Made by a program: the position numbers and the translations under genes | The notes under the pieces: generated by a model | Seen by the model: the letters and a program-made list of their open reading frames with translations, nothing else | What the model was told of the DNA's origin: nothing | Databases searched by the model: none | Source: a virus | Reading direction: 5' to 3' (one strand) | DNA length: 19,147 bases | Virus genome (UHGV): UHGV-0126495 | Part shown: positions 1 through 19,147 of the stretch, piece after piece | Position numbering within the stretch: the stretch's first letter is position 1 | Layout: every line of letters begins with the position of its first letter

Positions 1-1007
1 CTGTTTACCTCTTTCTCAGGGAGTTTAGTCTCCAGGATTTCCGGGGCGGTTCAATTATTCAGCCGGTACATATTGATGATGTGCTTCCGGAAGTGGTTGA
101 ACGTGTTGAATGCCGGAATCAGGGGCTGGAGAAATCCAGGACGCTGATGACCGGTATTGATGAACTGGACGCAAAAACAGGCGGTATGGAACCCGGCGAC
201 CTGGTATTTATTGCGGCTCGTCCTTCGATGGGTAAAACCGAACTGGCGCTGGATATCATCGACAAGGTGACTGAGCAGGGGCATGGTGTTCTTCTGTTCA
301 CAATGGAAATGGCGAACATCCAGATTGGTGAGCGCATGGTATCTGCGGCTGGAGGAATGCCGGTATCATGCCTGAAATCTGTCACTCACTTTGAAGACGA
401 AGACTGGGCACGTTTCTCACAAGGAGTGGGGCGGATGACCGGGCGCAATATCTGGATGGTGGACCAGGCGAACCTGACCATTGACGAGATATACGCAACA
501 ACGAAACACCACCTGATTAAACATCCGGAAACGGCGCTGGTGGTGGTTGATTATCTCGGGCTGATAAAAACCCAGAGCACGGGGCGTCATGACCTTGCCG
601 TGGGTGAAATCTCAAAGGGGCTTAAAGGCCTGGCAAAATCCGGCGGATTACCGGTGGTTGCGTTGAGTCAGCTCTCCCGCGGTGTGGAGTCCAGGCCCAA
701 TAAACGCCCCATGAACTCAGACCTGAAAAATTCCGGAGAAATAGAGGCGGATGCAGACATCATTCTGATGCTTTACAGGGATGAAGTGTACAACCCGGAT
801 ACGCAGGCCAGGGGCATCGCAGAAATCAATATCACGAAACAACGTAACGGTTCTCTGGGAACGATTTACCGGCGTTTTTATAACGGACATTTTCTGCCTG
901 TGGATCAGGAAAGCGCACAGATTCTTTCTACCCCAATGCAGCAGCCCCAGCCGCGCAGATACAGCAACAAACGAACTGACAGCAGTAAGATGGAGCGTTT
1001 CTTTTGA
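1..1007 (+). CDS. DnaB-family replicative DNA helicase, C-terminal part (5' end lies outside the window)
   Basis: Frame is open from position 3 with no stop before the listed GTG at 81, so the gene is truncated by the window edge. Walker A-like motif IAARPSMGKTELALD and following LLFTMEM block match the DnaB C-terminal ATPase domain from memory. Stop TGA at 1005-1007. Confidence 0.85.
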   Translation, partial: VYLFLREFSLQDFRGGSIIQPVHIDDVLPEVVERVECRNQGLEKSRTLMTGIDELDAKTGGMEPGDLVFIAARPSMGKTELALDIIDKVTEQGHGVLLFTMEMANIQIGERMVSAAGGMPVSCLKSVTHFEDEDWARFSQGVGRMTGRNIWMVDQANLTIDEIYATTKHHLIKHPETALVVVDYLGLIKTQSTGRHDLAVGEISKGLKGLAKSGGLPVVALSQLSRGVESRPNKRPMNSDLKNSGEIEADADIILMLYRDEVYNPDTQARGIAEINITKQRNGSLGTIYRRFYNGHFLPVDQESAQILSTPMQQPQPRRYSNKRTDSSKMERFF

Positions 1008-1261
1008 ACAACCAGACAACACCTTTTACCCCTGAACAATTACGTAAACAGGCACAGGAAATGTTGCGACAGGCGGAACAACTGGAAAAAACAGGTGTAA
1101 CAAAAGATGCCATTCGTCGGGATATGGTGCCAGCGCTCAGGGAACTGATGCAGGCGAAACACCGCGCACAAAAAGCGGTGGATGAGCTGGTGGATTGTGT
1201 GGCAGAGCTGGAAACCAGAGTTGGAAAGTTTGAAAAACTGGTGCAGGAGGTGCTGCGCTGA
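1004..1261 (+). CDS. hypothetical small coiled-coil protein (85 aa)
   Basis: ORF with TTG start at 1004 overlapping the helicase stop; GGAG at 992-995 about 8 nt upstream. Stop overlaps the next ATG at 1261. Charged, helical sequence with no recognised family. Confidence 0.45.
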
Positions 1262-1644
1262 TGCGTGATATTCAGATGGTTCTTGAGCGTTGGGGGGCAT
1301 GGGTGGCAAATAATCATGAGGATGTCACCTGGTCATCGATTGCAGCCGGATTCAAGGGACTTATTCCTTCAAAGGTTAAATCGCGACCGCAATGTAGTGA
1401 TGATGACGCAATGGTTATTTGTGGGTGTATGGCTCGTTTGAAAAAGAACAACAGTGATTTGCATGATTTGCTGGTAGATTATTATGTGGCTGGTATGACG
1501 TTTATGGCACTGGCCCGTAAGCATCATTGTTCTGATGGATATATAGGAAAAAAACTTCAGAAGGCTGAAGGAATAGTCGACGGAATGTTGATGGCACTGG
1601 ATGTTCGTCTCGAGATGGATCTTGAAGTTGTTAGATGTTATTGA
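1261..1644 (+). CDS. quuD: late-gene antitermination protein Q (phage 82 / QuuD type)
   Basis: 127-aa ORF starting [14 protein letters not shown]..., recalled as near-identical to the DLP12 QuuD antiterminator; conserved Cys-rich block [16 protein letters not shown]. Sits immediately upstream of a promoter/terminator region as in lambdoid phages. Confidence 0.8.
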
Positions 1645-1670
1645 TTAACGTTTGCTGGTAAAATTGAATA
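1635..1670 (+). promoter_or_regulatory. candidate late promoter (pR'-like) with extended -10
   Basis: TGgTAAAAT at 1656-1664 (TG at -15/-14 plus TAAAAT hexamer) directly after the Q stop; the -35 is weak. Position matches pR' in lambdoid phages. Confidence 0.3.
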
Positions 1671-1720
1671 AAAAAGGGGACGCAAAAACGCCCCCAAGAG
1701 TTTAGAGTAATAAATAACAG

Positions 1721-1750
1721 AAGGTTAAAAAGAAAAGACAAAATGTCTTT
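1721..1750 (-). terminator. candidate intrinsic terminator for the porin transcript
   Basis: Hairpin AAGACA-aaa-TGTCTT (1735-1749); on the minus strand it is followed by TTTCTTTTTAACC. Lies about 85-110 nt downstream of the porin stop. Confidence 0.4.
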
Positions 1751-1781
1751 CTTAATGCAGTGACGTGAGGGCGTCACCCAC

Positions 1782-1822
1782 ATGTTGTGGGAGATAAATA
1801 TCTCCCACAACATATCTTTTTT
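1782..1822 (+). terminator. strong intrinsic terminator (tR'-like) downstream of Q
   Basis: Perfect 13-bp inverted repeat ATGTTGTGGGAGA / TCTCCCACAACAT (1782-1794 and 1801-1813) with 6-nt loop, followed on the plus strand by ATC then TTTTTT (1817-1822). Confidence 0.6.
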
Positions 1823-1833
1823 AATAAAAAGAT

Positions 1834-2931
1834 TTAGAACTGGTAAACCATACCGACAGCAACAATATCGTCGGTGTTTATACCAAGACCTCTGGTGAAA
1901 TCATTTTTGTCAAGCAGGTTGATTTTGTAATCAACGAAAGTAGACATATTTTTGTTGAAGTAATAGGTTGCGCCTACATCAACATATTTAACTAAGTCTT
2001 GATCGCCCCATACTCCGAGATCTTTACCTTTAGATTGCAGGTAAGCCACGGACGGACGCAGCCCAAAATCGAACTGATATTGTGCAACAGCCTCAACGTT
2101 CTGAGCTTTATTAGCGACGAAGCGATCAGCAAATACCGTCATATTCTGGGTTTCAGAATAGGTAGTGGCCAAGTAAATGTTGTTAGCGTCATATTTCAGA
2201 CCAGCGGCCCAAACTTCTGCATTTTTACCGGAAGCAAATACTCCAGGAAGAACTTTCCCTAGATTAACTTGAGTGTCGGTACGGTCAGATTTCGCATAAG
2301 TTGCACCAATACCGAATCCTTCGTATTCATAGGTAGCAGAGAAACCGAAGCCATCACCGTTACCTTCGGTATAGTTATCGAGATCGCTACGATCGTTTTT
2401 GCCTTGGTACTGAGCAGCAAAGTTCAGACCATCAACCAGACCGAAGAAGTCGTTATTACGGTAAGTTGCAACACCAGTTGCACGCTGAGTCATGAATACG
2501 TCGGTTTGAGTCCAAGTATCACCACCGAATTCTGGCAGAACGTCAGTCCACGCACCGATGTCGTATGCTACACCGTAGTTACGGCCATAATCGATGGAGC
2601 CGTAGTCACCGAATTTCAGGCCAGCGAAGGCAAGACGGGTTTTATCTTTGGAAGAACCTTGAGATTCAGCACGGTTGCCTTTGAATTCATATTCCCACTG
2701 ACCGAAACCAGTCAGTTGATCATTGATTTGGGTTTCGCCTTTGAAGCCCAGACGAGCATAAGTTTTGTCACCATCGTGTTTATCGTTAGAGGAGAAGTAG
2801 TGCTTGGCATTAACTTTTCCGTACAGATCCAGTTTGTTGCTGTCTTTGTTATAAATCTCTGCTGCCTGAGCAGACATCGCCATTAATACTGACGCAGCTA
2901 CAGCAGAGATTGCCACTGTTAATTTTTTCAT
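1834..2931 (-). CDS. nmpC: outer membrane porin, OmpC/NmpC/Lc family (prophage-borne lysogenic conversion porin)
   Basis: 365-aa minus-strand ORF with signal peptide [23 protein letters not shown], mature N-terminus AEIYNKD and C-terminal ...VYQF typical of general porins; recalled as very close to E. coli NmpC / phage PA-2 Lc. AGGA 7 nt upstream of the ATG. Convergent with Q, as in DLP12. Confidence 0.9.
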
Positions 2932-3175
2932 CGTGAATCCTTAGTCCTTTTCGGAACTATTATTAAAAAATATTGTCACTGCGGCCTAAATATACATCTA
3001 ATCGGTATGGCTATTTCAAGATATGGAGTTTATTTAATGGTTCAAAGTGTGATCAAGATCTCGTTTATGCGTACTGGTAATTATTGATTGACGATGTTTT
3101 TGTAATGAGAGATGCGTTTCTGAAATGCAATGAAAAGTTATTGTTTTTGTATTTTATAATGTAAATTTTTTGCGT
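2932..3175 (-). promoter_or_regulatory. AT-rich porin upstream region with candidate sigma70 promoter and OmpR-box-like motifs
   Basis: Read on the minus strand: TTGAAA (plus coords 3014-3019), about 17 bp, then TGTATATTT, followed by a roughly 60-70 nt leader. Further upstream TTTACATTATAAAATAC and GAAACGCATCT resemble OmpR-binding boxes of ompC/ompF. Confidence 0.35.
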
Positions 3176-3180
3176 GCTGG

Positions 3181-3194
3181 TTTACGTACGTAAA
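3181..3194. promoter_or_regulatory. perfect 14-bp palindrome TTTACGTACGTAAA (candidate operator)
   Basis: Exact palindrome read directly; overlaps a possible -35 (TTTACG) with TATGAT at 3203-3208 sixteen bp downstream, upstream of the 3265 ORF. Confidence 0.3.
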
Positions 3195-3264
3195 AATTTA
3201 AATATGATGTTAAGAGTGGTCACTTTGCCACACAGCTTAAACCAGCCGCCAAACGGGGTTTTTT

Positions 3265-3573
3265 ATGCCCGAAAAGCGGCGCAGTACGTTAAACGCGCTG
3301 GTGGTTGCGAATACCGGTCTTTCAGCTTGCTGGCTTTTTCGACAAGAGTTATTGGTATGTCACGTTAACCGGAATAAGGGAAAAAGACATGCTAAAACAG
3401 CAGGATATGACCGAAACCGTAATGAATTAAGCGTCACCGAGCCGGCGACCGTCGGGGAAATTGCGCAGAATACGTACCTTTCACGCGAACGCTGTCAGTT
3501 AATACTGACCCAGCTTGTTATGGCGGGTCTGGCAGATTATCAGTTCGGTTGTTACAGACGCCTTCCTCAGTGA
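3265..3573 (+). CDS. hypothetical small DNA-binding protein (C-terminal helix-turn-helix-like segment)
   Basis: 102-codon ORF; C-terminal ATVGEIAQNTYLSRERCQLILTQLVMAGL looks like an HTH recognition unit. Bracketed by a candidate promoter/palindrome upstream and an intrinsic terminator overlapping its stop. N-terminal half is low-complexity, so the true start is uncertain. Confidence 0.35.
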   Translation: MPEKRRSTLNALVVANTGLSACWLFRQELLVCHVNRNKGKRHAKTAGYDRNRNELSVTEPATVGEIAQNTYLSRERCQLILTQLVMAGLADYQFGCYRRLPQ

Positions 3574-3587
3574 AGGCTTTTTTATTT
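3560..3587 (+). terminator. intrinsic terminator
   Basis: GCCTTC-ctcagt-GAAGGC hairpin (3560-3577) followed by TTTTTTATTT; overlaps the stop codon of the 3265..3573 ORF. Confidence 0.6.
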
Positions 3588-3723
3588 GTGGTAATGGGCG
3601 GCTGGTGGGTGTTAGCGGCACCTGCCAGCCATCTGCTCATGCGTTGGGGTCACAAGCAAACCTCAGGCCCATCTGCTTTGCGCAAAAGCGGAATGAGCCT
3701 ATCAGAGAAGTGCTTATTGATCT

Positions 3724-4770
3724 ATGGCCAATACTGTAAAAATATCCAGTTGTGAGTTAATCAACGCTGATTGCCTGGAATTTATCCAGACCTTACCGGA
3801 AAACTCTGTCGATCTGATAGTCACAGACCCGCCATATTTTAAAGTGAAGCCCGAGGGCTGGGATAACCAGTGGAAGGGCGACGATGATTATCTGAAATGG
3901 CTGGATCAGTGTCTGGCGCAATTCTGGCGGGTACTGAAGCCTGCCGGAAGTCTTTATCTGTTCTGTGGTCATCGCCTGGCATCTGACACCGAAATCATGA
4001 TGCGTGAACGCTTTAATGTGCTGAACCACATTATCTGGGCGAAGCCGTACGGACGCTGGAACGGGTGTAATAAGGAAAGTCTGCGGGCGTATTTTCCGGC
4101 AACAGAACGCATTCTGTTTGCTGAACATTATCAGGGGCCATACCAGCCCAAAAATGACGGCTATGCGGCAAAGGGGCGCGAGCTTAAGCAGCACGTCATG
4201 GCCCCGCTGATTTCTTACTTTCGTGATGCGCGTGAATCACTGGGAATAACGTCAAAACAGATAGCGGAAGCCACCGGAAAGAAAAACATGGCTTCGCACT
4301 GGTTTGGTATCAGTCAGTGGCAGTTGCCGAACGAAGGCGATTATCTGAAATTACAGGCGTTGTTTGCGCGTGTTGCAGCAGAAAAACATCAACGAGGGGA
4401 ACTGGAAAAGCCACACCACCAGCTGGTCAGCACATACAGTGAACTGAACCGGCAATATGCCAGTCTGCTGAAGGAGTACAAATCCCTGCGGCGTTATTTT
4501 TCCGTATCGGCTGCCGTTCCGTATACGGATGTCTGGACGCACAAGCCTGTGCAGTATTACCCCGGCAAACATCCCTGTGAGAAACCGGCGGATATGTTGC
4601 GTCAGATAATTACCGCCAGCAGCCATCCGGGAGATTTGGTCGCTGATTTTTTTATGGGGTCGGGGTCAACAATAAAAGCAGCATTATCGCTGGGAAGGCG
4701 TGCAATAGGTGTGGAACTGGAAGAAGATAGATTTAACCAGACTGTAATTGAAATAAAAAATAATCGTTAA
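3724..4770 (+). CDS. orphan DNA methyltransferase, beta-class amino-methyltransferase (probably N6-adenine; N4-cytosine not excluded)
   Basis: 348-aa ORF with motif IV DPPY at nt 3826-3837 near the N-terminus and motif I FFMGSGST at nt 4648-4671 near the C-terminus (IV before I is the beta-class permutation). No restriction endonuclease candidate nearby. Confidence 0.88.
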   Translation: MANTVKISSCELINADCLEFIQTLPENSVDLIVTDPPYFKVKPEGWDNQWKGDDDYLKWLDQCLAQFWRVLKPAGSLYLFCGHRLASDTEIMMRERFNVLNHIIWAKPYGRWNGCNKESLRAYFPATERILFAEHYQGPYQPKNDGYAAKGRELKQHVMAPLISYFRDARESLGITSKQIAEATGKKNMASHWFGISQWQLPNEGDYLKLQALFARVAAEKHQRGELEKPHHQLVSTYSELNRQYASLLKEYKSLRRYFSVSAAVPYTDVWTHKPVQYYPGKHPCEKPADMLRQIITASSHPGDLVADFFMGSGSTIKAALSLGRRAIGVELEEDRFNQTVIEIKNNR

Positions 4771-4939
4771 ATGTGTGTATCATTATTTCTGCATTTTATG
4801 AATAATAGAAATTTATACATATATTTACGAATATTGACACAGTTTTTAATTGAAAAAGTATCTGTCCTCATTAATATTCTTTTTCGGTTCCGAGGGGGAT
4901 GTAAAGCGCGGTCATTTTTATTTTTCCTGAGGAACCAAT

Positions 4940-5015
<76 letters not shown>

Positions 5016-5018
5016 TAT

Positions 5019-5093
<75 letters not shown>

Positions 5094-5456
5094 GCATTTG
5101 AAATAAGCCTTATTGTATTGCAGCACTGGCGTATTTTTATTACGTGGGAGCAGGTTGTTTTGAAAAAGCATTCTGTTCTCTGGCTATGATTTGAGGCCAG
5201 GTTAGCCTCAGTGCTGATTTTTTTACGGCAGCAGAATGGTGCATTGCTGGTGGAGATTTTGTATTTCCTGGCAGGGTCGGTGATGTATCATTCTGGTGTT
5301 GTAAATAACACCATCGGGGCGCTCCTCAGGGCGAGGGTGGTTAAAAGAGTCGGTTTAGCGGGAAACCACAGTATTCATACAGGACGGAATACTTCGGGAG
5401 GCACCCGACGCCTCGATTTTATTACAATTAAAAAATTCATTCCTTGCATTGACCAA

Positions 5457-5480
5457 CCGCCGTATCTGGCGGTTTTTTTT
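5457..5480 (+). terminator. intrinsic terminator (likely end of the tRNA transcription unit)
   Basis: CCGCC-gtatct-GGCGG hairpin followed by eight T (5473-5480). Confidence 0.6.
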
Positions 5481-5490
5481 ATTCTTAATT

Positions 5491-5526
5491 CGAAAAAAGA
5501 AAACACGGACACTGATAATGTCCGTG
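5491..5526 (-). terminator. intrinsic terminator for minus-strand transcription
   Basis: 8-bp stem CACGGACA / TGTCCGTG (5504-5526) with 7-nt loop; on the minus strand followed by TTTTCTTTTTTCG (plus-strand A-run 5491-5503). Confidence 0.5.
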
Positions 5527-5803
5527 TGGCAATGCCATGTAAGTCAGCGATGAATATGGCGCAAAAAAAGCGCGGCTGTCGGATTAACGCCGCGGGACAA
5601 AGTCCGTGAAGAAGAATAAGTATCGGTCTCCTTCCGGAGACGAGTTGATATTACTAAGCTTTAAAAATGGTTTAAATCCTCAGATTGACCTTAATTTCCG
5701 GTAAGTCTTATTTCATTTTCTCCGCGCTACCTCCAGCGCACATCACATCAGGTAACGCCACACAAAAGGCATCTGCGGGTGCCTTTGACGGGTGTTTTTT
5801 TAC

Positions 5804-5829
5804 GGGCCGCTGGTGGCCCTTTTTTATTT
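5804..5829 (+). terminator. intrinsic terminator immediately upstream of the lysis cassette
   Basis: GGGCC-gctggt-GGCCC hairpin followed by TTTTTTATTT; ends about 15 nt before the AGGAGA ribosome-binding site of the 5845 ORF. Confidence 0.6.
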
Positions 5830-5844
5830 ACAGGAGAAAAAAGT

Positions 5845-6237
5845 ATGTCTGAACCCTTGTCCGGTTCCGGCACGGCTGCGGCGCTCGGCGGGGCGACGGT
5901 ATTCGGGCTGTTTACCGGAACGGATTTCGGGATTGTGTTTGGTGCGTTCGCCGGGGCGTTATTTGTGGCAACGATGCCGCAGGCGCTTTCAGCCTGGCGT
6001 GTGGTGGCGCATTTTCTTGTGTCGTTCATTATCGGCGTGCTGGGCGCAGAGGTTCTGGCGTCCTGGCTGGTAAAGCATACAGGGTTTGACGGTGCACCTG
6101 TTGACGCATTGTGTGCAGTACTGGTGTCAGTGGTGTCGGTGAAGATTCTGTCGTTCATCCACCAGCAGGATATCGCATCACTGGTGTCCGGTCTGTTCTC
6201 CCGCCTGCGGGGCGGAGGAGGCGGCAATGTTAAGTAA
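5845..6237 (+). CDS. putative holin (multi-TM small membrane protein, 131 aa)
   Basis: ATG at 5845 preceded by AGGAGA (5832-5837); the longer listed start at 5779 would read through the terminator. Three to four hydrophobic helices and a charged Gly-rich C-tail; first gene of a lysis-type cluster ending in an endolysin. Confidence 0.55.
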   Translation: MSEPLSGSGTAAALGGATVFGLFTGTDFGIVFGAFAGALFVATMPQALSAWRVVAHFLVSFIIGVLGAEVLASWLVKHTGFDGAPVDALCAVLVSVVSVKILSFIHQQDIASLVSGLFSRLRGGGGGNVK

Positions 6238-6502
6238 CCTTCCCGGAGTGCTGAATGTGGCGTTATGTACGGTTATCGTGCTGACGCTCTTTTTTTATCG
6301 TCGTCGTGACTCCAGACACAAACCGCTGATGTCATGGCTGGCCTGGCTGCTGATGCTGCTTTATGGCTTTGCTCCACTCAGCTATCTGTGTGGTCGCCCG
6401 TTAGCAACGGGCTGGCTGGAAGTGTTTTTTAATCTGCTGTTCTGCGTGTTGGTGATACGCGCACGCGGGAACGTCACAAAAATCTTTCCATTGTTGAGGT
6501 GA
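6227..6502 (+). CDS. small three-TM membrane protein (second lysis-cassette component; holin/antiholin-like)
   Basis: ATG at 6227 preceded by GGAGGAGG; overlaps the 3' end of the previous ORF by 11 nt and ends at the endolysin start. Three hydrophobic segments. Confidence 0.5.
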   Translation: MLSNLPGVLNVALCTVIVLTLFFYRRRDSRHKPLMSWLAWLLMLLYGFAPLSYLCGRPLATGWLEVFFNLLFCVLVIRARGNVTKIFPLLR

Positions 6503-6504
6503 AT

Positions 6505-6882
6505 ATGCCGGGTAAATTCAGATTCAGCCGTCGGAGCGAGAAAAATCTGGAGGGCGTCAAACCACAACTGGTTGCTGTCGTTCGCCGTGCCCTTGAGCTG
6601 ACGGAAGTTGATTTCGGTATTACGGAAGGCCTGCGCAGTAAGTATCGCCAGAAACAGCTGGTCGCGGAAGGGAAAAGCCAGACCATGAACAGCCGCCACC
6701 TGACAGGTGATGCGGTGGATGTTGTGGCCTACATTGGCAGCCAGGTGTCATGGGACTGGCCTCTGTACGAGAAAATAGCGCAGGCATTTAAGCAGGCTGC
6801 CGCAGAGCTGGGAACTGCCATCGAATGGGGCGGTGAGTGGCGGTCGTTAAAGGACGGGCCTCACTTTCAGCTGAAACGATAA
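6505..6882 (+). CDS. endolysin, peptidase M15 family (L-alanyl-D-glutamate endopeptidase type)
   Basis: ATG at 6505 preceded by GAGGTGA; the listed GTG start is 6499. Motifs SRHLTGDAVD and DGPHFQL match the zinc-binding signature of M15 peptidases such as phage T5 endolysin. About 125 aa, no signal peptide. Confidence 0.85.
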   Translation: MPGKFRFSRRSEKNLEGVKPQLVAVVRRALELTEVDFGITEGLRSKYRQKQLVAEGKSQTMNSRHLTGDAVDVVAYIGSQVSWDWPLYEKIAQAFKQAAAELGTAIEWGGEWRSLKDGPHFQLKR

Positions 6883-6888
6883 ATAAGG

Positions 6889-6921
6889 CAAAGCCCCGGT
6901 TGTTGGAGCAATCGGGGCTTT
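6889..6921 (+). terminator. candidate hairpin/terminator after the endolysin gene
   Basis: 8-bp stem AAGCCCCG / CGGGGCTT with a large loop, followed by TGTGTTTAT; weak T-tract. Confidence 0.3.
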
Positions 6922-7011
6922 GTGTTTATGGATTCATTTTGTGAATGCGCATGGGGATCATTCATGCCAGTAAAGCCTAACACGACGAAAGATAAATTTG
7001 GAGATGATCTG

Positions 7012-7161
7012 ATGATAAAAGCAGAAACCACCCCGCAGTGGGCTGATGATGCCGCAAAAATCATCGCGGTATGCCGGGGCATCAGACACATACTGACGCC
7101 AGTTGCATGGATTATTTGTACCGCACTGGTTGCATACACAACAATTTATTTAAACAGATGA
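7012..7161 (+). CDS. hypothetical small C-terminally anchored membrane protein
   Basis: ATG at 7012 preceded by GGAGA (7000-7004); alternative starts GTG 6922 and ATG 6964. C-terminal hydrophobic helix ILTPVAWIICTALVAYTTIYL. Stop overlaps the ATG of an unlisted 28-codon ORF (7158..7244). Confidence 0.3.
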   Translation: MIKAETTPQWADDAAKIIAVCRGIRHILTPVAWIICTALVAYTTIYLNR

Positions 7162-7245
7162 GTGCTGATTTTATTCGGGCGGTGGCTTTTGCAATTCGCC
7201 TTGTGGCGGTCGCTGTTCTGATTTGGGCTGTGCGTTGGTGGTGAT

Positions 7246-7479
7246 ATGAGCCGAAAACACTGGACACACAGAATGCCGCGAACGGAGGCGAAATGGGCAC
7301 TGGTAGCGATACTGGTGCCTTTTTTATTGGTGGGGTGCGTTAGCCTGGATAAGGCGCGTCAGCTTTTCGATACCGCGTCTCAGGTCTGCCAGATTATTGA
7401 TGGCGTTCGGCGGTGTTCGCAGAACTGCTCACCAACATTACAGCAGCCCTTCAGCCGAGGGGCTGCAATAATGCTTTAG
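7246..7479 (+). CDS. putative small lipoprotein (possible o-spanin-like lysis component)
   Basis: ATG at 7246 preceded by GGTGGTGA. Signal peptide with lipobox LLVG-C, mature part about 46 aa with four Cys. Lies in the +1 frame relative to the upstream 28-codon TM ORF. Confidence 0.4.
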   Translation: MSRKHWTHRMPRTEAKWALVAILVPFLLVGCVSLDKARQLFDTASQVCQIIDGVRRCSQNCSPTLQQPFSRGAAIML

Positions 7480-7682
7480 TTGTCTTTCATAAATCCTTTA
7501 ATGACCCATCCCACAAGCCTGGTGATGCTGTACACCAACAAGGCAATTATCAGAGATACAAGGATATCAAACAGTGAGAATCCTTGCGTATCCGTTGTTG
7601 AAAATAAAAGACTAAAGATGAACACCAGAATGGCCAACAGAATACCTACCCGGTGAAAGCCTTTAGAAATCATGTTTTTCAT
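7476..7682 (-). CDS. hypothetical small two-TM membrane protein (68 aa) at the bor-equivalent position
   Basis: Minus-strand ORF with GGAGG 4 nt upstream of its ATG and a candidate extended -10 promoter (TGtTAAAAT) further upstream. Two hydrophobic helices, no lipobox. Converges on and overlaps the 7246..7479 ORF by 4 nt. Confidence 0.5.
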   Translation of the reverse strand: MKNMISKGFHRVGILLAILVFIFSLLFSTTDTQGFSLFDILVSLIIALLVYSITRLVGWVIKGFMKDN

Positions 7683-7742
7683 TTGTCCTCCATATTTGTT
7701 TTTTAAAGGGTGGGCATTTTAACATCAGAAGGATGAAATTCT

Positions 7743-8093
7743 ATGCCATCACGAATCCCACGTGCCTGCCGTAAGCGTGGATGCGCAGGTACAACCACAG
7801 ACAATTCTGGTTACTGCGATAAACATCGTGGTGAAGGATGGGCACAGCATCAGCGCGGACTGAGCCGCCACCAGCGTGGATATGGCTCGAAATGGGATGC
7901 CATACGGGTGCGCATACTGAAGCGTGATAATCATCTGTGTCAGAACTGCCTGCGCAATGGGATAGCCGTTGAAGCCAGAACTGTGGACCACATCATTCCG
8001 AAAGCTCATGGTGGCACGGATGCAGACAGTAACCTGCAGAGTCTGTGCTGGCCCTGCCATAAAGCAAAAACTGCGCGCGAACGTATCAACTGA
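7743..8093 (+). CDS. HNH endonuclease (packaging-associated)
   Basis: 116-aa ORF with Cys pairs (CRKRGC...YCDKH; CQNC...CWPCH) and H-N-H residues (DHIIPKAHGG...N); located just upstream of the terminase genes as in HK97-like phages. Confidence 0.88.
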   Translation: MPSRIPRACRKRGCAGTTTDNSGYCDKHRGEGWAQHQRGLSRHQRGYGSKWDAIRVRILKRDNHLCQNCLRNGIAVEARTVDHIIPKAHGGTDADSNLQSLCWPCHKAKTARERIN

Positions 8094-8240
8094 TAATTGT
8101 TCTCACCTGTAGGGGAGGGGCGGGTCAAATCTCTGCAACCCTGGCTGCTCAGTACCGCCGCCTGACCTTTCCTCGCATCGCCGCAGGTTCGAAAACTTTT
8201 TTTTGGAATGTGATTAAATGATTGATAGGTAAAACCGATT
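8094..8240. other. putative cos (cohesive-end) packaging region
   Basis: Non-coding GC-rich segment (GGGGAGGGGCGGG, CCGCCGCCTGACC) between HNH and TerS, where HK97-like phages carry cos. The exact cut site cannot be determined from sequence. Confidence 0.3.
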
Positions 8241-8723
8241 ATGTCTGGACCCCCGAAAACCCCGCCACGCCTGCATTTGATACGAGGTAACCCCTCAAAG
8301 CGGCCAGTTAAAGACCCCAAAAAAACCGCTAAAAAGGATGAAAAAGGTCTCCCTAAAATTCCGCAACATTTAGGGGCGCAGGGGAAGTACTGGTTCAGGC
8401 GAATGGCGGAAGAGCTGAATGCGGAAGGGATCATTTCTCAGCTTGATGCGCGTGCACTCGAGTTACTGGTGGAAGCCTACATCGAATACCGGCATCACTG
8501 CGAAACACTCGATGTTGAGGGGTATACCTACCGCACGGAAACGCAGAATGGCGATGTGATGATCAAGGCACATCCGGCTGCGGCGATGAAAGCGGATGCC
8601 TGGAAGCGGATTCGGGCGATGCTTGCAGAGTTTGGTATGTCACCGGCAAGCCGGGCGAAAGTAAATATCGCCGGACCGGATGATGTTGATCCGCTGGCAG
8701 AGCTTTTAAAAGCGAGAGACTGA
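8241..8723 (+). CDS. terminase small subunit (P27-family type)
   Basis: 160-aa ORF directly upstream of and overlapping TerL (ATGA at 8723); basic N-terminus; resembles P27-family small terminase subunits from memory. Confidence 0.8.
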   Translation: MSGPPKTPPRLHLIRGNPSKRPVKDPKKTAKKDEKGLPKIPQHLGAQGKYWFRRMAEELNAEGIISQLDARALELLVEAYIEYRHHCETLDVEGYTYRTETQNGDVMIKAHPAAAMKADAWKRIRAMLAEFGMSPASRAKVNIAGPDDVDPLAELLKARD

Positions 8724-10480
8724 TGGCAAAAGTGGCTGACGGGATCCGCTACGCCGAACGTGTTGTTGCAGGAGAAATTGTTGCTGGCGAATTTGTCCGT
8801 CTGGCCTGCCAGCGTTTTCTTGATGATCTGAAGTACGGCGAAGAGCGGGGGATTTATTTCAGTGAACCCCGTGCGCAGCACATCCTGAATTTCTATAAAT
8901 TTGTGCCCCATGTGAAAGGGGCGCTGGCAGGCCAGCCCATTGAGTTGATGGACTGGCATGTTTTTATCCTCATTAATATTTTTGGTTTTGTCATTCCGCT
9001 GGTGAATGAAGAGACCGGGGAAGTTGTCATGCGCAGCGATGGCAGCGGACGCCCGGTGATGGTGCGCCGGTTCCGGACAGCGTACAACGAAGTCGCCCGT
9101 AAAAACGCAAAATCAACCCTGTCATCGGGTATCGGTCTGTATATGACGGGGGCAGATGGTGAAGGCGGGGCTGAGGTGTATTCAGCCGCAACCACGCGTG
9201 ACCAGGCCAGAATCGTGTTTGAAGACGCCAAAAATATGGTCAGAAAAGCCCGGTCGACACTCGGGCGATTGTTTGATTTCAACAAGCTGGCGATTTACCA
9301 GGAGCAGAGCGCATCAAAATTTGAACCGCTTTCCTCGGATGCAAACAACCTGGACGGTCTGAACATCCACTGCGCCATTATTGATGAGCTGCATGCACAT
9401 AAAACCCGCGACGTGTGGGACGTTCTGGAAACGGCAACCGGTGCTCGTCTGCAGTCCCTGTTATTTGGTATCACCACGGCTGGCTTTAACAAGGAAGGGA
9501 TTTGTTACGAGCAACGCGATTACGCCATCAAGGTATTGCGTGGCTATAACAGCGACGTGGAGGGCGCGGTAAAAGACGACTCCTACTTTGCGATTATTTA
9601 CACCCTCGATGAGGGAGATGATCCGTTTGATGAAACGGTCTGGCAGAAAGCGAATCCCGGACTGGGCATCTGTAAACGCTGGGATGATCTGCGTCGTCTG
9701 GCGAAAAAAGCGAAAGAACAGGTCTCTGCGCGGGTGAATTTTTTTACCAAACACATGAATGTGTGGGTAACAGCAGAGTCTGCCTGGATGGACATGATTA
9801 AGTGGGAGAAGTGCGAATACATTGCCCCACGACATGAGCTGAAAACGTATCCCATGTGGGTCGGCGTTGACCTTGCTCATAAGATTGATATCTGTGCGGC
9901 GGCAAAACTCTGGCGAACGGATAACGGGCATGTTCATGCCGATTTTAAATTCTGGCTTCCGGAAGGACGGCTGGAACGATGCTCGCGGCAGCAGGCAGAA
10001 CTTTACCGGAAGTGGGCGGAGATGGATAAGCTCATCCTGACGGATGGTGATGTTATCGATCATGCTCAGATAAAAAGTGACTTACTGGAATGGATTGGCG
10101 GTGAAAACCTCAGGGAACTGGGATTTGACCCGTGGAGTGCAATGCAGTTCAGTCTGGCTCTGGCTGAAGAAGGGATATCGCTGGTGGAAGTTCCGCAGAC
10201 GGTCCGCAATCTGTCAGAGGCCATGAAGGAAACGGAATCACTGGTCTATGCCGGGCGTTTCCATCACAGCAATCACCCGGTCATGAACTGGATGATGTCT
10301 AACGTTACGGTAAAACCGGACAAAAACGACAATATCTTCCCGAACAAATCCACGCCTGAAGCCAAAATCGACGGCCCTGTTGCGATGTTTACAGCAATGA
10401 GCCGGATGCTGGTCAATGGCGGTGAACCGGAGCCGGATCTGTCTGAACACCTGATTAGTGTTGGTATCCGCTCGCTTTAA
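8723..10480 (+). CDS. terminase large subunit
   Basis: 585-aa ORF with size, position and sequence character of a large terminase (N-terminal ATPase, C-terminal nuclease); coupled to TerS. Confidence 0.93.
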
Positions 10481-10491
10481 CCGAGGGCATT

Positions 10492-10674
10492 ATGTTTCTG
10501 ATAATTCTCACGCCACTGGTGGGCGTGCTGGGGGCGCTTTTGCTGTCGTATGGCACATGGATGATTTATCCCCCGGCAGGTTTTGTTGTTGCCGGGGCGC
10601 TGTGTCTGTGCTGGTCGTGGCTGGTTGCGCGTTATCTCGATCGCGGTCACCGGGTCGCCTCCGGAGGTGAGTAA
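10492..10674 (+). CDS. hypothetical small two-TM membrane protein (60 aa)
   Basis: ATG at 10492 with GAGGG upstream; its TAA overlaps the portal ATG (TAATG at 10672-10676) and its 3' end carries the portal ribosome-binding site GGAGGTGA. Two hydrophobic helices. Confidence 0.45.
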
Positions 10675-11915
10675 TGTTTTTCCAGGGGCTTTTTCAACGC
10701 AAAAATAACACCCCCGTCACAACGCCCGGGATGCTTGCGGAAGAACTTGGATTGTCATACGACACCTATACCGGAAAGCGGATCAGCAGCCAGCGGGCCA
10801 TGCGGCTGACGGCGGTCTATTCCTGCGTCAGGGTGCTGGCGGAGTCTGTTGGTATGCTGCCCTGCAGCCTCTACAAAATCACCGGTACCCTTAAAACACG
10901 GGCGGTGGATGAACGACTGCATAAGCTGGTTTCGGCAAAACCTAATGGCTACATGACGCCGCAGGAATTCTGGGAGCTGGTCATTGTCTGCCTGTGTCTG
11001 CGGGGTAATTTTTACGCCTACAAGGTAAAGGCACTGGGGGAAGTGGTGGAGCTTCTTCCGATAGATCCGGGCTGTGTGGAACCGAAGCTGAACAGCCAGT
11101 GGCAGCCGGTTTATCAGGTGACGTTTCCGGATGGTTCCGTGGATGTGCTGACCCAGAATGAAATCTGGCATGTGCGCACTCTGACGCTGGATGGACTTGT
11201 CGGGCTGAATCCCATTGCGTATGCGCGTGAGGCCATTTCACTGGCAGCGGCAACTGAGGAGCACGGCGCCAGGTTGTTTGGTAACGGCGCTGTGACATCC
11301 GGTGTGTTGCGTACGGATCAACAACTTTCTGATCAGGCTTATGCGCGTATCAAAAAGGACTTTGAGGAACGGCATGTCGGGCTGGGAAATTCTCATCGTC
11401 CGATGATTCTGGAAATGGGGCTGGACTGGAAAACGGTGGCACTGAATGCCGAGGACAGCCAGTTCCTGGAAACCCGCAAGTTTCAGCTGGAAGAAATCTG
11501 TCGCCTGTTCCGCGTACCGCTGCATATGGTGCAGAACACCGATCGCGCCACCTTCAACAATATTGAAGAGCTGGGGCTTGGTTTCATTAACTATTCCCTT
11601 GTGCCGTATCTGACCCGTATTGAACAGCGGATCAATACAGGGCTGGTCAGGGAGAGCAAACAGGGGAGGTTTTACGCCAAATTTAATGCCGGAGCATTGT
11701 TGCGTGGCGACATGAAATCCCGCTTTGAAGCGTATGCCACGGGGATCAACTGGGGGATTTATTCCCCTAATGACTGCCGTGATCTGGAGGATATGAATCC
11801 CCGACCGGGCGGTGATGTGTATCTGACACCGATGAACATGACCACCAGTCCCTCTGCTGGCGATGACAACGGTAAGAAAAAGGAGAGTGGAGATGCAGAC
11901 AAAACAGCGTCTTGA
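10674..11915 (+). CDS. portal protein (HK97 family)
   Basis: 413-aa ORF following the terminase; sequence character of HK97-type portal proteins; acidic, Lys-rich C-terminus. Confidence 0.93.
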   Translation: MFFQGLFQRKNNTPVTTPGMLAEELGLSYDTYTGKRISSQRAMRLTAVYSCVRVLAESVGMLPCSLYKITGTLKTRAVDERLHKLVSAKPNGYMTPQEFWELVIVCLCLRGNFYAYKVKALGEVVELLPIDPGCVEPKLNSQWQPVYQVTFPDGSVDVLTQNEIWHVRTLTLDGLVGLNPIAYAREAISLAAATEEHGARLFGNGAVTSGVLRTDQQLSDQAYARIKKDFEERHVGLGNSHRPMILEMGLDWKTVALNAEDSQFLETRKFQLEEICRLFRVPLHMVQNTDRATFNNIEELGLGFINYSLVPYLTRIEQRINTGLVRESKQGRFYAKFNAGALLRGDMKSRFEAYATGINWGIYSPNDCRDLEDMNPRPGGDVYLTPMNMTTSPSAGDDNGKKKESGDADKTAS

Positions 11916-12543
11916 TATACCGCTGAACCTGAAATCCGTCAGTGATTCCGGGGAATTTGAAGGTTACGGTTCTGTTTTTGGTGTTAAGGACAGCCACGAT
12001 GATGTGGTGGTCCCCGGTGCCTTTACCACAACACTCCAGAAATGGAGCGAAAAAAAGGCGCTGCCTGCGTTGCTCTGGCAGCACCGCATGGATGAGCCCA
12101 TCGGTGTGTACACCGAAATGAAAGAAGATGATGTCGGGCTTTATGTCAGGGGGCGATTACTCGTTGATGATGATCCCCTGGCAAAACGTGCACATGCCCA
12201 TATGAAGGCCGGTTCTTTAACCGGTCTTTCTATTGGCTACATCCTGAAAGACTGGGAGTACGACCGTGAAAAAGGGGTATTCCTGCTGAAAGAGATCGAC
12301 CTGTGGGAGGTCAGTCTGGTGACGTTTCCTTCCAATGATGAGGCACGCATCAGCGATGTGAAAAATGCGCTGGCGCGTGGGGAGATCCCTGATCAGAAAA
12401 TCATTGAGCGGGTCCTGCGCGATGTTGGACTCTCGCGAACCCAGGCCAAAGCATTCATGGCCGGGGGATATGGCGCTTTATCCCTGCGTGATGCTGAGGA
12501 TGTGGATGCCGCACTGAATGCACTGAAAAATCTTAAATTTTAA
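11893..12543 (+). CDS. prohead maturation protease (HK97 family)
   Basis: ATG at 11893 preceded by AGGAGA (listed longer start 11863 lacks a ribosome-binding site); overlaps the portal 3' end. Lies between portal and major capsid as in HK97. Confidence 0.88.
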   Translation: MQTKQRLDIPLNLKSVSDSGEFEGYGSVFGVKDSHDDVVVPGAFTTTLQKWSEKKALPALLWQHRMDEPIGVYTEMKEDDVGLYVRGRLLVDDDPLAKRAHAHMKAGSLTGLSIGYILKDWEYDREKGVFLLKEIDLWEVSLVTFPSNDEARISDVKNALARGEIPDQKIIERVLRDVGLSRTQAKAFMAGGYGALSLRDAEDVDAALNALKNLKF

Positions 12544-12557
12544 CCAGGAGAAAAATA

Positions 12558-13781
12558 ATGGCTGACATTAAAGATGTGGAGCAGGTCGCGCAGGAGCTGC
12601 AGCAGAAGTTTGACGATTTTAAGGCAAAAAACGACAAGCGCATTGACGCGATCGAACAGGAAAAAAGCAAGCTGGCCGAACAGGTGGAAAGCCTGAACGG
12701 GCAAATCAGCGAGCTGGAGAACCTGAAAAGCGACCTGGAAAAAGAGCTGGCAGACATCAAGCGTCCGGCAGGCGGCACGCAAAATAAAGTTGCCGGTGAA
12801 CACAAAGAAGCGTTTATCGGATTTATGCGCAAGGGGCGTGAAGACGGTCTGCGTGAACTTGAACGTAAGGCGCTTCAGGTAGGTAATGATGAAGATGGTG
12901 GTTATGCCATTCCGGAAGAACTGGATCGTACCATCCTGACGCTGCTGAAAGATGAGGTGGTGATGCGCCAGGAAGCCACTGTGATCACCCTCGGTGGCTC
13001 GGATTATAAAAAACTGGTGAATCTGGGCGGCACTAAGTCCGGATGGGTGGGGGAAACGGATACGCGTCCGGAAACCGCCACCTCAAAACTGGGGCTGATT
13101 GAACCCTTTATGGGGGAAATCTACGGCAACCCGCAGGCTACCCAGAAAATGCTCGATGATGCTTTCTTCAATGTGGAAGACTGGATCAACAGTGAACTGG
13201 CGCTGGAATTTGCCGAACAGGAAGAAATTGCCTTTACCAGTGGCGACGGCAGCAAAAAACCAAAAGGTTTTCTGGCTTATGAGTCCACCGATGAAGATGA
13301 CAAGACCCGTGCGTTTGGCAAACTTCAGCACATTGCTTCCGGCGCGGCTTCTGGCGTGACCGCTGATGCGATCATTAAACTGATTTACACCCTGCGCAAG
13401 GCGCACCGCAGCGGCGCGAAGTTCATGATGAACAACAGCAGCCTGTTTGCCATTCGCCTGCTGAAGGATAACGACGGAAATTATCTGTGGCGTCCGGGTA
13501 TTGAGCTGGGTCAGCCTTCTTCTCTGGCAGGGTATGGCATCGTTGAGAATGAGCAGATGCCGGATATTGCTGCCGATGCAAAAGCTATTGCGTTTGGTAA
13601 CTTCAAACGCGGCTATACCATTGTTGATCGTATCGGTACCCGTATCCTGCGTGACCCGTACACCAACAAACCGTTTGTGGGCTTTTATACCACCAAGCGA
13701 ACCGGCGGTATGCTGGTGGATTCTCAGGCGATTAAGCTGATGAAAATTGGGGCCGCAACCCGCCAGAAAGCCGCGGCGTAA
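12558..13781 (+). CDS. major capsid protein (HK97 fold, with N-terminal delta/scaffold domain)
   Basis: 407-aa ORF with GGAGA ribosome-binding site; N-terminal ~100 aa is coiled-coil-like (scaffolding delta domain); no separate scaffold gene. Confidence 0.93.
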   Translation: MADIKDVEQVAQELQQKFDDFKAKNDKRIDAIEQEKSKLAEQVESLNGQISELENLKSDLEKELADIKRPAGGTQNKVAGEHKEAFIGFMRKGREDGLRELERKALQVGNDEDGGYAIPEELDRTILTLLKDEVVMRQEATVITLGGSDYKKLVNLGGTKSGWVGETDTRPETATSKLGLIEPFMGEIYGNPQATQKMLDDAFFNVEDWINSELALEFAEQEEIAFTSGDGSKKPKGFLAYESTDEDDKTRAFGKLQHIASGAASGVTADAIIKLIYTLRKAHRSGAKFMMNNSSLFAIRLLKDNDGNYLWRPGIELGQPSSLAGYGIVENEQMPDIAADAKAIAFGNFKRGYTIVDRIGTRILRDPYTNKPFVGFYTTKRTGGMLVDSQAIKLMKIGAATRQKAAA

Positions 13782-13825
13782 TGCGGTTTTTTATGCCCGC
13801 ACAGTGTTGCGGGCAGGAGTTTCTG

Positions 13826-14143
13826 ATGGCAGCAATAGTGGAAAAACTCAGGGCGCAGTGCCGTATTGATACAGATGATGCAACTGATGATGAGTTACTG
13901 ATGCTGTATTTCCGGGCTGCCTGCCGCAAGGCAGAAAATTTTATCAACCGTAAGCTTTATGAGGAGACGGTGCCGGAAGGTGATCCTGACGGGGTGCTTA
14001 TAGCTGATGATGTTTTGCTGGCGCTCATGTTGCTGGTCGGACACTGGTACGAAAACCGGGAAAATTCCTCAGATGTCAGCAAGGCACCAGTCCCGTTTGG
14101 TTTTTCTTCTCTGCTGGAGCCTTATCGTTTTATTCCTTTGTAG
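13826..14143 (+). CDS. head-tail connector protein (gp6-like)
   Basis: ATG at 13826 preceded by CAGGAG; listed longer start 13781 would read through a hairpin. Small acidic protein immediately after the capsid gene. Confidence 0.72.
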   Translation: MAAIVEKLRAQCRIDTDDATDDELLMLYFRAACRKAENFINRKLYEETVPEGDPDGVLIADDVLLALMLLVGHWYENRENSSDVSKAPVPFGFSSLLEPYRFIPL

Positions 14144-14151
14144 GAGGAACC

Positions 14152-14490
14152 ATGCAGGCGGGCAGATTACGTGATCGCGTAACTATTCTGAATGTCACCA
14201 CCGCCCGCTCTCCGTCAGGGCATCCGGTGGAGACGGTGACGGAGGGAGCTACCGTATGGGCAGAAGTTAAGGGTATCAGCGGGAGGGAGATAATCTCAGG
14301 CGGAGCAGAAACCGCTCAGGCTACAGTCAGAGTCTGGATGAGATTCCGGCGCGATGTGACAGCGACTTCACGTCTGAAAGTGCTGACCGGTGCATTTAAA
14401 GGGGCCACTCTTGGTATAGAAGGGCCACCAATACCGGATGCACGCGCCACCCGGCTTGAAATACTCTGCAGCCTGAAGGGGAATGTGTGA
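14152..14490 (+). CDS. head-tail adaptor / head closure protein
   Basis: 112-aa ORF with AGGAGG ribosome-binding site; N-terminus MQAGRLRDRVTI... resembles phage head-tail joining proteins from memory. Confidence 0.78.
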   Translation: MQAGRLRDRVTILNVTTARSPSGHPVETVTEGATVWAEVKGISGREIISGGAETAQATVRVWMRFRRDVTATSRLKVLTGAFKGATLGIEGPPIPDARATRLEILCSLKGNV

Positions 14491-14936
14491 TGGATTTCAG
14501 TCTTGATTTTTCCGGCCTGGCGGATATTGCACGGGATCTGGAGACGCTCAGCAGGGCAGAAAACAATAAGGTTCTGCGCGATGCCACCCGTGCCGGTGCT
14601 GAAATTATGCGGGATGCAGTTGTTGAACGTGCGCCGGAGCGAACCGGGAAACTGAAGAAAAATGTGGTTGTTCTCACGCAGCGTTCAAAACGTCGGGGGG
14701 AAATTATCTCGGGTGTCCACATTCGCGGACGGAACCTGCGAACCGGAAACAGTGATAACAGCATGAAAGCCAGCGATCCCCGAAATGCGTTTTACTGGCG
14801 CTTTGTGGAGCTGGGAACGATAAACATGCCCGCGCATCCATTCATTCGCCCGGCTTTCGATACGACAGAGGAGCTGGCGGCGCAGGTTGCCATACAGCGA
14901 ATGAATCAGGCTATTGATGAGGTCTTAAGTAAATGA
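14490..14936 (+). CDS. tail component, HK97 gp10-like
   Basis: ATG at 14490 overlapping the previous TGA, with GAAGGGGA upstream (listed GTG start 14487). Position and sequence character of the HK97 gp10 family. Confidence 0.75.
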   Translation: MDFSLDFSGLADIARDLETLSRAENNKVLRDATRAGAEIMRDAVVERAPERTGKLKKNVVVLTQRSKRRGEIISGVHIRGRNLRTGNSDNSMKASDPRNAFYWRFVELGTINMPAHPFIRPAFDTTEELAAQVAIQRMNQAIDEVLSK

Positions 14937-15277
14937 GGGAAGCCACACTGTATTCCCTGCTGTCTCAGTTGGCCGGAGGACAGGTTTATCCTTATGTGGT
15001 CCCGCTGACGGAGGGAAAGCCTGCGGTATCTCCGCCGTGGCTGGTGTTTTCTGTGGTGTCTGACACGGCGTCTGATGTGCTTGATGGTCAGGCTGAATCC
15101 AGAATTACCGTGCAGATCGATGTCTGGGCAACGGTGCCTGATGACGCAGATGATATCCGAGAACAGGCGCTTGATGCGTTAAGGCAACTTGTACCCTCCG
15201 TTATTTCTAAAACGCAGGGGTATGATCCTGATTCCCGTCTGAGCAGAGCCACGCTTGAATTTCAGGTAATAGCCTGA
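14933..15277 (+). CDS. tail completion / tail terminator-like protein
   Basis: 114-aa ORF coupled to the previous gene by an ATGA overlap and sitting directly before the major tail gene. Family assignment is by position only. Confidence 0.6.
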   Translation: MREATLYSLLSQLAGGQVYPYVVPLTEGKPAVSPPWLVFSVVSDTASDVLDGQAESRITVQIDVWATVPDDADDIREQALDALRQLVPSVISKTQGYDPDSRLSRATLEFQVIA

Positions 15278-15298
15278 GGTCGTTAATGATTTTACCCA

Positions 15299-15320
15299 CC
15301 CGCCGCTGGCGGGTTTTTTT
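15299..15320 (+). terminator. intrinsic terminator/attenuator upstream of the major tail gene
   Basis: CCCGCC-gct-GGCGGG hairpin followed by seven T, then the AGGAGA site and ATG of the major tail gene. Confidence 0.55.
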
Positions 15321-15337
15321 ATTTTCAGGAGACGAGT

Positions 15338-16042
15338 ATGTCCTCTAATTTTGAGCGTTCGCAACTGACGAAAATTATGATTTCGTCTGCACCAGTAACA
15401 GCAGAAACCCTGGATGCTGCCAGCTTTCTTGGGCTGAGCTGTACAATCAAAGAAGTGCAGTTTACTGCAGGACAAAAGCAGGATATTGATGTCACCACGT
15501 TGTGCTCTGTTGAACAGGAAAATATTAACGGTCTTGGGGCTGCTTCAGAAATTTCCATGTCAGGAAACTTTTATCTCAATGCTGCCCAGAACGCGTTGCG
15601 CAGTGCCTATGACAATGACACCACGTATGGCTTTAAAGTTATTTTTCCGTCAGGCAACGGATTTACCTTTATGGCAGAGGTGCGTCAGCATACCTGGTCT
15701 GCAGGAACCAATGGTGTTGTGGCTGCAACGTTTTCCCTGCGTCTGAAAGGTAAACCAGTGCTGACGACAGAGCCGCTGAAAGTGAAGGTCGATTTAAACA
15801 GCACGCTGCAGGTTTCTGCCGGAGCGAAACTCGAAATGGTGGTTGAGGCTGCCGGTGGTGTGCCGCCTTATTCTTATGTCTGGAAGAAAGGTAGTTCTCC
15901 TGTTTCCGGACAGACGGCGGCAACGTTCAGTAAGGCATCAGCAGCATCCGGTGATGCCGGTGCGTATACCTGCGAGATTTCTGATTCAGCAAGCCCGGTT
16001 AACAAAGTGATCACCACTTCCTGCACTGTAACCGTCAGTTAA
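15338..16042 (+). CDS. major tail protein with C-terminal Ig-like domain
   Basis: 234-aa ORF with GGAGA ribosome-binding site; the C-terminal ~95 aa (about nt 15755-16039) has an Ig-like pattern (...GAYTCEISDSASP...). Confidence 0.85.
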   Translation: MSSNFERSQLTKIMISSAPVTAETLDAASFLGLSCTIKEVQFTAGQKQDIDVTTLCSVEQENINGLGAASEISMSGNFYLNAAQNALRSAYDNDTTYGFKVIFPSGNGFTFMAEVRQHTWSAGTNGVVAATFSLRLKGKPVLTTEPLKVKVDLNSTLQVSAGAKLEMVVEAAGGVPPYSYVWKKGSSPVSGQTAATFSKASAASGDAGAYTCEISDSASPVNKVITTSCTVTVS

Positions 16043-16428
16043 TGAGGATGGATGTGATGACTAAAAATATCCGTAATCTTGCACTGGCAACGATGTCGGG
16101 GTTTCGCCATAAAACTGTTGATGTGCCTGAATGGGAAGGGGCAACGGTTGTATTACGGGAACCTTCTGCAGAAGCCTGGTTGCGCTGGCAGGAGATCGTT
16201 AAAGCAAAAGATGATGAGACACCGTTATCCGTTGCGGAGCGCGCCCGCCGAAATCTGGAAGCGGATGTTGAACTGTTCATCGATGTTCTGTGTGATACCG
16301 GACTGCAACCTGTATTTTCAGTGGATGATCGTGAACAGGTGATCGCCGTGTATGGCCCGGTGCATGCGCGGCTTCTTCGGCAGTCTCTGGAACTGATCAG
16401 TGATGCCGGCGAGGTTAAAAAAAAGTAG
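16042..16428 (+). CDS. tail assembly chaperone (gpG-like)
   Basis: 128-aa acidic ORF between the major tail and tape measure genes; ends at the A_AAA_AAG slippery site. Alternative start ATG 16057 has GAGGA upstream. Confidence 0.8.
   Translation: MRMDVMTKNIRNLALATMSGFRHKTVDVPEWEGATVVLREPSAEAWLRWQEIVKAKDDETPLSVAERARRNLEADVELFIDVLCDTGLQPVFSVDDREQVIAVYGPVHARLLRQSLELISDAGEVKKK
16419..16425 (+). other. programmed -1 ribosomal frameshift slippery heptamer A_AAA_AAG
   Basis: The -1 frame opens at 16419 (a TAA at 16416-16418 closes it before that) and runs on through the 16440..16730 ORF, which would give a G-T fusion; read directly from the sequence. Confidence 0.55.
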
Positions 16429-16439
16429 CGCTTCCGGGG

Positions 16440-16730
16440 ATGCGTTTTCTGATGATGCTGGCGCTCAGGATGGGGCGCACATTGTCAGAGTTACGCCGGG
16501 AAATGTCCGCATCAGAAATCATGATGTGGGCAGAATTTGACAGGTTCAGCCCGCTGGGGGACGAACGGGCTGATATCCGGGCTGCCCAGATTGTTTCAGC
16601 TGTTTACGGTGCGCAGGGGGTCAAAGTGCCACTGAATGATGCGCTTCTTCAGTGGGAGAAGGAGCAGACAGAAGGCGTATCAGATCCATTTGCTGGACTG
16701 GAAAACGCGCTTTTAATAGTGTCTCAGTGA
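16440..16730 (+). CDS. tail assembly chaperone frameshift extension (gpT-like part of G-T fusion)
   Basis: ORF in the -1 frame relative to the chaperone, immediately downstream, with no ribosome-binding site of its own. Confidence 0.65.
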   Translation: MRFLMMLALRMGRTLSELRREMSASEIMMWAEFDRFSPLGDERADIRAAQIVSAVYGAQGVKVPLNDALLQWEKEQTEGVSDPFAGLENALLIVSQ

Positions 16731-16738
16731 GTCAACAT

Positions 16739-16760
16739 AACCGCTTCGGCGGTTTTTTTT
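16739..16760 (+). terminator. intrinsic terminator/attenuator before the tape measure gene
   Basis: ACCGC-ttcg-GCGGT hairpin with a UUCG tetraloop followed by eight T, then the GGAGA site and ATG at 16771. Confidence 0.55.
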
Positions 16761-16770
16761 CGTCCGGAGA

Positions 16771-19098
16771 ATGAGTGTGGCGACATTACGTGAACTGATT
16801 ATTAAAATCTCGGCAAATTCCCGGTCATTCCAGTCAGAGATCTCCCGGGCTTCGCGTATGGGGCAGGATTACTACCGTACCATGCAGAACGGAGGCCGAC
16901 AGTCCGCTGCTGCATCCCGTGAAATGCGGCGTGCACTGGCAGAAGTGACGGATCAGATAAATACAGCTAAATCTTCGGCACTGAACATGGCGGGGGCATT
17001 TGCCGGGGCTTTTGCTACCGGTCATCTTATTTCTCTCGCCGATGAGTGGAATTCAGTAAATGCCCGTCTGAAGCAGGCCTCACAGTCCAGTGATGATTTT
17101 CAGTCATCACAGCGTGAATTAATGGCGATCAGCCAGAGAACGGGGACGGCTTTTTCTGATAACGCCAGCCTTTTTGCCCGCTCTGCAGCTTCCATGCGGG
17201 AGTATGGTTACAGTTCTGAGGAGGTACTGAAAGTCACCGAGGCGATCTCCACGGGCCTGAAATTATCCGGTGCCAGTACAGCAGAAGCCAGTTCGGTGAT
17301 CACGCAGTTCAGTCAGGCTCTGGCGCAGGGAGTGCTGCGCGGTGAAGAGTTTAACTCGGTGAATGAGAACGGCGATCGTGTTATTCGTGCTCTGGCTGCG
17401 GGAATGGGAGTTGCCCGTAAGGATCTGAAGGCCATGGCGGATAACGGAAAGTTGACCGCCGATAAGGTTGTTCCTGCACTGATTAGTCAGCTTGGGGCAT
17501 TACGTGATGAATATGCGGCAATGCCTGATACGGTTTCATCCTCTGCAACCAAAGTTGAAAACGCCTTTATGGCTTGGGTTGGTGGTGCGAACGAGGCAAG
17601 CGGAGTGACGAAGACGCTCTCCGGTGTGCTGAATGGTATTGCAGGCAATATTGACACCGTGGCAACCGCTGCCGGTGCTCTGGTTGCCGTCGGGGTAGCC
17701 CGGTATTTTGGCAATATGGCGTCGTCTGCTGGATCTGCAACTGCCGGATTAATTACTGCAGCCAGAAACGAAGTGGCTCTTGCTGAAGCGCAACTTCGGG
17801 GGACACAGATAGCAACCGCCAGGGCGCGTGCGGCGGTTTATCGTGCGCAACAGGCGGTTGTTGCTGCTCGCGGTACCGAAAGGCAGGCCGCAGCAGAAGC
17901 GAAGCTGACAGCTGCCCAGGCGTCACTTACCCGTAATATTGCGGCCAGAACAGCGGCACAGACAACGCTGAATACTGTCACGTCAGTGGGGAGTCGTCTG
18001 TTAAGTGGTGCGCTGGGGTTGGTTGGTGGTGTGCCGGGACTCGTCATGCTGGGGGCGACGGCCTGGTACACGATGTATCAGAATCAGGAGCAGGCCAGAG
18101 AATCTGCACGCCAGTATGCCGCAACAATCGACGAAATTCGCCAGAAAACGTCGGCAATGTCGCTTCCTGAAGCGTCAGATAATGAGGAAAAGACGCGGCA
18201 GGCACTTGATGAGCAAAACAGGTTAATTGACGAGCAGAAAAGTAAGATTAAATCCTTACAGGAAAAAATTGCTGGCTATCAGTATGTGCTGGCAAACCCG
18301 GGCTGGACAACCGATAACGGTTTTATGATTAACCACATGACGTCGGTAAAAACTGTCACAGAAGGGCTTGCAGAAGCAACAAATCAACTGGCAGTTGAAC
18401 AGTCCCGTCTCACACAAATGCAGGGCAAAGCGCAATCCATTCAGGATGTGCTTGCCGGGCTGGAGGAGCGACGGGTGGCGTTGATCCGTCAACAGGTCGC
18501 GGAACAAAACAAAGCGTATCAGTCCCTGTTGATCATGAATGGGCAGCATACCGAGTTTAATCGCCTTCTCGGGCTCGGTAATGAATTACTTCAGCAGCGA
18601 CAGGGGCTGGTGAATGTACCGTTACGGCTACCACAGGCAACCCTGGATGATAAACAGCAGACTGCACTGAATAACAGCGAGCGCGAACTGGCTCTGTCCC
18701 GCCTGAAGGGGGAAGCCCGTGAGCGTGCCCGCTTGGGTTATGCTGCGGATGATCTCGGCTTTGTGGGAGAGGCGTATCAGACAGCCAGACAGAATTATAT
18801 CAATAACTCACTGGATGCCTGGCGAAATAACCAGGCAAATAAACCCAAAGCGCATAAAAAGACCGAAGCGGAAAAAACAGAAGATATTTATAAACGGCTG
18901 ATTAAACAGCAAAAAGAACAAATAGCACTGGCAGGGCAGAATACTGAACTGGCTAAGATGAAATATCAGGTCAGTCAGGGCGAATTATCAACCCTGTCAG
19001 AAGCGCAGAAAAAAACGCTTTTGCAGAATGCAGCACTCATCGACCAGAAAAAGATTCGTGAGCAGCTTGCTGCGTATGAGAGCAGTTTGGCGGACTGA
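16771..19098 (+). CDS. tail tape measure protein
   Basis: 775-aa ORF downstream of the chaperone pair; long Ala/Gln-rich helical stretches and Gly-rich hydrophobic segments typical of tape measure proteins. Confidence 0.88.
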   Translation: MSVATLRELIIKISANSRSFQSEISRASRMGQDYYRTMQNGGRQSAAASREMRRALAEVTDQINTAKSSALNMAGAFAGAFATGHLISLADEWNSVNARLKQASQSSDDFQSSQRELMAISQRTGTAFSDNASLFARSAASMREYGYSSEEVLKVTEAISTGLKLSGASTAEASSVITQFSQALAQGVLRGEEFNSVNENGDRVIRALAAGMGVARKDLKAMADNGKLTADKVVPALISQLGALRDEYAAMPDTVSSSATKVENAFMAWVGGANEASGVTKTLSGVLNGIAGNIDTVATAAGALVAVGVARYFGNMASSAGSATAGLITAARNEVALAEAQLRGTQIATARARAAVYRAQQAVVAARGTERQAAAEAKLTAAQASLTRNIAARTAAQTTLNTVTSVGSRLLSGALGLVGGVPGLVMLGATAWYTMYQNQEQARESARQYAATIDEIRQKTSAMSLPEASDNEEKTRQALDEQNRLIDEQKSKIKSLQEKIAGYQYVLANPGWTTDNGFMINHMTSVKTVTEGLAEATNQLAVEQSRLTQMQGKAQSIQDVLAGLEERRVALIRQQVAEQNKAYQSLLIMNGQHTEFNRLLGLGNELLQQRQGLVNVPLRLPQATLDDKQQTALNNSERELALSRLKGEARERARLGYAADDLGFVGEAYQTARQNYINNSLDAWRNNQANKPKAHKKTEAEKTEDIYKRLIKQQKEQIALAGQNTELAKMKYQVSQGELSTLSEAQKKTLLQNAALIDQKKIREQLAAYESSLAD

Positions 19099-19147
19099 AC
19101 CGCCCCGGGTTTCCTGGAGAGTGTTTTATCTGTGAACTCAGGCTGCC

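Follow-up and report, generated by a model that had tools for sequence, protein, structure and literature searches.

The closest described relatives of the locus analysed here are the phage porin genes nmpC of DLP12 and lc of PA-2, which are followed by IpeX. The mechanism of IpeX is usually described as unclear, not simply complementarity-based, and the original ipeX paper of Castillo-Keller et al. in 2006 is said to report no complementarity of ipeX to the ompC leader. MicF and MicC, two antisense sRNAs of the host, target the ribosome-binding region of ompF and ompC to repress them. CpxQ, SroC and MicL are enterobacterial 3'-UTR-derived regulatory RNAs, each lying at the 3' end of an mRNA whose terminator it shares. 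The listed length of the DLP12 IpeX RNA is 167 nt (PMC12197685), and this RNA represses OmpC and OmpF (PMC5069750). The K-12 nmpC gene is a CRP target (PMC3105977; PMC11677980) and also an OmpR target that is repressed, with a ChIP-exo peak ~88 nt upstream of the ATG (PMC5438342 supplement; PMC11677980).

The window, i.e., the whole stretch of DNA that was analysed, is 19,147 nt of the virus genome UHGV-0126495. Its first part holds a complete NmpC/Lc-type phage porin transcription unit, which is a cassette in a phiP27-like lambdoid prophage. The porin gene lies between the gene for the Q antiterminator and the late region, on the strand opposite to Q. The coding features are as follows.

1261-1644, plus strand: Q antiterminator gene, QuuD-like, 127 aa, convergent with the porin gene
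1834-2931, minus strand: NmpC/Lc-type porin gene, intact, 365 aa (ORF list, NCBIfam, protein identity)
2931-2863, minus strand: porin signal peptide (homology with the annotation of the PA-2 lc record)
2862-1837, minus strand: mature porin (homology with the annotation of the PA-2 lc record)
1836-1834, minus strand: porin stop codon

The protein ends in YQF and scored 531.7 bits against the NCBIfam OmpC subfamily (cut-off 484). Its identity was 96.4% to K-12 NmpC (for which a reconstructed sequence was the reference), 95.3% to PA-2 Lc, 77% to Salmonella OmpD, and 63% to OmpC. Judged by its sequence, it is a general-diffusion porin of the OmpC/OmpF/PhoE family nearest to NmpC/Lc, and the original prediction of a prophage-borne NmpC/Lc-type porin is upheld by the ~95-96% identity and the lambdoid prophage context. 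The orientation, convergent with Q, is that of nmpC and lc, and the ~130 nt directly 5' of the ATG are common to all three, whereas the distal upstream sequence is unrelated to that of K-12 and PA-2 and differs in length. The prophage backbone is phiP27-like and not that of DLP12, and the porin gene is intact here, while K-12 nmpC is split by IS5. Salmonella OmpD differs in being chromosomal and in having no ipeX-like tail. Between Q and the porin gene, the window and DLP12 each have 189 bp, and Q and this intergenic region have diverged together, with 77% identity to DLP12.

Downstream of the stop codon, the porin transcript has a structured 3' UTR with the following parts.

1670-1833, minus strand: porin 3' UTR, divergent ipeX allele, 164 nt (homology, fold, covariance model)
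1814-1833, minus strand: hairpin H0
1782-1813, minus strand: hairpin H1, 14 bp, with compensatory changes relative to K-12 at the apex
1755-1781, minus strand: hairpin H2, with a conserved CCCUCA loop and, compared with K-12, two compensatory stem pairs
1730-1753, minus strand: hairpin H3 (fold and covariation)
1696-1729, minus strand: unpaired linker of ~34 nt containing the conserved block AACCUUCUGUUAUnUAUUAC
1670-1695, minus strand: Rho-independent terminator of the porin transcript (8-bp G+C-rich stem at 1695-1676, then T6)

Compared with the K-12/PA-2 ipeX region using blastn, the 3' UTR was 72-73% identical over 166-192 nt (E 3e-17), a match that reaches PA-2, K-12 and many phages; the PA-2 region downstream of lc is itself identical to K-12 at 189/189 positions. 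A covariance model built from the alleles, with the window among its 11 training sequences, scored the 3' UTR at 121.8 bits (E 3e-29). Full-length copies were found with this model only behind Escherichia phage-type porins, and in the other enterobacterial loci compared, neither blastn nor the model detected an ipeX-like tail after a chromosomal ompD/ompC-like gene. The window-type allele is rare, occurring in ~14 of 5426 complete E. coli genomes, compared with ~2500 for the K-12 type. Strain L3_E36_ETEC (NZ_LR882997) is one lysogen with this prophage. An Rfam search of the window using gathering and E-value thresholds gave no relevant match, and the K-12 ipeX region itself, run as a control, gave none either, so Rfam 15 holds no IpeX family and the absence of a match for the window is uninformative.

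From these comparisons, the 3' UTR is a diverged homologue of ipeX, a divergent member of a known system. As in DLP12 and PA-2, it runs from the porin stop codon to an intrinsic terminator, and the layout of H1, H2, H3, linker and terminator is common to all three. Counted from the stop codon and including the T-run of the terminator, its length is 164 nt, compared with 162 nt measured in K-12 and 167 nt annotated; the K-12 element is at NC_000913.3 574,362-574,528. The block AACCUUCUGUUAU and the H2 loop are identical in the window and K-12/PA-2. The window differs in the additional 5' hairpin H0, in an H1 that is a perfect stem with no bulge, in the absence of a weak A-U hairpin that can enclose the linker in the K-12 allele, and in two linker substitutions that extend a match to ompF from 10 contiguous bp in K-12 to 16. 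The original prediction had described a structured 3' UTR at about 1721-1833 with two hairpins and had thought an IpeX-like RNA possible. The bounds and the hairpin count were wrong, as the T-run ends at 1670 and there are four hairpins (H0-H3) plus the terminator; the structure itself was confirmed, and the likeness to ipeX, in sequence and in hairpin layout, was stronger than anticipated. The prediction had named a lack of ipeX similarity as refuting it, and the alignment showed the opposite.

The minimum free energy of the 3' UTR was -58.8 kcal/mol (z = -9.1), and none of 200 shuffles was as stable; the K-12 ipeX region gave z = -9.3. Five alleles folded independently gave the same helices. 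Across 17 distinct sequences, which represent about three independent lineages (window type, K-12 type, and E. albertii) in a model-fitted alignment that favours structure, 96.7% of cells were paired versus 40-53% with the partners slid, and 11 pairs had changed on both sides versus 3.4 +/- 1.4 in shuffles and 0-3 in the slid controls. Four of these both-side changes fell in H1 (helix 2) and four in H3 (helix 4). The linker had a mean unpaired probability of 0.77. Its conservation alone is weak evidence, because by our own estimate a 13-base identical run is expected about once per 189 nt at 73% identity. The 3' arm of H2, GUCACUGC, is similar to the RybB seed.

Assignment of the hairpins to one strand was attempted using folding energy and G-U counts and was given up, as neither showed any asymmetry. 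Both DNA strands of the Q-porin intergenic region fold equally well, and on the plus strand H1 and the T-run at 1814-1823 form an intrinsic terminator of Q transcription. Convergent termination could therefore account for some or all of the conservation of the hairpins. The full form of this explanation is that the region consists of convergent terminators and mRNA-stabilising hairpins with no role in trans, that its likeness to ipeX reflects shared ancestry of a Q-porin module, and that the match to ompC and ompF described below is chance in A+U-rich sequence. Termination of the plus strand by H1 and its T-run and of the minus strand by 1695-1676 agrees with it, as do the equal folding of both strands and the joint divergence of Q and the intergenic region. 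However, H2, H3 and a conserved unpaired linker of 34 nt would be superfluous in a pair of terminators, and repression of OmpC and OmpF has been reported for the homologous K-12/PA-2 sequence (PMC5069750, PMC12197685).

A different plus-strand role for the conserved intergenic block would be as a late promoter, e.g., a PR' with a Q-utilisation site directly 3' of Q. In lambda, PR' directly follows Q, and co-inheritance of the intergenic region with Q fits such an arrangement. The plus strand at 1645-1833 nevertheless has no sigma-70-like promoter, and its terminator at 1782-1813 stands immediately ahead of the porin gene, through which late transcription would have to pass in antisense. A better PR' candidate, TTTACG-16-TATGAT at 3181-3208, lies beyond the cassette. 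The block at 3178-3262 is conserved with the nmpC-essD spacer of DLP12 and is contiguous with phiP27 homology that begins at 3192. A late promoter in the Q-porin intergenic region was rejected on account of the missing promoter-like site and the better candidate, and we regard such a plus-strand function as very improbable.

Pairing of the tail with host porin mRNAs was tested by windowed and linker-only scans against shuffles. Full-length RNA-RNA duplex folding was dropped, as it ignores intramolecular structure and gives long duplexes that cannot be interpreted. Linker positions 1728-1714 show complementarity over 15 contiguous bp to the ompC ribosome-binding region from -19 to -5 (p = 0.002), and positions 1719-1704 over 16 contiguous bp to the ompF ribosome-binding region from -13 to +3 (p = 0.002); in the ompC leader, AUAACA is the predicted partner of the linker UGUUAU (1719-1714), and in the ompF leader, AGGGUAAU is that of the linker AUUACU. 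The K-12 linker paired with ompC at -26.7 kcal/mol, an energy as low being reached by 0 of 1000 shuffles. The same scans gave no signal with the ompA start region or with the start region of the phage porin itself. In the MB06231 allele, the sole change within the ompC seed is C to U opposite G, which retains a wobble pair, and the ompC and ompF target regions are near-invariant across E. coli. Because the linker matches the ribosome-binding regions of ompC and ompF and not that of ompA or its own porin, ordinary antisense repression is suggested.

For some linker and target combinations, the pairing-energy p-values were modest (0.011-0.04), a point in favour of a region of terminators and stabilising hairpins only. 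Set against this, both diverged alleles gave the signal with precisely the reported pair of IpeX targets, and it was missing from the ompA and self controls. On balance, an explanation by terminators and stabilising hairpins alone is judged unlikely.

The reading of the linker as antisense can be extended to a tentative general model, which we hold as a real possibility short of a probable one: IpeX-type tails would act by plain antisense, with a single linker carrying overlapping seeds for the ompC Shine-Dalgarno and the ompF Shine-Dalgarno-to-AUG regions, while the start of their own porin would be immune. Across 27% divergence, the alleles would have kept both matches or, in the window, lengthened them. 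If the model is true, the mechanism of IpeX becomes directly testable, and the rare window allele is a natural compensatory variant. The proposed mode, short pairing at the ompF Shine-Dalgarno/AUG and in the ompC leader, is that of MicF and MicC, to which the element is unrelated in sequence. Unlike those free-standing genes, it is an mRNA 3' UTR, and one linker would hold both specificities. It resembles CpxQ, SroC and MicL in its position at the 3' end of a coding transcript with a shared terminator; it differs from them in being phage-borne and coupled to the functional replacement of its own proposed targets.

Upstream of the porin gene, the following elements were located.

2932-3062, minus strand: proximal upstream block, common to all nmpC/lc alleles (alignments)
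2942-2938, minus strand: ribosome-binding site AAGGA
2982-2975, minus strand: RybB-site-like GCAGUGAC
2994-2989, minus strand: -10-like TATATT
3019-3014, minus strand: -35-like TTGAAA
3048-3063, minus strand: CRP-like site cGAGA-tcttga-TCACA, aligned with the CRP site annotated in PA-2 lc
3063-3177, minus strand: allele-specific hypervariable A+T-rich spacer, holding TTTACAT and GAAAC

The original prediction read TTTACAT and GAAAC as OmpR-box-like motifs and suggested control by EnvZ-OmpR. Both motifs exist, TTTACAT once at 3165-3159 and GAAAC once at 3120-3116 (both on the minus strand), at frequencies expected by chance (P = 0.11 and P = 0.39, respectively, against dinucleotide shuffles of the 69% A+T upstream region). 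The spacer around them varies among alleles in both sequence and length, and UMNF18, the nearest relative with the same upstream type, has lost them, having TTTATAT and TAGATAAAT at the aligned positions. A 20-bp OmpR matrix was made from six sites whose presence upstream of K-12 ompF and ompC had been verified. Its best score upstream of the porin was 11.3 bits, which 27% of shuffles attain; the TTTACAT site scored 6.7 and all of the cited motifs 6.7 or less, and the matrix scan found no phased tandem 20-bp sites upstream of the porin. Control by EnvZ-OmpR through these motifs was thus not borne out as stated.

Activation of the porin promoter by EnvZ-OmpR via the motifs at 3165-3116, as in ompC and ompF, would draw on their presence, on TTTACATTAT, which agrees with the first half of the ompC C1 site at 9 of 10 bases, and on the place of K-12 nmpC in the OmpR regulon (PMC5438342). 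Against it, besides the chance-level counts and scores, the missing tandem array, the loss in UMNF18 and the hypervariable spacer, OmpR represses nmpC in K-12, and its binding site there is ~88 nt 5' of the ATG instead of at about -190 to -234 (PMC5438342 supplement). We consider activation of this kind very unlikely. The K-12 array under the ChIP-exo peak, GAAAC-N5-TTACA-N5-GAAAT, is only partly kept in the window and is out of phase.

The conserved CRP-like site is, by alignment, a better-supported candidate control element than the cited OmpR motifs. Its core has 8 of 10 bases of TGTGA-N6-TCACA, and the UMNF18 allele has a perfect TGTGA-N6-TCACA core at this position. The pattern with up to 2 mismatches was not enriched in the whole window (8 found versus 8.9 expected), so the argument for CRP is one of alignment and annotation. 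The conserved TTGAAA/TATATT pair would give a leader of ~50 nt, but with a 19-bp spacer. A K-12 ChIP-exo table, by back-calculation, implies a start ~125-131 nt upstream of the ATG; such a start would put the CRP-like site at the very beginning of the transcript, which is at odds with activation.

The explanation that we favour, with moderate confidence for the whole, is an intact porin unit with an ipeX-homologue tail that would act in trans on OmpC and OmpF and with a probably CRP-dependent promoter. In the lysogen, transcription of the porin gene would most likely depend on cAMP-CRP through the conserved site at 3063-3048, and any role of OmpR would more probably be repression by way of the proximal region, as reported for nmpC of K-12, than activation through the distal TTTACAT and GAAAC motifs. 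The porin mRNA or a processed 3' fragment would then act in trans on the host major porin mRNAs by means of the two putative overlapping antisense seeds in the linker, one for the Shine-Dalgarno region of ompC and one for the Shine-Dalgarno-to-AUG region of ompF. With such seeds, production of the phage porin would block translation of OmpC and OmpF, and the host porins would be exchanged for the phage porin.

Apart from the diverged tail and the pairing model, the locus is an ordinary case of a known lysogenic-conversion cassette. The window provides a second, well-diverged allele of the ipeX tail, and a comparison of both alleles places the constraint on three hairpins, a loop, and an unpaired linker. 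NmpC/Lc-type phage porins alter the surface of the lysogen, so that phage receptors, antibiotic entry and antigenicity are affected. If the tail silences OmpC and OmpF, the swap from host to phage porin would be a single, self-contained genetic act.

The window belongs to a lambdoid prophage of the Escherichia coli type. The top complete-genome match of its 2.3-kb porin region (1400-3700) is 98.4% identical and comes from an ETEC isolate. The local gene order is listed below.

Gene order around the porin gene (window coordinates)
81-1007, + strand: replicative helicase, followed by a small ORF
1261-1644, + strand: Q antiterminator, QuuD-like
between Q and porin genes: intergenic region, 189 bp
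1834-2931, - strand: porin gene
between porin and methyltransferase genes: non-coding or small-ORF sequence, about 790 bp
3724-4770, + strand: DNA methyltransferase, followed by two tRNA genes

The porin gene is intact (365 aa) and matched the NCBIfam OmpC subfamily at 531.7 bits. Of the proteins compared, K-12 NmpC (IS5 removed) was 96.4% identical to it, phage PA-2 Lc 95.3%, and an E. albertii copy 94%; the values for Salmonella OmpD, OmpC, and OmpF were 77%, 63%, and 58.5%. The assignment to the NmpC/Lc type in the original prediction is therefore correct.

The 3' UTR had been placed at 1721-1833 with two hairpins, and these bounds were wrong. By terminator scanning and folding, the transcript ends in a G+C-rich hairpin (1695-1676) with a T6 run up to 1670, so the porin 3' UTR is 164 nt; its K-12 counterpart, measured in the same way, is 162 nt. 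IpeX, the RNA 3' of nmpC in K-12 prophage DLP12 and of lc in PA-2, is listed as a DLP12 RNA of 167 nt (PMC12197685). K-12 and the window both have 189 bp between the Q and porin genes, alignable over the full length. Alignment with the ipeX region, proposed earlier as a check, found similarity: using blastn, the intergenic/UTR region matched K-12, PA-2, and 35 other phage records at 72-73% identity (E 3e-17), and the PA-2 sequence 3' of lc is identical to K-12 (189/189). The K-12 type, 60-80% identical to the window, occurs in ~2500 of 5426 complete E. coli genomes; the window type occurs in 11 of the 5426 at ≥99% identity and in 3 more at 90-99%. By these alignments, the element is common and the window 3' UTR is one of its rare, diverged alleles. 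A search of the window against Rfam (15), which is without an IpeX family, gave no relevant match, and likewise none for the K-12 ipeX region. The K-12 RefSeq annotation has no ipeX feature between quuD and nmpC (NC_000913.3 574,340-574,529; 4341-4530 of the K-12 locus L001), so ipeX is invisible to routine annotation.

The window UTR folds at -58.8 kcal/mol, compared with -27.8 +/- 3.4 for shuffles (z = -9.1), and the K-12 UTR gave z = -9.3. Hairpins H1, H2, and H3 and the terminator are common to five alleles, each folded independently; the window differs in a small extra 5' hairpin, H0. A covariance model built from 11 alleles found full-length copies only behind Escherichia phage-type porins, including those of the relatives with window-type alleles, UMNF18 and MB06231, and no copy behind the chromosomal ompD/ompC-like genes of L086-L163, the other enterobacterial loci compared. 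Among 17 distinct model-aligned sequences, 96.7% of cells were paired, compared with 40-53% when partners were slid by 1-3 columns, and 11 pairs were changed on both sides, compared with 3.4 +/- 1.4 in shuffles and 0-3 in the slid controls; these counts come from only ~3 independent lineages and an alignment fitted to the covariance model. The compensatory pairs are located in H1, H2, H3, and the terminator. Two elements of the automatic consensus, namely a long-range helix that closes the fold and a weak A-U hairpin across the linker, were unsupported in the 17-sequence alignment and are broken in the window-type alleles. The 3' UTR of IMG/VR contig L018 was excluded from the structure counts; numerous A/T-to-C/G changes are concentrated in its H1 and H2 and disrupt pairing, which looks like sequencing or assembly error. 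Both DNA strands of the intergenic region fold equally well, and H1 read on the + strand (1782-1823), followed by CTTTTTT, was scored as an intrinsic terminator just 3' of Q, so that the terminators of Q and the porin converge, ~90 nt apart. For these reasons, part of the hairpin conservation may serve convergent termination.

The linker (1729-1696, ~34 nt) lies between H3 and the terminator and has a predicted mean unpaired probability of 0.77. The longest block common to the window and K-12 alleles in it is AACCUUCUGUUAU(A/U)UAUUAC. The linker was scanned against positions -50 to +30 of K-12 ompC, ompF, and ompA and of the window porin, with 1000 linker shuffles as the null. The window linker forms 15 contiguous bp with ompC at -19 to -5, over the Shine-Dalgarno (-19.6 kcal/mol, run p = 0.002), and 16 contiguous bp with ompF at -13 to +3 (p = 0.002). 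For the K-12 linker, the values were -26.7 kcal/mol with ompC (0/1000 shuffles as low) and -18.6 kcal/mol with ompF (p = 0.011). For either allele, pairing was at null level with ompA (p 0.4-0.5; -50 to +30, 1000 shuffles) and with the phage porin's own start region (p 0.56-0.91, 1000 shuffles). The original ipeX study reportedly found OmpA unaffected, and is also said to have found no complementarity to the ompC leader. The sole change within the ompC seed of the MB06231 allele is a C to U facing G, which keeps a wobble pair. The target regions are ≥99% identical to K-12 in 5363/5426 genomes for ompC and 4583/5426 for ompF, and the reading is therefore independent of which E. coli hosts the phage. 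We infer antisense action, in which the unpaired linker would pair with the ompC and ompF start regions. The IpeX-like RNA proposed originally finds support in homology and structure, with corrected bounds, and its function is what we infer. The predicted pairing pattern matches the reported repression of OmpC and OmpF by IpeX (PMC5069750, PMC12197685).

The 3' arm of H2, GUCACUGC (1765-1757, - strand), resembles the RybB seed, GCCACUGC. Its best full-length duplexes with ompC and ompF form at their GCAGUGGC sites (p ~0.01); this is a second, weaker lead, the arm being buried in a stem. The arm is also a perfect complement of GCAGUGAC, a RybB-site-like element of the porin leader (2982-2975, - strand) that most of the aligned alleles keep. 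This self-complementarity is lost in K-12 and does not exceed that of shuffles.

The window backbone resembles Stx2e phage phiP27, with homology at 487-1418 that resumes from 3192 to 4721. Where the window has its porin cassette (1419-3191), phiP27 (933-2500 of its locus L172) has a GIY-YIG nuclease gene, L22; the replacing part begins within Q, of which it includes the C-terminal two thirds, and continues through the intergenic region to the porin gene and its upstream region. In phiP27, stx2e comes after the methyltransferase and tRNA genes. Similarity to DLP12 falls in three segments, namely Q plus the intergenic region (77% identity), the porin plus 91 nt upstream (92.8%), and a short block, 3178-3262, which matches the nmpC-essD spacer at 85% and runs on into the phiP27 homology starting at 3192. 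This block holds a sigma-70-like match on the + strand, TTTACG-16-TATGAT (3181-3208), kept in every relative examined. We regard it as a plausible late promoter, with the porin cassette lying between it and Q. After it comes a small ORF (3376-3573, + strand) with a phiP27 homologue that carries the annotation TrmB-family regulator; this ORF runs into a + strand terminator (3560-3577) right before the methyltransferase gene.

Alignment of four upstream types gave three zones.

Zones upstream of the porin gene
zone 1, distal: conserved block, the candidate late promoter
zone 2: hypervariable spacer of ~115 to 235 nt, unrelated in sequence between alleles, holding TTTACAT and GAAAC
zone 3, proximal: conserved block of ~130 nt

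Short tandem repeats occur in the spacer, TTTTAGACATTTCATATA-like in MB06231 (L175 ~850-1010) and TTTTAGATA x3 in UMNF18 (L174 ~900-960). TTTACAT (3165-3159) and GAAAC (3120-3116), originally read as resembling OmpR boxes, each occur once upstream of the porin, as expected for 69% A+T sequence (P = 0.11 and 0.39). A matrix was made from six OmpR sites described in the literature, each confirmed at the expected position upstream of K-12 ompF and ompC. Over the 469-nt region 5' of the porin, its best score was 11.3 bits, equalled by 27% of shuffles, and the TTTACAT site scored 6.7. UMNF18, the nearest relative sharing the spacer type of the window, has TTTATAT and TAGATAAAT at the motif positions. 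With chance-level counts and matrix score, loss in UMNF18, and a place within the hypervariable spacer, the boxes find no support in the form first proposed.

K-12 nmpC is listed as OmpR-repressed and CRP-activated (PMC11677980; PMC5438342), with an OmpR ChIP-exo peak at 576,106-576,166 in older coordinates (PMC5438342). An offset of 777, derived from the ompF row of the same table, puts the peak centre ~88 nt before the nmpC ATG. Under the peak (L001 6884-6944, -118 to -58 from the ATG), K-12 has a phased array, GAAACcaaaa-cTTACAtctt-GAAATaatca (GAAAC-N5-TTACA-N5-GAAAT), whose first unit shares 9/10 bases with the second half of the ompF F2 site; the six-site matrix did not flag this K-12 array because of one invariant-C mismatch. 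Compared with it, the window keeps the last unit, but the TTACA unit reads CCATA and the phasing is broken. By analogy, any OmpR action on the window allele would be repression via the proximal block, not activation via the cited boxes.

A putative CRP-like site at 3063-3048 (cGAGA-tcttga-TCACA) is better supported than the OmpR boxes. In the alignment it falls exactly on the CRP site of the PA-2 annotation and is kept in all alleles, and UMNF18 has a perfect core (TGTGA-tattga-TCACA; TGTGA-N6-TCACA) at this position; the CRP pattern was not enriched across the whole window. Two candidate start sites are ~50 nt upstream of the ATG, past conserved TTGAAA and TATATT, and about -125 to -131, the latter derived from the K-12 ChIP-exo table; what the CRP-like site does would differ between the two. 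The system is already known, and the window is a new, rare, and usefully diverged member of it.

Follow-up and report, generated by a model that had tools for sequence, protein, structure and literature searches.

The window (the entire stretch of DNA analyzed, 19,147 nt, from the virus genome UHGV-0126495) comprised the replication-to-late region of a lambdoid prophage. The first gene in order encoded a DnaB-like helicase, and was followed by the Q antiterminator, a porin on the opposite strand, the region at 3181–3587, an N6_N4 DNA methyltransferase, two tRNAs, holins, and an endolysin, with terminase, portal, capsid, and tail genes further downstream (Table 1). Lysis and morphogenesis genes were thus present downstream of the candidate late promoter, as in a Q late cassette. 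Identical gene order was annotated in Escherichia coli E94 and in phage phiP27, the latter carrying stx2e after the methyltransferase and tRNAs. The closest relatives were ETEC1738 (98.2% across the whole window) and E94 (96.8% across 2932–3723). Part of the region was found in 2,384 of 5,426 complete E. coli genomes, and late-region DNA of Stx2e, Stx2a, Stx2d, and Stx2k phages matched it as well. The Q protein was distantly matched to the phage 21 Q structures 6P18 and 6JNX (E 1.9e-9), and in related phages the site between Q and the promoter held different inserts or none.

Table 1. Features of the Q-to-methyltransferase region of the window, with coordinates, strand, and the evidence for each.
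Feature	Position	Strand	Evidence
Q antiterminator gene, 127 aa, Q21/Q933W family	1261..1644	+	PF06530, E 5.8e-54
OmpC-like porin gene, an inserted extra gene ("moron") between Q and the promoter	1834..2931	-	Porin_1, E 2.5e-155
Candidate late promoter pR', -35 TTTACG, 16-nt spacer, -10 TATGAT	3181..3208	+	Consensus scan; predicted start near 3215
14-bp dyad, halves TTTACGT and ACGTAAA, candidate Q-binding element (QBE)	3181..3194	.	Position and Q-cluster correspondence, 184 loci
Conserved initial transcribed region GTTAAGAGTGGTCACTTTGCCACACAGCTTAAACC, presumed pause and Q-loading region, with small 5' hairpin	3209..3243	+	Near-invariance across Q clusters
tR' position, hairpin and T6, degenerate in this lineage	3244..3264	+	Hairpin/T-run at the equivalent site in all promoter modules
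Untranslated leader, first ~41 codons of the 102-codon ORF	3265..3388	+	Frame not kept among relatives
Frameshifted remnant of the 65-aa winged-helix gene, deletion junction 3419/3420	3389..3573	+	Alignment, phrog_331
Hairpin enclosing the stop codon, then U-run	3560..3585	+	Folding; compensatory changes
Structured RNA in two domains, methyltransferase 5' UTR	3594..3722	+	Minimum free energy, covariation
Intact N6/N4 DNA methyltransferase gene, DPPY motif	3724..4770	+	PF01555, E 5e-44

A preliminary description had read positions 3181–3587 as a self-contained unit consisting of a palindrome over a promoter, a 102-codon ORF with a helix-turn-helix (HTH)-like C-terminus, and a terminator. Each of these elements exists, but together they do not make a single unit. 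Rather, a second hairpin with a T6 run lies inside the supposed unit, at the very point where homology to the late regions of other phages starts. From these sequence comparisons we consider it likely that the region forms the front end of the Q-dependent late operon of a phiP27/DLP12-like lambdoid prophage, and not an autonomous gene.

The sigma-70-like site that the palindrome was said to overlap was recovered (TTTACG-16 nt-TATGAT), in a consensus scan that returned seven sites in the region versus 7.3 in shuffled sequences, hence no excess. In all dyad classes the second and sixth positions of its -10 hexamer were kept as A and T, respectively. An alternative register is possible, in which the -10 would lie within the A-tract and the TAnnnT motif would be the pause element. 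No clear -10-like hexamer that could serve as a sigma-dependent pause element was seen at +1 to +15 of the predicted start; TAAGAG resembles the TAAGCTG of phage 21, yet is too close to the -10.

The palindrome itself, TTTACGTACGTAAA, is a perfect 14-bp palindrome, as described. Taken alone it is not beyond chance, since about 1.3 perfect palindromes of at least 14 bp are expected per window of the same size and composition, and 73% of Markov shuffles contained one; its significance emerges only through comparison with related loci. These were gathered via Q and, independently of Q, via the conserved initial transcribed sequence, giving 184 loci with a Q gene, the Q proteins of which were clustered at 75% identity. 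A dyad was present at the same position in all 184, and its sequence followed the Q allele, such that five Q clusters and five dyads were matched one-to-one. Specifically, the cluster comprising the window and DLP12 type had TACG(T/A)(A/T)CGTA (141 loci), cluster 2 had GCGGTCCGC (22 loci), cluster 3 had GCGTACGC (17 loci), cluster 4 had TGTTATAACA (three loci), and the phiP27 Q cluster had GGAATTCC (one locus).

The placement of the dyad was equally regular. Its center was always 21 nt upstream of GTTAAGAG, equivalent to about -27.5 from the predicted start, and remained there while the distance from Q to the promoter ranged from 59 to ~3000 nt. Among loci sharing one Q cluster, homology started at the 5' edge of the dyad. 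The Q proteins had the N-terminal third and the C-terminal tail in common and differed in a central HTH-like segment, and of the four alignment columns that distinguish the ACGT-ACGT from the ACGA-TCGT dyad class without exception, three were in this segment. Because the dyad class follows the Q cluster, the position is fixed, the HTH-like segment of Q varies, and the plan is similar to that of phage 21, the dyad is probably the QBE of the late promoter pR' and not an operator of the small protein encoded downstream. Q and the dyad are physically linked, and their association owes something to shared ancestry.

Two other readings of the palindrome were weighed against this one. It might be a chance or neutral feature that has no binding partner, arising for instance from the -35 sequence and the A-tract, and the expected number of palindromes is consistent with this, as is the derivation of part of the TTT...AAA flanks from the -35-like TTTACG and the conserved A-tract. 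However, six different dyads occupied exactly the same position, each confined to one Q cluster, which makes an accidental origin very improbable. The preliminary description favored a unit resembling the controller proteins of restriction-modification systems, in which a small HTH protein would bind the palindrome in its own promoter, autoregulate, and control the methyltransferase, as the remnant of such a system. The overlap of the palindrome with a promoter-like site and the tight linkage of a small HTH gene to a methyltransferase are as that model would have it. We nevertheless regard it as extremely improbable, and none of the three features that define such units (an Xre-type HTH_3 protein, a co-inherited operator, and an adjacent endonuclease) was found here. 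Across 80 viral contigs selected for an identical 65-aa version of the small protein, the upstream DNA belonged to six or more unrelated promoter modules, the majority of them free of any such palindrome, so that the two are not conserved as a unit. In the 184 loci, the palindrome varies with the upstream Q allele and not with the small protein. Moreover, the fold of the protein is a winged helix, the gene is set apart from the promoter by a terminator-like site and a leader of ~125 nt, and no endonuclease gene was found in the window, as the preliminary description had stated, or in 40 or more related loci examined. We therefore retain the QBE reading.

Downstream of the dyad, the initial transcribed region was nearly invariant across Q clusters that were only 42–62% identical to the window Q, and its 5' hairpin was maintained by a compensatory exchange (GUGG/CCAC to GUGA/UCAC) in two loci, L039 and L044. 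The window-type module can be written as the variable dyad, the A-tract, 6 nt, TAnnnT, GTTAAGAGTGGTyACTtCGCCACACAGCTTAAACC, a hairpin, and a T-run. All of the promoter modules upstream of the identical 65-aa protein ended in a hairpin and T-run at the equivalent of 3244–3264, where the shared downstream block begins. In the window this hairpin was weak and not significant (-5.6 kcal/mol, z -0.5), and it was likewise degenerate in E94; in phiP27, where the counterpart is strong, the fragment that contains it folds at -17.7 kcal/mol. The transcript predicted to run from about 3215 to this site would be ~50 nt long.

The terminator that had been described as overlapping the stop codon of the ORF was corroborated as a hairpin at 3560–3577 followed by T6 (-9.6 kcal/mol, z -2.3). 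It was conserved with compensatory changes in Enterobacteriaceae, had a clean U-run in some lineages only, and was absent in Proteus and Providencia. As the first terminator hairpin is degenerate in this lineage, the hairpin at the stop codon may be the effective terminator here.

The 102-codon ORF does exist, as an ATG-initiated frame at 3265–3573, but it is not a gene as read, being the by-product of a frameshift. E94 and phiP27 annotate a 65-aa protein in this place (MLKQQDMTETARVVFNELSV...YRRLPQ) with its start at the equivalent of window position 3389. Alignment with both showed that 13 nt (CCAGAGTGGTGTT) are missing from the window between 3419 and 3420, leaving the original frame from 3389 to stop after 13 codons, at 3428–3430, while a leader frame opening at ATG 3265, right after the T-run, continues into the last 49 codons. 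Judged from these alignments, the ORF is a chimera in which the deletion fused an untranslated leader frame to the end of a real gene. The suspicion that its N-terminal half was odd and that the true product is shorter was thus well founded, the conserved gene having 62–66 codons. This core ORF was intact in 88 of 90 unique contexts and evolved as a coding sequence, with changes between genera falling mainly in third codon positions (e.g., 7/5/27) and dN/dS of ~0.05–0.08. The exact deletion junction was absent from IMG/VR, from the GTDB representatives (one genome per species), and from 1,764 E. coli genomes covering the segment, and there was no full-identity match to it in complete E. coli genomes. 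By this comparison, the 13-nt deletion is private to this window, and the winged-helix gene is destroyed here.

The protein encoded by intact relatives was assigned to phrog_331 (E 1.4e-37; window ORF, E 1.5e-34). Its AlphaFold (AF2) model (pLDDT 73) showed a canonical winged helix with H1-H2-H3 plus a beta wing. The protein is thus a winged helix and not an Xre-type HTH. In the window the deletion cuts off the start codon and helix 1 from what follows, and an intact three-helix-plus-wing ORF is not present. Pfam hits were weak and included TrmB (PF01978), MarR_2, and HTH_24. Membership in the TrmB family was rejected, the score of 18 bits being under the curated cut-off of 25.6 bits, and the NCBI PGAP name for the phrog_331 protein, "TrmB family transcriptional regulator," overstates what is known. 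Searches of NCBIfam, PADLOC, and PDB sequences with the 65-aa protein returned nothing usable. Foldseek comparison to the PDB recovered only generic winged helices, among them IclR and MarR regulators, O-methyltransferase N-terminal domains, and SelB; since all of these matches were generic, with E above 1e-3, the fold gives no indication of function.

Two further alternatives concern what the transcript yields. One is that the 102-codon ORF, or a ~106-aa long form, is a genuine longer protein, of which the window would encode a functional variant. In its favor, phrog_331 includes an N-terminal extension, to which the 102-aa ORF matched over positions 2–98, and forms of 106 aa were called in a number of contigs. 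An in-frame N-terminal extension of 41 codons was indeed present in 10 of the 90 unique contexts, leading to the ~106-aa products of some gene callers, but 66 of the 90 had no in-frame upstream ATG or extension, and other genera keep only the 62–66-aa core, with its own start and an AAGG-type ribosome-binding site. In close relatives, moreover, the extension frame was broken by 1–2-nt indels, the codon at its start was ATG, GTG, GCG, ATA, or GTA, and in Klebsiella the leader was mostly missing. Coupled with the replacement of helix 1 of the winged helix by the window fusion, and with the absence of the exact junction from the collections searched, these patterns render a longer functional protein highly unlikely. 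The other alternative, which is compatible with the late-operon reading, is that the main product of 3181–3264 in a lysogen is a trans-acting non-coding RNA of ~50 nt. The conservation of the initial transcribed sequence across Q clusters and the compensatory change in its 5' hairpin would fit such an RNA, and StxS offers a precedent of a pR'-tR' RNA that acts as an Hfq-binding small RNA (PMC7547250). However, the needs of Q loading and pausing explain the conservation equally well, the terminator is weak in the window, and the segment had no Rfam match; we consider this role unlikely, while giving it some weight.

The small gene proved to be closely associated with the methyltransferase that follows it. 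Of 74 viral contigs anchored on the small gene, with contig ends excluded, 73 had the methyltransferase next, at a constant distance. Furthermore, of 42 loci drawn from Escherichia, Salmonella, Klebsiella, Kluyvera, Citrobacter, Enterobacter, Buttiauxella, Mangrovibacter, Mixta, Proteus, Providencia, and Plesiomonas, 40 had the small gene ~150 nt ahead of an N6_N4 methyltransferase, and the pairs were found behind Q genes of three different families. The functional tie suspected in the preliminary description is supported to this extent, by adjacency at a fixed spacing across Enterobacterales. An intact methyltransferase was not seen without the small gene, the matches of this kind being C-terminal fragments only. 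The methyltransferase of the window aligned with the E94 copy from end to end at 90% identity, and matched structures of the RsrI, MboIIA, and CcrM class. Because only C-terminal fragments otherwise occur without the small gene, the window is unusual in having, as the alignments indicate, a complete enzyme next to a defunct partner gene.

The 150-nt spacer between the two genes was conserved beyond synonymous sites and contained a predicted RNA structure with a minimum free energy of -61.4 kcal/mol (z -4.1). In its first domain, a helix (3594–3599/3635–3640) encloses hairpin P1 (3600–3630); in the second, a helix (3648–3657/3712–3722) surrounds a pair of inner hairpins and stops 1 nt short of the methyltransferase AUG. 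Over 36 distinct sequences, 95.6% of cells were paired, versus at most 45% in slid controls, and 10 pairs were changed on both sides, which was matched by none of 500 shuffles. The closing helix of domain 2, which is present in the minimum-free-energy fold, was 96% paired with three pairs changed on both sides, while P1 was rebuilt from different sequences in Proteus and Plesiomonas. An alternative helix (3635–3641/3651–3657), which would make the RNA a switch, was rejected, being only 71% paired. As G-U exchanges are frequent in the helices, an RNA is favored over a DNA operator. Searches of Rfam gave chance-level hits only, with no family covering the region at gathering or E-value thresholds. 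No Shine-Dalgarno sequence was evident where the closing helix meets the methyltransferase AUG, and this translation start is predicted from the covariation to be sequestered in a conserved RNA helix.

We propose the following course of events at the locus. RNA polymerase would start at pR', and Q would dock at the 14-bp dyad, which spans the -35 and the upstream part of the spacer, as the covariation suggests, then load onto polymerase within the conserved initial transcribed region. Without Q, termination would occur at the tR' position or at the stop-codon hairpin with its U-run; with Q, transcription would continue past both into the methyltransferase, tRNA, lysis, and morphogenesis genes. 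In relatives, the first late gene would be that of the 62–66-aa winged-helix protein, the conserved companion of the methyltransferase, and the structured RNA between the two would pair with sequence abutting the methyltransferase start codon. Where the winged-helix gene is intact, its product might act on the RNA to permit translation of the methyltransferase, in the manner of Com and Mom, or might be a partner subunit of the enzyme, in the manner of PNB-2. These roles we infer from synteny and analogy; with regard to the former, the fold also bears a generic likeness to winged helices that bind RNA, such as SelB.

Two elements of this scheme may be new. They are that Q proteins of the QuuD/P27 type would read a dyad-symmetric QBE, the 4-bp half-sites of which set allele specificity, and that the winged-helix gene, the ~130-nt RNA, and the methyltransferase would constitute a so far undescribed module that heads the late operons of phages across Enterobacterales. 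That both hold jointly is a tentative proposal from sequence comparison, quite possible but short of what we would call probable. If the module is real, the small protein would unmask the methyltransferase start by binding the RNA, or would be a subunit that gives the enzyme its specificity.

For annotation, the lesson is that an attractive 102-codon "HTH gene" was a frameshift artefact, and that the operator-like palindrome probably pertains to another protein, the gene for which lies 1.5 kb off on the far side of an inserted porin gene. In phiP27 the region is situated between Q and stx, within the transcript from which the toxin is presumed to be expressed, and the module of small protein, RNA, and methyltransferase probably has this placement in other Stx phages as well. 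The correspondence between Q alleles and their candidate docking sites, the second terminator, and the conserved RNA with its small-protein methyltransferase module would bear on the control of late genes and toxin.

Among characterized systems, the promoter region most resembles Q and pR' of phage 21 (Yin, Kaelber & Ebright 2019), for which promoter elements were taken from the annotated record OL657228. There, the plan consists of a -35, a QBE inside the promoter, a -10, the start, a pause element, and a terminator that ends 50 nt from the start (10.1101/651190; OL657228). The two share a Q of the same Pfam family (PF06530), a Q site (in the window a candidate one) within the late promoter, a transcript of ~50 nt (in the window predicted, and running to a weak terminator-like hairpin), and tRNA and lysis genes downstream. 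They differ in that the window Q has 127 aa and that of phage 21 has 162 aa, with only distant similarity, that a porin gene lies between Q and the promoter, and that a pause element was not recognized in the window. Moreover, the QBE of phage 21 consists of two direct 8-bp repeats between the -35 and -10, whereas the window has a dyad with variable 4-bp half-sites near -27.5. A dyad QBE is without precedent in this Q family, the phage 21 element being a direct repeat.

The StxS and lambda 6S RNAs are likewise short pR'-tR' transcripts, from a promoter described as constitutively active and terminated just downstream in lysogens (PMC7547250). The arrangement here is similar in having a candidate late promoter with a terminator-like site just downstream, and in many Stx phages the promoter is placed between Q and the toxin and late genes. 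In contrast to StxS, the Q type is different, the sequence is unrelated, and the predicted RNA has ~50 nt, while StxS has 258 nt and is processed to 74 nt. Controller proteins and their C-boxes share with the region a small HTH gene beside a methyltransferase and a palindrome in the promoter, but here the palindrome probably belongs to Q, the fold is that of a winged helix, and there is no endonuclease.

For the module formed by the small gene, the RNA, and the methyltransferase, the nearest parallels are of two kinds. In phage Mu, the zinc-finger protein Com binds RNA and unmasks the sequestered start of mom, the late DNA-modification gene directly downstream. Both arrangements have a small protein gene upstream of a late modification gene with its start in an RNA structure; unlike Com, the protein here, which may act likewise, is a winged helix, and the RNA is ~130 nt long with two domains. 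The second parallel is PNB-2, encoded with the methyltransferase M.EcoPA8orf6770P in Stx phage phiPA8. Homology to PNB-2 was rejected (BLASTP E 0.14), with an MT-A70 enzyme in phiPA8 as opposed to an N6_N4_Mtase in the window, and the PNB-2 pair sits in a different part of the phage genome. PNB-2 is a small winged-HTH gene located just upstream of, and co-transcribed with, its prophage methyltransferase, which its product binds 1:1, setting substrate preference (PMC10810198). The window module has the same layout, with a small winged-helix gene just upstream of a prophage methyltransferase.

The Q antiterminator proteins, compared between the window and the Q genes of related loci L001-L282, proved to be mosaics. 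Specifically, residues 1-55 and a LQKAEGxIDGxL tail were conserved, while the central HTH-like segment had been swapped between proteins. Members of Q cluster 4, one of the groups formed at 75% identity, had an N-terminus as in the window Q, with both the centre and the dyad of the late promoter being different.

Features of the window around Q, its late promoter and the methyltransferase gene.
Feature	Position	Strand	Remark
Q antiterminator gene	1261-1644		
Terminator-like hairpin, strong	1782-1813		14-bp stem; adjoins porin gene
OmpC-like porin gene	1834-2931	-	inserted between Q and Q's promoter
5′ hairpin of predicted late transcript	3216-3231		small
First late terminator hairpin	3244-3264		
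Structured RNA	3594-3722		methyltransferase 5′ UTR
Methyltransferase gene	3724-4770	+	
tRNA genes	4940-5093		Thr(TGT) and Gly(TCC)

The porin insertion site was occupied in relatives by a GIY-YIG nuclease (the Stx2e phage phiP27) or a KAP NTPase (Buttiauxella locus L289), or was empty. The tRNA cargo is exchangeable, since Ile and Arg tRNAs were present at the same place in phiP27 and in the E. coli relative E94.

Comparison across Enterobacterales revealed that the methyltransferase 5′ UTR has a conserved RNA structure of two domains, with multiple compensatory changes and a final helix adjoining the start codon; it matched no Rfam family. Four loci (L013, L179, L215 and L278) retained the upstream winged-helix gene and had lost the methyltransferase, and their recombination breakpoints fell within the structured RNA, after which different genes followed. 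The methyltransferase itself has an insertion of ~150 aa between catalytic motifs (residues ~115-265), which may be a target-recognition domain, and residues 167-189 had a faint HTH_3-like stretch (E 0.22).

The winged-helix ORF, frameshifted in the window, was truncated in two further loci, L235 and L317 (48 and 22 codons), and its loss is recurrent yet rare (2 of 90 unique contexts). Near-identical enterobacterial copies of the module also occurred in two genome bins, one named as a Bacillus sp. (L290) and the other as a Chryseobacterium sp. (L300), probably through contamination or mis-binning.

The predicted late transcript has a small 5′ hairpin, GUGG...CCAC, which was GUGA...UCAC in some relatives (L039 and L044), and this retention of pairing suggests that the initial transcript is under a structural constraint. 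Finally, the first late terminator hairpin was degenerate in the lineage to which the window and E94 belong (CCGCCAAACGGGG), which suggests that termination there is leaky and that the next gene is possibly transcribed constitutively; the phiP27 counterpart (L001, ~4050-4072) was perfect (CCCGCCGCCTGGCGGG).

Follow-up and report, generated by a model that had tools for sequence, protein, structure and literature searches.

A predicted M.EcoGII-type adenine methyltransferase behind a conserved structured RNA leader in the late region of a phiP27-like E. coli prophage

M.EcoGII, a prophage-borne enzyme, methylates DNA adenines whatever the surrounding sequence and, with lower activity, adenines in RNA, and its overexpression slows growth (PMC5778455, PMC7544214). 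Both M.EcoGII and M.EcoGI come from E. coli O104:H4 C227-11, where no expression of either was found in the lysogen (PMC5778455). The enzyme of phage 1720a-02 has been described as 'a very similar MTase' to M.EcoGII (Murray et al. 2018, PMC5778455), and M.EcoGII, Anc291 and SUPREM all act on DNA, while on RNA they show little sequence specificity (PMC11551740). In qO111-type Stx2a phages, a DNA methylase stands in the order q, 'transcriptional regulator', DNA methylase, tRNAs and stx (PMC8456039, PMC3491183); the methylase is present in these 45-kb phages and absent from the 61-kb q933-type Stx2a phages (PMC8456039), and it is therefore an accessory gene. The late unit of lambdoid phages, as summarised for Stx phages, consists of a promoter just after Q, a short terminated transcript and then the late genes (PMC6266700, PMC8456039).

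The DNA analysed here, a stretch of 19,147 nt from UHGV virus genome UHGV-0126495 that is referred to below as the window, belongs to a lambdoid phiP27-like E. coli prophage and matches the ETEC1738 prophage, its nearest complete-genome relative, at 98.2% identity along the entire stretch. It carries, in order, the C-terminal part of a DnaB-type helicase gene, Q, a porin gene on the opposite strand, the remnant of a small gene, the methyltransferase gene and two tRNA genes, followed by an ORF, two holins, an M15 endolysin, an HNH gene, a P27-type small terminase and the large terminase, and then by the portal, protease, capsid and tail genes. The features discussed here are collected in Table 1. 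The variable slot between Q and the lysis genes is bounded downstream by the lysis cassette, and the two phage tRNA genes score 72 and 66 bits against Rfam RF00005. The porin belongs to a cargo cassette (~1650-3180), an insertion that separates Q from the late promoter. The flanks of the cassette have a GC of 0.34-0.39, and it contains predicted terminators on the minus strand (1695-1676) and a palindromic hairpin (1782-1813).

Table 1. Features of the window around the methyltransferase gene; promoter, terminators and leader are predictions.
Feature	Position	Strand	Evidence
Late antiterminator Q, 127 aa	1261..1644	+	PF06530 Phage_antitermQ, E 5.8e-54; phrog_79; RefSeq annotation of ETEC1738
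OmpC-like porin	1834..2931	-	PF00267 Porin_1, E 2.5e-155; ompC in ETEC1738
pR'-like late promoter TTTACG-16-TATGAT, predicted	3181..3208	+	Promoter scan and layout in relatives
First terminator-like hairpin with T-run (tR'-like), stem weakened in the window copy	3246..3275	+	Alignment with relatives
Small phiP27-L23-like winged-helix gene (65 aa in relatives), disrupted here	3389..3573	+	Alignment, phrog_331, PF01978
Predicted intrinsic terminator GCCTTC-CTCAGT-GAAGGC, then TTTTTTATTT; overlaps the stop codon of the small gene	3560..3590	+	Terminator scan
Conserved structured RNA leader of the methyltransferase, ~130 nt, predicted	~3595..3723	+	Fold z, covariance model, covariation
M.EcoGII-type beta-class N6-adenine methyltransferase, intact, 348 aa	3724..4770	+	Pfam, identity to relatives, invariant residues, fold
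tRNA-Thr(TGT)	4940-5015	+	ARAGORN; Rfam RF00005
tRNA-Gly(TCC)	5019-5093	+	ARAGORN; Rfam RF00005
Lysis cassette, two holins and M15 endolysin	5779..6882	+	PF16931, PF05449, PF13539; RefSeq annotation

The same module, comprising the pR'-like unit, an L23-like gene, a terminator, the leader, the methyltransferase and tRNAs, is shared with phiP27, 1720a-02, SerU-LTIIb and the qO111-type Stx phages. The window differs from these in having no toxin genes downstream, whereas in phiP27, 1720a-02 and SerU-LTIIb the stx or LT-II genes lie just downstream of the corresponding methylase. It differs further in its frameshifted L23-like gene and, from phiP27, in the slot between Q and the module, which holds the porin cassette in the window and a GIY-YIG gene in phiP27, and which is empty in 1720a-02. 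More distant relatives, with 53-63% protein identity to the window methyltransferase, are found in N15 (gp52), Klebsiella phage 48ST307 (neighbouring genes annotated as phiKO2 homologues), Providencia phage PSTRCR_117lys and Vibrio MAR/VHML (ORF17); there the gene again lies just upstream of the lysis genes with a structured leader abutting its start codon, but the small upstream gene is often absent.

An earlier reading of the sequence without database searches (below, the sequence-only reading) had placed the gene in the late region and had noted no cognate endonuclease nearby, and both points are borne out. The gene lies between Q and the lysis genes, and no restriction endonuclease was found in the window by domain search or in the RefSeq annotation of the whole ETEC1738 prophage. 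The sole nuclease domain in the window is an HNH domain at 7743-8093, 3 kb from the methyltransferase, which is read as terminase-associated and not as a restriction enzyme because its gene adjoins the terminase genes. The methyltransferase is therefore an orphan rather than a member of a Type II restriction-modification system.

The ORF starts with ATG, and its product matches Pfam PF01555 (N6_N4_Mtase) over residues 29-339 with an E-value of 5e-44 and 151.3 bits (cut-off 26.7), spanning profile positions 1-218 of 221. Together with the fold matches described below, this confirms a beta-class DPPY methyltransferase with exactly the ORF limits proposed from the sequence. The DPPY motif occupies residues 35-38 and FFMGSGST residues 309-316; motif IV is N-terminal to motif I, as had been recognised, and the order is therefore that of the beta class. 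The region of roughly 200 aa proposed to lie between the motifs for target recognition needs revision in its size: the gap is 270 aa, and residues 39-134 of it still belong to the catalytic core. A helical middle or target-recognition region is nevertheless predicted inside the gap, at ~147-255 in the AlphaFold model, and the corresponding region is 160-237 in the published M.EcoGII model. The AlphaFold model, built on 111 relatives, has an alternating strand/helix core and a helical middle; its confidence is moderate (mean pLDDT 68.9) because the alignment is shallow in diversity.

When the model was compared with the PDB using Foldseek, all top matches were beta-class methyltransferases (E about 1e-12, target TM 0.45-0.7). 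The solved relatives closest by sequence are M.BceJIV, M.RsrI, M.MboIIA, CcrM and N4-cytosine enzymes, and these align only to the N-terminal (~8-146) and C-terminal (~266-340) parts of the protein. CcrM (6pbd), M.BceJIV (8urk), M.RsrI (1eg2) and M.MboIIA (1g60) share its catalytic fold and motifs, but all of them are sequence-specific and only ~20% identical, and residues ~135-280 of the window protein do not align with the parts of these enzymes, middle or C-terminal, that recognise DNA. In an alignment with 110 relatives (76-96% identity), none of the invariant columns is altered in the window protein, so the catalytic motifs, whose possible degeneracy had been set as a check, are not degenerate. 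The residues unique to this allele among the 110 relatives (S109Y, E250K, R301H and I342) are all at variable columns, and exactly the same protein is present on three metagenome contigs. The predicted protein is an intact SAM-dependent beta-class enzyme in which the catalytic DPPY and the SAM-binding FxGxG motifs are kept.

The closest named relatives are L24 of phiP27 (92% identity) and the methylase of phage 1720a-02 (86%). The protein is ~85% identical to M.EcoGII over the full length (296/347) without domain-level indels, an approximate value because the M.EcoGII sequence was a machine-read copy of Supplementary Table S1 of PMC11551740 with visible errors at family-invariant positions. 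A hand-corrected version gave no match by exact look-up; as a cross-check, the 1720a-02 enzyme is 93% identical to the same machine-read copy. The window protein and M.EcoGII are 348 and 349 aa long, respectively, and differ by 49 substitutions; 12 of the 78 positions of the target-recognition region differ, and the middle domain contains no insertion or deletion. With 87% identity to the ancestor Anc291 and 73% to SUPREM, the window methyltransferase is bracketed by tested enzymes, and non-specific N6-adenine methylation is, from this bracketing and the close relation to M.EcoGII, the best-supported activity. Judged from its characterised relatives, the enzyme is likely to make non-specific m6A. 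The statement that its specificity is unknown is consequently outdated, given ~85% identity to an any-context enzyme and 86% to a close homologue of that enzyme.

[quoted passage not shown] A separate group of promiscuous adenine methyltransferases, the alpha-class enzymes, includes Hia5 and Hin1523. Non-specific adenine methylation is likewise reported for that group (Drozdz et al. 2012, as cited in PMC5778455), but its motif order is the opposite, with FxGxG first (PMC5778455). The two groups are not known to be homologous at the family level. A protein search with the window methyltransferase returned 3,018 matches, the family is present in 96 phage records (94 full length), and of 5,426 complete E. 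coli genomes, 1,877 (35%) carry the gene together with its leader, in up to six places each. The gene family is already known and the gene itself is ordinary, being one more allele of a very common prophage enzyme.

Upstream of the gene, the predicted late promoter is followed by ~38 nt, a hairpin with a T-run and then ATGCCCGAAA. The same layout of promoter, hairpin and ATGCCCGAAA is found in PSTRCR_117lys directly after Q, and in the N15 record the corresponding layout is annotated as -35/-10 and terminator upstream of gp52. The homology of the window with phiP27 and the Stx phages starts at ~3207, just inside the promoter-like site. The stems of the first hairpin covary in the relatives (CCGCC/GGCGG, CCCGC/GCGGG, CCTCGC/GCGGGG and ACCGCC/GGCGGT); the window copy at 3246-3275 was not called by the terminator scan of the window, and its fold is unremarkable (z -0.5). 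From this layout, we read 3181-3275 as the putative pR'-tR' unit of this phage group, with the porin cassette inserted between Q and pR'. The predicted arrangement resembles pR'-6S RNA-tR' of lambda in having a promoter downstream of Q, a short transcript ended by a terminator and then the late genes, but differs from it in the cargo cassette between Q and the promoter, and in the second terminator and the structured leader before the first large late gene. In other genera, the stem of this second terminator has changed on both sides in a way that keeps the pairing (GCCTCCA/TGGGGGC, GTCGCCA/TGGCGGC and GCTGCCA/TGGCAGT).

By consensus scan, no sigma-70-like promoter was found on the plus strand between this terminator and the gene (3590-3723), and no terminator-like site on the plus strand from its stop codon to the tRNA genes (4771-4939). 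The GC content of the methyltransferase, 0.50-0.515, is comparable to that of the neighbouring phage genes, 0.50-0.54, and across phages the gene is kept in a single conserved block together with its leader and the pR'-like unit upstream. The designation of the gene as a moron in the sequence-only reading is not upheld by these observations: promoter and terminator of its own were not detected by the scan, its GC is the phage average and it is conserved as a block with the pR'-like unit. From layout and conservation, we read the methyltransferase as a probable Q-dependent late accessory gene, the first large gene of the late operon. A position behind terminators and without its own promoter fits the silence reported for M.EcoGI and M.EcoGII in lysogens; in view of that silence, action of the methyltransferase in the lysogen, the epigenetic role that had been suggested for it, is unlikely.

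The small gene between the two terminator-like hairpins is disrupted in the window: a deletion of 13 bp after 3419 puts it out of frame, and it reads MLKQQDMTETVMN and stops at 3430 (13 codons). The ORF at 3265-3573 is a chimera of two frames. The gene matches phrog_331 with an E-value of 1.4e-37 and, weakly, PF01978 (TrmB). In relatives it lies ~150 nt upstream of the methyltransferase. Of 80 species-representative loci, 53 carry it directly 5' of the methyltransferase, with identities reaching down to 37-50%; among viral loci the figure is 105 of 116. Its stop codon lies inside the terminator hairpin in all genera, so that translation to the natural stop could interfere with termination. Since the small gene is frameshifted here, the window prophage copy may be abnormally regulated or decaying.

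Between the second terminator and the start codon lies a segment that varies less from genus to genus than the coding DNA on either side, carries 1-nt indels and folds better than its shuffles (z -3.8). Its helices are P1 (3600-3630), P2 (3634-3658) and P4 (3666-3699), which encloses P3 (3675-3689); they were set by hand, the RNAalifold consensus having differed between the alignments A3 and A4. Matches to the covariance model abut the ATG of the methyltransferase in 57 of 80 species loci, including loci without the small gene, and none was found elsewhere in the 0.89 Mb searched. The window leader scores 130-138 bits against the family model, and the model also matches before the homologues in PSTRCR_117lys, 48ST307, Vibrio MAR and N15, where the helices consist of entirely different sequences and only the pairing is kept. 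In IMG/VR, 116 of 120 matches to the core pattern lie 52-54 nt 5' of a methyltransferase gene, and the other four fall at the end of a contig or next to a truncated copy. The leader is linked only to this methyltransferase family, from phages of E. coli to those of Vibrio.

The pairing is supported by covariation, to be read with the caveat that the alignments were fitted to models already containing the helices and that the sequences are related to one another. In these alignments, 93.2% of cells are paired, compared with 22-46% when the partners are slid, and 19 of the 25 pairs have changes on both sides. Double-change cells number 101, compared with 16.2 +/- 3.7 in shuffles, and none of 500 shuffles reaches 101; one pair of P2, for instance, occurs as CG (33), UA (12), AU (9) and UG (6). 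The structure belongs to the plus strand, as its G-U pairs show. The junction sequences AAUGGGCG, GAACCAAGGCCCA and GAGCCUAUCA are invariant, and no Shine-Dalgarno sequence precedes the ATG of the methyltransferase.

Searches against Rfam gave no leader match at gathering thresholds over the whole window, and no plus-strand match overlapping the leader at E up to 10 on 3150-3800. The only match overlapping the leader in this permissive search, to the microRNA family RF03221, was on the minus strand, with 16.5 bits against a gathering threshold of 82 and an E-value of 3.9, and is not credible. No description of the leader was found in the literature searched, where its sequence strings returned unrelated primers only, and no methylase-associated enterobacterial motif was found in the 224-motif paper.

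Several other readings of this segment were considered. An upstream ORF or leader peptide from the invariant AUG of the leader (MGGWWVL...) would be 3 to 56 codons long, loses its start in some genera and commonly has 1-nt indels, so that no conserved uORF is present. A DNA operator made of the palindromes is a less favoured reading, since pairing persists in distant relatives despite entirely different sequences and the G-U pairs fit the plus strand only. An alternative fold that occludes the start (P0/P5/P6) is 93.5% paired, but P0 and P5 show no double-sided changes, and a pairing of AAGCN with N'GCUU near the start is poorly supported at its variable position (pair 82:143). Other pairings are possible, of UGGGC with GCCCA and of GGUCA with UGAUC next to the AUG, and through them the start region could alternate between an open and a closed state.

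Our reading of the leader is that it is probably a cis-acting element controlling translation or stability of the methyltransferase mRNA. Going further, it might be an undescribed class of cis-regulatory RNA, whether ligand-sensing, protein-binding or sensing its own methylation, that gates translation of a toxic non-specific methyltransferase; we put this forward tentatively, at somewhat less than an even chance. The leader is the only part of the locus that may be new.

Taken together, these results point to a context-free N6-adenine methyltransferase of the M.EcoGII family that serves anti-restriction in the lytic phase, is silent in the lysogen, depends on Q and is controlled by its leader, an account that we consider probable with good though not high confidence. 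As its characterised relatives suggest, the enzyme would methylate adenines without sequence context. Its substrate would be the phage DNA that replicates in the lytic phase, and the progeny DNA would thereby resist the restriction systems of the next host. Because methylation across the whole genome is harmful, the enzyme would be silenced in the lysogen. Transcription would start at the pR'-like promoter (3181-3208), downstream of the porin cassette, and Q-modified RNA polymerase would read through the terminator-like hairpins at ~3246-3275 (weakened here) and 3560-3590. Translation would then start behind the ~130-nt structured leader without a Shine-Dalgarno sequence, the leader probably adding post-transcriptional control.

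Three other accounts of the gene have to be weighed against this one. The enzyme might be an orphan that recognises a defined sequence, either Dam-like or through a new motif; its target-recognition region would then have diverged from that of M.EcoGII, and it would protect against one class of restriction enzyme or play a regulatory role. NCBI names its relatives 'site-specific DNA-methyltransferase', N15 gp52 and Vibrio MAR/VHML ORF17 are annotated as adenine-specific modification methylases, and the 12 substitutions in the target-recognition region could be taken in the same sense. However, the database names are generic pipeline labels, the identity to M.EcoGII extends over the full length with no indel in the middle domain, and the protein lies within the range of M.EcoGII, Anc291 and SUPREM, all of which are reported to be largely non-specific; sequence specificity is accordingly unlikely. 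The gene might also be a true moron, transcribed autonomously and altering host expression in the lysogen through methylation of the host chromosome or of host RNA. It does sit in the Q-to-lysis slot with toxin and other cargo genes, its absence from the 61-kb q933-type Stx2a phages (PMC8456039) marks it as accessory, and M.EcoGII has weak RNA activity. Against this stand the lack of a promoter-like site between the upstream terminator and the ATG and of a terminator after the gene in the consensus scan, the phage-average GC, the conservation in one block with the pR'-like unit, the small gene and the leader, and, for M.EcoGI and M.EcoGII, the absence of expression in the lysogen together with the slowed growth on overexpression, so that we regard this account as very unlikely.

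The gene might, finally, be a non-functional remnant in a decaying prophage, its ORF intact by chance and its product unexpressed or inactive. The adjacent small gene has its frameshifting 13-bp deletion, the stem of the first terminator is degenerate, three substitutions (S109Y, E250K and R301H) are unique to the allele, and the ETEC1738 prophage has a frameshifted integrase and an IS insertion. Yet the methyltransferase ORF has its full length and has lost no family-invariant residue, the leader still matches its family model at the score given above, the lysis and structural genes of the window are intact ORFs, and the exact protein recurs on the three metagenome contigs; decay of the methyltransferase gene is, for these reasons, the least probable of the accounts considered. 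The preferred account remains that of a lytic-phase, leader-controlled M.EcoGII-type enzyme.

In terms of annotation, such genes are better called M.EcoGII-type, probably non-specific, late-expressed anti-restriction enzymes than 'site-specific' methyltransferases or morons of unknown specificity. How a phage silences a genome-wide adenine methylase and then switches it on is a question for which no explanation was found in the literature searched, and the RNA element at the start codon offers a directly testable handle on both steps. Roughly one in three complete E. coli genomes carries that element with the gene, and the range of the element extends from E. coli phages to Vibrio phages.

The methyltransferase ATG is directly preceded by a conserved, covarying RNA structure (see the table), which returned no match in Rfam and occurs only with this methyltransferase family, over a range extending from phages of E. 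coli to phages of Vibrio. The start codon itself is not preceded by a Shine–Dalgarno sequence. In phage N15, the tblastn match of the methyltransferase (2501–3589) begins 234 nt 5' of the annotated start of gp52, and the leader ends at ~2497–2506; the deposited gp52 start is therefore probably misplaced, lying too far downstream.

Upstream of the leader lies the phiP27-L23-like winged-helix gene, which in the window is frameshifted by a 13-bp deletion after position 3419, as compared with phiP27, 1720a-02 and the ETEC1738 prophage, so that the listed ORF 3265–3573 is a chimera of two frames. The deletion may represent real decay or an error of metagenome assembly. The terminator hairpin at the end of this small gene (3560–3590 in the window) always contains its stop codon, as seen in L016, L019, L031, L033 and other loci of relatives, and the stems of the hairpin covary between genera. 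With the stop codon placed there, ribosomes translating the small gene could affect how much transcription continues past the terminator into the methyltransferase gene.

Farther upstream, a predicted promoter, a short transcript and a terminator form a conserved unit that resembles the pR'–tR' unit of phage lambda, and the record annotation of N15 marks it as such. In the Providencia phage PSTRCR_117lys the unit lies immediately 3' of Q; in the window it has a weakened hairpin stem and is kept apart from Q by an OmpC-like porin cassette, which fills the slot that runs from Q to the late promoter. This slot contains a GIY-YIG nuclease gene in phiP27 and is empty in 1720a-02. The flanks of the porin cassette are low in GC, and it has its own terminators; it resembles a true moron more closely than the methyltransferase gene.

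Coordinates of features around the methyltransferase gene (window positions unless stated)
Feature	Position	Remarks
OmpC-like porin cassette	~1650–3180	Opposite strand
pR'–tR'-like unit	3181–3275	PSTRCR_117lys (L205), ~1978–2080; N15 (L204), 2276–2364
Winged-helix gene	3389–3573	65 aa in relatives
Leader RNA	3595–3723	~130 nt
AT-rich spacer, then tRNA-Thr(TGT) and tRNA-Gly(TCC)	4771–5093	
Promoter-like site	4850–4877	Within spacer, 5' of both tRNA genes
Terminator-like hairpin cluster	5191, 5398, 5455, 5527–5503 (minus strand), 5804	In slot 5100–5830
132-aa ORF	5211–5609	In slot 5100–5830

Three methyltransferase residues, S109Y, E250K and R301H, are found in none of 110 close relatives; residue 109 follows the conserved IWAKP motif and is S, W, A or P in other members.

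Downstream, the window contains both tRNA genes; for the prophage of ETEC1738, which is nearly identical, RefSeq annotates tRNA-Gly alone. Relatives carry stx or LT-II in the slot that follows, whereas the window has the 132-aa ORF, which has no Pfam or PHROG match and may be spurious.

Follow-up and report, generated by a model that had tools for sequence, protein, structure and literature searches.

Results

Content of the slot between tRNA and lysis genes

What fills the moron slot of a lambdoid prophage that carries no protein-coding moron there? The slot is usually scanned for toxin or moron proteins, and genome annotation leaves it blank or gives it a spurious protein. We considered it in a 19,147-nucleotide stretch of the virus genome UHGV-0126495 (the window), where about 750 bases (5094-5844) separate tRNA genes on the left, tRNA-Gly ending at 5093, from lysis genes on the right. 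The first holin gene of the lysis cassette (5845..6237, plus strand; "putative holin" in the PGAP annotation of a 99.7% identical genome) begins with its ATG at 5845, and its Shine-Dalgarno sequence GGAG begins at 5833. The first-pass annotation had called this gap equivalent in position to stx, and synteny with phiP27 bears this out. There the order is methylase, tRNA, tRNA, stx2eA/B, L27, holin L28/L29 and endolysin, with stx2e in the identical slot; methylase, two tRNAs, a cargo, the same 85-nt pre-holin segment, a holin pair and an M15 endolysin are common to both, and phiP27 shares window positions 5758-5841 at 94% identity. The two differ in their tRNAs (Ile/Arg in phiP27, Thr/Gly in the window) and in their cargo, which in phiP27 is stx2eA/B plus a small reverse ORF and in the window appears to be RNA genes. 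The gap is probably the moron-slot cargo of a phiP27-like lambdoid prophage, with RNA genes in place of toxin genes.

The gap can be divided into three non-coding modules, A, B and C, and its sequence argues for two conserved non-coding RNA genes placed face to face and accompanied by a row of terminators. Module A on the plus strand and module B on the minus strand point toward each other, with their 3' ends 10-80 nt apart. Terminator-like sites number nine in 4700-6000 compared with 1.2 ± 1.1 in shuffled sequence, in keeping with the terminator-rich character first ascribed to the gap. The scan returned rho-independent terminators at 5455-5482 (plus), 5527-5493 (minus) and 5804-5825 (plus); a fourth at 5594-5563 (minus), whose loop of 10-12 nt is beyond the limits of the scan, was recognized by inspection and folding. 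The individual elements listed by the first-pass annotation were recovered as well: its plus-strand terminator (5457-5480) as a stem at 5455-5474 followed by T8, its minus-strand terminator (5491-5526) as a stem at 5527-5503 followed by TTTCTTTTTT, its two further hairpins, GTCTCC-TTCC-GGAGAC and CGCGGC...GCCGCG, at 5626-5641 and 5571-5594, and its terminator before the holin gene at 5804-5819 followed by T6.

A predicted plus-strand RNA trailing the tRNA genes

A sigma-70-type promoter, TTGAAA-16 bp-TAATAT (4850..4877, plus strand; 9/12 in the scan), precedes tRNA-Thr(TGT) at 4940-5015 and tRNA-Gly(TCC) at 5019-5093, both on the plus strand and both identified by ARAGORN and by the Rfam tRNA model (72 and 66 bits, respectively). 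In the alignment, TTGnnA-16-TAnnAT is kept upstream of tRNA-Thr whether the upstream gene is the methylase or a Q-like gene. Module A, the largest element in the gap, trails the tRNA genes as a predicted structured non-coding RNA of ∼390 nt (5094..5484, plus strand) that ends at an intrinsic terminator. Its fold energy is -137.6 kcal/mol (z = -5.25), and across 42 distinct variants RNAalifold gives 86 pairs, 15 of them with compensatory changes, together with many conserved G.U pairs that fit the plus orientation only. The module is 389-398 nt long, except in a class whose 3' domain is shorter and whose length is 293-306 nt. All variants, the short-domain class included, keep the stem of the terminator found by the scan (AACCGCC-loop-GGCGGTT then T8; 5455..5482, plus strand) while its loop varies. 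A long hairpin at 5222..5305 (plus strand; columns 151-186 paired with 192-236 of alignment A4) has an invariant apical part, GGTGGAGATTTTGTATTTCCTGGCAGGG (5249-5276). All six BLAST-derived sequences have this core unchanged, among them one copy that is otherwise only weakly alike; in the IMG/VR loci its invariance is by construction, because these were selected with this 26-mer. A 15-aa ORF in the never-varying loop, MVHCWWRFCISWQGR, was set aside, being without a ribosome-binding site.

The 3' ∼185 nt of module A (5297..5484, plus strand) probably form a diverged prophage sRNA of the STnc100/PasD type, as covariance models applied in both directions suggest. With the Rfam STnc100 model, window positions 5288-5484 (plus) score 22.1 bits (E = 0.015-0.026), under half the 47-bit gathering score, and canonical STnc100 copies score 109-124 bits with the same model. 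For the reverse search, 36 variants of the 3' domain were used to build a covariance model (R1), whose E-values are rough. It detects canonical STnc100 twice, with 40.6 bits (E = 1.5e-8; L100:182-355) and 31.3 bits (E = 3.5e-6; L039:4653-4846), and it picks up PasD2 with 17.8 bits (E = 0.009; L098:3138-3327). Besides these reciprocal matches, module A shares with STnc100 (RF02076), PasD1 and PasD2 the CGGGAGGCACCCG hairpin (at 5395-5407 inside the 3' domain), a GG..CC stem upstream of it, the domain's overall size and its setting: these RNAs are encoded on the late-operon strand, with Q or a moron on one side and the lysis genes on the other, and have an intrinsic terminator at the end. PasD/STnc100, like PasA/PasC, have been placed between Q and the holin gene (bioRxiv 10.64898/2026.05.13.724894), and STnc100 lies 75 nt downstream of stx2 (PMC12370729). 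By direct sequence comparison, a blastn search (word size 7) of the gap against the PasA, PasB, PasC and PasD loci of E2348/69 gave chance matches only, so the gap RNAs were rejected as Pas sRNAs by sequence.

Module A differs from these RNAs in that its STnc100-like domain is joined to a structured 5' extension of 200 nt and stands behind tRNA genes, whereas PasD and STnc100 follow a DUF3927 gene, their usual upstream neighbor, and have their own TTGACT promoter. The position aligned to this TTGACT box reads GGTGAT in the window, and the scan reported no promoter-like site there. With no promoter visible directly before the STnc100-like domain, its production would depend on read-through and processing. 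A possible promoter does lie inside module A (TTGAAA-19-TATGAT, 5160-5190), with a conserved -10, a poor -35 and long spacing. We also considered the 5' half of module A as a decayed DUF3927 gene and discarded this, the three frame peptides being without a Pfam match at E up to 10. The first-pass annotation had overlooked the STnc100-like RNA that ends at its plus-strand terminator.

RNA derived from the trailer of a tRNA operon has a chromosomal counterpart. In the work of Lalaouna et al. of 2015, the 3' external transcribed spacer of glyW-cysT-leuZ reportedly sponges RyhB and RybB. Module A would resemble this spacer as an RNA from a tRNA-operon trailer freed by tRNA processing, and differs from it in being ∼390 nt long, highly structured, prophage-borne and equipped with the STnc100-like domain.

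A probable minus-strand sRNA gene facing module A

On the opposite strand, the first-pass annotation had proposed a promoter that could drive a structured transcript of 100-170 nt, and the data point to a likely self-contained sRNA gene, module B, with its own promoter and terminators. The predicted RNA (∼79 nt; 5563..5641, minus strand), with its start at ∼5641 placed from the position of the -10 element, comprises hairpin H1 (GTCTCC-TTCC-GGAGAC, 5626-5641), a C/U-rich single strand, CUUAUUCUUCUUCA (5607-5620), hairpin H2 (5595-5605) and terminator T1 (CGCGGC...GCCGCG stem, 5571-5594). The CGCGGC hairpin is itself a terminator, as U7 (5563-5569) comes next on the minus strand, a feature that the first-pass annotation had overlooked. 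The structured character of the proposed transcript stood, and its length changed: the first terminator would give a product of ∼79 nt, and ∼150 nt is predicted if transcription ends at a second one, T2.

The folding and covariation checks suggested at the outset both favor the RNA. Module B folds with z = -4.5. Its three hairpins are 96.5% paired in 31 distinct variants, and five pairs are changed on both sides; none of 500 shuffles reaches the observed level and slid controls give 41-54%, figures whose significance shuffle controls overstate where variants share ancestry. The strand is also marked, since H1 has U.G in 23 of the 31 variants, which would be A.C on the plus strand, and the U-run comes after the hairpin on the minus strand only.

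The promoter (5648..5698, minus strand) consists of a -10 element TAATAT (5648-5653), a 17-bp spacer, a -35 element TTTAAAC (5670-5676) and an A/T-rich block, AAATTAAGGTcAAT (5684-5698). It can be read as TTAAAC-16-TAATAT, as first proposed, or shifted by one base as TTTAAA-17-TAATAT, matches the consensus at 7-8 of 12 positions and was not listed by the scan. As a sequence element it is real. The -35 (TTTAAAC), the 17-bp spacing and T1/A2/A5/T6 of the -10 (TAnnAT) are invariant in 31/31 variants, even though spacer and RNA 5' part are unrelated in two of them, L023 and L103. The 3' 45 nt of the RNA are near-invariant in the 31 variants; in L023 and L103 unrelated 5' parts stand behind the same promoter. 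Behind T1 lies T2 (5493..5527, minus strand; stem 5503-5527, U-run 5493-5502; 11 pairs in the scan), a probable back-up terminator whose stem covaries between two sequence types, CACGGAC/GTCCGTG and CACGAG/CTCGTG. T2 is absent in L085 and L039, where similarity ends just past T1 and so marks the 3' edge of the unit; the 5' edge is marked by L127, in which similarity starts at the A/T-rich upstream block of the promoter.

Rfam, which the first-pass annotation had proposed to search, contains no family matched by module B and yields for the gap the weak STnc100 match of the plus-strand 3' domain. The description of the small RNA as antisense also needs qualification: a minus-strand RNA gene is indicated by the sequence, and it is antisense only to late read-through transcription, because the RNA overlaps no gene. 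On these grounds the interpretation offered by the first-pass annotation is supported at the level of the sequence.

The pre-holin leader

Module C (5700..5830, plus strand; fold z = -3.7) comprises hairpin Ca (5724-5739), hairpin Cb (5766-5785), which is followed by a U-run, and terminator Cc with T6 (5804-5819; found by the scan), all on the plus strand, and its G.U pairs are conserved in the plus orientation in 26 variants. These hairpins stand immediately ahead of the ribosome-binding site of the holin gene. Prophages with a lysis cassette of the P27 type and those with one of the EssD type have the module in common up to the T-run. The junction of moron exchange is near 5757; phiP27 shares only 5758-5841, and in L004 a TerB/DUF3927 insertion is found at this junction. 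Pairing of 5716-5723 with the holin Shine-Dalgarno sequence was seen in the single-sequence fold and was rejected; we take it as fortuitous, because it is not conserved in SerU-LTIIb copy 1.

Relation to known convergent sRNA pairs

Convergent pairs of Hfq-bound sRNAs with conserved 3' and variable 5' parts occur at the PR' moron site of eight O157 prophages, for example AsxR/EcOnc02 with EcOnc27 after stx2B, and also AgvB copies (Tree et al. 2014, PMC4104026). The arrangement has thus already been described in pathogenic E. coli prophages, and the predicted pair in the window would be another instance of it. In both cases the sRNAs converge on opposite strands at the moron site, downstream of Q and before the next late gene, and in the partner encoded antisense the 3' part stays constant as the 5' part varies, a pattern also seen in module B. 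The window differs in having no protein-coding moron and in placing its RNA pair directly after tRNA genes. The AsxR (RF02703) and AgvB (RF02702) models match neither strand at E up to 10, and these RNAs are 51-60 nt long compared with the predicted 79 nt (or ∼150 nt at T2) of module B, which has a 5' hairpin.

PasA/PasC of EPEC E2348/69 (Pearl Mizrahi et al. 2021; Zhu et al. 2026 preprint) resemble module B in their size of ∼80 nt, their terminator, their location immediately before the holin/lysozyme operon and their orientation opposite to the late operon. [quoted passage not shown] In our own reading of the E2348/69 locus, the terminator T-run puts PasD on the late-operon strand, and PasA is encoded on the other one. 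A search of the full-text literature with 16-20-mers of modules A and B (both strands, DNA and RNA) returned no paper. What would be new here is a diverged branch of the STnc100/PasD family and a candidate sRNA family absent from Rfam. A further prophage sRNA, svsR of NC-SV, sits at the 3' end of cI; we considered it as a relative of the gap locus and found it unrelated, and in a different place.

Proposed action and alternative readings

Taken together, we favor an explanation in which the RNA-gene cargo, its convergent sRNAs, its terminators and an action in trans, the last by analogy, are parts of one arrangement, and our confidence in modules A and B attaches to this whole. In a lysogen both RNAs would be made constitutively. 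Transcription from 4850-4877 would yield tRNA-Thr, tRNA-Gly and the module A trailer and stop at 5455-5482, and tRNA-processing nucleases could then free module A from the precursor. Module B, with its 5' hairpin, its C/U-rich stretch and a constant 3' part composed of H2, the T1 hairpin and the U-run, would be transcribed toward module A, with T2 behind it. The four terminators and the convergent transcription would prevent transcription of modules A and B from running on into the lysis genes, and upon induction a Q-modified RNA polymerase would read through all terminators, as in phage lambda. AsxR/AgvB and PasA-D serve as the analogy for a possible action of both RNAs in trans, via Hfq, on RNAs of the host or the prophage. 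The combination of a constant 3' part with an exchangeable 5' part suggests that module B may be an anti-sRNA. This raises the question whether the minus-strand RNA acts on host sRNAs or mRNAs, like AsxR and AgvB.

Antisense RNA next to phage control genes can also act in cis, the oop RNA of phage lambda, which acts on cII, being the model. Module B could likewise oppose read-through from the tRNA promoter or PR' by RNA pairing or head-on transcription, reducing leaky holin expression in lysogens or tuning lysis timing after induction, a reading that we regard as rather unlikely though compatible with the favored one. Consistent with it, module B converges with module A, the holin gene follows 200 nt downstream, and a late transcript that crosses module B would be complementary to it over its full length. 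The module moves with the gap beside two unrelated lysis cassettes; complements of its single-stranded stretch within the window are chance-level matches, with no convincing target in trans. However, many prophages with the same lysis genes are without module B, and a diverged copy with the same promoter and 3' part adjoins serU in E2348/69, away from lysis cassettes. The combination of an exchangeable 5' and a constant 3' part is, moreover, the pattern of trans-acting anti-sRNAs (PMC4104026). Whether the pair and its terminators shield lysogens from leaky holin expression is a question that this arrangement raises. The serU-adjacent region is also predicted as viral by IMG/VR, and the copy was not found in the searched parts of the EPEC RIL-seq supplements.

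It is improbable, in our judgment, that the hairpins are mere transcription insulators and recombination scars and that neither strand yields a stable functional sRNA. The strong enrichment of terminators would fit such a reading, as would the weak consensus match of the module B promoter and the modular makeup of the gap: each module can occur or be lacking on its own (SerU-LTIIb copy 2, L008 and L013 have no module B), module A can have an alternative 3' domain, and exchange junctions are located directly after U-runs. Yet an insulator does not account for -35 and -10 boxes that are invariant at fixed spacing though the intervening sequence diverges, for the covarying structure that precedes the terminator of module A over ∼300 nt or for the reciprocal match of module A to a known sRNA family, and the homologous positions in O157 and EPEC prophages yield abundant Hfq-bound sRNAs (PMC4104026, PMC8550237).

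A bolder combination appears to us similarly doubtful. Module B, the serU copy included, would belong to an undescribed, modular family of prophage "cassette" sRNAs with a fixed promoter, a 45-nt 3' scaffold and swappable 5' targeting parts, and module A would at the same time be a new large tRNA-linked RNA in which the 28-nt loop has a function of its own, such as a sponge, a protein-binding site or a counter-defense element, beyond that of an STnc100-type sRNA.

Reading frames in the gap

That the gap encodes one or more small proteins, whether the 132-aa ORF at 5211-5609 or a 32-aa peptide at 5606-5704, is highly improbable. The former, with a GTG start, is the only ORF of at least 60 aa inside the gap, which agrees with the ORF-poor description of the first-pass annotation, and it is annotated by PGAP (WP_064226585.1) in 99.7% identical genomes. 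It is, however, not called in 93% relatives and runs through two terminators, the first-pass annotation having noted one. Indels in relatives are of one base in 14 cases, of two bases in two and of three bases in only two. Variable columns by codon position (43/74, 49/72 and 48/72) have no excess at the third position. In each of the three phases open frames vary, with lengths of 21 to 97 aa across variants, and a Pfam search gave no match. We rejected it as a protein gene on the frame-breaking indels, the lack of codon periodicity and the Pfam result.

The 32-aa ORF, MKKNKYRSPSGDELILLSFKNGLNPQIDLNFR (plus strand), overlaps module B. It is intact in 27 of 43 distinct variants, with ATG in most and GGGA eight bases upstream, but frameshifted, truncated or startless in the other 16 by at least five independent changes, and the module B promoter and terminator stay intact where it is broken. 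Its two main types differ by nine replacement and five silent changes (counted by eye), near the neutral expectation, and Pfam holds no match to it.

Conservation and distribution

Of 5426 E. coli genomes, 215 or more contain at least 80% of the gap at an identity of 80-99%, and it travels as a unit beside differing Q genes and differing lysis cassettes. The minus-strand segment is conserved in ∼289 E. coli genomes; poor conservation, named beforehand as an argument against the small RNA, was thus not observed. The homologous loci are mostly close-kin E. coli prophages, many of the "variants" sharing ancestry, and the IMG/VR sets, gathered with exact 18- and 26-base patterns from the elements, are biased toward core conservation. 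In several hundred E. coli genomes, among them pig ETEC, EAEC 042 and ATCC 8739, the slot that is scanned for proteins would hold RNA genes that are conserved, and the rule of a convergent sRNA pair at the moron site would reach past EHEC/EPEC to phiP27-like and Rac/Qin-like prophages. In an exact scan of species-representative genomes with the 26-mer of module A, the sole match was Escherichia ruysiae.

A predicted convergent small RNA pair at the stx2e position

The window represents the late region of an E. coli prophage that is lambdoid and phiP27-like, and pig ETEC strains such as ETEC1732 share 99.7% identity with it across the gap, the 751 bases (5094-5844) between tRNA-Gly and the holin genes. 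A Q antiterminator (1261-1644), a DNA methylase (3724-4770), tRNA-Thr (4940-5015) and tRNA-Gly (5019-5093) precede the gap, and two holin genes follow from 5845, with an M15 endolysin, an HNH endonuclease and a P27-type terminase behind them. Because phiP27 has the same backbone of methylase, two tRNAs, holin L28/L29 and endolysin, with stx2eA/B carried between tRNAs and holin, gene order places the gap at exactly the stx2e position, as the first-pass annotation had proposed. Only the last 85 bases (5758-5841, 94% identity) are held in common with phiP27. An OmpC/NmpC-like porin gene on the minus strand (1834-2931), between Q and the methylase, is a second moron of the same late-operon leader, an arrangement also present in DLP12 and PA-2.

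Judged from its sequence, the gap appears to be a further case of a known prophage feature type, a convergent sRNA pair in a moron site. It comprises a structured plus-strand RNA (module A, 5094-5484), a predicted minus-strand sRNA with its promoter (module B) and a set of plus-strand hairpins (module C, 5700-5830). The earlier picture of an ORF-poor, terminator-rich gap is thereby confirmed, and its interpretation with a candidate minus-strand small RNA is supported and extended. The predicted RNA genes are worth annotating, and a specialist in phage-encoded sRNAs would not be surprised by them.

Conservation of the gap and its probably spurious reading frame

Of 5426 complete E. coli genomes, 458 gave a megablast match to the gap, and in 215 of these at least 80% of it was covered (identity 80-99%), so that the element is indeed conserved in related prophages. 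It moves together with the tRNA pair, but its other neighbors vary, with different Q genes on one side and either of two unrelated types of lysis cassette (P27-type and EssD/RrrD-type) on the other. Exact-pattern scans of IMG/VR added ∼130 further loci, a pattern-based collection biased towards the conserved cores of the elements; the homologues of the gap are closely related to one another. Every hairpin and terminator previously listed for the gap was found at its given coordinates, and a scan of 4700-6000 gave 9 terminator-like sites against 1.2 ± 1.1 in shuffles.

The sole ORF of at least 60 aa in the gap (5211-5609), already doubted in the first-pass annotation, is called a hypothetical protein by PGAP in near-identical genomes, with nothing annotated at its position in relatives at 93% identity. 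Among 42 distinct variants, the 5211-5454 region contains 14 one-base, 2 two-base and 2 three-base indels, its variable columns are spread evenly over the codon positions (43/74, 49/72 and 48/72), and the frame that spans the conserved core stays open for 21-97 codons in different variants. No conceptual peptide matched Pfam. Given the frame-breaking indels, the even codon-position variation and the absence of a Pfam match, the PGAP protein is most probably spurious. In RefSeq this most probably false gene call is the "hypothetical protein" WP_064226585.1 (L003:6118-6516, a relative locus from NZ_CP122823), which six ETEC genomes carry across modules A and B.

The minus-strand module B

We aligned 31 distinct variants of module B in RNA orientation. 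The candidate minus-strand promoter was borne out as a conserved sequence, with the -35 TTTAAAC, the 17-bp spacer length and the -10 TAnnAT invariant in all 31, and the boxes are constant even in two relative loci (L023 and L103) whose spacer is unrelated, as are their first 45 RNA nucleotides. From the -10 position, the RNA is predicted to start near 5641, forming a hairpin H1 (5626-5641) followed by a C/U-rich single strand, a second hairpin H2 (5595-5605) and a terminator hairpin T1 (5571-5594) with U7 at 5563-5569. Covariation, by which this structure was to be judged, was counted over 17 pairs, with 96.5% of cells paired and 5 pairs changed on both sides, a level reached by none of 500 shuffles (slid controls, 41-54%). 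The strand is fixed as minus by a U.G pair in H1 in 23 of the 31 variants and by U-runs that lie 3' of the hairpins on that strand only. Similarity ends right after the T1 U-run in three loci (L085, L039 and L108) and begins just upstream of the -35 region in another (L127), borders that define a unit of ∼140 bp, apparently made up of the promoter and a predicted ∼79-nt RNA. The module occurs in ∼289 genomes.

The predicted RNA is thus shorter, at T1, than the 100-170 nt first suggested. The minus-strand terminator at 5503-5527 is real, only as a second, back-up terminator (T2) behind T1, and its stem covaries between sequence types. One sequence type has a broken T1 U-run (UACUUUU), so that there a form of ∼150 nt ending at T2 is likely. 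Rfam gave no family match to module B at E values up to 10, and a full-text literature search found no paper containing its sequence.

The conservation of this region might instead reflect a 32-aa plus-strand ORF (5606-5704) overlapping on the opposite strand, which 27 of 43 distinct variants keep intact, mostly with an ATG. At least 5 independent changes break it in the other 16 while leaving the module B promoter and terminator untouched, and its conservation is probably a by-product of close relatedness.

A diverged copy of module B lies on the minus strand of locus L103 (2495-2641; E2348/69 chromosome ∼2138580-2138725), between tRNA-Ser serU and zinT, with the same -35/-10 boxes, the same 3' 45 nt and terminator, and an unrelated 5' 45 nt. 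This serU-type variant was seen at nine places among the fetched loci, and in many other E. coli genomes BLAST lists partial hits to the 3' part that the copies have in common.

The plus-strand module A and the STnc100/PasD superfamily

Module A folds as a single sequence at -137.6 kcal/mol (z = -5.25), and its 42-variant alignment supports 86 consensus pairs, 15 with compensatory double changes. Many G.U pairs, which would be A.C mismatches on the opposite strand, occur in all or most sequences; together with the covariation, they mark a plus-strand RNA structure. A long hairpin in the 5' half (5222-5305) has an apical 28 nt without variation, which is so by construction in the IMG/VR set and is also the case in six BLAST-derived sequences, one a weakly similar copy. 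Length is tightly held at 389-398 nt, apart from a second class of 293-306 nt (L024, L031, L065, L066, L088 and L104), in which the STnc100-like 3' domain is swapped for an unrelated, shorter one of ∼70 nt. Since this class keeps the same 5' half and terminator, the 3' domain is an exchangeable cassette in its own right.

The 3' half (5297-5484) scores 22 bits against Rfam STnc100 (RF02076), below the gathering score of 47, whereas canonical copies score 109-124 bits. Because this match was weak, a covariance model was built from 36 variants of the 3' domain and searched against loci with canonical STnc100 and PasD. It matched both STnc100 copies (40.6 and 31.3 bits; E ∼1e-8 and ∼4e-6) and PasD2 (17.8 bits; E ∼0.01), and direct alignment showed that the CGGGAGGCACCCG hairpin, the stem before it and the terminator are common to them. 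PasD and STnc100 are reported to be prophage sRNAs of related structure, encoded between Q and the holin gene (bioRxiv 10.64898/2026.05.13.724894, 2026 preprint), and STnc100 lies 75 nt downstream of stx2 (PMC12370729). Taken together, these matches argue that module A is a diverged member of the STnc100/PasD superfamily. On one IMG/VR contig (L039), a canonical STnc100 (4648-4861, minus strand, 109 bits) lies ∼650 nt from a 3' domain of the module A type (3806-3987, minus strand) and in the same orientation, the likeness to module A starting only inside the long hairpin.

No promoter was seen directly upstream of the STnc100-like domain, and a sigma-70-type promoter upstream of tRNA-Thr is kept in prophages with different upstream genes, which would make module A the trailer of this tRNA operon. 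Within 5160-5224, a TATGAT box (TATAAT in three variants) is conserved, with a poor -35 at 19-bp spacing, and a hairpin with U7 (5191-5224) lies downstream of it; the site could act inside module A as a promoter or attenuator, or end tRNA operon transcription as a leaky terminator.

Relation to known convergent pairs

In eight O157 prophages, Hfq crosslinking identified convergent sRNA genes at the moron site that follows PR', the antisense members AsxR and AgvB having conserved 3' and variable 5' regions and acting as anti-sRNAs (Tree et al. 2014, PMC4104026). In EPEC, PasD has the orientation of the late operon, whereas PasA, which lies immediately before the holin gene, is encoded on the other strand, as deduced from the orientation of its terminator. 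This architecture recurs in the window with sequences of its own, module A being a diverged homologue of the sense partner (PasD/STnc100 type) and module B an analogue of the antisense partner, to which homology is not detectable. Unlike the known pairs, this one is without a protein-coding moron and lies directly 3' of tRNA genes; its sense RNA carries a structured extension of 200 nt, and its predicted antisense RNA is longer, with tandem terminators.

Module C and the moron junction

The three hairpins of module C, the last two followed by U-runs, have G.U pairs conserved in the plus orientation, and the module occurs with both types of lysis cassette as far as its last T-run. On the established behavior of lambda Q-modified polymerase, they would be terminators that keep constitutive transcription from upstream out of the lysis genes. 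The point at which morons are joined lies near 5757; phiP27 has stx2e there, and strain P13-6 has TerB plus DUF3927. With the phiP27 match also starting there, the junction looks like a preferred moron exchange point. The P13-6 TerB-family and DUF3927 genes (L004:3767-4341) are inserted inside module C, at window ∼5745-5757.

In a single-sequence fold, pairing is possible between UUUUCUCC at 5716-5723 and the Shine-Dalgarno region of the holin gene, GGAGAAAA at 5833-5840; the upstream partner is not conserved in copy 1 of Escherichia phage SerU-LTIIb (L001, KU052038), where the tRNA-gap-holin module is duplicated (1122-2031 and 3028-3743). The second copy has a diverged module A 5' part and is without module B. 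In this LT-IIb toxin phage, the toxin genes follow the lysis genes, outside the gap.

Follow-up and report, generated by a model that had tools for sequence, protein, structure and literature searches.

The window is a stretch of 19,147 nucleotides from a virus genome (UHGV-0126495). Between positions 5845 and 7479 it contains six open reading frames (ORFs), all on the plus strand: two holin-family genes, an endolysin gene, two small ORFs designated ORF A and ORF B, and a lipoprotein gene. Judged by their sequences, these genes make up the lysis cassette, in the late operon, of a phiP27-like temperate phage, present as an E. coli prophage. The first-pass annotation had located all six ORFs, and its anatomy is borne out apart from the length of holin 1, which is 130 rather than 131 amino acids. 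The features are as follows.

5804..5829, plus strand: terminator-like hairpin with a T-run, immediately before the ribosome-binding site of holin 1 (consensus scan)
5845..6237, plus strand: holin-family protein 1, 130 aa, about three hydrophobic segments (PF16931 Phage_holin_8, E = 6.5e-23)
6227..6502, plus strand: holin-family protein 2, 91 aa, three transmembrane (TM) segments (PF05449 Phage_holin_3_7, E = 1.2e-22)
6505..6882, plus strand: endolysin, M15C L-alanyl-D-glutamate endopeptidase, 125 aa, soluble, without a signal sequence
6886..6925, plus strand: strong hairpin past the endolysin stop, on the left border of the insert with ORF A and ORF B (-27.7 kcal/mol, z -7.2)
7012..7161, plus strand: ORF A, 49 aa, C-terminal TM (tail-anchored), frame supported by pN/pS
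7158..7244, plus strand: ORF B, 28 aa, single TM, ends RWW (RefSeq WP_047628529.1, ETEC1738 prophage)
7246..7479, plus strand: predicted outer-membrane lipoprotein, family core codons 1-60 (7246-7425; phrog_7528, E = 2.8e-36)
7295..7329, plus strand: terminator-like hairpin with a T-run, inside the lipoprotein signal-peptide codons (residues 17-28; scan)

Both membrane proteins at the start of the cassette belong to holin families, each having about three hydrophobic segments and a profile score well above the gathering cut-off. Holin 1 scores 81.6 bits against Phage_holin_8 (cut-off 26.4) and matches the holin family phrog_198 with E = 3.4e-43; holin 2, whose gene overlaps that of holin 1 by 11 nt, scores 80.1 bits against Phage_holin_3_7 (cut-off 25.4) and matches phrog_217 with E = 1.8e-38. 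They are predicted to be either two holins or a holin/antiholin pair. The endolysin belongs to the M15C endopeptidases of the T5 Lys type, as indicated by PF13539 Peptidase_M15_4 (E = 6.4e-12, 46.3 bits, cut-off 25), by phrog_465 (E = 5.5e-74) and by homology to the solved enzymes 8q2g (E = 1e-42), 5opz (ChiX; E = 3.5e-42) and 2mxz (T5; E = 4.8e-23). It carries H65-x6-D72 and H120, which we take to be the likely zinc-binding residues, as in M15 peptidases. RefSeq places its start at 6505, and there is an alternative GTG at 6499. The M15 endolysin and the paired holin genes had been described as non-canonical; both are ordinary features.

Nor is the arrangement new to the literature. It is the cassette of phiP27 (NC_003356), whose lipoprotein has already been catalogued as an o-spanin (Kongari et al. 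2018). In phiP27 and phiSTEC1575-Stx2k the holin 1, holin 2 and M15 endolysin proteins are 94-99% identical to those of the window, while the corresponding values for vB_Apl-pPE4 are only 80% (holin 1) and 90% (holin 2); in all three phages the lipoprotein is 87-90% identical and the gene order is the same. The space between endolysin and lipoprotein, which holds ORF A and ORF B in the window, is taken up in phiP27 by an unrelated gene on the minus strand. The phiP27 lipoprotein gene is unannotated, L32 having been called in another frame, and it lacks the loss of the stop codon that is described below for the window.

ORF A is a real coding sequence, with a pN/pS of 0.17 in its own frame compared to 1.15 and 2.18 in the other two. 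RefSeq gives it a start at 6964 and a length of 65 aa, which we do not favour: homology to other prophages begins only at about 7009, so that the ATG at 7012, with GGAG 9 nt before it, is preferred. ORF B, which the first-pass annotation had picked out as a 28-codon ORF absent from its list, proves to be real and is annotated in RefSeq under the accession above. Its start codon and the stop codon of ORF A share the sequence ATGA, and its own stop lies 1 nt before the lipoprotein ATG. It matches phrog_4493 with E = 2.5e-6 (37-aa relatives reach E = 7e-16), and its pN/pS is 0.37-0.46, compared to >1 in the other frames. A longer 57-aa ORF in the mechanical list (7071-7244) has no support upstream of 7158, because in the part that overlaps ORF A the substitutions leave the ORF A protein unchanged but alter the product of the 57-aa frame. 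Pfam, NCBIfam and PADLOC had no significant match to any of the small ORFs.

The distribution of these two ORFs is informative. Among 86 loci that carry the lipoprotein, ORF B precedes it in 30 and is absent from 56; ORF A was found in only six loci. ORF B is also found upstream of a canonical Rz, in GER2-type prophages and in L005, another E. coli prophage. In L005 ORF A and ORF B stand intact directly before a complete Rz/Rz1 pair, with the same 1-nt junction. The short TM ORF beside the lipoprotein had been thought to recall Rz/Rz1 architecture, but we reject ORF B as a truncated i-spanin, since it is intact alongside a full Rz/Rz1 and missing from most lipoprotein loci. Because the same ORFs stand before intact Rz/Rz1 genes in other prophages, we conclude that they are not spanin remnants. 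On this comparison the two ORFs form a mobile pair that encodes small tail-anchored membrane proteins and has been inserted between endolysin and lipoprotein; they are predicted to be accessory genes and not parts of a spanin.

The lipoprotein gene, in the +1 frame relative to ORF B, was correctly recognised as lipoprotein-like and occupies the position of a spanin gene. Residues 1-60 match phrog_7528, a phage protein of unannotated function, over its full length (positions 1-60 of 60). The protein has a signal peptide (residues 1-30), a lipobox LLVGC with a predicted lipidation site at Cys31, and conserved cysteines at positions 48 and 57. Cys31 is invariant, and position +2 holds Val and not Asp (one of V, A, T, S, G or E in all members seen); the lipobox and the non-Asp +2 residue are those expected of an o-spanin sorted to the outer membrane. 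Periplasmic cysteines are likewise a feature of spanins: Cys48 and Cys57 are invariant in the alignment of the close family, while in distant subfamilies only Cys48 is an invariant column, with a second Cys in every listed member, shifted by a single column in some. Apart from that of the signal peptide (residues 17-35) there is no hydrophobic segment, and the C-terminus is polar. The mature protein is 29-32 aa long in the family and 46 aa in the window. It is predicted to be a proline-free amphipathic helix of about 30 residues with a hydrophobic moment of about 0.5; AlphaFold also gives one long helix, with low confidence (pLDDT 60). Depending on the subfamily, the mature peptide has a net charge between -4 and +3, on which ground a simple cationic membrane-active peptide is rejected as a model.

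The lipoprotein matched nothing in Pfam, NCBIfam or PADLOC, and we detected no relation between it and any lysis protein that has been characterised. The family comprises 148 clusters at 90% identity, all from Enterobacterales. A profile search of 1.84 billion representatives yielded no more than 22 clusters, every one a small lipoprotein of this kind, and no link to a characterised family; a scan of genome contigs with a distant subfamily gave only three loci.

The copy in the window is a stop-loss allele: codon 61 (7426-7428) reads TGC in place of the TGA of its relatives, and the protein is thereby extended by 17 residues, among them an additional Cys, to 77 aa. Exactly 60 codons followed by TGA are found in 77 of the 86 loci, and about 10% of copies, including that of the window, have stop-loss extensions, of three independent kinds. 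This suggests that the C-terminus tolerates additions, and could reflect relaxed constraint there.

The lipoprotein occurs in 361 of 5426 complete E. coli genomes (about 7%). It always directly follows the endolysin, and does so with two holin layouts (Phage_holin_8 with Phage_holin_3_7, or Phage_holin_3_1) and three classes of endolysin (M15, GH108 or CHAP). Holin 1 was found in 75 of the 86 loci and holin 2 in 80. The dN/dS ratio is 0.18 overall and 0.155 in the mature part, indicating purifying selection. An internal stop is lacking in 164 of 165 fetched copies, a count that includes re-fetches of the same contigs and is biased toward intact copies, the loci having been gathered by similarity to the lipoprotein itself. 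The cassette had been described as possibly degenerate, which does not fit these results: the lipoprotein, ORF A and ORF B are all three under purifying selection, so that none can be called unconserved, and the layout recurs in hundreds of prophages.

Exactly in the slot of the lipoprotein, L005 and HK639 have an intact Rz/Rz1 or i-/o-spanin pair. The comparison with HK639 is close, in that a homologous dual-holin pair (38% identity for holin 2) is followed by the endolysin and then by the outer-membrane genes in the same order; however, HK639 has a real i-spanin of 91 aa with an N-terminal TM and an overlapping o-spanin of 75 aa, where the window has only the lipoprotein.

A cognate i-spanin would have an N-terminal TM and a mostly helical periplasmic domain, and its gene would lie within, overlap or adjoin that of the o-spanin. 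In none of the 86 loci does a search of 4.5 kb around the lipoprotein reveal such an ORF (periplasmic part of 45 aa or more) in a recurrent position, and feature scans gave no candidate in the whole of the near-identical prophage of E. coli ETEC1738 or in the complete phiSTEC1575-Stx2k genome. The statement in the first-pass annotation that no intact i-spanin is present thus holds for the locus, where none is recognisable, and extends to the rest of the ETEC1738 prophage. With no partner and a mature length of 29-32 aa (46 in the window), there is no combined length that would span the periplasm. We note that Kongari et al. (2018) list the phiP27 lipoprotein as a singleton o-spanin, in a "separated" pair with an i-spanin, and that this pair has the shortest combined spanin length of their set, at 62 aa. 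The published i-spanin ORF begins with TTG and runs antisense to a gene of 90 aa, whose full length is matched by phrog_36812. It is broken in the one other locus that carries the phrog_36812 gene, and is absent from 84 of the 86 loci. We therefore reject this assignment, which from the position of the ORF looks like an antisense artefact. In the literature we found no experimental work on phiP27-type lysis; the Stx2e paper PMC12571312 treats only a holin.

The lipoprotein resembles several known agents of outer-membrane disruption without matching any of them. Like the Rz1-type o-spanin of lambda, and as listed for the phiP27 singleton, it is a small outer-membrane lipoprotein that ends the lysis cassette and has conserved periplasmic cysteines. 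Rz1, however, is a proline-rich unstructured chain of 40 aa, whereas the mature lipoprotein is a proline-free predicted amphipathic helix of 29-32 aa; and unlike the members of two-component spanins it has no cognate i-spanin and is of insufficient length to reach a partner on the other side of the periplasm. With the unimolecular spanin gp11 of T1 it shares a single gene, an N-terminal lipoprotein signal and the position in the lysis cassette, but it is much shorter, and neither the 60-aa family nor the 77-aa window allele has a C-terminal TM. The disruptin gp28 of phiKT (Holt et al., bioRxiv 10.1101/515445) is also a small single component, which has been proposed or shown to stand in for spanins in a phage that lacks them, and it too has an amphipathic helix. 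However, disruptin is strongly cationic and is not a lipoprotein, while the protein described here has a predicted lipid anchor and a charge of -4 to +3, and there is no sequence relation between the two.

We consider a partner-less, o-spanin-like disruptor of the outer membrane to be the best explanation for the lipoprotein. It is a plausible one, to which we give a probability of roughly one half, on the basis of sequence comparisons. As a putative function, the "novel outer-membrane disruption arrangement" of the first-pass annotation is thus a live possibility. We tentatively go further, and suggest that the 60-aa family might be a third kind of phage outer-membrane disruptor, namely a lone lipid-anchored amphipathic lipopeptide with two conserved cysteines. 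Acting on the periplasmic side of the outer membrane, it would breach or weaken that membrane with neither an inner-membrane partner nor membrane fusion, and would take over the function of Rz/Rz1 in phiP27-like and related prophages.

The lipoprotein might instead have no part in lysis, and be cargo carried by phages that are truly spanin-less: a factor for superinfection exclusion or receptor masking, like T5 Llp or Cor, or some other envelope factor. Small disulfide-bearing phage lipoproteins are known exclusion factors (Llp and Cor), the ends of lysis cassettes often hold cargo (LT-II toxin genes are at the same position in Rac-SA53), and the family lacks homology to any lysis protein. The terminator-like hairpin at 7295..7329, inside the gene, also points this way. 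It has 11 bp including three G-U pairs, folds with -17.9 kcal/mol (z -4.1) on the plus strand and -9.1 on the minus strand, is nearly invariant at synonymous sites (pS 0.086 compared to 0.28-0.35 in the rest of the gene), and is kept as a putative terminator in distant subfamilies. Some phages may moreover need no dedicated outer-membrane disruptor, and a gene linked to an endolysin could have another role in the envelope. Set against this, the gene has no promoter or spacer of its own, its ATG lying 5-15 nt past the endolysin stop on the same strand in most of the 86 loci. Its GC content of 0.546 is that of late genes, whereas a neighbouring moron-like gene has 0.386. It travels with the lysis genes through phages with different virion and packaging modules, and not with tail-fibre or receptor-binding genes. 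Finally, it has decayed in the GER2-type lineage, which has Rz/Rz1: there the stretch aligned to the 60-codon ORF has four in-frame stops, a single inherited event and not a set of independent replicates. Cargo is therefore an unlikely reading, if one that deserves attention.

We regard it as distinctly improbable that the lipoprotein is a genuine o-spanin, bridging and fusing the membranes with a partner that has gone unrecognised in a holin loop, ORF B, a distant phage gene or a host protein, even though it has the lipobox, periplasmic cysteines and position of a spanin, is classed as the o-spanin of a "separated" pair (Kongari et al. 2018), and is translationally coupled to ORF B in 30 of the 86 loci. 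The published partner looks like an antisense artefact; ORF B has next to nothing outside the membrane, is missing from the other 56 loci and also occurs before complete Rz/Rz1 genes; the lipoprotein is found alongside unrelated holin families, so that no specific holin can be its partner; 29-32 mature residues are too few to cross the periplasm; and the scans of two whole phage genomes gave no candidate. A mechanism of the bacteriocin-release type, in which a small lipopeptide accumulates and activates the outer-membrane phospholipase A so that the outer membrane leaks, is very unlikely, and is in any case a sub-case of the partner-less disruptor and not an exclusive alternative. In precursor size and mature length (29-32 aa) the family resembles the colicin lysis proteins (PF02402), which have a mature lipopeptide of about 30 aa, and its LLVGC lipobox is the same as that of the ColE1 lysis protein. 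However, colicin lysis proteins come from colicin operons and not from a phage holin-endolysin cassette, and the mature sequences share no motif. The window protein had no match to Lysis_col at E <= 1, nor did 12 of 13 family members match; the one match (E = 0.072) is below the Pfam gathering score and is probably due to the signal peptide. Least likely of all, and in our view hardly credible, is that the cassette is decaying and this prophage copy non-functional for the outer-membrane step, an option that had been raised earlier. In its favour are the missing stop codon of the window allele, with the 17 added residues and extra Cys, and the fact that in the near-identical ETEC1738 genome, where the prophage carries an IS insertion and a frameshifted integrase, RefSeq leaves the gene unannotated; but the core of 60 codons is undamaged and shares 93% identity with family members, the three independent kinds of stop-loss among relatives suggest a tolerant C-terminus, and all the other lysis genes are intact.

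Holins permeabilise the inner membrane and so release the endopeptidase that degrades peptidoglycan. For a partner-less disruptor, lysis would then proceed as follows. The two holin-family proteins would permeabilise the inner membrane and release the cytoplasmic M15C L-Ala-D-Glu endopeptidase, which would degrade the peptidoglycan, and the lipoprotein (7246-7479) would carry out the third stage, at the outer membrane. It would be exported, lipidated at Cys31 and, having no Asp at +2, sorted to the inner leaflet of the outer membrane, where it would present its proline-free amphipathic helix of about 30 residues with the two conserved cysteines. No inner-membrane partner encoded by the phage would take part. 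Since the lipoprotein cannot bridge the periplasm, its action would not be the fusion of inner and outer membranes proposed for spanins. Instead it would need to destabilise the outer membrane from the inner face, or to act via a host envelope component; disulfide-linked oligomerisation might precede the disruption, once the cell wall has gone.

To our knowledge, the phiKT disruptin is the only characterised alternative to spanins. Of 677 phages of Gram-negative hosts, 91 (about one in seven) have no recognisable spanin (Kongari et al. 2018). For the way in which others of these breach the outer membrane, the lipoprotein family provides a concrete and easily testable candidate in E. coli: a gene of 60 codons in the spanin slot of a well-known Shiga-toxin phage, for which the published two-component assignment fails. 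Should it work alone, it would constitute a new, lipid-anchored route to outer-membrane failure, with a bearing on the release of Stx2e and Stx2k and on pipelines for spanin annotation; phiP27-like and related prophages, which carry Stx2e, Stx2k and other cargo, are the carriers in the 7% of complete E. coli genomes noted above. Even if it does not, the spanin record of phiP27 is corrected, and ORF A and ORF B are added as accessory lysis-cassette genes shared with prophages of the Rz/Rz1 type.

For these two ORFs there is a possible analogue in Lcc6 of the Shewanella phage LambdaSo, a small TM protein of 65 aa and unknown family, which provides a precedent for a small TM protein as an extra lysis factor (bioRxiv 10.1101/2024.01.23.576932). 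Lcc6 is, however, encoded outside the lysis cassette, and the analogy claims no sequence relation. The strong hairpin at 6886..6925 lies in a segment that is absent from most relatives, in which the lipoprotein gene directly follows the endolysin stop. At the other end of the cassette, the hairpin at 5804..5829 has a weak fold (-10.8 kcal/mol, z -1.7). It is probably a late-operon terminator that is read through by Q-modified polymerase; a gene of the Q antiterminator family is found upstream in the ETEC1738 prophage.

The window is a phiP27-like E. coli prophage. Positions 6880-7750 are 99.4% identical to strain ETEC1738, which carries a near-identical prophage, and the lysis genes are 91–93% identical to those of phages phiP27, phiSTEC1575-Stx2k and vB_Apl-pPE4. 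The genes occur in the following order:

Q antiterminator
ompC-like porin, minus strand (1834-2931)
DNA methyltransferase
tRNA-Thr and tRNA-Gly
lysis cassette (5845-7479)
68-aa two-TM ORF, minus strand (7476-7682)
HNH endonuclease
P27-type small terminase, then large terminase, then head and tail genes

All the ORFs of the first-pass annotation were found in the window, and the cassette comprises:

5845-6237, holin 1, 130 aa, matching Phage_holin_8
6227-6502, holin 2, 91 aa, overlapping holin 1 by 11 nt, matching Phage_holin_3_7
6505-6882, endolysin, matching Peptidase_M15_4 and phrog_465
7012-7161, ORF A, a 49-aa tail-anchored protein
7158-7244, ORF B, a single-TM protein of 28 aa, with its ATG overlapping the stop of ORF A
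7246-7479, lipoprotein ORF, starting 1 nt past the ORF B stop, with an LLVGC lipobox

There is nothing unusual about either holin or the endolysin, all of which belong to known families. The endolysin is closely related to the solved L-Ala-D-Glu endopeptidases 8q2g, ChiX (5opz) and T5 (2mxz), and contains H65-x6-D72 and H120. The substitution pattern of ORF A, ORF B and the lipoprotein gene is that of coding sequence: pN/pS for ORF A is 0.17 in its own frame and 1.15 and 2.18 in the remaining frames, and for ORF B (WP_047628529.1 in RefSeq) it is 0.37–0.46 in its own frame and >1 in the others, while the lipoprotein has a dN/dS of 0.18 over 55 distinct sequences, and 0.155 in its mature half.

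The lipoprotein belongs to only one family, phrog_7528, to which no function is assigned and whose whole 60-residue profile it matches (E=2.8e-36). A search of 5.8 billion proteins gave 148 clusters at 90% identity; those named by organism are all from Enterobacterales (Escherichia, Citrobacter, Salmonella, Cronobacter, Yersinia), and a few are labelled merely as bacteriophage. When 1.84 billion representatives were searched exhaustively with a profile, only 22 clusters at 50% identity were obtained. The members are all approximately 55–65 aa long, with a long basic N-terminal region, a lipobox, a non-Asp residue at position +2, and a mature part of 29–32 residues that lacks proline and has two cysteines spaced 8–10 residues apart. 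As a helix the mature part is amphipathic, with a hydrophobic moment of about 0.5 that exceeds most shuffles; across the family, net charges run from −4 to +3. Of 5426 complete E. coli genomes, 361 have the gene, whose GC content of 0.546 is late-gene-like. In 77 of the 86 loci collected by similarity to the lipoprotein itself, the ORF ends in TGA after exactly 60 codons. Codon 61 is TGC in the window and its ETEC1738 twin, so that the ORF reads 17 codons further, and two more kinds of stop-loss extension occur among relatives.

The usual layout in these loci is holin 1, holin 2, endolysin and lipoprotein, with the lipoprotein ATG 5–15 nt past the endolysin stop. M15 endolysins are encoded in 55 loci, GH108 endolysins in 30. 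In distant subfamilies the lipoprotein has the same position after a lambda-S-type holin (Phage_holin_3_1) combined with a GH108, M15 or CHAP-domain enzyme, and the downstream genes vary between HNH/terminase, ParB-like and lambda-type packaging genes. The lipoprotein gene therefore comes last in a mobile lysis module, and is not tied to any one type of holin, endolysin or virion.

ORF B lies in the gap between endolysin and lipoprotein in 30 of the 86 loci and ORF A in six; here the two are an insertion. The first-pass annotation had compared the lipoprotein and short TM ORF to an Rz/Rz1 pair. This comparison fails, because ORF B precedes complete Rz/Rz1 elsewhere, and it is likewise ruled out as a spanin remnant. 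Another E. coli prophage, L005, has homologues of ORF A (96% identical) and of ORF B directly 5′ of a complete Rz of 155 aa, in which an Rz1 of 61 aa is embedded; the ORF B/Rz junction is 1 nt, as in the window before the lipoprotein. ORF B is again directly 5′ of Rz in GER2-type Stx prophages, and in phage HK639 a homologous dual-holin and endolysin set precedes an i-spanin of 91 aa that overlaps an o-spanin of 75 aa. The lipoprotein thus occupies the spanin slot. In lambdoid and Stx prophages, related small tail-anchored membrane ORFs (phrog_4493, phrog_1115, phrog_3246, phrog_12997) separate the lysozyme gene from Rz/Rz1, in some cases as two tandem pairs, and always end 1 nt before the ATG of the next gene (L005 2187-2736; L167, a GER2-type locus, 1130-1282; window 7012-7244). 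They may be unrecognised accessory lysis factors.

The first-pass statement that no intact i-spanin is present also holds for the sequences scanned beyond the window. A feature scan for ORFs encoding at least 45 residues beyond an N-terminal TM found no recurrent or plausible i-spanin-like ORF at any locus up to 4.5 kb from the lipoprotein, and no plausible one in the whole 49-kb ETEC1738 prophage or the complete phiSTEC1575-Stx2k genome. Rz, Rz1 and HK639 spanin sequences were undetected in every locus with an intact lipoprotein. In the catalogue of Kongari et al. 2018 (PMC6139136), phiP27 is classed as a “separated” two-component system and is the shortest one included; its o-spanin is placed at 20706-20861, which is this same lipoprotein, and its i-spanin at 20348-20542. 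The latter (L001 4281-4475, plus strand, in the phiP27 locus) is a TTG-start ORF that matches nothing and lies wholly within, and antisense to, a 90-aa minus-strand ORF (L001 4265-4537) matching phrog_36812 end to end (E=5e-20). Only one other locus has a phrog_36812 gene (46% protein identity), and there the minus-strand frame is unbroken and the plus-strand frame is not; the remaining 84 loci, the window among them, lack the listed i-spanin. We conclude that this i-spanin, itself unconserved and antisense to a conserved gene, is an artefact, and that the lipoprotein has no known partner. In the phiP27 record (NC_003356) the lipoprotein gene (20679-20861) has no annotation, and a wrong frame that overlaps it has been called as L32.

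The GER2-type prophages, which contain S, R, ORF B and Rz/Rz1, also have a copy of the lipoprotein gene farther downstream (L167 2489-2680; L168 and L169 ~2470-2700), 3′ of the intact S-R-Rz/Rz1 cassette and an LPS heptose-phosphatase gene. This copy has four in-frame stops within the stretch aligned to the 60-codon ORF, with one stop at the start-codon position. The decayed allele is identical in the three records and so represents one event; decay alongside Rz/Rz1 hints at redundancy. About 46 E. coli records match at 60–80% identity and may be the GER2-type lineage.

Position, coupling to the endolysin, modular spread, purifying selection, GC content, the lack of any spanin found and decay where spanins exist together point to a role of the lipoprotein in lysis, at the outer-membrane step, to which we give a probability of about 0.5. 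On family assignments and established knowledge, the holins would permeabilise the inner membrane, and the M15 endopeptidase would destroy the cell wall. The lipoprotein, once lipidated and sorted to the outer membrane, might then disrupt or weaken it with no bridge to the inner membrane. It could do so by inserting its lipid-anchored helix of ~30 residues into the inner leaflet after cysteine-mediated oligomerisation, by interfering with a host envelope machine, or by activating phospholipase A. Colicin lysis proteins activate phospholipase A; a colicin-lysis-like mode, as a sub-case of the lysis role, seems improbable, and the lipoprotein falls outside Lysis_col.

The lipoprotein resembles an o-spanin and has been catalogued as one; it has neither the i-spanin nor the length that define a two-component spanin, and a hidden partner, for which the scans covered 4.5 kb around every locus, the ETEC1738 prophage and the phiSTEC1575-Stx2k genome, is unlikely. 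It lacks the C-terminal TM of a unimolecular spanin and, unlike a disruptin, is a predicted lipoprotein and non-cationic. Cargo unrelated to lysis, for example an exclusion lipoprotein, is somewhat unlikely for a gene so placed and with late-gene-like composition. Decay of the window copy, with its lost stop codon, is very improbable, and the earlier suggestion of a degenerate cassette is rejected. If the lysis role is correct, the family would be a new class of outer-membrane disruptor.

Two hairpins are associated with the lipoprotein gene. A terminator-like hairpin with a T-run (7295-7329, plus strand; −17.9 kcal/mol compared with −9.1 on the minus strand) lies inside the signal-peptide codons. 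Conservation at its synonymous sites is 3–4 times that elsewhere in the gene (pS 0.086 vs 0.28–0.35), also in subfamilies with diverged mature parts, and it could be an attenuator or terminator that only Q-modified polymerase passes, or else a conserved recombination joint. The other (7436-7470, plus strand; −23.4 kcal/mol, z −4.2) is stable and lies inside the 17-codon extension, or just 3′ of the gene in relatives with the normal TGA, and is possibly the cassette terminator.

In the LT-IIa prophage Rac-SA53 (L166 2119-4556), heat-labile enterotoxin genes directly follow a dual-holin and GH108 endolysin set, in the slot that the lipoprotein has in the window; the stretch examined has neither the lipoprotein nor an annotated spanin. 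The 68-aa two-TM gene, convergent with the lipoprotein gene, has a low, moron-like GC content of 0.386 and is kept in eight loci at 61–100% identity; its protein had no family match beyond a weak one to the PADLOC “2TM effector” (E=0.11). The porin gene, between the Q antiterminator and the late genes, encodes a full-length OmpC-like protein of 365 aa, is annotated as ompC in the ETEC1738 prophage, and is comparable, as prophage cargo, to the known Lc/NmpC porins.

Follow-up and report, generated by a model that had tools for sequence, protein, structure and literature searches.

The window, by which we mean the whole stretch of 19,147 nucleotides that was analysed, is the late region of a phiP27-like Escherichia coli prophage. 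The closest complete genome, that of E. coli ETEC1738, is 99% identical to it. As listed in Table 1, the late genes lead from a pair of tRNA genes through the lysis functions and a group of small ORFs to an HNH endonuclease gene and the terminase subunits. A single gene, here described together with its signals, is read against this order from a position between the lipoprotein-like late gene and the HNH gene; in ETEC1738 its product is annotated as a hypothetical protein (WP_064226580.1).

A sequence-only reading of the same DNA had described a minus-strand ORF of 68 aa with a GGAGG ribosome-binding site, overlapping the plus-strand lipoprotein ORF by 4 nt across a shared hairpin (GCAGCCC...GGGCTGC) and preceded by a candidate extended -10 promoter. 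All of these elements are present in the sequence. The hairpin proves to be the inner part of a longer stem, the -10 element is kept in diverged copies of the gene and is accompanied only by a weak -35, and the overlap is a by-product of an insertion, as described below.

Table 1. Features of the late region around the minus-strand gene, with positions in the window.
Feature	Position	Strand	Remarks
tRNA-Thr and tRNA-Gly			First in late-region order, before the holins
Holin 1	5779-6237		PF16931
Holin 2	6227-6502		PF05449
M15 endolysin	6499-6882
Small membrane ORFs			Between endolysin and HNH gene, alongside the lipoprotein-like ORF
Lipoprotein-like late gene	7246-7479	+	Outside the cassette; lipobox LVGC; phrog_7528
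Whole cassette, 307 bp	7428-7734	-	3' hairpin, ORF, ribosome-binding site and extended -10; limits from empty-site comparison
Stem-loop	7436-7473	both strands folded	2 nt past the stop codon; inner stem GCAGCCC 7443-7449 / GGGCTGC 7460-7466
CDS, 68 aa	7476-7682	-	ATG start 7682-7680; TAA stop 7478-7476
Shine-Dalgarno GGAGG	7691-7687	-	4-nt spacer to ATG
Candidate sigma-70 promoter	7716-7743	-	Overlaps the HNH start codon on the opposite strand
Extended -10, TGtTAAAAT	7724-7716	-	TAAAAT 7721-7716; TG 7724-7723
Weak -35-like TAGAAT	7743-7738	-	16-nt spacer
HNH endonuclease gene	7743-8093	+	Packaging-associated, divergent from the cassette; PF01844, 4e-16
TerS, P27 family	8241-8723		Downstream of HNH
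TerL	8723-10480		Portal next

A conserved gene in a 307-bp cassette

The length of the ORF is unremarkable by itself, and short ORFs abound in this region (46 of at least 30 aa in 4 kb). We judge it to be a gene because it is under purifying selection, keeps its length and start, is syntenic and has remote homologues. An intact ORF of 65-72 aa was found at 19 loci from E. coli, E. albertii, Citrobacter braakii, Erwinia and viral contigs; these represent 13 distinct alleles, with amino-acid identities ranging from 99% down to 40%. The ATG start, the Shine-Dalgarno sequence and the ORF length are conserved across the copies, the Shine-Dalgarno sequence being GGAG or GGAGG in most of those from Escherichia and Citrobacter and weaker (GGAA) in those found with lambda-type terminases. 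Pairwise dN/dS values in the minus-strand frame are 0.12-0.33, and in most pairs the other five frames all give higher values. The constraint is strongest over the N-terminal motif and first hydrophobic segment (0.14), somewhat weaker over the second segment and C-terminal motif (0.24) and relaxed in the intervening loop (0.56). The sequence-only reading would have been abandoned had related prophages failed to conserve the ORF; in at least 13 distinct alleles it is intact and under purifying selection, and the ORF at 7476-7682 is a real, conserved gene.

The abundance of short ORFs, and the fact that the antisense frame is open as well, would suit an ORF that arose by chance or that shadows a plus-strand ORF of 58 aa at 7480-7656. 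That the plus-strand frame should be open is expected, since it shares third codon positions with a hydrophobic gene that contains few Tyr, His and Gln codons. The plus-strand ORF starts at TTG, differs in length between loci and has higher dN/dS values (0.16-0.58), and we rejected it as a true gene; with its third positions in common with the minus-strand frame, it is itself the shadow. The strongest purifying selection falls in the minus-strand frame, the ATG, Shine-Dalgarno sequence and length are retained, about 60 remote homologues share common motifs and the AlphaFold2 model of the product is confident, so that the chance-ORF explanation has effectively been refuted already.

Upstream of the gene, a scan with the consensus promoter returned no canonical -35/-10 promoter-like site on either strand at the cassette. 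The candidate promoter in Table 1 consists of an extended -10 with a weak -35-like hexamer, and would place the transcription start near 7709, giving a 5' untranslated region of about 27 nt. The sequence TGNTAAAAT alone occurs three times in the window against 0.85 expected, which is not significant by itself. The weight that we give to the candidate -10 comes not from the match to the motif but from its retention at the same distance in diverged homologues: TGnTAAAAT stands at a constant distance from the ATG in all of the Escherichia and Citrobacter copies, and L029 has TGtTATAAG. The element is kept even in the prophages with lambda-type terminases (such as L004 and L005), in which the upstream DNA is otherwise unrelated.

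Downstream, the stem-loop lies within the extended 3' end of the lipoprotein ORF. Its outer stem comprises 5 bp when the plus strand is folded and 7-8 bp when the minus strand is folded, and its inner stem is GC-rich, with 7-10 bp. The folding energy is -23 to -25 kcal/mol (z = -3.3 for the minus strand and -3.8 for the plus strand), and none of 200 shuffled sequences was as stable. Every homologue has a stem-loop after its stop codon, 2-5 nt away in the copies from Escherichia, Citrobacter and Erwinia, and the two-tier stem in Erwinia is built of other bases (CAUCAU-AGGCCCA...UGGGCCU-GUGAUG), which represents compensatory change. These stem-loops have no U-run, with the exception of L029, which has a different, U-tailed hairpin. 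The structure probably terminates or stabilises the minus-strand transcript at its 3' end; the U-tract being absent, termination is not assured.

The limits of the cassette were taken from two empty sites, in E. coli UTAK-5 (L039) and AH19B041 (L040). In both, homology to the window ends at 7427 and restarts at 7735, and a 35-bp spacer occupies the place of the cassette. The stop codon of the lipoprotein-like gene is TGA in the empty sites and TGC in the window. Because the insertion made this change, an ORF that usually has 60 aa reads through for a further 17 codons to 77 aa, crosses the hairpin and overlaps the minus-strand gene by 4 nt. The G+C content of 7476-7742 is 37.5%, compared with 52-57% in the flanking genes (about 53%). 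Among 5426 complete E. coli genomes the cassette is present in 16 and the adjacent HNH block in 1213. It is absent from phiP27, and in tblastn searches the protein had no match in 50,697 deposited phage records or 72,556 plasmids. The allele in the window is merely 61% identical to that at L025, between flanks that are nearly identical, which points to replacement of the cassette by recombination and not to rapid drift.

Sequence criteria for a moron have been formulated as extra DNA relative to relatives, with its own promoter and terminator and a deviant G+C content (PMC3594210). The cassette is extra DNA relative to close relatives, its G+C content deviates from that of the surrounding genes, and it carries candidates for the promoter and the terminator, so that on these criteria it would be classed as a moron. 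The earlier suggestion of a moron is thus supported by the boundaries, the low G+C content, and the conserved extended -10 and 3' hairpin. The protein is dispensable for the phage and the cassette is apparently autonomous. We also considered whether the membrane protein and the adjacent HNH enzyme might form a 'membrane nuclease' pair, and rejected this: the HNH gene belongs to the packaging module, and its block is found in 1213 genomes and the cassette in 16.

In every prophage context seen, the gene occupies the interval between the lysis and packaging genes and is antisense to the late operon. It is directly divergent from the HNH gene in prophages with a P27-type terminase (L001, L003, L007, L016-L020 and L025-L032) and lies upstream of a lambda-type terminase at L004, L005 and L021-L024. 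In Erwinia rhapontici (L033) it precedes a third kind of small terminase subunit, of 332 aa and untyped, and is convergent on Rz/Rz1. The slot is thus constant with three types of terminase, and the description of it as equivalent to that of bor, on the strand opposite to the late genes, is borne out; slot and orientation are those of bor on the lambda map. By homology with the annotated cos of phiP27, we infer that approximately 0.45-0.75 kb would separate the cassette from the cohesive end on the right of the virion DNA.

A predicted inner-membrane hairpin and its family

The protein has two hydrophobic segments, at about residues 12-28 and 37-54. The N-terminal tail contains three lysine or arginine residues, the loop is acidic and contains none, and the C-terminal tail contains three. 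From hydropathy and the positive-inside rule it is predicted to be a two-helix inner-membrane protein with both termini in the cytoplasm. An AlphaFold model based on an alignment of 55 sequences is a helical hairpin with helices at 2-28 and 37-64 (pLDDT 88, pTM 0.71), and in this respect agrees with the hydropathy and with the two transmembrane helices proposed previously. The statement that the product is not a lipoprotein is also correct, as the 68 residues include no cysteine and no lipobox.

Two motifs are conserved in the family, R-I-S/H-x-G-F-H-R-x-G immediately before the first transmembrane helix and Y-x3-R-x2-G-W-x-I-x-G-F at the end of the second. In the window protein these are represented by GFHRVG (residues 8-13) and by Tyr51, Arg55, Gly58-Trp59 and Gly63-Phe64. 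In the 55-sequence alignment Phe9 and Arg11 are invariant, and Gly8, His10, Gly13, Tyr51, Gly58, Trp59, Gly63 and Phe64 are at least 90% conserved; in an alignment of 35 sequences the invariant columns are Arg11, Gly13 and Trp59. Both motifs are predicted to be cytoplasmic and juxtamembrane. The cores of the transmembrane helices retain hydrophobicity and nothing more, with no conserved polar or pore-lining residues, and the predicted periplasmic loop may be as short as about six residues or contain inserts of more than 100. Extra C-terminal modules, namely a tRNA_anti-like OB fold and DUF2569, are present in a few family members.

A word-indexed search found five Escherichia clusters and no more. 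An exhaustive HMMER profile search extended these to 60 cluster representatives with E <= 1e-3, and a second profile search found 82 clusters. All of the clusters found by the profile searches are unnamed and have no Pfam domains. The sequence-only reading had recognised no family for this protein; no named family was matched, but the protein is not an orphan, and it is a member of a wider family that has been neither described nor named. The organisms given by name are Escherichia, Citrobacter and Erwinia only, and the apparent span of the family is across diverse bacteria. A literature search by accession and by topic found no paper on the 68-aa protein. The PGAP annotation omits the copies with lambda-type terminases, including that of 16F5M1D1 (L005), whose prophage also carries LT-II enterotoxin genes.

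In one subfamily (P0080 and P0033) the gene is found on E. coli conjugative plasmids, immediately behind chaperone-usher fimbrial operons of two different contexts. Another member follows an HTH_3 regulator in a phage-like or plasmid-like contig, and further members come from islands that are hypervariable or carry an integrase and from a variety of metagenome contigs, many of which appear to be G+C-rich. An all-against-all comparison of the neighbours in seven non-prophage contexts showed no conserved partner gene, and the lack of a common neighbour suggests that the gene acts by itself or together with components of the host. When the genes that share the slot and the neighbours at L013 were scanned with Pfam and PADLOC, nothing informative emerged except one caspase-like and one NTP_transf_8 protein, some genes away.

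Searches of Pfam, PHROGs, NCBIfam and PADLOC with the protein and 35 family members gave nothing above threshold, and the weak matches to PspG, a pseudopilin, TatA and a CBASS 2TM model are hydrophobic-segment noise. The match to phage shock protein G (PF09583) scores 13.8 bits (E = 0.076) against a gathering threshold of 25 bits, and none of the 35 members matches this family. The CBASS 2TM effector model (PADLOC PDLC00702) is matched over its N-terminal third only (9.8 bits, E = 0.11), the protein has no additional nucleotide-sensing domain and no cyclase is encoded nearby. Identity with lambda Bor (PF06291) is rejected by the lack of a Pfam match and of a cysteine, and a relationship to HK97 gp15 and the YebO family by the lack of a Pfam YebO match, PspG being the only family at E <= 0.1. 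No holin family is matched, and the gene lies on the strand opposite to the lysis genes, which argues against a holin or antiholin. A sequence-profile search of the PDB found nothing at E < 0.06 (the C-terminal hairpin of CorA had E = 0.84), and a Foldseek search of the PDB and BFVD with the AlphaFold model returned generic helical hairpins only (E >= 0.19).

Possible functions of the hairpin protein

Among the sources of lysogenic-conversion and anti-phage functions, prophage morons are a major one. To our knowledge, most of the small membrane proteins that they encode have yet to be given a function, and many escape annotation altogether. We are highly confident of the anatomy alone, that is, of a real gene in a moron cassette that encodes an inner-membrane hairpin.

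In the mechanism that we favour, the cassette was inserted, pointing against the late operon, between the last gene of the lysis region and the HNH and terminase genes. Transcription from its sigma-70 extended -10 promoter would give a short mRNA with a strong Shine-Dalgarno sequence, ending at the conserved stem-loop. This mRNA would be made in the lysogen, in which the late operon is silent, and after induction it would be opposed or silenced by convergent late transcription. The product, an inner-membrane hairpin with both ends and its conserved juxtamembrane motifs in the cytoplasm and a freely varying periplasmic loop, would be an accessory factor that benefits the lysogen at the inner membrane; in the version that we prefer it would exclude superinfecting phage at the stage of DNA entry. 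We infer both the expression in the lysogen from its own promoter and the exclusion function. The latter is suggested by analogy with T4 Imm and with small inner-membrane moron products that block entry of the phage genome, such as HK97 gp15 (PMC3594210) and P22 SieA (PMC11436027). Counted against exclusion are the lack of sequence or profile similarity to known exclusion or defence proteins, a promoter without a good -35, a hairpin without a U-tract and the cytoplasmic position of the conserved parts, since in a protein that blocks entry one might look for conservation on the periplasmic side. The statement as a whole, function included, is therefore a tentative one that we hold with less than even confidence.

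Family members are also found outside prophages, so that a general membrane function fits at least as well as phage exclusion. The main rival is accordingly a modulator of host physiology, which would tune an inner-membrane or membrane-proximal host protein (a transporter, sensor kinase, protease, or secretion or fimbrial machinery) through its cytoplasmic motifs, as lysogenic conversion and not as defence. It would explain why the conserved residues lie at the cytoplasmic interface and the transmembrane cores and loop vary, and it would suit both the subfamily that follows fimbrial operons on plasmids in two contexts and the members in non-phage islands that have no fixed neighbour. However, no conserved neighbour or partner emerged from the contexts compared, and the small regulators MgrB, AcrZ and MgtS are mostly single-TM proteins and unrelated; we regard a host modulator as possible but improbable. 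The suggestions that the protein might be a toxin or an abortive-infection effector, either as a hairpin that oligomerises and depolarises the membrane or as a type I toxin under an antisense RNA, draw on its small size, hydrophobicity, two transmembrane helices and carriage by mobile elements, and on the non-significant likeness to the N-terminal 2TM region of the CBASS model noted above. The cassette is nevertheless self-contained, with a constitutive-looking candidate promoter, a strong Shine-Dalgarno sequence and a short predicted leader; there is no room for an antitoxin, and no partner gene is conserved in any context. A Hok/Sok-like system in particular was rejected: there is no promoter-like site for an antisense RNA, no Pfam toxin family is matched, the predicted 5' untranslated region is only about 27 nt and there is no Rfam match in 6800-8400, a scan for sRNA and antitoxin families having given only sub-threshold chance matches near 6884-7007. 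The transmembrane segments have no conserved polar or pore-lining residues, and a free-standing constitutive toxin would not persist under the purifying selection seen. We consider a toxin or abortive-infection effector to be quite unlikely, and among the functions suggested earlier (exclusion, abortive infection and toxicity) we rank a stand-alone toxin last in likelihood.

Class II microcin and colicin V immunity proteins are of comparable size and have a two-TM inner-membrane topology. This likeness in size and topology, together with carriage by mobile elements and a high allelic diversity at a fixed locus, would be in keeping with an orphan immunity protein that protects the lysogen against a membrane-targeting bacteriocin, a microcin or a pore-forming CDI/T6SS effector. 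No toxin gene is linked in the contexts examined, no NCBIfam or Pfam immunity family is matched and conserved cytoplasmic motifs are not expected of toxin-matched immunity proteins, which makes this explanation very unlikely. A role in the phage's own cycle could take the form of an early function expressed from the first-entering DNA end, a factor that adjusts the timing of the holin or interference with transcription of the late genes, and would account for the invariable position at the lysis/packaging junction, antisense to the late genes and near a cos inferred from phiP27. Such a role is decidedly improbable because only about 1% of related prophages carry the cassette, and phiP27 and the 50,697 phage records do without it. 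Moreover, in Erwinia it is another small terminase subunit that stands next to the slot, some homologues are found in settings other than phage, and it is the protein itself and not just its transcription that is under selection.

A broader form of the defence hypothesis would make this family of stand-alone, mobile-element-borne two-TM hairpins, recognised by the paired cytoplasmic motifs and by a periplasmic loop that varies freely and sometimes bears a domain, a new single-gene inner-membrane defence or exclusion module that is variable outside, for recognition, and conserved inside, for action. We consider this unlikely; if it were true, such a module would sit in the slot between lysis and packaging, which in cos-type phages is close to the inferred right-hand terminus of the virion DNA. 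In our view the element is of an ordinary kind, a moron in the bor slot, that carries an undescribed protein family. So far the protein does not stand out among the numerous small prophage membrane proteins that lack an explanation, and should it have no phenotype it would be an ordinary hypothetical moron. What the analysis provides is a cleanly delimited 307-bp cassette, a family defined by motifs and residues to mutate (His10, Arg11, Trp59 and Gly63/Phe64). With these, a previously anonymous ORF becomes a candidate that can be tested directly, as a single gene, for a part in phage exclusion or membrane modulation by ETEC and STEC prophages.

Comparison with known systems

The cassette resembles the generic lambdoid morons (Juhala/Hendrix) in being an insertion relative to related phages and in having a candidate promoter, a 3' hairpin and a deviant G+C content. 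T4 Imm and P22 SieA are small phage-derived membrane proteins that block DNA entry at the cytoplasmic membrane (PMC11436027), and the predicted location of the window protein is similar; however, no similarity to either was detected, and Imm comes from the early genes of a phage that is virulent. HK97 gp15 is a YebO-like superinfection-exclusion moron that is expressed from the prophage and has its own promoter and terminator and a deviant G+C content (PMC3594210). Like the window protein it is a small inner-membrane moron product with homologues outside prophages (PMC3594210), but the two have no sequence relationship and gp15 lies inside the tail operon.

The closest parallel in position is lambda bor, a moron between Rz/Rz1 and cos that is transcribed against the late operon and encodes an outer-membrane lipoprotein. 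The products differ, Bor being a lipoprotein (Pfam Lambda_Bor) and the window protein a predicted two-TM inner-membrane hairpin without a lipobox. The settings agree in that both genes occupy the slot after the last lysis gene and before the packaging genes, in the same opposite orientation, and the Erwinia copy (L033) converges on Rz/Rz1 exactly as bor does. Both are self-contained accessory genes, and expression in the lysogen is presumed for the gene in the window.

Sequences altered by the cassette

The phrog_7528 lipoprotein-like gene normally encodes 60 residues; in the window it encodes 77. Insertion of the cassette altered its stop codon from TGA to TGC, and the added tail is therefore translated from the hairpin sequence at the 3' end of the cassette. 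Together with the small membrane ORFs listed in the table, this gene may form a non-canonical spanin-like set following the M15 endolysin. At its promoter-side end, the cassette further provides the ribosome-binding region of the plus-strand HNH endonuclease gene, the sequence before the start being AGAAGGATGAAATTCT-ATG in the window compared with AGAGGAGCGAAATTCT-ATG in the empty sites, so that the insertion rewrote the translation-initiation region of HNH. We note that the −35-like element on the minus strand overlaps the HNH start codon.

Features of the window and of the comparison loci
Feature	Location	Strand	Remarks
DNA methyltransferase gene	window 3724-4770		upstream of lysis cassette
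tRNA-Thr(TGT) + tRNA-Gly(TCC)	window 4940-5093		upstream of lysis cassette
132-aa ORF	window 5211-5609		function unknown; upstream of lysis cassette
Small membrane ORFs	window 6922-7161 and 7158-7244
Lipoprotein-like late gene	window 7246-7479	+	lipobox LVGC, phrog_7528
HNH ribosome-binding region	window 7727-7742	+	end of cassette
Probable cos site	window about 8150-8165		between HNH and TerS
Stretch for comparison with the cos site	L002 3629-3638
LT-II A and B genes	L005 992-2137		E. coli O8:H8 16F5M1D1
Family-gene copy	L004/L005 4017-4223	-	68 aa, about 69% identical
Chimeric 82-aa ORF	L006 2937-3185		E. coli STEC308, adjoining hyaA
FFHR ... GW-x-IN subfamily copies	L008-L012 6001-6219; L037 6001-6204; plasmids NZ_OP242271.1, NZ_OP242220.1		67-72 aa
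Region around P0051	L013 217-5967		chromosomal

Other settings of the family gene

The lambda-type prophage at L005 carries the A and B genes of the LT-II heat-labile enterotoxin, inserted with holins on one side and the M15 endolysin on the other; related loci L021, L022 and L024 have a gap of comparable size at the holin/endolysin position. The family gene is also present in L021–L024, and the copies in L004 and L005 were left unannotated by PGAP. At L006 a prophage remnant breaks off inside the family ORF, near its C-terminus, and directly adjoins the hydrogenase-1 operon, creating a chimeric ORF labelled a hypothetical protein by PGAP.

A divergent subfamily is found on E. coli mobile elements, where it directly follows one or other of two distinct chaperone-usher fimbrial operons; these elements include 150-kb conjugative plasmids, on which the gene is unannotated. 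The chromosomal member P0051 is preceded by genes for caspase-like (Peptidase_C14), trypsin-like and NTP_transf_8 proteins, and the region may be a defence island; apart from the caspase model, PADLOC returned no system matches at this locus.

Cohesive ends and cargo compared with phiP27

The cohesive-end site was placed by homology of its flanks to the annotated phiP27 site, and this position is probable. The core in the window is CGCCGCCTGA-like, whereas that of phiP27 is CGCCCGCCCC. The cargo upstream of the lysis cassette differs in related prophages: unlike the window, phiP27 carries Stx2e at this position and the prophage of E. coli strain C311 carries TerB/DUF3927.

Follow-up and report, generated by a model that had tools for sequence, protein, structure and literature searches.

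What is a small, strongly hydrophobic ORF doing between the terminase and portal genes of a phage head operon, and is it a gene at all? The question arises from a 19,147-nt stretch of UHGV virus genome UHGV-0126495, here called the window, which is a lambdoid, HK97-type siphovirus prophage and which, over a 701-nt query spanning the small ORF, matches E. coli ETEC1738 (NZ_CP122768) at 100% identity. In order, the window carries genes for a DnaB-like helicase, a porin (minus strand) and a DNA methyltransferase, followed by two tRNAs and a lysis cassette (5779-6882) made up of two holin-family genes (5779-6237, phrog_198; 6227-6502, phrog_217) and an endolysin gene (6499-6882). Next come an HNH endonuclease gene, TerS (8241-8723), TerL, the small ORF, the portal gene, an S78 protease gene and the gene for an HK97-fold capsid protein, and further ORFs extend up to one of 775 aa at 16771-19098. 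About 3.6 kb, containing the HNH, TerS and TerL genes, thus separates the lysis cassette from the small ORF.

The small ORF occupies positions 10492-10674 on the plus strand. An earlier note, made from the sequence alone, had described it as a 60-codon hydrophobic ORF filling the gap between TerL and portal, with its own ribosome-binding site and a TAATG stop-start overlap with the portal gene, and all of these features were confirmed. The upstream neighbor, TerL (8723-10480, plus strand; PF03354, E 1.9e-27; PF20441, E 3.5e-51; phrog_9, E 1.2e-189), ends with a TAA codon at 10478-10480. Two nucleotides past this stop lies the Shine-Dalgarno sequence of the small ORF, GAGGG (10483-10487, plus strand), which precedes the ATG at 10492 by 4 nt. 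At the opposite end, both the sequence and a comparison of this junction across loci place the portal Shine-Dalgarno sequence, GGAGG (10663-10667, plus strand), within codons 58-59 of the small ORF, and the TAA stop (10672-10674) has one base in common with the portal ATG (10674-10676), forming the TAATG at 10672-10676 (plus strand). The portal gene itself (10674-11915, plus strand) encodes a protein of the HK97 type (PF04860, E 8.6e-107). This spacing is widely shared. In a set of 126 loci, nearly all those from Enterobacterales with a paired TerL ORF place the ATG 9-12 nt after the TerL stop, and most of those with an identified portal ORF show an overlap of -1 or -4 with the portal gene. 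No match to Rfam was obtained in the region.

Conservation and codon-substitution analysis, which the earlier note had proposed as a check, bears directly on the coding status of the ORF. In a Nei-Gojobori (NG86) comparison of 45 distinct 183-nt alleles, dN/dS in the annotated frame is 0.38 overall, 0.25 for codons 1-50 and 0.92 for the 10-codon tail, as against 0.52-1.51 in the other five frames. Variable sites are distributed as 32, 22 and 48 over codon positions 1, 2 and 3. Purifying selection acts in the frame of the small ORF only, with a signal well above chance, and more than 100 related loci retain the ORF. Two overlapping ORFs, at 10458-10670 (plus strand) and 10477-10650 (minus strand), were considered as competing candidates and were rejected, their frames giving dN/dS values of 1.50 and 1.17, respectively. 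A 12-residue core, YGAWxIYPPAGF, persists at deep divergence, with third codon positions differing at 6-10 of 12 sites and first and second positions at only 1-3. The motif is kept with scrambled third positions in the loci compared from Reyranella, Shinella, Sphingopyxis, Rhizomicrobium, Micromonospora and Ruminococcaceae.

The encoded protein belongs to a family that is already known and catalogued, although functionally uncharacterized: YmfR (IPR020297, phrog_502). It matches phrog_502, annotated as "membrane protein", over residues 1-54 (E 7.5e-25), its only other PHROG match being phrog_7105, and BLASTP aligns it with YmfR (b1150) from the cryptic prophage e14 of E. coli K-12 at 45 of 60 identical residues (75%, E 1e-24). 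In MG1655 the e14 gene order is aaaE (a terminase pseudogene), ymfR and beeE (a portal fragment), such that K-12 YmfR occupies the same slot between TerL and portal. It has the same length of 60 aa, the same two-TM hairpin and the same stop-start overlap, and the differences between the two proteins are only allelic, the window allele carrying TPL, SYGTWM and a GHRVASGGE tail. RefSeq names b1150 "IPR020297 domain-containing protein YmfR" and labels relatives about 82% identical in DNA "ymfR: protein YmfR", while the window allele is a "hypothetical protein". Identical copies of the window protein are encoded on 146 public contigs, where they are called, for example, "Prophage protein" or "hypothetical protein". 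No significant match for the family was found in Pfam, NCBIfam, PDB sequences or PADLOC; weak hits to DUF1206 occur in 14 of 68 members, the best with E 2e-3. Full-text literature searches found no functional study of any YmfR-family member, even though the gene is named in K-12 and is carried by roughly one in four complete E. coli genomes (1387 of 5426).

That count also bears on the statement in the earlier note that a membrane protein in the head operon is unusual, which does not hold given the breadth of the family. Homologs are found in phages phiP27, SfI, SfII, SfIV, ST64B, PY54 and phiKO2, in Azospirillum phage Cd, and in Yersinia and Klebsiella phages. When 1.84 billion representative proteins were searched with a profile, 312 clusters (50% identity clusters) were retrieved at E ≤ 1e-3; among the best 150 of these 312, the median length is 61 aa and fusions to soluble domains are absent, although three (P0154, P0166 and P0248) are tandem proteins with two hairpins. 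A scan of one genome per species yielded 43 loci, which span Enterobacterales; Burkholderiaceae and Massilia; Reyranella, Rhizobium, Shinella, Sphingopyxis and Rhizomicrobium; Micromonospora; and Ruminococcaceae. Prophages that carry the motif YGAW-x-IYPPAGF come from hosts among the gamma-, beta- and alpha-proteobacteria, the Actinobacteria and the Firmicutes, with the proviso that the distant loci were fetched using the motif itself, so that its conservation there is partly ascertained, whereas portal adjacency was not a search criterion.

The protein is strongly hydrophobic (GRAVY 1.06), and the two transmembrane segments proposed in the earlier note are supported by prediction. An AlphaFold2 model built on a 68-sequence alignment consists of two helices, at residues 2-25 and 27-57, with a mean pLDDT of 89 and almost no soluble part. 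Helix 1, the predicted TM1 (residues 2-25; 10495-10566, plus strand; block-mean pLDDT 90-92), carries a stripe of small residues at G11, G14 and G21. The predicted TM2 takes up approximately residues 27-49 of the second helix (10570-10638, plus strand), with G30, A34, G35, C38 and S42 along its length and an A-R anchor at its end. Both helices display stripes of Gly, Ala and Ser, and between them is a tight Y-P-P-A-G turn. The family signature (residues 20-31; 10549-10584, plus strand) extends from the end of TM1 through this turn, whose predicted position is the outer leaflet, into the first part of TM2. Because all charged residues follow TM2, the positive-inside rule would place both ends of the protein in the cytoplasm (N-in/C-in) and bring the YPPAG turn to the outer leaflet. 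A Foldseek search of the model against BFVD returned nothing at E ≤ 1e-3, with hits that are all uncharacterized small helical proteins, and such a search is uninformative for a two-helix hairpin.

Conservation is concentrated within the membrane-embedded part. In frequencies computed over 142 family representatives and given in window numbering, G14 is present in 96%, G21 in 99%, P28 in 89%, G30 in 90% and G35 in 100%; W23 (78%), Y26 (74%) and the alanine of the turn (79%) are also well conserved. G35 shows no variation among 136 representatives, and the position of R47 is R or K in 76%. By comparison, the short, predicted cytoplasmic tail (10639-10671, plus strand) evolves quickly (dN/dS 0.92, codons 51-60), except for the terminal GG-x. 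This ending, GG[EDKN] in the family, corresponds to GGAGG or GGGGG at the DNA level in many relatives, and its conservation is that of the portal Shine-Dalgarno sequence read in frame rather than a protein feature.

The slot between TerL and portal is occupied differently in other phages. The earlier note had stated that HK97 and lambda carry no membrane protein here. This is correct insofar as TerL and portal abut directly in HK97, with no ORF between them, and lambda has no membrane protein at this site; however, lambda does fill this slot, which lies between its terminase gene A and its portal gene B, with a small gene, W, that overlaps its neighbors. Lambda gpW is an unrelated, soluble and hydrophilic head-tail adaptor, in contrast to the hydrophobic window protein. 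Homology between the two was considered and rejected, as hhalign returned a probability of 3% with only a four-residue PAGF coincidence, and no PF02831 hit was obtained in 68 members. The possibilities that the ORF is spurious, a stretch of portal leader as the earlier note had suggested, or that it encodes a head-tail joining protein of the gpW type have in their favor its short length, its placement in the gpW slot and the label "head-tail joining protein W" in GenBank. Set against these points, frame-specific purifying selection and conservation across phyla speak for a real gene, and the profile comparison and the hydrophilic character of gpW speak against the joining protein, so that both possibilities are effectively refuted. 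A different case is Escherichia phage Evi, where a 53-aa ORF in the same slot encodes two hydrophobic helices with a basic C-terminal end and overlaps the portal start. It has AGLPAS in place of the YPPAG turn, and the Evi portal is 28% identical to that of the window; on the strength of the profile comparison (hhalign probability 86%, E 5e-6), the Evi ORF is a probable distant homolog of YmfR.

The family is closely linked to the portal gene. A portal-HMM match lies downstream of the ORF in 41 of 43 genome loci, beginning no more than 40 nt from the ORF stop except in L035 (86 nt) and L023 (215 nt downstream); in L042, one of the two exceptions among the 43, an S78 prohead protease is found just downstream. 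For the loci from Ruminococcaceae, Reyranella and Burkholderiaceae, Pfam searches confirmed the order TerL-ORF-portal, and for Micromonospora they confirmed a portal gene together with S78. The relationship to the upstream gene is looser. With the 701-nt query, megablast identifies one group of phages that matches positions 1-223 only and another that matches positions 263-701 only, defining a mosaic joint within the last TerL codons (window positions 10422-10462). Phages that match downstream of the joint share ymfR together with the portal gene, whereas the others share upstream DNA only. Identity of YmfR correlates with that of the portal (Spearman 0.85) more closely than with that of TerL (0.71), and where portals are 84-87.5% identical, TerL identity falls into one of two ranges, 36-38% or 99-100%, while that of YmfR stays at 73-80%. 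YmfR travels with the portal, and TerL is exchanged. Co-inheritance with the portal persists down to 25-40% portal identity.

A sample free of ascertainment by the ORF was assembled by choosing 80 viral contigs for portal similarity alone, with a 7-sequence portal alignment, of which 78 were assessable. A two-TM ORF is present directly upstream of the portal in 68 of these 78 portal-anchored loci, including every sampled locus whose portal is at least 72% identical to that of the window. Where portals are 48-70% identical, the ORF is absent from 10 of 21 loci, and TerL and portal nearly abut there. In a neighbor-joining tree of the portals, the 10 loci without the ORF are scattered among carriers at five or more positions. 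This scatter indicates repeated loss, on at least five occasions, of an old gene rather than a recent gain; the gene is therefore an accessory one, dispensable for making heads. Comparison of portal N-termini between carriers and non-carriers revealed no carrier-specific feature. It should be considered that the conserved position may simply reflect vertical inheritance in a rigid gene order, with no intergenic DNA before the portal gene.

The regulatory signals of the locus were examined in relation to the other proposal of the earlier note, namely that the ORF is a moron. A promoter scan gave a single 9/12 match, as compared with 0.9 expected from shuffled sequences, and its -10 box lies inside the ORF, after the ATG; an internal promoter was accordingly rejected. 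Inside the homologous ORF of SfII, a "putative rho-independent terminator" has been annotated, and this too was rejected, since the equivalent hairpin of the window (10515-10550) has a z score of +0.85 relative to shuffles. Third-position GC content is 0.62 in the small ORF, 0.61 in the portal gene and 0.57 in TerL. Overall GC of the small ORF is 0.585, and the higher value fits its Gly/Ala/Leu/Pro-rich composition. SOS-inducing conditions raise ymfR mRNA in K-12 (log2FC 4.5; PMC10012262) along with the mRNAs of the other e14 genes, and such co-induction is unlike the behavior of a lysogen-expressed gene. An independently expressed insert is thus disfavored by the lack of any promoter or terminator excess, a GC3 like that of the portal gene, fixed spacing and inheritance with the portal.

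Taken together, the small ORF is very probably a genuine protein-coding gene of the YmfR family, situated in the late head/packaging operon and specifying an inner-membrane hairpin that is an old, vertically inherited accessory of the portal module, not a moron, and dispensable for heads. A plausible course of events can be outlined. Ribosomes finishing TerL could reinitiate 11 nt downstream, at the Shine-Dalgarno sequence of the small ORF, and the presence of the portal Shine-Dalgarno sequence in its last codons, along with the overlap between its stop and the portal start, would couple its translation to that of the portal. The 60-residue helical hairpin would then insert in the inner membrane with both ends cytoplasmic. 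Because almost only the membrane-embedded surface is conserved, the hairpin would most likely act by helix-helix packing within the membrane through its Gly/Ala/Ser faces, either with itself or with another membrane protein; self-association is supported by the tandem duplications that occur in nature. It is unlikely to bind the cytoplasmic portal specifically, as the tail of about 10 residues is nearly neutral (dN/dS 0.92) and leaves little surface to make contact.

As to function, our leading guess, offered tentatively and by analogy, is that YmfR could be a late inner-membrane helper of head assembly or DNA packaging. The fidelity of the gene to the portal across phyla, irrespective of tail type, host and TerL lineage, favors a helper of this kind, while the near absence of a soluble surface, the lack of a carrier-specific portal feature and repeated loss count against it; relatives with portals 58-70% identical, and HK97 itself, do without the ORF. 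A precedent of sorts is found in T4, in which the gp20 portal initiator assembles while bound to the inner membrane and needs the viral chaperone gp40 to do so (PMC9958956). Like the putative helper, gp40 is a phage-encoded inner-membrane factor tied to the portal, but the likeness is conceptual only, homology is not expected, and the window hairpin is essentially devoid of a soluble domain that could hold a portal. Nor is T4 gene 40 known to be adjacent to gene 20. In its broadest form, the idea would be that HK97-type head and packaging modules have an ancient, so far overlooked membrane component in the YmfR-type hairpin, which, translated together with the portal, would position or nucleate complexes of the portal, the prohead or the packaging machinery at the inner membrane, whether the host is Gram-negative or Gram-positive, and in that form we regard it as rather doubtful. 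If it were true, membrane-associated head initiation, known from T4, would be a widespread feature.

Several other activities would suit a small hairpin of this type. Class II holins and pinholins, such as S21 of phage 21, are small, late proteins with two helices in the N-in/C-in orientation, glycine-rich faces and a basic residue after TM2. YmfR resembles them in size, late expression, two-TMD topology, the glycine-rich faces of both helices and the basic stretch after TM2; moreover, its tandem duplications suggest oligomers, and the gene is dispensable. Late oligomers could conceivably permeabilize or depolarize the inner membrane, or the protein could tune the timing of the true holin. Such a lysis role nonetheless seems improbable, because the window already has two holin-family genes and an endolysin gene approximately 4 kb upstream, and because the small ORF, which lies outside the lysis cassette here, is never beside lysis genes in the loci examined and always beside the portal. 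Lysis cassettes swap fast, whereas ymfR tracks the portal across phyla, and its charged C-terminal end is minimal and unconstrained. There is likewise no hit to Pfam holin families at E ≤ 0.1 in 68 members and no PHROG holin match for the window protein. The conserved intramembrane surface would equally fit a membrane target, and the hairpin might block entry of the DNA of other phages or neutralize a host membrane protein or a membrane-acting defense effector. Exclusion is a frequent function of small inner-membrane proteins in temperate phages, with HK97 gp15 and T4 Imm as examples. Along with this precedent, the dispensability of the gene and the placement of phrog_502 in the PHROGs category "moron, auxiliary metabolic gene and host takeover" agree with a role in exclusion, anti-defense or host takeover. 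Such a role is nevertheless unlikely: the gene has no promoter-like excess and no terminator, its codon composition matches that of its neighbors, and it is co-induced with the lytic genes of e14 rather than expressed in the lysogen (PMC10012262). Morons are sporadic, but ymfR accompanies every sampled portal of at least 72% identity, and it is linked to head genes whatever the tail type or host phylum, while exclusion specificity usually follows tail and ejection proteins. PADLOC gave nothing below E 0.06 for six members, and no exclusion family was matched in PHROG.

It could also be that the peptide matters little and that its translation serves to bring ribosomes, and possibly the mRNA via SRP, to the portal start, the ORF being a coupling device or a membrane-targeting leader. 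The portal Shine-Dalgarno sequence in the last codons, the overlapping stop, a tail unconstrained apart from the Shine-Dalgarno codons, and lineages without the ORF in which TerL and portal simply abut would all be accommodated. A coupling device, however, needs no specific sequence, yet G14, G21, P28, G30 and G35 are 89-100% conserved and YGAWxIYPPAGF survives saturation of synonymous sites, which makes this explanation very unlikely. A hairpin at 10655-10670 that might sequester the Shine-Dalgarno sequence was rejected as a general feature, being no more stable than shuffles (z +0.63) and confined to one clade. The tentatively favored role as a membrane helper of head assembly or packaging and the lysis and exclusion roles could be separated by a simple knockout, and YmfR is a well-defined target for such work. 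In the literature searched, we did not find the reach of the family across phyla with its near-invariant YGAWxIYPPAGF turn, its tie to the portal rather than the terminase, or its repeated loss.

The survey also turned up several irregularities in public records and individual alleles. Several GenBank phage records label the ymfR-family gene "head-tail joining protein W", a recurring misannotation that the present analysis corrects. It also flags copies that have been left unannotated, in the records of SfIV and PY54. In ST64B the match overlaps the features sb3 and sb4, and in phiKO2 it falls under "Gp3" and the large terminase subunit. A few copies of the gene are frameshifted, including one in Shigella flexneri (L021) and several E. 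coli clusters. The Shigella copy and cluster P0132 have a common frameshifted tail, the end of which apparently consists of portal codons read out of frame.

A divergent branch of the YmfR family (loci L185, L188 and L194-L200) carries G(E/D)(A/P)(V/L)AL in place of the YPPAG turn but retains the two helices, the slot and a C-terminal RGG(R/S). Thus, the architecture of YmfR is general, whereas the sequence motif is clade-specific. Three protein clusters from the profile search (P0154, P0166 and P0248) are natural tandem duplications of the hairpin, with two YGAW..PAG units in each chain of 102-122 aa, and point to a functional unit of two or more adjacent hairpins. Other copies of ymfR are broken by a frameshift or an internal deletion, namely the one at 3001-3216 of L021 (Shigella flexneri CP182557) and those represented by P0085, P0094, P0119, P0123 and P0132. 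L021 and P0132 have a frameshifted tail in common, the end of which appears to consist of out-of-frame codons of the portal gene.

Immediately upstream of ymfR, within the final codons of TerL, lies a recombination joint (window 10422-10462), at which two unrelated TerL lineages (~36% identical) are joined to the same ymfR-portal module. An SfII-type enterobacterial version of the ymfR-portal segment, with protein identity of 73-75% to that of the window, is also found in two records attributed to Gram-positive sources, the metagenome-assembled genome 'Bacillota bacterium' JAEWTL010000102 (L010) and the 1764-bp OR844959, 'Enterococcus phage Efm 3-10'. Contamination or mislabelling, not a genuine host range, is the probable explanation for these attributions. 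In several phage records (GenBank ON470580, ON470603, ON470584 and PQ793804) ymfR is called 'head-tail joining protein W', which is a positional misannotation, and in those of SfIV (NC_022749) and PY54 (NC_005069) the gene is present without annotation.

Elsewhere in the window, the early region contains a Gram-negative porin gene on the opposite strand (1834-2931, minus strand; 365 aa; PF00267 Porin_1, E 2.5e-155; phrog_410), which appears to be a true moron of the lambdoid type (OmpC/NmpC/Lc kind). The phage also carries two tRNA genes, for tRNA-Thr(TGT) and tRNA-Gly(TCC), which occupy 4940-5015 and 5019-5093 on the plus strand, bounded on one side by a methyltransferase and on the other by the lysis region. 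Within the latter, also on the plus strand, adjoining holin-family genes of phrog_198 (5779-6237) and phrog_217 (6227-6502), which overlap at 6227-6237, are followed by an endolysin gene (6499-6882); the holin-family pair may represent a holin/antiholin or two-component holin arrangement. Just 5′ to TerS is an HNH endonuclease gene (7743-8093, plus strand; phrog_144, E 1e-41); HK97-like cos packaging modules typically have an HNH gene in this position.
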